A DNA stretch of 58,956 bases from a virus. Its lineage: Duplodnaviria; Caudoviricetes. Where the stretch lies: positions 1 to 58,956 of IMG/VR virus record IMGVR_UViG_3300019863_000024. One strand, 5' to 3'. The stretch's first letter is position 1, and the number at the start of each line of letters is the position of its first letter. The position numbers and the translations under genes were made by a program. Below, in pieces: positions 1 to 58,956 of this stretch. Below the pieces are notes generated by a model. The model was not told the origin of the DNA. It did not search any database and saw only the letters and a program-made list of their open reading frames with translations.

Positions 1-121
1 AAGTAAGTTATCTAAATCTTTTGATAAAATCTTTAATTGTTTATCATTAAGTTTTAGTATATTGGATAATATGGTTTTTAAGTCGTTAGGGTTATTTCCT
101 TTTGTTGTTTATTTATACTCT

Positions 122-209
122 TAAAATAAGAGTGTTTAATACCTAAGGTATATAATCATATGGGTGTTAGTTAGTTTAGCTTATATAGGCTAAGCTAGAT
201 AGGTAGAAT
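122..209. repeat. 88-bp direct repeat, copy 1
   Basis: TAAAATAAGAGTGTTTAA (122-139) and AAGCTAGATAGGTAGAAT (192-209) both recur exactly 501 bp downstream; the middle is diverged. Confidence 0.75.
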
Positions 210-342
210 CATGTCTTATGGTGAATAGTAGTTAGTTATTTATACTCCTTTCTTTAGTTTAGTAATTATCTTGTTAATATATTCATCTTATATAGACTCA
301 AATAATGGTATGATTAATTATCTAATTATTAGGAGTAGTGTC

Positions 343-630
343 GTGAATATATTAACAAAAGAGTTTTGGGCTATTGATAAGGTATTACATTGTAGTATCA
401 GTTTAGTGTTATCGTTAGGGTTTACTTTTATTCTACATTTAGTGGTTGAGGTTAATCTTGTATTGTTAGCTATGTGTGGTGGTTTTATAACTGTATTTAT
501 TGGAATAGTTAATGAGTATGTTCAAAGATATTTGCCATTAAGATTTGAAGATATTGATGATGTGTATGCAGATACTATTGGTGTATTGTTATGTATCTTT
601 ATTTGTATAGTTATTACTTTAATAAAATAA
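343..630 (+). CDS. VanZ-like small membrane protein
   Basis: DKxxH, hydrophobic helices, NEYVQRYLPLR-x3-IDDVYADTIG match the VanZ-like pattern; GTG at 343 follows AGGAG (track start 271 probably too early). Confidence 0.65.
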   Translation: MNILTKEFWAIDKVLHCSISLVLSLGFTFILHLVVEVNLVLLAMCGGFITVFIGIVNEYVQRYLPLRFEDIDDVYADTIGVLLCIFICIVITLIK

Positions 631-710
631 GAGTGTTTAACTCATTAGGTATACAATGGTATTGGTCATGTATAGTTTAACGATTCTCATTGAAGCTAGA
701 TAGGTAGAAT
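623..710. repeat. 88-bp direct repeat, copy 2
   Basis: Same two 18-bp blocks at 623-640 and 693-710. Confidence 0.75.
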
Positions 711-837
711 AGGGTATTAAAGTCTTTTATTGTTTATTTACTTGTGTAGTATATTAAAGTCTTTAATAAATAAGGTCTTTTATTGTTTATTCATGTAATT
801 GTATGGATGTTAGTAAATAATGGATTGTAGAGGAAGC

Positions 838-860
838 TAGATAGTAAAGAATACTATCTA
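838..860. terminator. Hairpin between convergent genes, likely terminator
   Basis: TAGATAGTA-aagaa-TACTATCTA just past the stop of 866..1171(-). Confidence 0.55.
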
Positions 861-865
861 TTGTG

Positions 866-1171
866 TTAAGAGTATAATTTAGCTATTGTACCTATAGTAT
901 TCCATAGTTCAGTCTTAGCATGGTTTAGAGCTACTTTATTACCAATTTCTTCATCATCATTTAAAGGGTCTAATACTCTTGATACACCAATTACTTCATG
1001 ACCAGATTGAAGAATGAGAATACAAATTCTTGTTGTTGGTGTAGGGTGAATAAATATCTTCTTTGCTGATGTAGCTTCTTTTTCTATTAAACTGTATGGT
1101 ATCTTATTGTCATTATCTTCCATAGCTTCTTTAATATCGTGTAGTAGTTTCTCTCCATAATGTTTATGCAT
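866..1171 (-). CDS. N4 Gp49 / Sf6 gp66 family protein
   Basis: TRICILILQSGHEVIGVS...DPLNDDEEIGNKVAL..AKTELW resembles the Phage_gp49_66 pattern; AAAGGA RBS. Confidence 0.75.
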   Translation of the reverse strand: MHKHYGEKLLHDIKEAMEDNDNKIPYSLIEKEATSAKKIFIHPTPTTRICILILQSGHEVIGVSRVLDPLNDDEEIGNKVALNHAKTELWNTIGTIAKLYS

Positions 1172-1207
1172 TGTAATCCTTTTGTGTTTAGTTTTGTAAG
1201 TATATCA

Positions 1208-1248
1208 TAAAAAAAATAATGTAACCAAACCCTAATGGGTCTGATTAC
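1208..1248 (-). terminator. Intrinsic terminator after the small RNAP gene
   Basis: Imperfect stem GTAACCAAACCC-taat-GGGTCTGATTAC followed by a T-run on the - strand. Confidence 0.6.
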
Positions 1249-1252
1249 TTTG

Positions 1253-2962
1253 TTAGAACACGTTACCAGTCCTTTCAACTGGTATTGTCCTTTTTATTGG
1301 TCGATTCTCCATCGGAATACCAGTCTCTTTCTCTATACGGGTTAACTCTCCATCAAACCAACCCTCTAGTTCCTCTAGCGCATCATACGCTAACTCTTTG
1401 ATTATTGAGGTGGTTCCTGCTGGAACATAGAACGCATCTAATATTGTAAGATGAGGTATTCCTCGAGTAATTAATCTTTTTCTAATATATCTGACTACAA
1501 ATGCGTCAGACATGTGTTGGTTAATTACACCAAAGGAATATCCTTTATTTTTTCCTATTTTTAATGGTGAGAACGGTAAGACAGCATTCACTTTTATGCC
1601 ATCTATACTTAATTCTCCATTTAGCGTATAGCCATGAAATACTCCCACTACTCCATCAGGAGCTTTTAGTTTTAAATGAGTTACCCCATTGAACAGTAGC
1701 TCTTTACCATACTCGGCCAAGGCATTAATGCCTTTATATGTCTCACCGAATACCTCATTTGCTATAGGCAAGGTTGTTTCTGTTAACCTAGCTCCATGGT
1801 TAGAGCCAACCATTACTTTTTTCGCGTCGTCTCTTGACACTCTTAAGAAATCTGCTACTGCCTGGTGGGCATCTTTTTTCTTATCTCCAATAAGGTTGGA
1901 AATAGTTAGAAACTTTTCATCACCAAATTGGTTGGCAAACATTATTCCTCCCGAATTTGTGAAGTCTAAGCAGACTAGTTCGTTAGTATTGCTTCCTATG
2001 GGAGCTTCGATTAAGTTGTTCACTAATGATATTACTTGGCATGCCTTACCAAGTTGTTTAGTAGTTATTGAGAAGTTTGTTTTGTTACCTTTACCCCAAT
2101 CAGGGAGTAAGGCTAGATTTACTTCTATTAACTCTATACTTTCTTTGTAGAGTTCTTCCCAATCTTTAGTTTTGAATTCGTTTTGTAAATAGGCTATAGC
2201 CTCATTTTTTGCTAACTCGGTTACTGAATACCCGATACTGGGTTGGATCATCCACTTTTGAAATGCATCCCCATATTGGAGAGCATGCCCGAATCTTGCT
2301 AGACTATAATCTCTGGAGCTCCTATCTAGCTTACGATGATCATTAAATACATAACCACAGTAACTATGTGTTTCATTAGCAAGATCTATTAAATATTTTT
2401 TGAATTTATCTTTGTCTTGCTTTACCACATTTTTTCTTTTCTCATACTCTAATGCTGAGTATAGTTTCAATAGACTTATGTCTACTGTCCTAACTCTATT
2501 CTCAGTTGATGAGTATAATTCAAGGATTTCTTTAGAGTTATTGTCTATAATCTTCTCAGACCCTTTAAGGGTAAGATAGGGTTGATTTCTTTTAGGATCT
2601 TTTGTTAGAAAGGTGGTTTTCCTTTCAGGATCCTTTTCTCCTACTATATGAGGGAAGTATTTAACTACTAACTGTCCCTCTTCATCAAAATACTTAACCT
2701 TTCTATCTTCAGTTGAGTATCTATCGTAGATTGTTTCTTTAATTTTATTTAATAGGTTTTGTCTGAAACCTAAAGTCATATCGTTTATTTTATTCACTTG
2801 TTCTGTATGCAATAGTGCTACAGACACTTTATTGATAAGTTGATTTAGCGTCATGTCGTTCTCCACGATGGAGTCTGACATTTCAATTATAGTTTCAACT
2901 GATACGTTTCTTTTAATTAGGTTGTGAGTCTTTCTTAGACTCAATGGGATTATCTTTTTCAT
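1253..2962 (-). CDS. Compact T7-like single-subunit DNA-dependent RNA polymerase (N4 RNAPII-like)
   Basis: Ordered motifs LDRSSRDY (DxRGRxY-like), LDFTNSG (motif A), RDDAKKVMVGSNHG (motif B), NQHMSDA (HSxDA-like), TILDAF (motif C). Confidence 0.75.
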   Translation of the reverse strand: MKKIIPLSLRKTHNLIKRNVSVETIIEMSDSIVENDMTLNQLINKVSVALLHTEQVNKINDMTLGFRQNLLNKIKETIYDRYSTEDRKVKYFDEEGQLVVKYFPHIVGEKDPERKTTFLTKDPKRNQPYLTLKGSEKIIDNNSKEILELYSSTENRVRTVDISLLKLYSALEYEKRKNVVKQDKDKFKKYLIDLANETHSYCGYVFNDHRKLDRSSRDYSLARFGHALQYGDAFQKWMIQPSIGYSVTELAKNEAIAYLQNEFKTKDWEELYKESIELIEVNLALLPDWGKGNKTNFSITTKQLGKACQVISLVNNLIEAPIGSNTNELVCLDFTNSGGIMFANQFGDEKFLTISNLIGDKKKDAHQAVADFLRVSRDDAKKVMVGSNHGARLTETTLPIANEVFGETYKGINALAEYGKELLFNGVTHLKLKAPDGVVGVFHGYTLNGELSIDGIKVNAVLPFSPLKIGKNKGYSFGVINQHMSDAFVVRYIRKRLITRGIPHLTILDAFYVPAGTTSIIKELAYDALEELEGWFDGELTRIEKETGIPMENRPIKRTIPVERTGNVF

Positions 2963-3033
2963 TTTTTATGTCCTTTATTTAACATTTTAGACAGTTGTTT
3001 AACTGAATTGTTGAGAGACATTAATATCTCCTC

Positions 3034-3045
3034 TATACCCCACTA
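3034..3045 (-). promoter_or_regulatory. Candidate phage-RNAP promoter motif TAGTGGGGTATA, copy 1
   Basis: Identical 12-mer also upstream of the next - strand gene (3730-3741); about 70 bp upstream of the RNAP start. Confidence 0.45.
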
Positions 3046-3063
3046 TTATGGGATTTAAACGGT

Positions 3064-3100
3064 AAAAAATAAAAGAGAGTACCACAATTAAGTGATACTC
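3064..3100 (-). terminator. Intrinsic terminator after 3107..3628
   Basis: GAGTACCAC-aattaa-GTGATACTC stem followed by a T-rich tail on the - strand. Confidence 0.55.
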
Positions 3101-3106
3101 AATATA

Positions 3107-3628
3107 CTACAGGGTTAATAAGGCTAAATCTTCCTCCCCTACAGATTGAATCCCTGTTACACGTCTTCTGATTTCCAAGACTACTTGAGGAGATAGATTC
3201 TCCAGGATTGTTTCCGATAAGTCAATAACTTTTTTGAATGCGGATTCAATTAAAGCCAATTCCAACGATTTATCAGTCAAATCAGACAAGTTAGCCATAA
3301 ACTTGAAATTCTCAATCAAGTCATCTGAAACGGTTTCTTTACTTCCAATTCTAGCCATAACGGCTAGCTTACCATTGGTGTCTAGTTCGAGAGATGATCC
3401 CAATTCTGTCTTTGTCAGGGCTAATGCTTTAGCAAGAGCTAACTCAAGAAATTCTTTTGTCTTCTGAGGGTTAGCCTGAATAAGGAGTCTTTTTATTTTG
3501 TTTAATTCGCCTACTTTTAGGTTTAGGCCTATGGTCATGGCCTCAATTGTCTTTGTTTCCTCTTTTGTTAATAAATTTGTTAGTTCGTTTAATAACTCTT
3601 CGTTACTCATATTTTCATAGTTTGTCAT
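3107..3628 (-). CDS. Hypothetical alpha-helical protein, probably early
   Basis: 173-aa ORF with AAAGGA RBS; no family recognised. Confidence 0.7.
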   Translation of the reverse strand: MTNYENMSNEELLNELTNLLTKEETKTIEAMTIGLNLKVGELNKIKRLLIQANPQKTKEFLELALAKALALTKTELGSSLELDTNGKLAVMARIGSKETVSDDLIENFKFMANLSDLTDKSLELALIESAFKKVIDLSETILENLSPQVVLEIRRRVTGIQSVGEEDLALLTL

Positions 3629-3729
3629 ATTAAATCCTTTTTGATTTGACTCTTACATACTTATGATGAATATGTAAGACATTGGTTGGCTATATAAGCA
3701 CAATGGAGTAATACCTATTATTATTCCAA

Positions 3730-3741
3730 TATACCCCACTA
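3730..3741 (-). promoter_or_regulatory. Candidate phage-RNAP promoter motif TAGTGGGGTATA, copy 2
   Basis: Exact repeat of 3034-3045, about 100 bp upstream of the 3628 start. Confidence 0.45.
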
Positions 3742-4105
3742 AAAGAACTATAGTTAGCTATTAAACCTATTGCTAAGTTATTGAGTTTGGTATGTGTGCA
3801 TATATAATGTAAGTAGGATATTAAGGTTATTTAGTTAATTAATAGGATAGGTTAGGTTTAGTATAGTTAATTGATTGTAGGTTATTCTCAGCTTAGTGTG
3901 CTATGGTTATGTATAGGTTATTTATCTATATGGTATAGTAGTTTATATAGTAGTCTATTAGAGCTGATTTATATAGTAAGGTAACCAATGTGTTAGGGTA
4001 GGTAAGTAATGAGGTTATATAGGGCAATACTAGCTATTAATGTATGATGTGCGAGTATATAATTATAATATAGTAATAAAAAAATATAGATAAAGGAATT
4101 AACCT

Positions 4106-4291
4106 CTATCTATCATATCCCCTCCAGTCGAAAGGGATTTTTGTATATGTATATGCTATGGTAGTCTTTCCATAGCTTTCAAATACGTTATATTTAAATT
4201 CATGGTCATTTGGAGTATTCTGTATCAGTTTATCAATTACACTAGACAATCTGTCTATTTCCACTTTTATCACTCTTCTTTTTCTATGCAT
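4106..4291 (-). CDS. Small hypothetical protein
   Basis: 61-aa ORF, AAAAGGA RBS, hairpin plus T-run immediately downstream. Confidence 0.55.
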   Translation of the reverse strand: MHRKRRVIKVEIDRLSSVIDKLIQNTPNDHEFKYNVFESYGKTTIAYTYTKIPFDWRGYDR

Positions 4292-4310
4292 CTTTTATCC
4301 TTTTAATTCA

Positions 4311-4454
4311 TTATTTAACTATGGTACTTATGACATCAGCTGTTGAACTTATTTCTTTTCCTACAGCGTCTGTAACGTCTACAGATGTAGATGCTAGTCG
4401 TATTGTTTCTGACTTGAATGATTTTCTTTTTCTTGTTATTGGTTGATTTGTCAT
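4311..4454 (-). CDS. Small hypothetical protein (47 aa, not in ORF track)
   Basis: MTNQPITRKRKSFKSETIRL...IVK* with AAAGGA RBS. Confidence 0.45.
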   Translation of the reverse strand: MTNQPITRKRKSFKSETIRLASTSVDVTDAVGKEISSTADVISTIVK

Positions 4455-4703
4455 GATGTATCCTTTATTGATAATACTTTGATTAACAGTACTATTTACT
4501 GCACTATGACCTACTAACCAGTAGAGTACCTAGCTATGTTATTTGTATGGTAGTATGGTAGCTATAGGATGATTCTATGTGCTGGTACTCTTGACCCTAG
4601 GGGGGTATCTGTCAGGTATTTGGTTTGTACTTTTTAGATGATAACTGGATTATATTTTAGGTAGGTATGATGAGATATTGGGGTGTACTACATCCTATAT
4701 TAT

Positions 4704-4773
4704 ATCACTTGTCTTTTATCACTTGTCTTTTATTACCTATATCATACTCCCTATCTAAATACTCCCTATCTAA
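4704..4773. repeat. Short tandem duplications
   Basis: (ATCACTTGTCTTTT)x2 at 4704-4731 and (ATACTCCCTATCTAA)x2 at 4744-4773. Confidence 0.8.
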
Positions 4774-4999
4774 ATCCTACATCCTGTATTACTCTAACTG
4801 TATATTATTTATTAACTACAAACTACATATTGTTACCTCATCATTATTACTTTATTAAAGGTATCTAGCTAAGCCTAGGAGGGTTTTTATTACTCTTGTT
4901 GATAGATTGTATAGGTTATAGGTTAATCATGCTTATTTCATTAGGTATTTAATTGGATAGTAGGTATACTGTTAATATTAATTAATGAAAGGGTTAGAG

Positions 5000-5149
5000 A
5001 TGTATGTAGATACAAAGTATGGTTTAGGAATAGTGATTAAAGAGTTTAGTGATGGTATGGTATTAGCATTTATAGATGGTCATAGATACTTTCTTTTAGT
5101 TGTTAATTCTGATGTAAGAAGAAGTATTGCTTATAATAAATATAAGTAA
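5000..5149 (+). CDS. Possible 49-aa hypothetical protein
   Basis: MYVDTKYGLGIVIKEFSDGMVLAFIDG...; weak AAAGGG RBS. Confidence 0.3.
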   Translation: MYVDTKYGLGIVIKEFSDGMVLAFIDGHRYFLLVVNSDVRRSIAYNKYK

Positions 5150-5185
5150 AAATAATGCAAATTCTTTTAAAAGATTTTATGAAAG

Positions 5186-5427
5186 TTATTCACATAGTTA
5201 TTCACATCATTTAGTTAACATGTGAATAAGTAAGAAAGTCCTATATTGTGGGGTTTAGTTAATTTCTATGTTTAAGGTTAAAGTTAAAAAATTTATTCTC
5301 TAGCAGGGGTTTTATGGGCTTTAAACGCTTAAGAAAAGTCAAATACCTATATTGTGGGATTTACTAAAATTAATTATTAAATTATTTATGATGTGAATAA
5401 AATTGATATGCCTATATTGTGGGATTT
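5186..5427. promoter_or_regulatory. Putative replication origin: 4 DnaA-box-like nonamers and 3 iteron-like repeats
   Basis: TTATTCACA at 5186 and 5198 (+), 5221 and 5392 (-); CCTATATTGTGGG at 5240, 5346, 5411; AT-rich spacers. Confidence 0.55.
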
Positions 5428-5435
5428 GCAAGCTC

Positions 5436-5463
5436 TTGACAAAATAAATATATACGATATAAT
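5436..5463 (+). promoter_or_regulatory. Consensus sigma70 promoter
   Basis: TTGACA-N16-TATAAT upstream of the packaging/morphogenesis operon. Confidence 0.6.
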
Positions 5464-5599
5464 AAATAATGTGAACGCCAGTGAACTAAACCCATATACT
5501 AGCCTCTATGGCGACTGAATAGAATACCCACTCCACACAACAATAATAGATAAGAGAGAAAGAAGAATGTATTAAGGTAGTTAAGGGTAGAATGGTTTG

Positions 5600-5665
5600 T
5601 ACCTAAGATAAGTTTTTCCTTTTAATATTCCCCTCTCTCTCCTTTTATTTTTCTTATCTTAGGTA
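5600..5665. repeat. 13-bp perfect inverted repeat next to an extended -10 (TGGTATACT, 5666-5674)
   Basis: TACCTAAGATAAG (5600-5612) / CTTATCTTAGGTA (5653-5665). Confidence 0.65.
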
Positions 5666-5695
5666 TGGTATACTATTGTACTTAAAGGAGAAACC

Positions 5696-6592
5696 ATGAA
5701 AGATACTGAACAGATTACATTAGAACATCCTTTGTTTAAAGATAATGCTAAGACTCTATCATCTGATGCTAAACAGCTGTTAGTTGATAGAATTAATTCT
5801 ATTATAGATACTGATGAGAATGGAGAGTTCTTTGAACAATCATTACTTGACTACTCTTCATTAATTAAGAATACAAGATATACAGTTGAGCAGTATATTA
5901 ATGCTATACGTTACTGTTCTCTTAAGATGATTATGCCTAAGTATAAAGCTTGGGGTAGAGTATTTCCTACAAGGTTAGCTACTCTTGAACAAAAGGCTAA
6001 AGATAATAATTGGTGTAAACAGGACTTTGTTAAGACAGCTGGTTCTTATGCTACTACTTATGAACGTAATCCTTTAACTGTATCTGTAGACTCTGAAATG
6101 ATGATACCTACACATTTACTTTATGCTGGTTATAGGAATAAGGCTGTAGAGAAACTTATTTCATTAATGGATGGTAAAGCATCAGTTGGTATGAGTTATG
6201 TTTATGAGAAAGATGAGTCTGGTAAATTTACTAAAGATGCAGATGGTAGAAGAATTAAATTGTTAGATAGTGAGGGTAAACCAGTTATAGAGGAGTATTT
6301 ACAGAGTGTTACTCCTAAAGTACAAGGTGAAATGGCTTCTAAACTACTCGATATAACAGAGATACCTACAGATAGACAAGTTAATGTTAAGATTAAACAT
6401 TCATTATCTGATGAGTTAGTAGAGGCTCAGAAGAGAGCTCAAGAGACATTCTTAAATATATCTAAGAATCAGAGAGAGTTAGTTCTTAAAGGTGAGAGTA
6501 TTGATTCTGTACAACAAATTGGTAATGTTATAGAGGCTAGTATTATTGGAGATGATACTGATATTGGTGAAGACCCATACTATGAGGATTAG
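5696..6592 (+). CDS. N4 gp69-like protein, putative terminase small subunit
   Basis: YINAIRYCSLKM..KAWGRVFPTR..YATTY pattern as in N4-like gp69; lies directly upstream of TerL. Confidence 0.7.
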   Translation: MKDTEQITLEHPLFKDNAKTLSSDAKQLLVDRINSIIDTDENGEFFEQSLLDYSSLIKNTRYTVEQYINAIRYCSLKMIMPKYKAWGRVFPTRLATLEQKAKDNNWCKQDFVKTAGSYATTYERNPLTVSVDSEMMIPTHLLYAGYRNKAVEKLISLMDGKASVGMSYVYEKDESGKFTKDADGRRIKLLDSEGKPVIEEYLQSVTPKVQGEMASKLLDITEIPTDRQVNVKIKHSLSDELVEAQKRAQETFLNISKNQRELVLKGESIDSVQQIGNVIEASIIGDDTDIGEDPYYED

Positions 6593-6594
6593 AT

Positions 6595-9500
6595 ATGTAT
6601 GCTAAAATTCCTAAGACAGAAGTTAAGTCAGAGAGTGGTGAATCTGTATTGTTTCATGATACTAAAGGTATTCCAAGAACATTACCTGAAATGCAATGGG
6701 CTAAAGAGTCAAAGTATGTTATACCTGCGTTTCGAAATGGCTCTATAGACGTTGAAAAGCTATTAGACTATGTAGACGTTAAGCTAGACTGGTATACACC
6801 CTCTGAGGAAGCTTTTAATGTTATAAACTTTATTAGATTATCTATGGGTAGAGAACCAGAGAACCTTAATAGTAAAGCTCATTACTTCTTTATTGATGCT
6901 ATGCTTGGTTCTGATACTATTAAACCTTATTATGATGTTAGAGGTATGGATTTTAAGGCTATGGTTGGTAATTCTTTAATCTTGAGTACACGTGAGTTCT
7001 CTAAAGCACTAGCCCATGATACTTTAATAGCTACTCCGAAAGGAGATATTGCAATAGAGGATATAGAAGATGGAGATTATGTATATTCAAGGACTGGTAA
7101 ACCTACTAGAGTAAAGAAAAAGTCACCAATGTTTTTTGACAATACTTTTGAAATGAAACTATCTGATGGTAGAAGTTTTAAATCATCAAACGATCATGAA
7201 CATATTCTATGGAGACGAACAAGTAAACATCTTGGATATTTTGATGAAGATGGTAATAGAGTTAAAAAAGGTAAAGGTAAATCATTTAGGTTATCAGGTA
7301 TGGAAGAGGTTGTAATGACTTCTCAAGATCTTGAAATAGAGGGTGTTAGAGCATCATGTAAAATTACCAATAAAAATATAAGAGGTGATGAGTGTAAATA
7401 CTTTATTCCAATGATTGATAATCCAATAGAGTATCCTGAAGTTGATTACCCTATAGATCCTTATACTGTAGGTGTATATGTATCTGATGGTTCTAATTTG
7501 AGAAGAGATAATGATATAGATTTAAATAACTGTAATGAAATAATGTCTGATTATATTGTCGATAAACAACGAATACCTAATGTATTAATGAAAGGTTCAG
7601 TATATCAGAGAATGGAGCTTCTAAAGGGTTTAATGGACACTGATGGTACAATAGATGATAAAGGTAATACTAGCTATACCTCGGTCTCTAAACAACTAGT
7701 AGAGGACGTGAGAGACTTAGTCTATAGCTTAGGTGGTTCTGCTTATATATCCGAACGTATGATTGGTAGTGATTCTAGTGTAGTATATTGTGTTATTATA
7801 AGGATAAACAAAAGTATTTTTAAACTTAGAAGAAAGAAAGATAAAGAGGTATATGTATCATCAAGAAACTTTGTTGCTATAGAGAGTTTTGAAATGGTTC
7901 ATTCGGTTCCAAGCTATTGTTTAGCTGTTGAGTGTCCAACAAAGTCATTTGTAATGTCTAATGGTTTATTAACACATAACAGTGTATTGGTAACATTCTT
8001 TATTTTATATATAGCGTATACAGGTAAGAAGACAGGGTTTGGTAGGGTTAACTTATTACTTTATGTCTCTGATAGGATGGAGGGAAATGTTAAAGCTACT
8101 ATGAGGACTATTAAAGGTTTAGTAAAGAAGTCTGAGTTTCTATCTGATGCTTTTGAAGATACTCACTTTACTGATTCTGCTATACGATTGATTCGTCATC
8201 CTAGGAGTCCTAAAGAGATTAAAGCTTTTAGAAAAGGTATGGAAGAGGGTAAATCACTTGATCAAATTATGTTTAGAGGTCAAAGAACATTTACATTACA
8301 AGGTGTAGGTAGCTCAGGTGGTAGAGGGCCTCTAAGTTTAGACTCCATACTTTTTACTGATAATGGAAAGGTTACTATGAAAGACATAAAGGTCGGAGAT
8401 AGGGTATTTACTCCAAAAGGTAATCTTTCAACTATAACCAAGAAGTCAAAGATATTTAATAATAGAATGTTCAAGCTGACGTACAAAGATGGAAGAACTC
8501 TAAAGGTTAATGAGAGTCATATTAATGTAGCATGGTTCAGACATGATAGATTCTCAAACTTCAAAAAAGAGCATATAACAACACTAGATTTACTTGATAG
8601 ATTTAGAAAAAATAATGAACAAATAGCTACTAGGTTTACAAGTAAAGTTCAATACACTAAAAAGAGTTTAATTATAAATCCCTATTTACTTGGACTATAT
8701 CTTGGTGATGGAGACTGTGAGTATGGAAAGTCAATGAGAATTAAAGGTTTAAGAAATGATTGTGAATCCTATGCAGATAAGCTTTGTAATGAATATAATA
8801 TAAATAAGTCATATACTATTGAGGGTAATAATTTAACAGAAATGCTAAGACTTACAATTCTTAATACCAACAAGATACTTATAAGTCTTGATCTATCAGG
8901 AATAACAGGAGAGAATAAGTTCATACCAGATGAATATCTATATGGAAGTATAGAGCAAAGAAAGGAACTATTAGCAGGTTTACTTGATACGAATGGTTCT
9001 TGCTTACTAGACAAAAGATATAATACGACAACAATTTCATTTTCAAACATATCTAAAAATTTAGTAGATGGAGTTGCTGAGCTATCAAGAAGTTTGGGTT
9101 ATCGTGCAAGGATTAGCTTTAAGGATAAAGGTGGTAATAGAAAGAGACTCTATACTGTTAATATAAGTTCTGAAGATAATCCTTTCATTCTAAAAAGAAA
9201 ACATGATGCTTTTGTTAAACCAAAGAGATTTATTGAGTTTGAGAAGCTTGTTAATATAGAAGAAATTAAATCTGAACCAAGTCAGTGTATAGCTATAGAT
9301 GATGAAGAGCATGAATTTTTGACAGATGGGTATCTTCCTACACACAATACTAGAGATGAAGACCTTGCTAGACCTGATGGTGTTGTGTTTGATGACCTTA
9401 TAGCTAATGAGAGAGATGCATTTTCTAAGGCTATACTAGAGTCTATTGAGTCTACTATTACTTCTGATGTAGGGTCTTCATTGAGTGGAAATAAGAGTTT

Positions 9501-10563
9501 TCAGATATTCATTGGAACAGCTTACCATACTAATGATCCTATATATAAGAGAGCTGGTAATGGTACAGTTCTCCCTGTAGTGTTCCCAAGGGCTGAGGTT
9601 GCTCCTCATGGGGATATCTATGATAGTACTGGTAAACTTATTAAGAAAGCAATTACAGAGGAGGAATTCATCTCTGTATGGCCTGATAGACATTCATTTA
9701 AGAAACAAAGAAAAGCTTATAAAGAAGCTGAACTAGCATTAGAATCTGGAGATGCTAAGTTACTCAAAACAAGAAATCAAGAGTATTATGTAAGAGTTGT
9801 ATCATCAAGTGATAGGTTAATAGCTGAGGAGAGTATCAAATTTGTTAATTGTGTAGATGTAATTATGAATGCAAAAGATTACTCATGGTTTGTAACTACA
9901 GATTATACTACATCTAATAATGTAGGAGCTGACTTATCTGGAGCAGCATTATGGGCAAGAGACTATCTAGGTAATACTTATTTAATGATGATTTCTTTAC
10001 ATCTTAAAGCTATTGAGGAGCAGTATGATGATACTTTAGATATGACAGTTAAAGCTACTAACTGGGGTGCAAGATGGGTTGATGTTGGTGTTGAGATAGA
10101 TGGTCAACAAGCTGTTCATTTATATGGTTTAAGGAAACGAGCTGATGAACGAGGTGTACCATTATATCTAGCTAGACAGATCGATCCACAAGGTAAAGGT
10201 GTTACTTGGGAGGGTATTCGTTCTAAAGAAGCTGGTAGTAAGTTATGGAGGTTAAAACTGATTGAGCCTGAGTATAGTATGGGTAGAATGTACTTTAATG
10301 AGACTCTAAAGTATAATGAAGACTTAGACGAGTTGTTAAGAGAATTAGCTTTAACAACACACTTTGAGATTAAGAGTAAGCATGATGATGGGTTAGATAT
10401 ATTATCTCAACTTGCTTTAATGCAACAATGGCATGAGTTACCAAGTAAGGTTATAAGTAAGTCATTAGACAATACTGAGTACAATGATGACATAAGACTT
10501 AGTGAGTTTAATGATATAGAAGAATCATCAAGTAATACTCCTATGTATAATATTAGTTATTAA
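6595..10563 (+). CDS. terL: Terminase large subunit (N4 gp68-like) with two inteins; about 657 aa after splicing
   Basis: Walker A-like STREFSK/S, GRG/TRD..RPDGVVFDDL Walker B region, nuclease motifs TTDYTTS, VEIDGQQ, KHDDGLD. Confidence 0.9.
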   Translation: MYAKIPKTEVKSESGESVLFHDTKGIPRTLPEMQWAKESKYVIPAFRNGSIDVEKLLDYVDVKLDWYTPSEEAFNVINFIRLSMGREPENLNSKAHYFFIDAMLGSDTIKPYYDVRGMDFKAMVGNSLILSTREFSKALAHDTLIATPKGDIAIEDIEDGDYVYSRTGKPTRVKKKSPMFFDNTFEMKLSDGRSFKSSNDHEHILWRRTSKHLGYFDEDGNRVKKGKGKSFRLSGMEEVVMTSQDLEIEGVRASCKITNKNIRGDECKYFIPMIDNPIEYPEVDYPIDPYTVGVYVSDGSNLRRDNDIDLNNCNEIMSDYIVDKQRIPNVLMKGSVYQRMELLKGLMDTDGTIDDKGNTSYTSVSKQLVEDVRDLVYSLGGSAYISERMIGSDSSVVYCVIIRINKSIFKLRRKKDKEVYVSSRNFVAIESFEMVHSVPSYCLAVECPTKSFVMSNGLLTHNSVLVTFFILYIAYTGKKTGFGRVNLLLYVSDRMEGNVKATMRTIKGLVKKSEFLSDAFEDTHFTDSAIRLIRHPRSPKEIKAFRKGMEEGKSLDQIMFRGQRTFTLQGVGSSGGRGPLSLDSILFTDNGKVTMKDIKVGDRVFTPKGNLSTITKKSKIFNNRMFKLTYKDGRTLKVNESHINVAWFRHDRFSNFKKEHITTLDLLDRFRKNNEQIATRFTSKVQYTKKSLIINPYLLGLYLGDGDCEYGKSMRIKGLRNDCESYADKLCNEYNINKSYTIEGNNLTEMLRLTILNTNKILISLDLSGITGENKFIPDEYLYGSIEQRKELLAGLLDTNGSCLLDKRYNTTTISFSNISKNLVDGVAELSRSLGYRARISFKDKGGNRKRLYTVNISSEDNPFILKRKHDAFVKPKRFIEFEKLVNIEEIKSEPSQCIAIDDEEHEFLTDGYLPTHNTRDEDLARPDGVVFDDLIANERDAFSKAILESIESTITSDVGSSLSGNKSFQIFIGTAYHTNDPIYKRAGNGTVLPVVFPRAEVAPHGDIYDSTGKLIKKAITEEEFISVWPDRHSFKKQRKAYKEAELALESGDAKLLKTRNQEYYVRVVSSSDRLIAEESIKFVNCVDVIMNAKDYSWFVTTDYTTSNNVGADLSGAALWARDYLGNTYLMMISLHLKAIEEQYDDTLDMTVKATNWGARWVDVGVEIDGQQAVHLYGLRKRADERGVPLYLARQIDPQGKGVTWEGIRSKEAGSKLWRLKLIEPEYSMGRMYFNETLKYNEDLDELLRELALTTHFEIKSKHDDGLDILSQLALMQQWHELPSKVISKSLDNTEYNDDIRLSEFNDIEESSSNTPMYNISY
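7006..7980 (+). mobile_element. Intein 1 (325 aa, starts with Ala, class-3-like) with LAGLIDADG endonuclease
   Basis: K|ALAHDTLIATPKG ... VPSYCLAV ... GLLTHN|S; GVYVSDG and KGLMDTDG motifs; inserted in Walker A. Confidence 0.88.
8329..9348 (+). mobile_element. Intein 2 (340 aa, starts with Pro, class-3-like) with LAGLIDADG endonuclease
   Basis: RG|PLSLDSILFTDNG ... EPSQCIAI ... YLPTHN|T; LLGLYLGDG and LAGLLDTNG motifs. Confidence 0.88.
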
Positions 10564-10574
10564 AGGAATTAAAT

Positions 10575-10979
10575 ATGACTTATGGTCAAATAAAAGCACT
10601 TACTCAAGTTCTACTATCAGGAGATATGTCCTACCCATCTGATGAGGTAGAGTCAGCAATGATATTAAAATATGCTTTAGAAGAAGTAGCATTGACTGCT
10701 GATACTGCTGTATTATCTTTTCCATTAGAAGAGTTAGGAATGTACCCTGAACGTAGTATTATAAGGGTTACAGAGCAAGATAGAGTAGTCTTTAGAGCTA
10801 AGCTTCCTGTGGATGATGAATCTAAGATTGAGATGGATAATGGTCTTATGTTTGCTGTAGCTAGATTTATGGCTTCATTTGTATCTGTTGAGAATAAACA
10901 ATATCATTTTAATGTTGCTCATAAGATTGTAACTAGATATAATCAGAATAATGCATATATAAATGGTGTAATACTATGA
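10575..10979 (+). CDS. Putative head-tail adaptor (N4 gp67 position)
   Basis: Synteny after TerL; helical, IEMDNGLMFAVARFMASF segment resembles adaptor proteins. Confidence 0.45.
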   Translation: MTYGQIKALTQVLLSGDMSYPSDEVESAMILKYALEEVALTADTAVLSFPLEELGMYPERSIIRVTEQDRVVFRAKLPVDDESKIEMDNGLMFAVARFMASFVSVENKQYHFNVAHKIVTRYNQNNAYINGVIL

Positions 10980-11917
10980 ATCCTCCATTAAAAGTAATCT
11001 TAACAAGAGGATACACAGAACTACTTAATGGTTTACGAGATTTAGTAATATCAAATGAATTTGCAGATGATTGTGCTTCCAAGAAAGATTCTTATATTCA
11101 TATGGTATTTAATGCTGTGTCTTCTGAGTTAGTAATATCTCTTGATAGCTCTAATAGCCCTACAATGGACGAGACTAAAGATATTATGGTTTTAGTTGAT
11201 GATGAAGTAGTTGCTCAAGAGAAAGACCATACAAGTGAGTATTTAGCTTCAATACCTATTGATTCATTCTCTCAAGTTATTGATAAGACTATAATAGTAG
11301 CTGTTAATGGTAGTGATAAATTAAAAGGTTGTATCTTTACTTATCATTTAGTGTTTAATCCATATACTGATTTATTATTAACGAGTGATGATAGTAGAGT
11401 ATACTCTGTTCAACTTATCCAGAATGATGAATCTGAGATACAAATAGCTATTGACACTAGTAATACCCTGTTTATGTTAAATGGAGAACCTTACCCTACT
11501 GGAACTGCTTTAACCAATGCAAAATCAAGACAACTTGTATCAGACACTGTAGGTATTGTTACTGCTGATATAAATGGGTTTATTGTTACTTCATTACCTT
11601 ATAGCATAGATCAATCACCTTGTGTAGTAACCATTGAACAGGGTGAATCTAATAGAGATGATGGTGCATATATAGACTTTATTGTAACTGTAGAAACAGA
11701 TACTCCTCACTCTACATACTATTATATTGATGATAATATTTATAATAGTAATAGTATAAAATATGATGAATCATTAGTTGGTAAGGTTGTTACTGTAGTG
11801 TTAAGACCTGTAGACCAATCTGTATTAACAAATCTTAATAATGTACTTGATAACATTGAAAACTATTGTGCTTTTGATAGATTTACCATAGAACATAGGT
11901 CATATGTCATGCTTTGA
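10976..11917 (+). CDS. Hypothetical acidic beta-rich virion protein
   Basis: 313-aa ORF coupled by ATGA overlap. Confidence 0.6.
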   Translation: MNPPLKVILTRGYTELLNGLRDLVISNEFADDCASKKDSYIHMVFNAVSSELVISLDSSNSPTMDETKDIMVLVDDEVVAQEKDHTSEYLASIPIDSFSQVIDKTIIVAVNGSDKLKGCIFTYHLVFNPYTDLLLTSDDSRVYSVQLIQNDESEIQIAIDTSNTLFMLNGEPYPTGTALTNAKSRQLVSDTVGIVTADINGFIVTSLPYSIDQSPCVVTIEQGESNRDDGAYIDFIVTVETDTPHSTYYYIDDNIYNSNSIKYDESLVGKVVTVVLRPVDQSVLTNLNNVLDNIENYCAFDRFTIEHRSYVML

Positions 11918-12053
11918 TTAAGAAGCTGACCTTATCCACTAAGTAAACTATTTATTTGAAATGGATATAATTTATATATTTATATAATAATAAAGGATTA
12001 TAGTATGGTTTTAGTTAAAGAATTAGATTTAGAATTTATAGTGTGTAATAGTT

Positions 12054-12398
12054 ATGGTGGATAATGAGATGGTAGCATTAACAGAAAAAGTACATAAGTT
12101 AGATACTGATTTAGCTCTTGTAGGTCAAGCTATGGAGTCTAATAACAAAGAGATGTCTAGTTTAACTTCTCAATTAAAGAAATTAACAGAGGGTTTTCCA
12201 ACTATTGCTAACTCTGTTAAAAAGATAGGTGAATTAGACTCAAAGATTAATGCAGTCTCTGATAGGCAGAATAGGTTAGATAGTAGATTACTTATTCAGA
12301 GTGAGAAGCTTGCTTTACATTCAAAGTTATTATATGGTGGTGTTAGTATTATCTTGAGTTCTGTCTTGTTAGCTATAGTTGCATCCCGTGTACATTAG
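12054..12398 (+). CDS. Coiled-coil protein with one C-terminal TM helix (XhlA/holin-like)
   Basis: Heptad-rich N-terminus, then LLYGGVSIILSSVLLAIVA. Confidence 0.5.
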   Translation: MVDNEMVALTEKVHKLDTDLALVGQAMESNNKEMSSLTSQLKKLTEGFPTIANSVKKIGELDSKINAVSDRQNRLDSRLLIQSEKLALHSKLLYGGVSIILSSVLLAIVASRVH

Positions 12399-12415
12399 CA
12401 TCAAAGGAGTACAAT

Positions 12416-12712
12416 ATGAATGAATTTGTTGGACAAGATATTTACCAACCAGATGTTTATATAAATAAGAATACTATACTTGCTGATGGAGCTATTGGTT
12501 ATGATAGATCTACAGGGAAGTTCAAGATAGGTGATGGAACAACTGTTTGGTCTTTATTAGACTTTGTAGTAGGTGAATTAGTTGATGGTAGTATTAATAG
12601 TAGTCCAGATGCAGTTGTGTCTATTGATGCTATAATACATATAGATGGTGGTAGAGCTGACAGTATATATACTGCAGAACAAGTAATTTCAGGAGGAAAT
12701 GCAAATGGCTGA
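12416..12712 (+). CDS. Short tail-fibre-related protein with Mtd_N-like domain
   Basis: ILADGAIGYDRSTGKFKIGDGTTVWSLL motif. Confidence 0.65.
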   Translation: MNEFVGQDIYQPDVYINKNTILADGAIGYDRSTGKFKIGDGTTVWSLLDFVVGELVDGSINSSPDAVVSIDAIIHIDGGRADSIYTAEQVISGGNANG

Positions 12713-13412
12713 TATAATTCAAAAACGTAGAGATACAGCAGTTAATTGGACAAATACAGATCCAATCCTAGCTGAGGCAGAAGAGGGATTCGAAACAGAC
12801 ACTAAGAAAATTAAGATTGGTGATGGAGTAACAGCTTGGTCTTCTCTTCCTTATAGAGGTGGTGGGGTAAGTAGTTTAGTAGGTGGAACAGATATTACTA
12901 TTGACTCTTCTGATGCAAGTAATCCAATTATTTCTTATAGTGGTAGTGCTTCAGGTGGAGCTATAGCTTTCAATGATTTAACTGATGTTAGTATTACTTC
13001 TCCTGAATGGGGGAGTCTTATAGTTTATGAGAATGGTACATGGTTAGATATAAGTTCAACTTTATTTGCAAAGGTAGGTGAACGAAATGTCTTTACAGCT
13101 CCTCAGTTATCTGGTGTAGTTTCAGTAAGTGCAGAACCATTTGATTTAAGTTTAACAAATAAGTTTTCTACGTCCATAACTGCAGATACAACATTAGTAT
13201 TTTCAAATGTTAGTGGTCAGGATGGTATGGGTGGAACTATTTTACTTGATAACTCTAGTAGTTATACTATTTCAGTAGATAGTGCTGTTCTTATAGATAG
13301 TGATTTCTTAACTTCAATTAACTCAGATGGTCGATTCTTAATAGGTTTTGAGGTATTTGGTGGAGAGGTTTATTTAACTTTATCAGGAAAATATGATGCT
13401 GTTTACGTCTAA
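12705..13412 (+). CDS. Tail fibre protein with Mtd_N (hyaluronidase N-terminal-like) domain
   Basis: IQKRRDTAVNWTNTDPILAEAEEGFETDTKKIKIGDGVTAWSSLPY; start at 12705 or 12699. Confidence 0.75.
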   Translation: MADIIQKRRDTAVNWTNTDPILAEAEEGFETDTKKIKIGDGVTAWSSLPYRGGGVSSLVGGTDITIDSSDASNPIISYSGSASGGAIAFNDLTDVSITSPEWGSLIVYENGTWLDISSTLFAKVGERNVFTAPQLSGVVSVSAEPFDLSLTNKFSTSITADTTLVFSNVSGQDGMGGTILLDNSSSYTISVDSAVLIDSDFLTSINSDGRFLIGFEVFGGEVYLTLSGKYDAVYV

Positions 13413-15927
13413 TGCACTTCCTAAGAAGATTGTCTCAGTAAATAGTTCTCAAGACCAAAACCCAGCTCCAGCTCCTATATGTGCAAATGCTCAAATACCT
13501 CAAGATGGTCTTGTATCGTCTTATTTATTTCAAGGTACAGGTGTGGATGGAACTACAACATATAACCTAACAGAGACCAATATGGAATATCATTATTTGA
13601 ATTCCTTAGGTATTGTAGGGTATCTTAATGGTATTGATGGGTATCTGACTACACCATCTATTACTGGTATGACTAATTGGACAATGACTTTTTGGTTTGA
13701 ATCTATTGATGAGACTAAGAGTGGTTTTATATTTATGGGTCAAGATGAGCTTGATTTCTCAATTAAACATTTTGGTGATAATGAATATCTATCCCTCATT
13801 AGTGCAGGCAATGAAGCATTAGTTACTCCTAACAATTCATTACCCGTTAATACATTGAATCATGTAGTTATAACAAGTACATCTACAGGAGTAAATATTT
13901 ACATTAATGGTGTTATCAGTACATCCTCTCAAACTGCATATGATATGCCAACATTTACTTATACTATAGGAACATATAGTCATGAATGGTCTGATATGTT
14001 TTTAGCTAATTTTCATCTATATAGTAGAGTATTAACTGATGATGAGATAACTGGAATATATAGTTTAGAGCTTAATAGACATAATGTAATTGTAGATGAT
14101 GGGTTAGTCCAATTCTATCCTCTTAATGGGAATAGTTTAGATAATGGAGTTAATCAGATTGATGGTGTCTCTACTGGTCTTACCTACACTGCAGAGGCTT
14201 CTACTGGTCTTATTATGGCTGACTTTGATGGTAGTTCAAGTAGCTTATCTATAGACAATACAGTAGCTTTAACGAGTTGGAGTATGGGTGTATGGTTTGA
14301 ACCTAAAGGATCTACATATGGTCATTTACTTATTGCTTCTGATGCTACTACCTTTGAAATTAAATATCTTGATTCTGATAATAGAGTTTATATTCAGAAC
14401 TCTGCTAATGGTGAATTATCAACACCAAACTCTTCAATACAAGATTCAGTATTACAACATATCGTAATAACAAGTACAGATACTAAAACATTTATATATG
14501 TTAATGGAGTTCAAGTTGCTGAGGCAGATGTTAATTACTCTCTTAATGCTGATACTTTTAAAGTTGGTAGTGATGACTCTACATATAGTCTTATGACTTT
14601 ATCAAATTTAAGATTGTATGATAGGGTTATAACAGCTGATGAGGTAGTTAAGATTTATAATATGGAGAAACCAAATTCAGAGTTATGTCCTTTAAATAGT
14701 ATTATCCATGATCCAGATCCATATAGAGATGGTAGTGGTCTTAGTTTATGGAGATTTGAGGGTAACTTACTTGATGATACAGGAAACCTTAACTTAAATG
14801 GTTCATCTACTACATCTAATGCAGATGGTTATACTCAAGATGGTATTTTTAATAGATCAATAATATTAGATGGTTCAGCAAAGTTTATAGAGAGTTCTAG
14901 TAGTGTTCCTGAGTTTAATTTACAACGTTTTAATATGTCTTGTTGGGTTAGATTTAATACTTTAGGTTCATTGCAATTTATTATGAATAATCAAGCTATA
15001 TCTCATAGTAGTGGTGGTGCTAATGCTGGTACATACATATCTATCACTCCTGATAATCAGTTCTCGATTACTTACATGGTTACAGATGATGAAGATTATA
15101 CAGATAGTAATGGAAACTCTGCTACTTCATATAGTATTAGAGCATTATCTTCAACTATTGCTCAAGTCGATACATGGTATCATGTTTCTGGTAATTTTGA
15201 TGATAATTCATGTTCTTTATATATTAATGGTGTATTGGATGCAAATGTATCTACAACACAGCTTATTTCTTGGGACTCTACAGAGGGATATTTTTCTATA
15301 GGAAGTTATGAGATTAGTAGTGGTGATTACCATTATTATATGTTAGATGGAAGTATAGATCAAGCAAGATTCTTTAGTAGGGTATTGACAGAAGAAGAGA
15401 TAAATGCTATATACACTGGAGATAAAAGCTATGCACCACCAGTAGACTCGTCTAATTCAAGTTTAACTATATGGACTATTGATAATAGTACATTTGCTAG
15501 TTTAGATAATGAGTACATTGCTGATAAAGCACCTATTGAAGATTCTTTCCACTATGACTCATCTCTTGGTATAGGCTGGGGTACAAGTGCATCAAATGCA
15601 GTTATAATGACTGTTAATGTACCACCCAATGTTACAGATATGAATATAACATTTAGTGGAGACTATAAAGGTTTGGGTCGTTTAATTATTTTAGATCAAG
15701 ACAGTAATGAATTATTATCATTTCTTGATGGTTGGTCTAATGATGATAGTGGTCAAAGGTTACATATTAGTGATGTATCCGTTTATGAGAATGATGTAGT
15801 AACAGAGATTAATAGAGTAGAATCAATTCCATTAAATGGAGCTACTTCATTAACTTTAAACATGCAGGGTTCTGGTTCTAGTTATACTTATGCACCCAGA
15901 TATATAAAAGAATTGAAATTCACTTAA
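13393..15927 (+). CDS. Receptor-binding protein with three LamG/concanavalin A-like domains
   Basis: Three units with W/H-V-V-I-T...IYxNG...xYxRVLTxxE-type signatures. Confidence 0.8.
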   Translation: MMLFTSNALPKKIVSVNSSQDQNPAPAPICANAQIPQDGLVSSYLFQGTGVDGTTTYNLTETNMEYHYLNSLGIVGYLNGIDGYLTTPSITGMTNWTMTFWFESIDETKSGFIFMGQDELDFSIKHFGDNEYLSLISAGNEALVTPNNSLPVNTLNHVVITSTSTGVNIYINGVISTSSQTAYDMPTFTYTIGTYSHEWSDMFLANFHLYSRVLTDDEITGIYSLELNRHNVIVDDGLVQFYPLNGNSLDNGVNQIDGVSTGLTYTAEASTGLIMADFDGSSSSLSIDNTVALTSWSMGVWFEPKGSTYGHLLIASDATTFEIKYLDSDNRVYIQNSANGELSTPNSSIQDSVLQHIVITSTDTKTFIYVNGVQVAEADVNYSLNADTFKVGSDDSTYSLMTLSNLRLYDRVITADEVVKIYNMEKPNSELCPLNSIIHDPDPYRDGSGLSLWRFEGNLLDDTGNLNLNGSSTTSNADGYTQDGIFNRSIILDGSAKFIESSSSVPEFNLQRFNMSCWVRFNTLGSLQFIMNNQAISHSSGGANAGTYISITPDNQFSITYMVTDDEDYTDSNGNSATSYSIRALSSTIAQVDTWYHVSGNFDDNSCSLYINGVLDANVSTTQLISWDSTEGYFSIGSYEISSGDYHYYMLDGSIDQARFFSRVLTEEEINAIYTGDKSYAPPVDSSNSSLTIWTIDNSTFASLDNEYIADKAPIEDSFHYDSSLGIGWGTSASNAVIMTVNVPPNVTDMNITFSGDYKGLGRLIILDQDSNELLSFLDGWSNDDSGQRLHISDVSVYENDVVTEINRVESIPLNGATSLTLNMQGSGSSYTYAPRYIKELKFT

Positions 15928-15937
15928 GGAGGTAATA

Positions 15938-16606
15938 ATGTGGATAGATAGCAATAATAACGTAATTAAAAGACCAAAGAGTATGGTGACTGATAAAGTA
16001 ACCTATTCAAAAGAAATATTTAATGATGAGGAGAAATTAAACTCATTAGGTATATTTAGGTTAACTGAGGATTTAATTCCTGATAGAAGATATTATTCTT
16101 ATGAGGAAAGTATCAATTATTCTACAAGGAATATAGATAGGTTAAAGGTCGAGAAGCCCTTAGAATCCATTAAAGCACGTATCTTGAAGAATATATCAAA
16201 GTCATTTAAATCAGTGTCTAAAAGGCCTATTGTGGACACAGGACTAGGGTTTAGTATTGATTGTGGTATTGACGATATTAAACGTTTAGAGATAGGTAAA
16301 GAGATGAATACATCAATTATAGTTGACTCTGATGGAGTTCCTCATATCTCATCTCCTGAAATGTATTCCACTATTTTGTTTAAGATGAAAGCTAGAGGTC
16401 TTGAGTTATACCAACAAAAATGGAGTAAGGAGGAAGAAATAAGAAACATGGATACAATTAAAGATATAATGATGTATGAACGATATCCTATTGCTTATGA
16501 GAGTGCATCCCTTGATGAGAATTTAAAACCTTGTCTCGATGTTAATGGTAACCCTATACTTGAGAAGAAAATAAAGTATATAGATAAAGCTACAATTTGG
16601 AATTGA
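15938..16606 (+). CDS. Tail fibre assembly-like protein (DUF4376-like)
   Basis: DTGLGFSIDC...IVDSDGVPH...GLELYQQKW; follows a fibre gene. Confidence 0.55.
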   Translation: MWIDSNNNVIKRPKSMVTDKVTYSKEIFNDEEKLNSLGIFRLTEDLIPDRRYYSYEESINYSTRNIDRLKVEKPLESIKARILKNISKSFKSVSKRPIVDTGLGFSIDCGIDDIKRLEIGKEMNTSIIVDSDGVPHISSPEMYSTILFKMKARGLELYQQKWSKEEEIRNMDTIKDIMMYERYPIAYESASLDENLKPCLDVNGNPILEKKIKYIDKATIWN

Positions 16607-16708
16607 GAATGTATAGGAATATGAGTGTTCAAACTAAATTATTAAATAGTATAGTTGGATTTGATCAAATAGAAAAAGATAAATCACTTTATAGTAAAGG
16701 AAATTAAG

Positions 16709-16963
16709 ATGGCAGAAAATATAGATGTAGGACGTATAGAGATCTTACAGAATGAAATTATGGTTCCAGTAGAAGTTACTCAAGCTAACTTGATACAGAT
16801 TCCCTCATTTGATTGGAATCAGAATGAACCTATTAGGATATCAAAACATGGTGTAGCTACTGATACATGGGTTTCTATTCCACAAAATGCTTTGATTAAG
16901 ATAACACCTCCATTCTATGTCCTTAGTAGATATAAATGTAATATTCCAGCTATGGTGGTGTGA
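16709..16963 (+). CDS. Small hypothetical virion protein
   Basis: 84-aa ORF with AAAGGA RBS, coupled to the next gene. Confidence 0.6.
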   Translation: MAENIDVGRIEILQNEIMVPVEVTQANLIQIPSFDWNQNEPIRISKHGVATDTWVSIPQNALIKITPPFYVLSRYKCNIPAMVV

Positions 16964-19542
16964 TTATGAAAAATAATTTATCATTTATTGACTTAAGTAA
17001 TCATACCTCAGACCCTAGTGATGTTAAAGCTCAATATGAAAGTAATCCAGACACTAATGCATTAACAGATAGTAGAGCAGCAATTGTGGATGCTACTACT
17101 TTAGCTGGTAAAGGGATAACTGATGCCTATACTAAGACAGAGGTAGATAATGCATTAGATGGTCAAAATGAAGCTATTGAGATATCATATGACAACTCTA
17201 GTAGTGGTTTAAATGCTACTAATGTTAAAGATGCTGTAGATGAGCTTGGTAATAGGTTAGATACATCAGGAGCTAAACTAGCAACTATTGAAGAGAATGC
17301 TACAGGAGATCAAACACCTCAAGAGATAAAGACAGCTTATGAGAGTAATGCAGATACTAATGCATTGACTGATGCTCTTAAATCGTCTATAGAACAAAAT
17401 AAAATTAAGAGTGTAGACTCAGATGTAACTAACAATACTTTAACATTCACGTATATTGATGATACAACAACTAGTATAGACTTAACTTCATTAGTACCTG
17501 ATGTTCATGTTTCAGGAGCTGTGTTAGATGCTACTACTAGTGTTTTAACTCTAAGTAGTGAAGATAATGGTGCTGATGTTACAGTAGATTTATCTGATTT
17601 TGTGAATAGTTCAGAGTTAACTACTGCTTTGAGTACCAAGGTGGATAAAGTTATATCAACTGATAATGCTATTGTTAGATTTGATGGTATTGCTGGAGAT
17701 GTACAAAATAGTGATACTACTCTTTCTGATGATGGTAGTCTGACTGCTACTGCATTTATTGGTGATGGTTCACAACTTACTAACTTACCAACTACTGCAG
17801 GCTCAGGTAGCTTTGCTCAACATGGGTTAGTTCCTAATGCAGAGATTAATGAGATAAGACCTCAAGATATGTTTATGGAGATTGATGTAGCAAATACACT
17901 TGTAGATAAGAAAGGTTATCCAGTTAGATTTACTGATAGAGTGTATGATAGACTTGGTGCTGAGTTAATTGTTAATGGTGATTTTAGTAGTGGTTCTGAC
18001 GGATGGACTCTTGATTCAACATGTATAGAAACTATTAGTGATGGTAAGATAGTTATTGATAGAAATGGTAGTTTTTCATATCCTTACCAACAAATTCAAT
18101 TTATAGCTGGTCATACTTATAGAATGTCTTGTAATGTCTTAGAAGAATCTAATGATTTTGTATTTTCTGATGCTAATACAGACTTTGGTTCATATGCACC
18201 AGGTGTAGGGTATTATGAGCTTATATATTACTCTCCTAATACTAAACTCGTTAAATTCTCAATTAAACCTACATCTAGTGTTGATGCTATTGCAACTATA
18301 AGTAATGTATCAGTAAGAGAACTTCCACAATTCTCATTACCATTAGCACCATTTGCTACAGGGAGTACAGATGAGCTACTTGATGATAAAGTAAATGGAT
18401 TAACTACACAAACTAACCATAGTAAAGGTGATATAATTGTTACTGGTAATGAGCTAGTTACTAATGGTACTTTTGACACTGATATTGACGGGTGGGAAGA
18501 TGTTTCAGCTGATGGTGGAACTGCAACTTATAGTAATGGTACTCTCGCACTTTATAGAGATAGTTCTGGTAACACAGGTGCTACAAGACAAATTATTCCT
18601 ACTATTCCTAATGTTACGTATAATTTAGTTTTCTCTATACTAGGAAGTAGAGGAAGAATAACAATTAGAGATAAAGCAACAAACAATGTTTTGTATGTTT
18701 TAGATAATACTACTGGTTCTCATTCTTCTACTTTCGTAGCAGTATCAAATTCAGTGTATATCGAGACATTAAATAATGTTAATGATACTAATAGTTATTT
18801 TGATAACATCTCAGTGAAACTTAAAGAAGACTCGTATATAGCATTACAAGATTCAATTGGTGGTAATACACTAGATAGTATGCCTGAGTTAGTAACAAAT
18901 GGTGATTTTAGTAATGATATTACTGGTTGGGAGCCTATCAGTGATTCTACTTTAACAGCATCAAATAATGAATTAACTATAAAGAGAGATGGTAATGGAA
19001 ATGCGTATCCTAAAGCATCACAAAATTTAACTCTCGCATCAGATAAGTATTATGTAATATCGACTAAATGTGTAAGTTCTACAAGTGGAGCCTATGAGTT
19101 TTACTTATCAAATAGATTACCTAAAACCTACACTCAAAATGATTTTGCAATAGGTAAAGAGATATCATTAACTATTAAAGGGTCAGATTCTAATTCTGTT
19201 ATTCTTGGAGGTGCAAATTTCAGTACAGATAATACTGATGACTCAGTTGTGTTTGCTCCAGTATCTATAAAAGAGTTACCTCACTCGTACTTAAAACATC
19301 CAGATTATTTTAAACCTATTCCTTATGTAACTAAACAAGTAGCTTTACTTATTGAGAAGACAAGTAATGGACAAATCTTAAACACTGTTAAACCTTTAGT
19401 AAATATGTATGGGGAAGACAATGTATTAACTTATGAAGAGGATGTATTTGGTGAGTTAGGATATATTCAGAAAGTTGATAGAGTATACACAGATGGTAGT
19501 AGTGAGTTTATATTACTTGGGTTAAAAGGATATTTAGCTTAA
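16960..19542 (+). CDS. Tail fibre/spike (N-terminal part) with three carbohydrate-binding-like modules
   Basis: Repeated YESNxDTNALTD, FIGDGSQLTNLP, and ELxxNGxF...GW three times (CBM4/9-like starts). Confidence 0.75.
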   Translation: MIMKNNLSFIDLSNHTSDPSDVKAQYESNPDTNALTDSRAAIVDATTLAGKGITDAYTKTEVDNALDGQNEAIEISYDNSSSGLNATNVKDAVDELGNRLDTSGAKLATIEENATGDQTPQEIKTAYESNADTNALTDALKSSIEQNKIKSVDSDVTNNTLTFTYIDDTTTSIDLTSLVPDVHVSGAVLDATTSVLTLSSEDNGADVTVDLSDFVNSSELTTALSTKVDKVISTDNAIVRFDGIAGDVQNSDTTLSDDGSLTATAFIGDGSQLTNLPTTAGSGSFAQHGLVPNAEINEIRPQDMFMEIDVANTLVDKKGYPVRFTDRVYDRLGAELIVNGDFSSGSDGWTLDSTCIETISDGKIVIDRNGSFSYPYQQIQFIAGHTYRMSCNVLEESNDFVFSDANTDFGSYAPGVGYYELIYYSPNTKLVKFSIKPTSSVDAIATISNVSVRELPQFSLPLAPFATGSTDELLDDKVNGLTTQTNHSKGDIIVTGNELVTNGTFDTDIDGWEDVSADGGTATYSNGTLALYRDSSGNTGATRQIIPTIPNVTYNLVFSILGSRGRITIRDKATNNVLYVLDNTTGSHSSTFVAVSNSVYIETLNNVNDTNSYFDNISVKLKEDSYIALQDSIGGNTLDSMPELVTNGDFSNDITGWEPISDSTLTASNNELTIKRDGNGNAYPKASQNLTLASDKYYVISTKCVSSTSGAYEFYLSNRLPKTYTQNDFAIGKEISLTIKGSDSNSVILGGANFSTDNTDDSVVFAPVSIKELPHSYLKHPDYFKPIPYVTKQVALLIEKTSNGQILNTVKPLVNMYGEDNVLTYEEDVFGELGYIQKVDRVYTDGSSEFILLGLKGYLA

Positions 19543-19595
19543 TCGTTAAATAAGTTCGGTTTAGATGTAATATGTGTATAAATATAGGAGTTAAA

Positions 19596-20510
19596 ATGAA
19601 TACAGGAAATACTGCTAAGATACTTAATAATAAGAAACATCACTATACATATATAATTACTAACCAAGAAACAGGTATGAAATATTTTGGAGTTAGGAGT
19701 TGTAATTGTATACCTGATGAAGATATATATATGGGTTCATCAAAGTCCTTAAGAGCTGATATGGATGAATTAGGTATAGATAAATTTAGTAAAGTGATAC
19801 ATGGTAATTGGGATAGTAGAGAAAAAGCTAATATGGTTGAAGAAAATTACCTAAAAGATATAAACGCTAAAAATAATCCAGGATACTACAATAAGGCTAA
19901 TAGCCATAGAGATATGTACTTCGACTATGACTCACTAAGTGATGAAGAGAAAGAAGCTATGACAGCTAAGTTACTAGAGTCAACAGGAACAAAAGAAGCT
20001 AAAGCTAAAATGAGTATTGGATTAAAGAAGACTTGGTCAGAACAAAAAGATAAGATGGTAGCAAAGATACACCACGCTGATAGGGACTACAGTAACCATA
20101 TGCAATCACTAGATGTAAACAGAGGTACAGGTAATGCAAGGCTGAAAGGTGCAGATAGAACCGAAGCACAGAAGTTGTCTGATAAGACAAAGGATAGTAG
20201 CCATCTACACTCAGCAGAAGTGATAGCTAAAAGTGCAGCTACTAGGACTGGAAGAAAAAGACCAGAGCATGCTGAAGCAATGGTTGGTAGAAGAGCGATG
20301 ATGAAAAATAGTGAACAGATTAGTGTACCAATGGATGAAATAGATAAGTACATAGCTGATGGTTGGGAACTAGGCAGTAAGCAAAAAGGGCAGCCAAAAG
20401 GTAAACAAATAAAACTGACTTGCCCACATTGTGGTAAAGTTGGAGGGTTATCAAATATGAAGAGATACCATATAGATAATTGTAAATTAAAACAAGATAA
20501 GGATAAATAA
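19596..20510 (+). CDS. Free-standing GIY-YIG (Seg-like) homing endonuclease
   Basis: HYTYIITN...KYFGVRS...YMGSS...E...YYN, NUMOD-like basic repeats, C-terminal CPHCGKVG..MKRYH..NC; ATG 19596 follows AGGAG. Confidence 0.85.
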   Translation: MNTGNTAKILNNKKHHYTYIITNQETGMKYFGVRSCNCIPDEDIYMGSSKSLRADMDELGIDKFSKVIHGNWDSREKANMVEENYLKDINAKNNPGYYNKANSHRDMYFDYDSLSDEEKEAMTAKLLESTGTKEAKAKMSIGLKKTWSEQKDKMVAKIHHADRDYSNHMQSLDVNRGTGNARLKGADRTEAQKLSDKTKDSSHLHSAEVIAKSAATRTGRKRPEHAEAMVGRRAMMKNSEQISVPMDEIDKYIADGWELGSKQKGQPKGKQIKLTCPHCGKVGGLSNMKRYHIDNCKLKQDKDK

Positions 20511-22249
20511 TGGCAGGAATAGCATTTCATCCATGGTACGCAGTACATGGAACAAAGAATTTTAGTGATGGTAATTTGTGGTATAACACAACAGATACTA
20601 TAAATAGCTTATATGACTGTGTAGTTAATGCTGGTACAGGCAATGGTAGACCAGATAGCAAAGAAGCAGACCTTAGTTATATAGAGGGTCAAGGAGGTTT
20701 ACTTTGTTACTCTATCCCTAATGCTAAGACACCTACGTATAAACACCAAGAGGAAGTAAAGAGAAACTTAGTTGATGGGTATATTGAGAATGGTGTTGAA
20801 ACTAATTATGGTGTAACTTGTACCTCCGTTAGGGATGGTTTCAGTGATGGTGGGGCAGGTAATAGAACTTATGTATACCTCAGTGATGGATGGTATACTA
20901 CTGTAGGTGACCAAACTGGTATAGATACTACATTTGGTTATATAATTCACTCTTCAGGGGTATATAAAATATCAGGTAGAAATAATAGTGGTGCAGCTAT
21001 ACTAGATGTAGAACTTGGTAATATATCAGCAAACTTTACTAATGGAGACTCCTTTTTTATTATTCATAAAACTAAATCCCCATACCTAGCAACTCAAGGT
21101 ACGATGACTCATACTGACCTGATAGGAGACCCAGCACCATACAATAGCTTAGATGCAACATACATAGCAAATGATGGAAATACTGATACAGATGTTACAG
21201 ATATGCCAACAGGTACTTTAGTATGGAATGCTGATGATGGAAAAATATGGAAAACTAAAGTTGACACAATAGACTTAACAGATAGTACACCTAGTGTAGA
21301 CATTGAAGAGGGTGATAACTGGACTGAAGTTAAGAAAGGCTATCCAGTTGAGTTAAGAAATAGATTGGCTAGCGGTAAAGGTGTTGGGTTTATGAATGCT
21401 TTACTTGTTGGACAGGATGGAACAAGTTACAATTTACAAAATTGGAATACCATGATAGCTTCAAAGAAAAACATACATGCATTTGATTTTACAAGATGGT
21501 TAGGAGATAGTAGTACTTCTTATAGTCATGGTGCTTTAGAGGATAGCTCTACTTATAATACTTTTGGTACTTCTGGTGTCATATATTCAGGTGGTCATGT
21601 ATTCTTATCGTACCAAGCTCAGAACCAACCAGCTATTCCAGTAACTTCTATTCAACCAATAGAGGTAGTAGATAGAGAGTTGATAGCAAGTGATAGTCAT
21701 ACTTTATATGCTTATAATGGTCTTACATATGCTGCTAGTGGTAAGATTGCAACTGGTGATAGTATTGAAGCTAAAGGTCTTGATGGTACATTGATAGCAT
21801 ACTCTAATAATAAGATAGTAACTGATAACTCAACTACTATTCATCTAGTAGAAAATGAATTATTTACAGTATATGGTAATGATCATGTTTCAGATGGAAC
21901 AATACTTCAAAGACTTAACTCTGATCTTACTGGAATTTTAGATAGTTCATATAATTTTATTGATCTTTACGATTTAGCTTATAGATACATTGGTAGTTTA
22001 CTTACAACTCCTACTCATAATCCTTTACAATTAGACCCTCAATCAATAGTAGGTTCTAAATCTTTAATCACTCAAACATCAAGTGCTACTCAAGTATTTA
22101 CACAAGAGTTAGTTTTAGATACTTCAAATAATGATTGGGGTGATAGTGGTAAGTTTGATAAGCTTGACTCAGGTACTGTTTATAATCTTAATGGTTCACC
22201 AGTTCAAACTAAAGTCTTAATTAAAGGTAGTTCAATTAAGATAGGTTAG
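20510..22249 (+). CDS. Tail fibre/spike protein (possibly C-terminal half of the upstream fibre)
   Basis: Beta-rich G/T/D/S composition; FHPWY..G..FSDG..WY..S..DC...GRPD motif recalled from internal parts of phage fibres. Confidence 0.65.
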   Translation: MAGIAFHPWYAVHGTKNFSDGNLWYNTTDTINSLYDCVVNAGTGNGRPDSKEADLSYIEGQGGLLCYSIPNAKTPTYKHQEEVKRNLVDGYIENGVETNYGVTCTSVRDGFSDGGAGNRTYVYLSDGWYTTVGDQTGIDTTFGYIIHSSGVYKISGRNNSGAAILDVELGNISANFTNGDSFFIIHKTKSPYLATQGTMTHTDLIGDPAPYNSLDATYIANDGNTDTDVTDMPTGTLVWNADDGKIWKTKVDTIDLTDSTPSVDIEEGDNWTEVKKGYPVELRNRLASGKGVGFMNALLVGQDGTSYNLQNWNTMIASKKNIHAFDFTRWLGDSSTSYSHGALEDSSTYNTFGTSGVIYSGGHVFLSYQAQNQPAIPVTSIQPIEVVDRELIASDSHTLYAYNGLTYAASGKIATGDSIEAKGLDGTLIAYSNNKIVTDNSTTIHLVENELFTVYGNDHVSDGTILQRLNSDLTGILDSSYNFIDLYDLAYRYIGSLLTTPTHNPLQLDPQSIVGSKSLITQTSSATQVFTQELVLDTSNNDWGDSGKFDKLDSGTVYNLNGSPVQTKVLIKGSSIKIG

Positions 22250-22264
22250 TATGAACTACTACCA

Positions 22265-22313
22265 AGAGTAACTATTTAATATATATATATATATATCATA
22301 TAGTAGTTACTCT
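22265..22313. terminator. Hairpin with (AT)n loop, likely terminator
   Basis: AGAGTAACTA...(TA)n...TAGTTACTCT. Confidence 0.5.
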
Positions 22314-22362
22314 ATTTAATTCAAAGTATGATAAACTTACTTAAATGTCTAAAGGAGGCAAT

Positions 22363-22845
22363 ATGCGAAAGATAACTCAAATCAGTATACATTGTAGTGA
22401 TACCTCTATAGGGTCAGCTATAGCTTATGATAAGTACCATAGAGAGCATAACCATTGGAGTGCTATAGGTTACCATTATGTCATACTTAACGGTAATGCA
22501 GGTAATGGGTATGAGTCAATGCTAGATGGGTCTTTAGAGGTAGGTAGAAGCATTAATCAAACACCTGCAGCTGTAAGAGGGTATAATAAAGGTATGATAG
22601 CTATATGCCTTACTGGTACTGAAGAAAGTGGTTTTACTATGAATCAATTTGAAACATTGTATAAGCTTCTAAAGTATCTTATGAATAAATATAAAGTTAG
22701 TTCAAGAGATGTTAAAGGCCATAGAGACTATCCAAAAGTTACTAAGAATTGTCCTTGCTTTGAAGTCTCATCATTTGTATCTGCTATGGAATCAAGTATT
22801 AACTTTGAAGACTTTGTAAAGATTCTAAGTAAGGAAAAGGTTTAG
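22363..22845 (+). CDS. Endolysin, N-acetylmuramoyl-L-alanine amidase (Amidase_2, T7 lysozyme-like)
   Basis: ISIHCSDT, WSAIGYHYVI, GHRDY, KNCPCF Zn-amidase motifs; ATG 22363 follows AGGAGG. Confidence 0.9.
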   Translation: MRKITQISIHCSDTSIGSAIAYDKYHREHNHWSAIGYHYVILNGNAGNGYESMLDGSLEVGRSINQTPAAVRGYNKGMIAICLTGTEESGFTMNQFETLYKLLKYLMNKYKVSSRDVKGHRDYPKVTKNCPCFEVSSFVSAMESSINFEDFVKILSKEKV

Positions 22846-22847
22846 TC

Positions 22848-23327
22848 ATGTCGTTATTAAGTAATATAGGTTCAGCATTAGGTTCTAATATCTTACATAC
22901 AGTTGCTGACACTGTAGATGAGTACTTCTATACAGACCAAGAGAAATCTGAGGCTGTTAGTGATAAGACTAAGATGTTAATGGATTTATACAACTCAGAA
23001 GCTGAGAGAAGTATTAAGGTTAGAGAAATTAATGCATCTGACAGAGATTCTGCTAGGAAGTTACAAATATCAGCTATGACCAATGGAAAGGGTATAGAGA
23101 GAGTATTTGTGTATCTATTAGCAATGTTCCTTATAGGTGGTTCATTTTACTTCATGAATATTGTGTTTACACAACACATTCAGAATGAAAAGGTAGCTAT
23201 GTACACTTTAGGAACTATTAATACATTGTTGATGTCAGTGGTTTATTACTTCTTTGGTTCATCGTTAGGTAGTAAGTCTAAAACTGATATACTTCATGAA
23301 ATATCTAACCATGGTGGTCGTAAATGA
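22848..23327 (+). CDS. Putative holin
   Basis: DRDSAR motif, two TM helices, YYFFGSSLGSKSK; adjacent to endolysin. Confidence 0.7.
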   Translation: MSLLSNIGSALGSNILHTVADTVDEYFYTDQEKSEAVSDKTKMLMDLYNSEAERSIKVREINASDRDSARKLQISAMTNGKGIERVFVYLLAMFLIGGSFYFMNIVFTQHIQNEKVAMYTLGTINTLLMSVVYYFFGSSLGSKSKTDILHEISNHGGRK

Positions 23328-23635
23328 TGTATGAAACTGATCTACCATTAAGGGTAAAGACTTTTTATAAGAATACAAAAGAACTCGATATTATTAAAGT
23401 TCCAAGTACTCTTGATAGTGCAAGTGTTCAATGCTATTATAGTATTCGTAACATTCCTTATCATTCTCAAATCGTTACTAAGTTTCAAGCTGATATTATT
23501 GATGGGAGAGTAGTCATACCTAATTCATTGTTAGACCAGTTAGCCTCTGGATACTATAATCTACTCTTAGTCTTCTACTTACAAAATACAGTTGTTCAAT
23601 TTGAAGAACTAAAATTGCATATAAAGGATTTATAG
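23324..23635 (+). CDS. Hypothetical protein
   Basis: 103-aa ORF coupled to both neighbours. Confidence 0.6.
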   Translation: MMYETDLPLRVKTFYKNTKELDIIKVPSTLDSASVQCYYSIRNIPYHSQIVTKFQADIIDGRVVIPNSLLDQLASGYYNLLLVFYLQNTVVQFEELKLHIKDL

Positions 23636-23636
23636 T

Positions 23637-25952
23637 ATGATGAATGACATATTACATATTGTTCAAGAGAAACTAGAACTGAGTAGAAACTATTCTGATA
23701 TTATAAAAGGTAGGATAGTTAATTATAGGAAGTATTACTCAGACGTAGGAGCAACATCTCCATCTACATCTAAATTCAGTACTTATAGGAGTAAATCTAT
23801 AAGAAAGGAGTTTAGTAAGATAATACCATCCATTACTGAGCCAGTGTTAAGTAATGATAGGTTATTTACTTCCTCAGGTCTTAGTGATGATGATAAGAGT
23901 ATTAAACTATTAAACTTTCAATGGAACTTCTTTTTAGATAAGAATAGAATTGTAAATGAAGCTGTTAATAACTTTGTAATTGATGGTACAGCTATTATTA
24001 AATCTGAATGGGAGTTGATTACTGAGGTTAGACAAAAGAAAAGTCTTATCTATAGTTCAGATGCTAAAGAGGTCTTACATGTAGCTTCATTAAAGACTAA
24101 ATCACAATCTAAAAAGATATTAGATGAGTTTAATACTACAGGTAAAGCTCCTATAGGTATCAGAGAGGAAGATGAAGAGGTTGTGTTAGAGAATAGACCT
24201 ACAATCAAGTGTATTAACCCTTTGAACATCATAGTAGACACTACAGCTAAGAATATTAAAGATGCTAGGTTTGTAATTGAATCTTATGAATTAACTTATA
24301 AGAAGATTTTAAATAATTATAGATTGTATACTGTATCACCATTAGAGATTATTAAAGAAGCATTTAGTCAATCATCAGATTACTCTATATATGATGCAGA
24401 ACAGTTCTCTATGGTTAATCAGAATGGTAATATTGAAAACTTAATTAATGCATTTGTAGGTTCATATAATACTCTAGCTGATAAGAAAGTATTAGCCTAT
24501 GAGTATTGGGGTGAGATAAGTGAAGATGGTATTATTACTAAACCTAAGGTAGTTACTTGGATTGGAAGTACTGTTATTAGATATGCTGATAATCCTTTTA
24601 CTCATAAGACTCATCCATATTCAGCTGGTTCATACAATCATAGTAATGACTCTATATTTGGTGAATCAGATAGTGAGTTAATAGTTGATGACCAGACAGG
24701 GTTAACTAGAGTTATGAGGGTATTAGATAATGCATCTATTAAAGCTGAGAGTCAACAAGAGTTTATTGAGGAGGGTTTCTTACCTGACATTACTCAACAA
24801 CAAAACTATAAGAATAGTAAGACTGTATTCTTTAAGAGAGGTTCAGATCCAAGAAAAGCTATTTATAAGAACTCTGTAGAAGCCTTACCTGAGAATGTAG
24901 CTTTCCTTAAGGATGTGTATAGTAGACAGATTAGTGATTCATTAGCTATAACACCTGATTATGTGAATAATACCAATTCAGTAGAAGATCCTGTAGATGA
25001 TAAAGAAATGAGTAAACTTAGAAACTTTCTTGATATCCTGAGTGATGTAGGTTCTAAGATTCTATCTATGAATAAACAGTTTATTTATGAAGATATTGTT
25101 ATTTCATCTAATGATGATGAGGAGTCAACTAGAGTATTCCCTGAGGATTTAGTTTATAAGAATGGTATGACTGTAGCCTCAGCAATATCAAAGAGACAAC
25201 GTAGACTTAATGAAGATAGAATTATGAAGTTAATGTCTACACAGTCAGCTAATATGTCTCCTAAGATTGCTTCACTTCATTACTTAGAGTTGGCTAAGAT
25301 GTTTGGTAAGTATAAATTAGCTTCTAACATTCAAAGAGAAATAGCTAACATGGACAAACCTAACCCAAGAGATGAATTAGAACTTGAGAAACTAAAACTT
25401 GAGAATAATAAGATTCAATTAGAAATGAAAAGATTAGAAGCAGATTCTAAACAATTAAATTCTAAAGCTGAAGAGAACATAGCTAAAGCAGTTGAACGAT
25501 ACTTTGCTGTTAGTAAAGATGTAGCAGGTTCTGAATCTGAATTAAATATGTCAAGAAGTGACTTAGCAGAATCACAAAAATCTAAGTTTAATGCTCAAAC
25601 AGAATTATTTAATCAAGAGTTCCATTTGATTAATTCAGGTGTTAAACAAGAGAATGAAGATGCTAAGATAGAGTTCCAACATCAAGCTAATATGGAGCGT
25701 GAGAGAGTTAGAACTGATAGAGAGTTAGAACTTAATGATAAAGCACACAAACAAGCCCTAGAACAGTCTTCTAAGGGTTCTAAACAAGATGATAATGCTA
25801 ATCCATTGCTTCAATATATAAAGGCAGGAACACTTAATAATACATCTTATGATTCTGCAGATGATGTCTATAGAAACATACTTGGTAAGAACTCATTAGA
25901 TACATCAAAATACACTAAACCACAAGGAGATAACAATGCTAACAATGAATGA
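23637..25952 (+). CDS. Portal protein (N4 gp59-like)
   Basis: LLNFQWN, DGTAIIK..W, NRPTI..INPLNIIVD, AYEYWG, VTWIG..IR...NPF, SIFGESD; C-terminal coiled coil. Confidence 0.85.
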   Translation: MMNDILHIVQEKLELSRNYSDIIKGRIVNYRKYYSDVGATSPSTSKFSTYRSKSIRKEFSKIIPSITEPVLSNDRLFTSSGLSDDDKSIKLLNFQWNFFLDKNRIVNEAVNNFVIDGTAIIKSEWELITEVRQKKSLIYSSDAKEVLHVASLKTKSQSKKILDEFNTTGKAPIGIREEDEEVVLENRPTIKCINPLNIIVDTTAKNIKDARFVIESYELTYKKILNNYRLYTVSPLEIIKEAFSQSSDYSIYDAEQFSMVNQNGNIENLINAFVGSYNTLADKKVLAYEYWGEISEDGIITKPKVVTWIGSTVIRYADNPFTHKTHPYSAGSYNHSNDSIFGESDSELIVDDQTGLTRVMRVLDNASIKAESQQEFIEEGFLPDITQQQNYKNSKTVFFKRGSDPRKAIYKNSVEALPENVAFLKDVYSRQISDSLAITPDYVNNTNSVEDPVDDKEMSKLRNFLDILSDVGSKILSMNKQFIYEDIVISSNDDEESTRVFPEDLVYKNGMTVASAISKRQRRLNEDRIMKLMSTQSANMSPKIASLHYLELAKMFGKYKLASNIQREIANMDKPNPRDELELEKLKLENNKIQLEMKRLEADSKQLNSKAEENIAKAVERYFAVSKDVAGSESELNMSRSDLAESQKSKFNAQTELFNQEFHLINSGVKQENEDAKIEFQHQANMERERVRTDRELELNDKAHKQALEQSSKGSKQDDNANPLLQYIKAGTLNNTSYDSADDVYRNILGKNSLDTSKYTKPQGDNNANNE

Positions 25953-26349
25953 TATTAGAACATACCAAAGAGGTCAAAAAGCTAAAGCTGAGGACTTAGC
26001 TAACAATAAGATTAACCAATTGATAGGACAGGAAGAGAGTCAAGCTAATGCTATGGAACAACAAGTTAATCAACAGACTGAGAGAAGCCTTGAAGAGGAT
26101 GCTAACACTGTTCTACAAGAGCTACACAAGGCTAAAGATCCTCAAGCTGAATTTGAACAATTACCTCCTATCCTACAAAAGAAAGTTATGGAGCTTATGA
26201 ATGGTGGGAATCAACAACAGACTGAACAACAACCACAAACTGAACAGTCTAATGATGGGTATACAAGACAACCTATGGGTGATGGAGATGGTGACAATGA
26301 TTCATTACCTGATACACAACCTGAGAGTCCTGAACAATACTCAAGATAA
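25936..26349 (+). CDS. Hypothetical Q/E-rich protein
   Basis: ORF overlapping the portal stop; terminator-like hairpin CTACCTA/TAGGTAG follows. Confidence 0.6.
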   Translation: MLTMNDIRTYQRGQKAKAEDLANNKINQLIGQEESQANAMEQQVNQQTERSLEEDANTVLQELHKAKDPQAEFEQLPPILQKKVMELMNGGNQQQTEQQPQTEQSNDGYTRQPMGDGDGDNDSLPDTQPESPEQYSR

Positions 26350-26504
26350 GTAATCTACCTATTTAGTTAGGTAGAGTTTTAAAATTACTTAATATATAAT
26401 TTGCATAACTTAAGTTTAGTTTCATTCTACACCTATGAATCACTATCTTATTTACTTTATAAAAGTTATGCTATAATCACCTCATACAAATATAAAGGAT
26501 TATT

Positions 26505-26993
26505 ATGGAAACATATAAAGTAGAAGTACCTCAAGAGTTAATGGATAGAATGTTAGGTTTAGGGTATACTTCTGTAGAAATTCAAACATCTATTGACGAG
26601 AGAGAGCAAGAAGATTGGACTAATGCATCATCAGAAGATATTAAATACTCGTTAGATGCTTGTAAAGAAAAGATTGATGCAAGAGAAGAAGCTTTAGAGT
26701 TAACAAATAGCATTACAGAATTAGAAGAAACATCTGACCTATTTAAGACATTTATTGATGGCTATACTGTACTAGAGAGAGATAGAATTACAAGAGCATT
26801 GACTACTAATGCACCTTTAAAAGATGATGTTAGACAAGACTTAATTGAACAACTATCAGGTATTCAGAAACTAAATAGATGGATGTTTAATACTAAGAAT
26901 AGTACTGACACTTATGCCTCTGAGATTGTTGGATTAGAGTTAGATAAGATTCAATATACTTCAGTTCTTAAACATAGAGGAGACTTAGTATAA
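26505..26993 (+). CDS. Hypothetical protein (N4 gp58 position)
   Basis: Helical; FKTFIDGY motif; own TGCTATAAT promoter; synteny. Confidence 0.6.
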   Translation: METYKVEVPQELMDRMLGLGYTSVEIQTSIDEREQEDWTNASSEDIKYSLDACKEKIDAREEALELTNSITELEETSDLFKTFIDGYTVLERDRITRALTTNAPLKDDVRQDLIEQLSGIQKLNRWMFNTKNSTDTYASEIVGLELDKIQYTSVLKHRGDLV

Positions 26994-28123
26994 TGAACGA
27001 GAGTAACCAAAATACACCAGAGAAGACTGATGAAGAGCTTTCAGCATATCTAGCTTCTTTATCCAATACACTACCTACTGAGGATTCATCTATAGAGGAG
27101 GTTACTACACCTCCAGATGAGACTTCTGATACTACAAACACTCCTATAGAAGCTACTGAGGGTGAAGACTCTGATAATGTAGACTCAGGAAATGTTAAGG
27201 AAGTAGATGCTACTATTGATTCAGATACAAATACTTCTATTGATGGAAGTGATATTGAAAAAGTTACAGATACTTTACAAGATGCAAATGAAACACCTGA
27301 TTTTACAGAAGCACTCAAGAACATAGGAGTTACTTCATTAGAGAAGTTAGATGAATTAAATAATGCATTTAAATTAAATAAATTAAAGTCTAAGCAATAC
27401 TCACAGTTTGATGAACAACTGCATATAGTTAAAGAAGCTAAATTATCAGCTACAGACTTAGCATTAGCTACAGAAGCTTTACAAGGTAATCCTGAGGCTA
27501 TTAAGAAGATTATGAAACTAAAAGAGTTAGACCCTGTAGACTTCATTACAGATGATGAAGATGAAGAACCTACAATAGATGAGTCAAAGTATAAGGTTAA
27601 GAGTGAAGAAAAACTCTTTAATGATGCTTTACTTGTAGCAGAATCACGAGGTGTTAGTGATAACTTTATGAATGCATTTAACTCTTGGGACGAGGGTTCC
27701 CTTAATGATATGATGAGTAATAAGAACAATGTAGACTTATTCATTAAAGAGTTATCAGATGGTAGTTTTGATGAGATTCAGACTATTATTAATGAGCAAG
27801 AAAGTCAGGATTTTAATGGTTCTTTTGGTGAAAAGGATTCATTAGATAAATATATTTATGCTCAACAAATTTATAAAGATAGACACAAACCTATTGAACC
27901 AAAAGTTCAGGTAAATGATGCTGAACCTACTTCTAGTAAAGAGGAGGTACAAAAGGTAGTCGTTAATAATAATAATACACAGAAACTAAATGAAGCTAAA
28001 CTAGCCTCAGAACAGAGAACCGTTTCTAATTCAAATACAACTAATAGTGAGCAAACTAACAAGGCTTACTCAAGTGTAAGTGATGAAGAATTTTTTAAAA
28101 TGTTTGATGAAAAATATAAATAG
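26993..28123 (+). CDS. N4 gp57-like protein, putative scaffold
   Basis: Acidic disordered N-terminus, GNPEAIKKIMK..LDPVD, C-terminal SDEEF; precedes the capsid gene. Confidence 0.7.
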   Translation: MNESNQNTPEKTDEELSAYLASLSNTLPTEDSSIEEVTTPPDETSDTTNTPIEATEGEDSDNVDSGNVKEVDATIDSDTNTSIDGSDIEKVTDTLQDANETPDFTEALKNIGVTSLEKLDELNNAFKLNKLKSKQYSQFDEQLHIVKEAKLSATDLALATEALQGNPEAIKKIMKLKELDPVDFITDDEDEEPTIDESKYKVKSEEKLFNDALLVAESRGVSDNFMNAFNSWDEGSLNDMMSNKNNVDLFIKELSDGSFDEIQTIINEQESQDFNGSFGEKDSLDKYIYAQQIYKDRHKPIEPKVQVNDAEPTSSKEEVQKVVVNNNNTQKLNEAKLASEQRTVSNSNTTNSEQTNKAYSSVSDEEFFKMFDEKYK

Positions 28124-28141
28124 TAACTTAAAGGATAAATT

Positions 28142-29461
28142 ATGGCAACAAATGGTGTACAAAGCTTCAATGGTGGTAATCCATCAGTAGGAGAACAATT
28201 AACAGAGTTTGATATGACAAGAGTGGCTGTCAGAGAATCAAGACGTAAAAGACCTTGGTCTCAAATGGCTAAATTACAAAAGATTAAAAGAAACCATGGT
28301 GATACTTTCAAGAAAGAACGTAAATACCCTGTACTTCATAAAGCTAATATTAATACTATGGGTGTTGATCCAGAGGGTTTACAACTTCTTCCTACAAAAT
28401 GGTATGCTTGGGATGTTAATAGAGTTAGAACTGAGCATGCAACTAAAGCAGAAGCATTAGCAAGTCCAGGTCAAGTGAGTATTATGTCAGGTGAGGGTAA
28501 CCTTTATGGTGGTTCAAAAGACTTTGCTCAACAAGAGGGAAGTATTCCAGAATTACGTGAGTCTGGTGGACGTGTTAACGTTGTAGGTAGTAAACGAGTT
28601 ATTCTAACTGGAAAGATTAAGCTATATTCATTGTCTGAGGAGTTTTCTCGTACTGAAATGGAACTTGGTGGTGAAGAAAGATTAAAAGCTGAAAAGTCTA
28701 TGGAACTTGGTGAAGCTTATGCTGACTTACGTGAGACTATGATTAGAAATGACTTGTTAAGTCAAGCATTAACATCTCCAGTATATGCAGGAACAGCTTT
28801 AACTATGGATCAAATTGATGAGACATGTCTTGTTACTTATGATACATTAAGAAGATTTCAATCTAAACTTGACCTTTTAAGAGTTCCTATGGCTACTCGT
28901 ATGATTACTGGTTCAACTAAAGTTGGTACAAAGGTTGTTGAAAGTGCTAGATACTATTATATTCCTTTAGAACTAGAAAGAACAATTGAAGAGATCCAAC
29001 ACAATGGTACATCAATGTTTAAGTTTGTCTCTGAGTATGCTGGCTCTACTGTAGGTATTGCTGATCGTGACCAAGATGTTAATGCTGCAAATGGTGAAAT
29101 TGGTGCTATTGGTAAGGCTAGATTCATTTCTGATTCTAATATGGGTTACTTCCAAGGTGTAGGTGCAGATGCTACTGATGGTAATGATGCAGATGGTAAT
29201 GGAATTGAAGATGCTGGTGAGGGTCTATCTATCACAGACGGTAAGTATGATGCATTCCCAATCCTTTCTGTAGGTGCTGAGTCATTTGAGGTTCTAGGAC
29301 TTGAGGGTGATGATGTTAGTGTTAAATATGCAGCTCCAAAGATTATTCCAGGTATTGATAATACTGGTGAATTAGGAGTTGTTAGTGTTAGATTCTGGTA
29401 TGGTCTTCTATTCAACAAGATTGAGCAATGTAACTGTATTCTAACAGCAGGATTGAAATAA
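28142..29461 (+). CDS. Major capsid protein, N4-gp56 family
   Basis: GNLYGGSKD, PELRESGGRVNVVG, MITGS, GEIGAIG..RFI, GELGVVSVRFWYG. Confidence 0.92.
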   Translation: MATNGVQSFNGGNPSVGEQLTEFDMTRVAVRESRRKRPWSQMAKLQKIKRNHGDTFKKERKYPVLHKANINTMGVDPEGLQLLPTKWYAWDVNRVRTEHATKAEALASPGQVSIMSGEGNLYGGSKDFAQQEGSIPELRESGGRVNVVGSKRVILTGKIKLYSLSEEFSRTEMELGGEERLKAEKSMELGEAYADLRETMIRNDLLSQALTSPVYAGTALTMDQIDETCLVTYDTLRRFQSKLDLLRVPMATRMITGSTKVGTKVVESARYYYIPLELERTIEEIQHNGTSMFKFVSEYAGSTVGIADRDQDVNAANGEIGAIGKARFISDSNMGYFQGVGADATDGNDADGNGIEDAGEGLSITDGKYDAFPILSVGAESFEVLGLEGDDVSVKYAAPKIIPGIDNTGELGVVSVRFWYGLLFNKIEQCNCILTAGLK

Positions 29462-29487
29462 GGTAGCTTAGTCAATCTTATAAGTAT

Positions 29488-29519
29488 TAACCTAGACATT
29501 AAGTTGTTTAGGTTATACT
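29488..29519 (+). promoter_or_regulatory. TTAAG-N10-TATACT promoter embedded in a hairpin
   Basis: TAACCTAGACA-ttaagt-TGTTTAGGTTA running into TATACT; same layout near 30346, 31371, 32156. Confidence 0.55.
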
Positions 29520-29526
29520 GATTTAT

Positions 29527-29657
29527 ATATCTTTTATGGTTATTACTCTACTTAACTCTATAGTAACCCTAAAAGGTATTAATTTGATATGAGTTGCTTG
29601 GTAATCAATTTCATATAACCTTTAAAACTTATTATTATTACCGAAAGGGTATTCATT
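29527..29657 (+). ncRNA. Structured leader A (two hairpins; loop TTGGTAAT pairs with ATTACCGA at the RBS)
   Basis: Stem 29527-29545/29561-29579; stem 29587-29596/29606-29616; target 29637-29644. Confidence 0.55.
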
Positions 29658-30326
29658 ATGAATGAACTACAATTATATGGGTTTAAAGCTGAGACTCTAG
29701 CTGATACTAAAGTTACATTTGCATTACAACAAGGTTTATGGCTAAATGCTACTGAAGTTGCTAAGAGTTATGGTAAAGACTTACAGGGATATTGGAGACT
29801 ACAAGATACTATTGATTATATAGATGTTGTTGCAGAATCTAATTCAGTTCTCACGACTGAATTAAAAATAGCTGTAAAAGGTAAGTATGGTGGTACATAT
29901 ATTCATCCAGATTTAGTAATTAGTTTTGCTAGATGGGTAAATCCTAAGTTTGCTTACGAATGTGATAAGTTCATTAAAGATGAAATCATAAGAGTAAATA
30001 CTATTAAAACTGAAGCATTACTTGAACAAGCTGAGAAAGATAAACAACAAGCTGTGATGGAAGCTAAGAGATGTAAAATCTATGACGATGGTTCAATGAG
30101 TGTTAGAGGTATTATTCAACATTTAGGGTTAGATGTAACAGAAGACTTTGTTTGGGATGCTTTAACCTATGCAGGGTTTAATGAGGATATTACCAAAGTA
30201 ACAAAATATAGACGTATCCCAGATAATACACCATCTTATATTGGTACACCTAGAGGTACTCAAAGTCCTACTTTTTTCCCACAAGTAGTTAAACAAGTAG
30301 TATTAGACTATATGGATGTAGTATAA
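29658..30326 (+). CDS. KilA-N domain antirepressor-like protein
   Basis: WLNATEVAKSYGK...YW, GGTYIHPDLVISFARWVNPKF. Confidence 0.88.
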   Translation: MNELQLYGFKAETLADTKVTFALQQGLWLNATEVAKSYGKDLQGYWRLQDTIDYIDVVAESNSVLTTELKIAVKGKYGGTYIHPDLVISFARWVNPKFAYECDKFIKDEIIRVNTIKTEALLEQAEKDKQQAVMEAKRCKIYDDGSMSVRGIIQHLGLDVTEDFVWDALTYAGFNEDITKVTKYRRIPDNTPSYIGTPRGTQSPTFFPQVVKQVVLDYMDVV

Positions 30327-30373
30327 ATTAATTCTTACCCTATTATTAAGTTTAATAGGGTATACTTTAAAAG

Positions 30374-30480
30374 ATACTTTAGAGGTTACCAAGCCAATTC
30401 AGTTATCATCTATTACACTCGTAGTTGATGGTAACCTCTAAAGTATTAATTTGTGATAAGCATAATGGTAATCTTCCACT
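30374..30480 (+). ncRNA. Orphan leader of type A with no ORF behind it
   Basis: Perfect 18-bp stem 30374-30391/30429-30446, TAATTTG linker, second loop containing TGGTAAT. Confidence 0.5.
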
Positions 30481-30540
30481 CAAGAGACAATCTTCTATTT
30501 TTGAATCTATACTTAAATTATGTATGGTATACTTATGTCT

Positions 30541-30675
30541 TAATGGTTTTAATGGTGGTCTTATAATCTCTTTATCACTTGGTAAAGGTCTCCATTAAGG
30601 TTGTTAGTTACACAATTAGTACTGAGACTACTAAACCATAAACCTTAAACTTATTGTCTCGAAAGAATATTTAGC
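30541..30675 (+). ncRNA. Structured leader B (code GTCT / TGAGAC)
   Basis: Stem 30541-30562/30585-30606; hairpin TTAGTA-ctgagac-TACTAA; GTCTCG at 30656-30661 next to the RBS; homologous to 50632-50770(-). Confidence 0.6.
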
Positions 30676-31347
30676 ATGAGTAGACTACAACTACAAAGCC
30701 TTAAATCAATTACTTTGCATGAGTTACAAGTGTCACTACAACAAGGCTTATGGTTAAATGCAACCCATATTGCTAAAGACTATGGTAAAGACTTATCTAA
30801 CTATTGGAGAAGTTCAGGTACAGAACAATACTGTAAAGCATTAATAAACTCTAATTATGAAGATTTCACTGATATCAAACAGATTGTTGTAGGTAGAGGT
30901 AAAACACAAGGAACTTTTATACATCAAGATTTAGTAATTAACTTTCTATTATGGATTGGTATAAAATATAAAGATATCATTAGTATACCATCTATTAGTG
31001 AGAGTATGCGACAAAAGAACATAGAGATTGGTGGTTCAATAGAGGTAAAGAATACTAAAAAGATTTCAAATGTTTTATACTTAATAACTGATGGTATATA
31101 CACAAAGATAGGTATAGCTACTAAGAATGCTACTAGAAGACTTAAACAATGTCAGACTGGTAATCCTAAGAAATTATGGATTGAGTTTGAAGTCTTTATT
31201 ACAAATGCAAGAGAGATAGAAGCTAAACTTCATAAAGAGTACTCTGATAAAAGACTTATGGGAGAGTGGTTTAAGTTAGATAAGAGTGATATTGAAGACA
31301 TTAAGTTTAAGACATTATATCCTTTCCATAAAGACTCTATCAGCTGA
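30676..31347 (+). CDS. KilA-N plus T5orf172 (GIY-YIG-like) protein
   Basis: WLNATHIAKDYGK...QGTFIH; C-terminal VLYLI..TKIG..RRLKQCQTGNP...IEAKLH...GEWF. Confidence 0.88.
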   Translation: MSRLQLQSLKSITLHELQVSLQQGLWLNATHIAKDYGKDLSNYWRSSGTEQYCKALINSNYEDFTDIKQIVVGRGKTQGTFIHQDLVINFLLWIGIKYKDIISIPSISESMRQKNIEIGGSIEVKNTKKISNVLYLITDGIYTKIGIATKNATRRLKQCQTGNPKKLWIEFEVFITNAREIEAKLHKEYSDKRLMGEWFKLDKSDIEDIKFKTLYPFHKDSIS

Positions 31348-31399
31348 AGATACTTTTACCCACGTATTTATTAAGTTAAGTATGCTATAATTATATACA

Positions 31400-31536
31400 A
31401 ACAATTTCATTATATTCACTAGAAGTTTTCTTGACGGTCTTTCTGCTAGTGGATATACTGAAGTTGTTAAGTGAAAGACCGTCAATCTCTCACTCGATCC
31501 AAGAATCGACTTACATTTTGACATATAGGATTCATT
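31400..31536 (+). ncRNA. Structured leader C (code TTGAC / GTCAA)
   Basis: TTGACGGTCTTTC (31431-31443) is the perfect complement of GAAAGACCGTCAA (31473-31485) in the second hairpin; TTGAC again at 31518-31522 before the RBS. Confidence 0.6.
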
Positions 31537-32139
31537 ATGAATGAATTAATTAAAGTATTTGATGATGCAGTGTTACCTATAGAGGTAATTAATGAAAAAG
31601 AGTTTATGGTAAACGTTAGTGGTATTGCTAATAAGTATGGTAAACGATTTAAGGATTGGAAAGATTCTGCTAGAGTTTCAGAATTACTTAAGATAAGAGA
31701 AAATTCGCATAACTTAAAGCAAACTGAACTTATACTTATTAGTGGTAATACACAAAAAGTACATAATAGTATGTTGGTATCTTTCGCAAGATTTATATCA
31801 CCAGAGTTTGAGGTATGGTGTGATGATACTATCTATGAGATTCTCACTGAGTCTAAAGATAAGGAGATTAAGAGACTCAAAGAAGAACGTAAGTTATGTA
31901 TGGTAGATGCTAATGGTTACTCATCTATCAGAGGTATTGCACAACGTAGTGACTATACCGAGTCTCAGATACAAAGGTTCTTTGTTAAGCTTGGAGCTAT
32001 TGAGGACTCTATTAGACCAACAAAGTATTGGTATATGAAAGATGATAATAATGGTCTATTAATGAGTAGAGGAGAGTTTCAAACTCCTTATATAAAGCTA
32101 GATAAAGCTATTAGACTACTAGACCAATACTATAAATAG
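31537..32139 (+). CDS. KilA-N domain antirepressor-like protein
   Basis: VNVSGIANKYGKRFKDW...VHNSMLVSFARFISPEFEVWCD. Confidence 0.85.
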   Translation: MNELIKVFDDAVLPIEVINEKEFMVNVSGIANKYGKRFKDWKDSARVSELLKIRENSHNLKQTELILISGNTQKVHNSMLVSFARFISPEFEVWCDDTIYEILTESKDKEIKRLKEERKLCMVDANGYSSIRGIAQRSDYTESQIQRFFVKLGAIEDSIRPTKYWYMKDDNNGLLMSRGEFQTPYIKLDKAIRLLDQYYK

Positions 32140-32316
32140 ACTATTCACATACTTATTAAGTTAAGTATGTTATACTAATACTACCTACATTACAATTAAA
32201 ACCTGGTGTGTAGGGAAATCTACCAATTTACTTACTTTACCTTACTTTCCTATTAAACCACTAATTAAGACTTCATACAGTATAATGAGTTCAAACTAAC
32301 AATAAAGGATAGACCT

Positions 32317-32922
32317 ATGGAAATAAAATTTGAGGATATTAGTGTTGAATACATTAACTCATTAGATAAGCAAAAAGAGTTACAAGATATCTTACTATCA
32401 GCGTTTAATAAGACAAGTGTCCCATTTGCTAAGAACCCTAAGAACCCTAAAACTGATGATTTAAAAGCTTATATGATTGGACTCTATGTAGCAAAGATTG
32501 AATCTATCGAAGAAGCTAAACGAGCTAAAGAACTAGCTGAACTAAGTAAAACTTCTGAGGGTAAAGCTAAGAGTAGACGAGAGAGACTTCAAGAAGCTAC
32601 TAAATTAGTTCCTGTAATTATTTCTGATTCAAACCCTAATCAAACTTTAGATGATTCATCAGGTATTGCTGAGTTTAAGACTTATGGTAATGATGAGATA
32701 GGTTTACATACTAGATTAGTAGTATTTGATGTACCATGGTTACTCCCTAATGCATTACTTGATAGCATGAGACAAGCTACTTATTCGAAGTTTGTTCAAA
32801 GAGGTAATAGTGTTATGCAAATTGCTCCTACACCAAGATATAGTATTCAAGAACTCCCTATGTTAACTCCAGAAGATATAGAAAAAATGAAGAAGATTAA
32901 AGCTACAATGGAAAACTATTAA
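32317..32922 (+). CDS. N4 gp55-like protein
   Basis: EATKLVPVII...NP, GNDEIG...VVFDVPWLLP, YSIQELPMLTPED; synteny. Confidence 0.75.
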   Translation: MEIKFEDISVEYINSLDKQKELQDILLSAFNKTSVPFAKNPKNPKTDDLKAYMIGLYVAKIESIEEAKRAKELAELSKTSEGKAKSRRERLQEATKLVPVIISDSNPNQTLDDSSGIAEFKTYGNDEIGLHTRLVVFDVPWLLPNALLDSMRQATYSKFVQRGNSVMQIAPTPRYSIQELPMLTPEDIEKMKKIKATMENY

Positions 32923-32938
32923 TAGTAAAGGATAACTC

Positions 32939-34540
32939 ATGCCTATAGTTACAAACCACCCTAATGCCGAAGTAGATAGCGTAGACTTTAATACAATATT
33001 AGATAGTCTACCTGATGCTTTAGATATACCTACAGATTTAGGTAAACTTGATGACTTAATTTCTAAACTTACTGATAGTAATAATAGGATTTCAAGTGAG
33101 AAATTAATTGGAGAGGGTACATTAGAGGATGGTGGTTTAGTAGGCTCATTACTTCATTTATTAAGAGCTCATAGTGTTGCATCTTTAAAGTCTGGAGAGT
33201 TAACTAAAGCTAACTTAGGTGAAGTATACTCAGGTCTTTTAAATGTTGCTACAGATACAGCTGTTAAGATGTTAACTTCAAGTTCTACAGAGTTACAAAC
33301 TGCAACTGAAGCCTTATCAAGAGCTATTATGGCTAAGATTAGTATAAATGAAGAAGTTGCTAAGTTACAGTATGAAAAGTATAAAGTAGCTGGAGAAGCT
33401 TACAAATTAGAAGTATTAAACCCTTTAACAAGAGAACAACTTAAAGAGACTAATGAAAAGCTTCATATAGACCATGAGATAGCTAAATATACCTACGATT
33501 ATATCTTACCTGAGGATTTAGGTGCTAAGGTAAAGAATAACAGTCTATTAGATATTAATTATAAAGAGAGAGAGTACTCCTATACAAATATACTACCATT
33601 AGACAAGTCTATCAAAGATAAACAGATAGATGATATGACTGTTGGAACCAGTATCAAAGAGTATAACTTATCAGATATGTTACCTACTGACAAAGAAATC
33701 AAATTAAAACAAATTGATGATTTAGCTAAAGATACATCTATTAAAGACTATAACCTTACTAATATTCTCCCAGCTGATAAAGATATGAAGTTAAAACAGA
33801 CTCAAGGTATAGAGAAAGATACATCCATTAAAGATTATAACTTAACAAATATCTTACCTTTAGATAAGAGTATGAAAGAAGATCAGATTGCTGATTTAGC
33901 TAAAGAGACAGAAATTAAAAGTTATAATTTAACTAATATACTCCCTTTAGATAAGAATTTCAAGACAAATCAAGTTGCTGACTTAGCTAAAGATACTGCT
34001 ATTAAAGACTTTAATCTAACAAATCTTCTACCTTTAGATGAAAGCCTTAAAAATAATCAGATTAGTGACTTAGCCAAGAGTACAGAAACTAAAGCATATA
34101 ACTTATCAGATATACTACCAGCACAGAAAGATAAACTATTGGCTGATAATGGTCTTGTAACACAAAACACCACTAATGCAGCAACACAGAATGACATCCT
34201 TGGTATAGAGAAGTTAATTAAAGATTATTATCATACTAACATTCAACCTGAAGAGTATTCACTATCTAAAGCAAAAGCATTCATAGAGGAAGTTAATGCA
34301 GGAGAGTATGTTGTAGCTGACTCTTTACCTTATAAGAAGATGCAACAAATAGATGTTCAAACATCACTATATGATAGACAGATAGGAACTTATGATGATG
34401 TTAAGTATCAAAAGTTATTAAATACTATTATGAATTATAACTCCATGATTTTCCCTGACAATACTGCAACTGATAAGTTATTACCTTGGGCTGTAGATCA
34501 TACAAATAGTCTTAATATCTATAACACTTTAATGGGTTAG
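32939..34540 (+). CDS. N4 gp54-like virion/tail protein with 29-aa repeats
   Basis: GEG...GGLVGSLL, LYDRQIGTYDD..QK; synteny. Confidence 0.65.
   Translation: MPIVTNHPNAEVDSVDFNTILDSLPDALDIPTDLGKLDDLISKLTDSNNRISSEKLIGEGTLEDGGLVGSLLHLLRAHSVASLKSGELTKANLGEVYSGLLNVATDTAVKMLTSSSTELQTATEALSRAIMAKISINEEVAKLQYEKYKVAGEAYKLEVLNPLTREQLKETNEKLHIDHEIAKYTYDYILPEDLGAKVKNNSLLDINYKEREYSYTNILPLDKSIKDKQIDDMTVGTSIKEYNLSDMLPTDKEIKLKQIDDLAKDTSIKDYNLTNILPADKDMKLKQTQGIEKDTSIKDYNLTNILPLDKSMKEDQIADLAKETEIKSYNLTNILPLDKNFKTNQVADLAKDTAIKDFNLTNLLPLDESLKNNQISDLAKSTETKAYNLSDILPAQKDKLLADNGLVTQNTTNAATQNDILGIEKLIKDYYHTNIQPEEYSLSKAKAFIEEVNAGEYVVADSLPYKKMQQIDVQTSLYDRQIGTYDDVKYQKLLNTIMNYNSMIFPDNTATDKLLPWAVDHTNSLNIYNTLMG
33401..34140 (+). 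repeat. About 9 copies of an 87-bp (29-aa) coding repeat
   Basis: YNLTNILPLDKxxKxxQIxDLAKDTxIKD units starting every 87 bp from 33401 to 34097. Confidence 0.85.
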
Positions 34541-34553
34541 AGGTTACTCATTT

Positions 34554-37151
34554 ATGGGCTTATTCTCAGGTAAAAAGGTTACTACTATTGGTGTATCAGC
34601 ATTAGACCTAGGAGTAAGTGGTTATAATGCATATTATGCCTTTAGGAAGAACTTACTCTTTGCTGTAGAGCCTAGTATAAATCCTATAGAACGTTTCCAA
34701 GAAGAAATGTTTAAATACAAACAAAGTGTTAAACATGCATATTCAAGTGCTAGGCTAAGTCAGTATGGAATAGACCCTATTGAGACTACTACGACTATAT
34801 CTAAGACTCCTACAGTTGTTAACTTCTTTAAAGATAACCCTAGTTATTACAATCTTAAATATCCTGACTTTATCATACCTAGGAGTATTGATTGGCAAAC
34901 TACAGTAGCTACTGATCCTTTTGATCCTAATGAAGCTCCAGCAGTACAAAGAGGTATAGATGGTCGTGATACTTGGATTCCAGTTCATATCGACTCATTA
35001 AACGAAGATGGGTATGCTCAACATGAATTAAGTGATGCTTATGATCCAGACTCTGGTGTTAGTACTCCTGAGAACTTTTATCTTGTGTATGATTCTCAAT
35101 CTTATGATGACACAACAAGAGTGTTTACAACCTCCTTTAGATTATATCAAAGACCTCAAGATAGTAATGATGTAAATCTTATAGAGACACATACTGATGA
35201 TACTTATGACTTAACAGATTATGTCTTTAAAGGTATCTCTGTATTTACTACTGGGTTTAATCAAGGTGAAGTAATACTCAGAATGGGTGTAGATATAGAT
35301 ACTTCGACACAATCCTTTTCAGTTACACAACAATATGAACCTTTAATATCATTGAAAGAAGCTAATAAGGCTACTCTAGCAGACTATGGAGGTGGTAACT
35401 TAACAGATGAAGAGAAACTAAAAGCTTTCTATCAAAATAAGATATTAGAGAGTATAGGTATGAACTTTGATTCTGCAAAACCTTATTTAGATAATGATAA
35501 GATTACTGATTTGAAAGTAGGAATGATTTTTAACTTGAACACTATTAATGAGAATAGAGGTGTTATACATAGTTTTTTCAATAACTTAGAGATATTTTCA
35601 AATCAAGAAGACTCTTCATACATAGGTAGTGATCACATTTATGAACCTACTTATTATCCTATTCATGAGTTAACTACTATTAAATTACCATTGAGTGATA
35701 TGACTTTAGAAGTATCATTTCAGCTAGAACGGTTTACAAGAGATTCAATATCTTTAGCTATCAATGAGAAGTTAAGATGTAAATTAAAATTAATCTCAAA
35801 TGATACAATGGACAATATCAACTCACCTGAGATGGTAAGTGTTTATGAAGATTTGTATGGTGCAGGTTCATCAGATGGTTTAACTGTGTTTGAAATGAGA
35901 AATGATGTAATAGCTGATTATAATAGCTCAAGTGACCCTAGTGATGCTCTTAAGGAAGCTTATGGGTTATTACCTACAATTAAACAATTAAGTGCTTTAT
36001 ATGACATTATAGACACTGTGCTATACATCCCTGAGTTTACAAATACAACTGATATAGAAGACTTCTTGGTTTCTTTAGATCCTGATACTTATACAGGGTA
36101 TAGTGTTACATCCTATAGGTATATTAGTGCCTCTACCAACTCTAACTTTAAGTATGAAGTTATTGAACAATCTGTAACTACCTTATCTCACTATACAGAC
36201 TTTAATAATGTAGATAATTGTGCTAAGTATATAATTAGAAGAACTGATGACTCTACAGATTCAGAAGTAATTTATGTATTATGTGGATTAAAAATGAGAT
36301 ATTATGACTCATCAGGACATGATTATACAAGTTATGGTCAGATAGGTTCAACTACTCCTTTCTTTATGCCTGTAAGATATGGTGCTTTAGATAATATACC
36401 ATTCTTTGACTATATAGAATCAAAAGATGCAATGTTAAATGGTATTGTGTTCACAGTCCAAGTAGTAAAGTTAAAATGGTATCAGACTGGGATATTTAGA
36501 GTAGTGTTACAGATAGTATTAGTGGTTATTGCTGTTGCCATAGAGATAGCTACATCAGGTACAGCTACAAGTATAGCAACTGTTCTATTGTCCACAGCTG
36601 AGAGCTTAGCAGTAGCTTTTGCTATAAGTACTGTTGTTACAGAAGTAGCTAAAGCATTTAATATAGATTCATCTATTGTTCAGATAGCCTTAGCTGTAGT
36701 TGAAGCTTATTTTACATCAGATACTACTAATTTATTTGAATCATTAGGGTTATTAATTGCTGACCAAGCATTAAAGTATCAAACTATACAATATCAACAA
36801 GATACTGAAAGGTTAATAGCTCAACAGAAAGAGATAGATAGAAAGTTAAAACTTATTCAATTAACTGCACAGAGTAGTGACAAGAAGATAAAACCTTGGG
36901 CTATCTTAGAGAACATTATAAATAGTCAAGATGCAACTTCTACAAGTGACTCAAGTATTAACTTATCCATGCAAAAACTAGAAGAGGCTATGGAAAGGAG
37001 TAAATACTCAGTAGAACCTGAAGTTAGAGGTGTTACTTACGACTTACAATCATCAGCTTTCTCTACTCTTAATCATGCTGAAAGACAGTATAGCATAGAA
37101 TATCAAATAGGTATTGTTAATAATTCATTTGGTGACAATACAAACTTATAA
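34554..37151 (+). CDS. N4 gp53-like virion protein
   Basis: MGLFSGKK start, VVKLKWYQTGIF followed by hydrophobic segments. Confidence 0.75.
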   Translation: MGLFSGKKVTTIGVSALDLGVSGYNAYYAFRKNLLFAVEPSINPIERFQEEMFKYKQSVKHAYSSARLSQYGIDPIETTTTISKTPTVVNFFKDNPSYYNLKYPDFIIPRSIDWQTTVATDPFDPNEAPAVQRGIDGRDTWIPVHIDSLNEDGYAQHELSDAYDPDSGVSTPENFYLVYDSQSYDDTTRVFTTSFRLYQRPQDSNDVNLIETHTDDTYDLTDYVFKGISVFTTGFNQGEVILRMGVDIDTSTQSFSVTQQYEPLISLKEANKATLADYGGGNLTDEEKLKAFYQNKILESIGMNFDSAKPYLDNDKITDLKVGMIFNLNTINENRGVIHSFFNNLEIFSNQEDSSYIGSDHIYEPTYYPIHELTTIKLPLSDMTLEVSFQLERFTRDSISLAINEKLRCKLKLISNDTMDNINSPEMVSVYEDLYGAGSSDGLTVFEMRNDVIADYNSSSDPSDALKEAYGLLPTIKQLSALYDIIDTVLYIPEFTNTTDIEDFLVSLDPDTYTGYSVTSYRYISASTNSNFKYEVIEQSVTTLSHYTDFNNVDNCAKYIIRRTDDSTDSEVIYVLCGLKMRYYDSSGHDYTSYGQIGSTTPFFMPVRYGALDNIPFFDYIESKDAMLNGIVFTVQVVKLKWYQTGIFRVVLQIVLVVIAVAIEIATSGTATSIATVLLSTAESLAVAFAISTVVTEVAKAFNIDSSIVQIALAVVEAYFTSDTTNLFESLGLLIADQALKYQTIQYQQDTERLIAQQKEIDRKLKLIQLTAQSSDKKIKPWAILENIINSQDATSTSDSSINLSMQKLEEAMERSKYSVEPEVRGVTYDLQSSAFSTLNHAERQYSIEYQIGIVNNSFGDNTNL

Positions 37152-37178
37152 TAAATAATTACTCACAAAGGATAACTC

Positions 37179-37739
37179 ATGAGTTCAGAATCATACTTTA
37201 GACCTACAACATTCAATGGTGTCGCAACTGGAGTTCAACAACCAGCATCAGACATTAGTTCATCAGCATTTAATGGAGATACCTCTTTTGGTCAATACAA
37301 GTCTCCATCATTCTTACAAAGTAATAATAATTATAACAATAGTGGTAGTAGTAATAGTAGTGGTATAGACACTCTAGGAGCTATAAACTCAGGAGCATCT
37401 ATACTTAGAACTCTAGGTGGTTTATGGTCTGCTCATGAACAGAATAAGATGGCTAAGCAAGAGTTTAACTTTAATAAAGATGTATTTAACAAACAATGGA
37501 CTGCATATCAGGAAGACAGACAAAGGAAACATGATTTTGAGGATAGTGTAGGAGACCAATATGATAGAGTTAATCATACAGGTAAGTATGCAAAAGACAC
37601 TACTAAAACTCCAGTAACTACACAACAAGCTCAAAGTAAAGAAAGAGGTACAGCTTCACCAGTTACTTCTTTAAACAATCAAAAGACTAAAGAGGTACAA
37701 TATACTAGACCTAAAAATCAAAATGTTTTAAAAGGATAA
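37179..37739 (+). CDS. N4 gp52-like ejection protein
   Basis: LGGLWSAHEQNKMAKQEFNFNK..FNKQW; no Cys; synteny. Confidence 0.7.
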   Translation: MSSESYFRPTTFNGVATGVQQPASDISSSAFNGDTSFGQYKSPSFLQSNNNYNNSGSSNSSGIDTLGAINSGASILRTLGGLWSAHEQNKMAKQEFNFNKDVFNKQWTAYQEDRQRKHDFEDSVGDQYDRVNHTGKYAKDTTKTPVTTQQAQSKERGTASPVTSLNNQKTKEVQYTRPKNQNVLKG

Positions 37740-37742
37740 GTC

Positions 37743-39767
37743 ATGGCTATTAAAGATTTTATAAGACCTCCATCAGGACAAATTAGAGCACCTCACCTTT
37801 CTAGTTATGGTGATGCTTTTGCTCCATTAACAGATCATATTCAAAGATTAGTAAATGCAAGAAATAAGAAAGAAGCAGTTCAAAAACAGATGGACTTTCA
37901 AATTGCTAGAGATAAAGCAAGACAAGACTTTCAAGCTAGAATGCAAGATGATAATCAAGAGTTTCAAAGTAATCAACAAAATACTAGGATTCAAGCTAGT
38001 GTTAATGCAGCTAAGGAACTACAAAAGAATCATGTAATCAATGCTGCAACTAACCATAGATATGATGTAGATAATAATAAAAGAAATTATAGAAACCAAG
38101 TGAACCTTAAAGGCATTGCTCATAAATATGATGTAGATAATAGTCAAAGAAACTTTAGAAACCAAGCAAACCTTAGAAGTATTGATCATAACTATCGTAT
38201 GGAAGATGCTCAAAATGCATATAATAATCAAGTGAATCTTAGGGAAATTAACCATAACTATGATATGGAAGACAGAGCTAAAGCTTACGACAATCAAGTG
38301 AATCTTAAAGACATACAACATAACTACGATGTAGAGGATAGAAACACTGCTTATGATAATCAAGTTAATTTAAGTAATATTCGACATAACTATGCTGTGG
38401 AAGATAGAGCTACAGACTATAACAATCAAGTAAATCTAAGAGGCATTGATCATAATTATAGAGTAGAAGATGCAGACAGAGCGTATGACAACCAAGTCAA
38501 TCTTAGAGGTATCGATCACAACTATAGGGTTGAAGATGCAGATAAAGCATATAACAATCAAGTTAACCTTAGGGGTATTGACCATAATTATAAAGTAGAA
38601 GACGAAGATAGAGCATTTGGTAATCAAGTTAACTTGGATAGTGTTAGGCATACTTATGACATAGATAAAATCAATGCTACAGCTGAAAAACAAAAAGAAA
38701 TGGCTAACCTTGCATTATCAAATAATAAAAAGCTAATTAACTTCAAGAATGGTTTAACAGAAAAAGCAAATAAGACTTATAGTAAGTTTCTTGAACCCTC
38801 TATTGTTTACTCTAAACCTAACGATGTTGCTACTAAAGAGGCTACAGTTAAAGCTCAATCTATCTCAGAGCCTAAGGTTAAAACATTATCAGATTCCTTT
38901 AATAAGAAGATTAATTCTGTTAGTAAGAAGTTAGGTATATCCTATGAAGATTACAATAAGAATAAAGATAAAGTAGACTCTCTCATAAAATCTACAGGAC
39001 TGACTTTAAAAGACTTTAAAGCAACTAAAGGAAGTTATACAACAAAGTATGGTAGTGTAATAGACTTATCAAAACCATCAGAAGCAGAAGATACAGTATC
39101 TTCTCTAACTGAATCAATATCTTCAGACTCTAAGAAGTTAAAATTTTTAGCTAAAAAGGGTTTAACTTATAGAGATGCATCATTCAGAAAGATAAGAGAT
39201 AGTATTGATAAGAAAACTGAAAAGGTTAATAATATTTACAAGTTAATTAACAATCCTAACCTTATTGAAGTAGCAAAAGCTTCTAAAGTATTTAAACCTA
39301 TAGAGTCAAAGTTTAATAAAGCTAGAGAGGCTATCAAAAAAGATGCATTTCGGTCTATAGGTATTAAAGACTATAAGCATTTACCAACTGATAATAAACC
39401 ACATATTGATTATGAAGCTACTATTCAAAGAAAGGCTGATAACCTAAAACAAGCTATGGCTAAAGGTGCTCCTAAGACTATAATATCTTTTTTACAAAAG
39501 GATTTAAGTAACTTACAGAAAGTTAATGCTAGTGCTCAAAAGCAAGTAGTATCAAAGAATAATACTCAACAAAATATTATTAAGAATACAAGGATCTCTA
39601 GTATTAACAGCTCTATAGCATCAGCAAGAGATGAACTTAAGGCTATTAACACTCAAAGAGCTAAGGATGATGGAGATATCAGTGAGAGCAATAAGAAAAG
39701 AATACTAGACTTAAAGAGAGAAATTAAAAAGCTTAATGCAGAAAAAGCTTCTGAAAAAATGAATTAG
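37743..39767 (+). CDS. N4 gp51-position ejection protein with 22-aa repeats
   Basis: No Cys seen, helical, directly upstream of vRNAP. Confidence 0.6.
   Translation: MAIKDFIRPPSGQIRAPHLSSYGDAFAPLTDHIQRLVNARNKKEAVQKQMDFQIARDKARQDFQARMQDDNQEFQSNQQNTRIQASVNAAKELQKNHVINAATNHRYDVDNNKRNYRNQVNLKGIAHKYDVDNSQRNFRNQANLRSIDHNYRMEDAQNAYNNQVNLREINHNYDMEDRAKAYDNQVNLKDIQHNYDVEDRNTAYDNQVNLSNIRHNYAVEDRATDYNNQVNLRGIDHNYRVEDADRAYDNQVNLRGIDHNYRVEDADKAYNNQVNLRGIDHNYKVEDEDRAFGNQVNLDSVRHTYDIDKINATAEKQKEMANLALSNNKKLINFKNGLTEKANKTYSKFLEPSIVYSKPNDVATKEATVKAQSISEPKVKTLSDSFNKKINSVSKKLGISYEDYNKNKDKVDSLIKSTGLTLKDFKATKGSYTTKYGSVIDLSKPSEAEDTVSSLTESISSDSKKLKFLAKKGLTYRDASFRKIRDSIDKKTEKVNNIYKLINNPNLIEVAKASKVFKPIESKFNKAREAIKKDAFRSIGIKDYKHLPTDNKPHIDYEATIQRKADNLKQAMAKGAPKTIISFLQKDLSNLQKVNASAQKQVVSKNNTQQNIIKNTRISSINSSIASARDELKAINTQRAKDDGDISESNKKRILDLKREIKKLNAEKASEKMN
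38094..38680 (+). repeat. 9 copies of a 66-bp (22-aa) coding repeat
   Basis: NQVNLRGIDHNYRVEDADRAYD units starting every 66 bp from 38094 to 38622. Confidence 0.9.
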
Positions 39768-39781
39768 AAAGGGTCTTCAAT

Positions 39782-58956: not shown

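What the first reader, a model, noticed from the sequence alone, without database searches (positions are those of the whole stretch)
29527..31536. Family of structured leader RNAs with interchangeable complementary codes in front of antirepressor-like genes
Seen: each KilA-N/Rha gene has promoter, long hairpin 1 containing sequence X, short linker, hairpin 2 whose loop holds the complement X', an A/U linker, then X again beside the RBS, usually followed by ATGAATGAA (MNEL). The code differs: A = TTGGTAAT/ATTACCGA; B and D = TGAGAC/GTCTC(T); C = GAAAGACCGTCAA/TTGAC. All three sites change together, which is covariation. Known: P1 c4 and P4 CI antisense RNAs use an upstream-target / antisense / downstream-target layout to control antirepressor or lytic operons. 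Inference: a set of orthogonal RNA switches (cis pseudoknot or processed trans-acting RNA), possibly an unannotated ncRNA family, in a phage group usually viewed as lytic.
Basis: partly seen in the sequence, partly recalled or inferred. Interest (0 to 1): 0.85.

Follow-up and report, generated by a model that had tools for sequence, protein, structure and literature searches.

The report
Paralogous structured leaders on phage accessory genes
A distant N4-like phage carries four to six related copies of a promoter followed by a long folded RNA leader in front of its add-on regulator-like genes; the leader family is real, but the proposed three-site matching code that would make it an RNA switch is only partly supported.

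Summary
The window is a distant N4-like phage contig. Between the capsid gene and the gene that normally follows it sit three KilA-N cassettes plus one gene-less remnant. Two more cassettes (a Rha fragment and a KilA-C-like gene) lie at 50 kb on the minus strand.

Each cassette has the phage's own promoter type, a hairpin (H1) starting 6-8 nt after the -10, a conserved linker, a small hairpin (H2), an A/U stretch and the RBS. Core genes with the same promoter type have 24-30-nt leaders.

Family status is solid. A covariance model built from B and D alone finds A and C as its next-best hits. H1 shows 12 of 20 pairs changed on both sides.

The H2 loop is clearly complementary to an H1 segment in C (13 nt) and D (11 nt). 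The third site beside the RBS is suggestive only in A versus B/D and at chance level in C and E.

There is no Rfam hit (no C4), and no homologue turned up elsewhere.

Best reading: a cis-acting leader carried on a mobile promoter-leader cassette, similar to T4 PeSLs. A c4-like antisense switch is not excluded, at roughly 12%. Interest is moderate.

The parts
29499..29519 (+). Promoter of cassette A (TTAAGTT-N9-TATACT)
29521..29657 (+). Leader A. H1 is 29527-29579, the linker 29573-29584, H2 29586-29617 with loop TTGGTAAT at 29598-29605. The pre-SD complement ATTACCGA is at 29637-29644 and the SD GAAAGGG at 29643-29649.
   Evidence: (CM R1 25.7 bits, E 0.0053)
29658..30326 (+). Gene A, a KilA-N protein of 222 aa. 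Its C-terminal half is 36% identical to that of gene E.
30346..30512 (+). Orphan A: promoter 30346-30366, H1 30373-30447 (19-bp perfect lower stem), linker 30441-30451, and a degenerate H2 with loop ATGGTAAT at 30465-30472. It has no RBS and no gene, and runs directly into promoter B.
   Evidence: z -5.4; family D20, 72% to A; 14.9 bits, E 0.81
30513..30533 (+). Promoter of cassette B (TTAAATT-N9-TGGTATACT)
30537..30675 (+). Leader B. H1 is 30541-30606, the linker 30597-30609, H2 30616-30634 with loop CTGAGAC at 30622-30628. The pre-SD complement GTCTCG is at 30656-30661.
30676..31347 (+). Gene B, a KilA-N plus T5orf172/MUG113 protein of 223 aa. Its KilA-N domain is 48% identical to A's.
31371..31391 (+). 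Promoter of cassette C (TTAAGTT-N8-TGCTATAAT)
31395..31536 (+). Leader C. H1 is 31400-31468, and its apical loop holds TTGACGGTCTTTC at 31431-31443. H2 is 31470-31494 and holds GAAAGACCGTCAA at 31473-31485. TTGAC is at 31518-31522 and the SD AGGA at 31527-31530.
   Evidence: 25.5 bits, E 0.0057
31537..32139 (+). Gene C, a KilA-N protein of 200 aa. It is 44% identical to a gene at the same place in relative L007.
32156..32176 (+). The same promoter motif in front of conserved gene 32317-32922 (phrog_2130). No family leader follows it.
50629..50787 (-). Cassette D. The -10 is 50787-50782, H1 50775-50701 with GGGTCTCAA at 50760-50752, the linker 50709-50697, and H2 50694-50666 with TTGAGACCC at 50683-50675. 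The pre-SD complement GTCTTG is at 50649-50644 and the ATG at 50631.
50446..50631 (-). Truncated Rha-like ORF behind leader D (61 aa from the ATG; Phage_pRha 23.9 bits, below the cut-off of 29.9)
50245..50358 (-). Cassette E leader. It has promoter TTAAGTT..TATAAT, H1 starting at 50330, a small second hairpin, and a 9-bp hairpin that pairs the SD AAGGAG. The layout matches the family, but it is not found by the family model.
49513..50244 (-). Gene E, 243 aa, with no Pfam hit. Its C-terminal domain is shared with gene A.

Best explanation
These are paralogous copies of one mobile regulatory cassette. Each consists of a promoter of the phage's own (extended -10) type followed by a roughly 135-nt structured 5' leader that acts in cis on the mRNA of the accessory gene behind it.

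Shown:
- The leaders are homologous.
- Hairpin H1 is conserved through compensatory changes. It folds better as sense RNA and starts at the predicted first transcribed bases.
- The cassettes sit at a site where relatives have no insert or a different one.

Inferred:
- H1 protects the 5' end, insulates the cassette from read-through out of the capsid gene, or both.
- The conserved loop of hairpin 2 can pair either with a strand of H1 (8-13 bp) or with the 5-8 nt abutting the Shine-Dalgarno sequence. On this view the leader sets or switches translation of potentially harmful regulator-like genes.
- The repeated promoter-leader sequence serves as the recombination site by which such genes are gained, swapped and lost. 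The gene-less orphan copy and the truncated Rha genes would be the debris of this.

I give the cis-acting-cassette part about 0.55. The specific three-segment switch is about 0.3 within that.
For: Family:
- Model R1, built from B and D only, finds A (25.7 bits, E 0.0053) and C (25.5 bits, E 0.0057) as the next-best of all hits in the window. The search covered both strands with filters off, and both hits are full length and end at their ATG.
- B and D are 79% identical. A and orphan A are 72% identical over 39 nt.

H1:
- On the model-fitted alignment of 4 leaders, 96.9% of cells pair, against 76.4% in shuffles (0/500). 15 of 26 pairs change on both sides, against 5.4 in shuffles (0/500). Slid controls give 37-52% paired.
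- Sense RNA is more stable than antisense in 6 of 6 H1 regions, by 2.6 to 11.9 kcal/mol.
- H1 starts 6-8 nt after the -10 in 6 of 6 leaders.

Long leaders are specific to the cassettes: the same promoter type at 5666 and 26469 has leaders of 24 and 30 nt.

Loop-to-H1 complement:
- C has a 13-nt exact match (0/2000 shuffles) and D an 11-nt match (p=0.001).
- Duplex energies are C -22.8 and D -26.4 (0/500 each) and orphan A -14.7 (p=0.03).

Loop-to-pre-SD helix:
- RNAalifold picks it for B/D.
- 3 of 6 pairs change on both sides between A and B/D, and 18 of 18 cells pair.
- A has an 8-bp run, p=0.017 when the loop region is shuffled.

Cassette mobility:
- The phrog_2130 gene follows the capsid gene within a few hundred bases in relatives; 30 of 80 loci gave a match.
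- Only L007 (C-like KilA-N) and L010 (T5orf172 gene) carry inserts there.
- L010 has the same promoter, TAAGTTATGCTATACT, with a 7-bp hairpin right after it.

The 'code' does not follow the protein. B (KilA-N) and D (Rha) share one code, whereas A and B (KilA-N domains 48% identical) differ.
Against: - There are no transcript data, so start sites are inferred from -10 hexamers only.
- Whole-leader folding energy is not unusual for A, B or C (z -1.3, +0.2, -1.5).
- The RBS-side pairing is within chance for C, D and E, and also for A by energy. When the 10-nt target is shuffled instead of the loop region, A, B and D all give p about 0.17.
- The alignment used for pair counts was fitted to the structure and holds only 4 sequences from one genome.
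- Energies of the alternative folds are not consistently balanced. B favours the long-range helix by 5.4 kcal/mol, C favours H1+H2 by about 7, and D is within 1.8.
- H1 is not followed by a U-run, and no terminator-like site was found in 29300-33100, so a terminator role is unsupported.
- The nearest relative with a C-like gene (L007) has a short, unstructured leader.
- No homologous leader was found outside this contig.
Confidence: 0.55

Rival explanations
1. Each leader would contain a c4/P4-CI-style antisense element: the hairpin-2 loop, possibly processed out and acting in trans. It would pair with an upstream and an RBS-side target of matching 'code'. The result would be a set of orthogonal RNA switches for antirepressor-like genes.
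For: - The order upstream complement, loop, RBS-side complement exists in A, B, C and D.
- The loop core is the best-kept part of hairpin 2 within each pair: TGGTAAT in A and orphan A, TGAGAC in B and D.
- Between A and B/D, 3 of 6 pairs of the loop-to-pre-SD helix change on both sides.
- The genes behind the leaders are KilA-N or Rha type.
- As described in PMC5320573 (passages read), P1 c4 is cut from a longer transcript and its loops pair beside the RBS.
Against: - There is no Rfam C4 match, even at E<=10.
- There is one loop rather than two, and no three-stem fold.
- Three-site sharing is not significant in any leader (p 0.07-0.94).
- Cross-pairing energies are not diagonal.
- The RBS-side site in C is a 5-mer, 4 nt away from the SD, at chance level (p 0.66-0.95).
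- No further target sites lie beside other start codons in the window.
- The upstream complement is far stronger than the RBS-side one. In C it is -22.8 against -7.7 kcal/mol, and in D -26.4 against -8.7. In cis, the loop would therefore mostly be captured away from the RBS.
Confidence: 0.12
2. The hairpins would be only insulators or processing sites: 3' ends or RNase III-type sites for read-through transcripts from the capsid gene, together with 5' protection of the cassette mRNA. On this view the complementarities among H1, the hairpin-2 loop and the pre-SD segment are by-products of A/U-rich, partly duplicated sequence, and there is no switch.
For: - H1 is the only strongly covarying element (12 of 20 pairs).
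- The first hairpin after the capsid stop codon is H1 of leader A. Relatives L007 and L008 have a plain hairpin at that place.
- The RBS-side pairing is near chance.
- T4 PeSL stem-loops act as terminators or attenuators between accessory genes (PMC2839356, passages read).
Against: - The 13-nt and 11-nt exact complements in C and D are far beyond chance. In B versus D that long-range helix keeps pairing through changes on both strands; this was worked out by hand.
- The loop cores are conserved where the hairpin-2 stems are not.
- No U-tract follows H1.
Confidence: 0.22
3. The repeated words would be DNA sites rather than RNA pairs: operators in direct and inverted orientation. They would be bound by the KilA-N/Rha proteins themselves (autoregulation) or by a recombinase that moves the cassettes.
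For: - KilA-N and Rha are DNA-binding domains (Pfam names).
- GTCTC-type words occur 3-4 times within about 110 nt in B, and GGTAA-type words recur in A and orphan A.
- In C, the inverted 13-mers overlap the best sigma70-like match of the region (31431-31459).
Against: - The word set does not follow the protein. B (KilA-N) and D (Rha fragment) share it, while A and B, whose KilA-N domains are 48% identical, do not.
- The helices contain G.U pairs and fold better in the sense strand in 6 of 6 cases, which points to RNA.
- No integrase or recombinase was noticed near the cassettes, but only the ORFs listed were scanned.
Confidence: 0.08

Closest known systems
PeSL (promoter-early stem-loop) cassettes of T4-type phages (PMC2839356 and PMC4122927; abstracts and passages read)
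   Same: - A conserved host-type promoter plus a stem-loop is repeated in front of non-essential, variable genes grouped in a plastic region.
- Copies flank genes that differ between relatives.
- They are proposed to insulate transcription and to serve as recombination sites.
- The position of the stem-loop relative to the promoter varies in PeSLs, and here it lies just after the -10.
   Different: - The host phage is N4-like, not T4-like.
- The promoter lacks a TTGACA -35.
- The leader is about 135 nt with two hairpins and a conserved linker, not a short G/C stem-loop.
- No U-run or terminator-like site is present.
- No mini-circles or recombination events were observed here. Only their presumed products are seen: the orphan copy and the truncated genes.
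c4 antisense RNA of phages P1/P7 (immI: c4-icd-ant). Features taken from passages of PMC5320573 and PMC8201110. The upstream a1/b1 sites, and the similar seqA-CI-seqC layout of P4, are recalled and come from no call.
   Same: - A complementary element sits inside the leader of an antirepressor-type operon, with one complement upstream and one beside the RBS.
- Specificity could be changed by changing loop and targets together.
   Different: - No match to the Rfam C4 model.
- One loop instead of two (a', b'), and no three-stem fold.
- No evidence of RNase P processing or of trans action.
- The RBS-side complement is short (5-8 nt) and not above chance in most copies.
- The phage is of a lytic type with no immunity region.
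5'-terminal stabiliser hairpins such as the ompA and papA leaders (Emory, Bouvet and Belasco 1992; Bouvet and Belasco 1992). These were seen only as entries in the reference list of PMC3997798; their content is recalled.
   Same: The stem-loop begins within a base or two of the predicted 5' end in 6 of 6 leaders.
   Different: - The start sites here are predicted, not mapped.
- The host and its RNases are unknown.
- H1 is much longer (12-19 bp lower stem, with inner hairpins) and is followed by further conserved elements.
RBS-sequestering hairpins of T4 late genes and free-standing homing-endonuclease genes
   Same: Selfish or accessory genes inserted into essential operons carry their own promoter and an RNA structure that limits translation. 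Leader E pairs its SD in a 9-bp hairpin, and the AUG of A and C sits in the loop of a 6-8-bp hairpin.
   Different: In T4 the discrimination is between long and short transcripts. No such pair of start sites is shown here, apart from a sigma70-like match inside H1 of C.

Membership tests
Rfam C4 antisense RNA (P1/P7 c4 type) | Sequence and three-stem secondary structure that match the curated covariance model | tested here: not met
   There were no matches at gathering score in the whole window. No C4 match appeared even at E<=10 in 29400-32400 or 50150-51150; only sub-threshold hairpin-like hits to unrelated families were returned.
Rfam C4 antisense RNA (P1/P7 c4 type) | Two loops (a', b') pair with the target mRNA, and b' partly occludes the RBS (PMC5320573 passage) | tested here: inconclusive
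   There is only one candidate loop. Its complement abuts the SD in A (8 bp), B (6 bp) and D (6-7 bp), but the p-values are 0.017-0.17. C and E are at chance level.
Rfam C4 antisense RNA (P1/P7 c4 type) | Processed from a longer transcript to about 77 nt by RNase P | not testable with these tools
   No sequencing run holding this DNA was listed.
PeSL-type promoter/stem-loop cassette | A conserved host-type promoter repeated in intergenic regions next to variable, non-essential genes | tested here: met
   The motif occurs at 6 cassette sites, and there is a variant at D. The cassettes lie between the capsid gene and the phrog_2130 gene, which are neighbours in relatives. By sequence only, and there is no TTGACA -35.
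PeSL-type promoter/stem-loop cassette | A stable stem-loop associated with each promoter | tested here: met
   H1 is present in 6 of 6 leaders at -8.8 to -30.8 kcal/mol. It is supported by covariation in 12 of 20 pairs.
PeSL-type promoter/stem-loop cassette | The stem-loop acts as a transcription terminator or attenuator | tested here: inconclusive
   The consensus scan found 0 terminator-like sites in 29300-33100, and H1 is followed by mixed A/U rather than a U-run. Function cannot be tested here.
PeSL-type promoter/stem-loop cassette | Found in T4-like myoviruses, and recombination between copies has been observed | tested here: not met
   The phage is N4-like: the capsid and portal proteins match N4-like families. 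Recombination is inferred only from the orphan copy and the truncated genes.
5'-terminal mRNA stabiliser hairpin | The stem begins within a few bases of the transcript's 5' end | tested here: inconclusive
   The first H1 pair lies 6-8 nt after the -10 hexamer in 6 of 6 leaders. The start sites are predicted, not mapped.

The most novel reading that the evidence does not exclude
A lytic-type N4-like phage would carry a home-grown family of leader-embedded antisense loops. Their specificity words (GGTAAT, GAGAC, GACCGTCAA) would have been swapped together with their upstream decoy and RBS-side target. This would give several independently addressable RNA switches for its antirepressor-like accessory genes. 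It would be functionally like P1 c4 or P4 CI, but unrelated in sequence and fold.
Probability: 0.12. Interest if true: 0.75.

Novelty: new variant of a known kind. Interest (0 to 1): 0.36.

Why it matters
If the cassette reading holds, promoter-plus-leader modules that travel with accessory genes are not a peculiarity of T4-type phages. They would also shape the plastic region behind the capsid gene in a clade of N4-like phages.

It would also add a new, fairly large (about 135 nt) structured leader family to a phage group whose RNA-level regulation is almost unstudied.

If the loop pairings prove functional, the four natural variants give a ready-made set of matched and mismatched partners for testing how a short RNA 'address' can be re-coded.

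At present the family is known from a single metagenomic contig with no host, which limits its value.

Tried and rejected
SEARCHES FOR HOMOLOGUES OF THE LEADERS (ALL EMPTY)
- Megablast of 29400-32400 against GenBank phages: no match.
- blastn of leader A: one 29-nt chance hit.
- The search for related loci in IMG/VR with protein A, protein B and the capsid protein: none.
None of the 120 loci fetched shows more than a 16-17-nt match to any leader.
- A strict B/D pattern gave 0 hits in IMG/VR. In the metagenome contigs it gave 1 hit, a chance match inside a coding region of a 273-kb contig.
- A capsid alignment against the species genomes gave 1 distant locus at 28% identity.
- blastn-short of 7 leaders against 80 N4-like loci gave only 14-18-nt chance matches.
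- Model R1 gave 0 hits in 81 loci, 924,674 bases.
- Model R2 gave 0 of 5 nearest relative records.
- R2 found no new copy in the window and did not find E.

SEQUENCING RUNS
None was listed for 28000-33000, and no RNA holder was listed.

TOOLS NOT AVAILABLE
The Logan/ENA contigs behind the closest capsid relatives (P0001 at 90%, P0002-P0006 at 54-64%) could therefore not be read.

IDEAS REJECTED
- N4 virion-polymerase hairpin promoters. As recalled, those are 5-7-bp stems with 3-nt loops, whereas these stems are 12-19 bp.
- Canonical terminators: none found.
- Leader peptides. Short ORFs start inside H1 of A, B and D, but they have no SD and no shared peptide; this was read by eye.
- A second promoter in the conserved linker. 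Plausible spacing exists only in C and D.
- A consistent bistable fold. The energies differ in direction between B, C and D.

NOT CONSULTED
Supplements of the PeSL papers were not consulted. Their figures of the PeSL subclasses might refine the comparison.
Full report
WHAT THE WINDOW IS

The window is an entire IMG/VR virus record of 58,956 bases (31% G+C), estimated 72% complete.
- The protein at 28142-29461 matches the major head protein family of N4-like phages. Its phrog_1357 E-value is 3.7e-48. It has about 30% identity to 477 GenBank records of N4-like phages. Metagenomic relatives are named 'N4-gp56 family major capsid protein'.
- The protein at 23637-25952 is a portal protein.
- A 3232-aa ORF at 39782-49480 has the size expected of the virion RNA polymerase. 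That is inferred from size only; I ran no family search on it.

WHERE THE CASSETTES SIT

- In relatives, the capsid gene is followed within a few hundred bases by a homologue of the window's gene 32317-32922 (phrog_2130). tblastn found that homologue in 30 of 80 N4-like loci.
- In the window, 2.85 kb is inserted between these two genes. It holds three KilA-N genes: A at 29658-30326, B at 30676-31347 (with a T5orf172/MUG113 domain), and C at 31537-32139. It also holds a gene-less remnant, 'orphan A', at 30346-30512.
- A second cluster lies on the minus strand between the 3232-aa ORF and the 2021-aa ORF. It holds a Rha fragment (51057-50932), leader D with another Rha fragment (50631-50446; both fragments are below Pfam's cut-off), and leader E with a 243-aa gene whose C-terminal domain is 36% identical to that of A.
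- Only 2 of the 80 relatives' loci have cassette-type genes at the capsid site. L007 has a C-like KilA-N (44% identity). L010 has a T5orf172 gene.

THE PROMOTER

- TTAAGTT-N9/10-TATAMT occurs at A, orphan A, B, C, in front of gene 32317, and at E. That is 6 of the 8 regex hits in the window. Three of these have TGn before the -10. D has only GGTTATACT.
- The same kind of promoter (TATGGTATACT at 5666, AAGTTATGCTATAAT at 26469) precedes core operons. There the leader is only 24 and 30 nt.
- L010 has TAAGTTATGCTATACT right after its capsid gene.
- The cassettes therefore use the phage's own promoter type. What sets them apart is the leader of about 135 nt.

THE LEADERS ARE ONE FAMILY

- B and D are 79% identical. 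A and orphan A share a 39-nt block at 72%.
- All five share a linker, AAGG(T)TRTTARKT. It occurs 7 times in the window, 5 of them in leaders, against 2.9 +/- 1.6 expected.
- A covariance model built from B and D alone finds A (25.7 bits, E 0.0053) and C (25.5 bits, E 0.0057) as the best remaining hits in the whole window. The search covered both strands with filters off. Both hits are full length and end exactly at their start codons.
- The next hit is the antisense of D (E 0.039). Everything else has E >= 0.29. Orphan A reaches only 14.9 bits (E 0.81), because it lacks the 3' half.
- Leader E has the same layout but is not found by either model.

HAIRPIN 1 IS WELL SUPPORTED

- On the model-fitted alignment of D, B, A and C, 96.9% of 97 cells form standard pairs. 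Shuffles give 76.4% (0 of 500 reach the observed value). Slid controls give 37-52%.
- 15 of 26 pairs show changes on both sides, against 5.4 in shuffles (0 of 500). 12 of these 15 lie in the 20 pairs of H1.
- Caveats: the alignment has four sequences from one genome and was fitted to the structure.
- Independently of the model, a hand comparison of A and orphan A gives six positions changed on both strands in a 19-pair stem.
- H1 folds better as sense RNA than as antisense in 6 of 6 leaders. For example, C is -25.2 against -16.0, and D is -26.6 against -14.7. This comes from G.U pairs and argues for an RNA-level role.
- The first H1 pair lies 6-8 nt after the -10 hexamer in 6 of 6 leaders. The transcript would therefore begin with the hairpin.
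- Against an exceptional fold: whole-leader MFE z-scores are -1.3 (A), +0.2 (B), -1.5 (C) and -5.4 (orphan A). No terminator-like site was found.

THE 'CODES'

Loop of hairpin 2 against a segment of H1 (the upstream site):
- C has a 13-nt exact complement (31431-43 with 31473-85; 0 of 2000 shuffles).
- D has 11 nt exact (p=0.001).
- A and B have 5-mers only (p=0.84 and 0.88).
- By duplex energy, C and D give 0 of 500 each. Orphan A gives p=0.03, A p=0.08-0.27 and B p=0.10-0.30.
- In B versus D, the long-range helix keeps pairing through changes on both strands at two or three positions. This was worked out by hand.

Loop against the bases abutting the SD (the RBS-side site):
- RNAalifold chooses this helix for B/D.
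- The model alignment places A's TGGTAA:TTACCG on B/D's TGAGAC:GTCTYG. 3 of 6 pairs change on both sides and 18 of 18 cells pair. C is gapped in this helix.
- The statistics are weak. Loop against downstream energy gives p = 0.15 (A), 0.012 (B), 0.66 (C), 0.12 (D) and 0.73 (E).
- With the target fixed to the 10 nt at the SD, the runs are 8 bp (A, p=0.017), 6 bp (B, p=0.17), 7 bp (D, p=0.08) and 5 bp (C, p=0.96). Shuffling the target instead gives p of about 0.17 for A, B and D.

All three sites together:
- The three-way shared word is a 5-mer in A, B and C, a 4-mer in D and a 3-mer in E. The p-values are 0.32, 0.07, 0.23, 0.55 and 0.94.
- The loop-by-RBS energy matrix is not diagonal.
- No other start codon in the window has such a site beside it.

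Reading of the codes:
- The upstream complement is real in C and D, and in B by descent.
- The RBS-side complement is suggestive for A against B/D.
- The claim that all three sites co-vary is not established.

ALTERNATIVE FOLDS

- Constrained folding gives H1+H2 against the long-range helix as -38.7 against -40.5 in D, -22.5 against -27.9 in B, and -37.6 against -30.5 in C.
- The leaders are therefore not uniformly poised between two states. Nested folding cannot score H1 together with loop pairing as a pseudoknot.
- The AUG of A and C sits in the 3-nt loop of a 6-8-bp A/U hairpin. The SD of E is paired in a 9-bp hairpin.

COMPARISON WITH KNOWN SYSTEMS

- Rfam gave nothing at gathering score. 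It gave no C4 match even at E<=10.
- As described in passages of PMC5320573, c4 has three stems and is cut out by RNase P. It uses two loops, one of which occludes the RBS. Here there is one loop and no such fold, and processing cannot be tested. The element may work like c4, but it is not a member of that family.
- The nearest described kind is the PeSL of T4-type phages. A PeSL is a conserved promoter plus stem-loop repeated beside variable accessory genes. It is proposed to insulate transcription and to mediate modular shuffling (PMC2839356 and PMC4122927, abstracts and passages).
- The window shares the repeated promoter, the associated stem-loop, the plastic location and the debris of shuffling (the orphan copy and the truncated Rha genes).
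- It differs in phage group, in lacking a -35 and a terminator-like tail, and in having a far larger leader with conserved parts beyond the hairpin.
- The DNA-operator alternative is weakened because the word set does not follow the protein domain: B (KilA-N) and D (Rha) share it, while A and B (KilA-N domains 48% identical) do not. It is also weakened by the sense-strand bias of the helices.

REACH OF THE FAMILY

No homologue of the leaders was found in any of the following:
- GenBank phages
- 80 N4-like IMG/VR loci plus one MAG locus
- the five nearest relative records
- pattern scans

No sequencing run was listed. Closer relatives exist: capsid proteins of 54-90% identity, mostly from Logan and ENA. 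L007's C-like gene has a short, unstructured leader. L010 has the same promoter with a short hairpin that overlaps its SD.

VERDICT

The finding points at something real: an unannotated family of paralogous structured leaders on promoter-leader cassettes that accompany antirepressor-like accessory genes in a distant N4-like phage.

The best-supported reading is a cis-acting leader on a PeSL-like mobile regulatory cassette. The switch built on the hairpin-2 loop is a reasonable but unproven refinement. A c4-like set of orthogonal antisense switches is possible but has little positive support.

Noticed in passing
window 5225-5427: Three direct repeats ending in CCTATATTGTGGGRTTT, 106 and 65 nt apart. 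They lie in an ORF-poor stretch (3630-5690) just upstream of the first gene of the long plus-strand operon. They could be promoters of another class or an origin region (families D11/D16).
   Followed up: no
window 122-178, 623-679, 4930-4958: A repeated motif, TGTTTAA..C.TTAGGTATA.AAT, looks like a further promoter class. Two copies share 77% identity over 57 nt (families D13/D14).
   Followed up: no
window 5666-5695 and 26460-26504: Core operons use the same promoter type as the cassettes (TATGGTATACT; AAGTTATGCTATAAT), but with short, unstructured leaders of 24 and 30 nt.
   Followed up: partly
window 31431-31459: The best sigma70-like match of the region (TTGACG-17-TATACT, 10 of 12) lies inside hairpin 1 of leader C. 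Its -35 is part of the 13-nt complement. A transcript started there would lack H1 and the upstream complement.
   Followed up: no
L007 9310-9500: In the closest IMG/VR relative, the last ~20 nt of the capsid gene (tggataagaactgttttggt) are repeated about 160 nt downstream. The repeats flank an insert that holds a G/C hairpin, which looks like a footprint of insertion or replacement at the capsid gene's 3' end.
   Followed up: no
L010 5030-5092: This relative has promoter TAAGTTATGCTATACT directly after the capsid gene. It is followed by a 7-bp hairpin (CTTGTAA/TTACAAG) whose 3' arm overlaps the SD AAGGAG of a roughly 440-aa T5orf172-containing gene.
   Followed up: partly
window 33566-34146 and 38055-38609: Tandem repeats with periods of 87 nt (6 copies) and 66 nt (7 copies) lie inside two large structural genes, which are thus repeat-domain proteins (families D1-D3).
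   Followed up: no
window 29722-29798 and 30734-30810: The KilA-N genes A and B keep 77% nucleotide identity over 77 nt (family D8) and 48% protein identity over 100 aa. This suggests a fairly recent duplication or exchange between neighbouring cassettes.
   Followed up: partly
window 29535-29591; 50764-50693 (-): Short ORFs of 18 and 23 codons start inside the 5' arm of hairpin 1 in A and D and stop near the linker. They have no SD and no shared peptide, so they are probably meaningless (read by eye).
   Followed up: no
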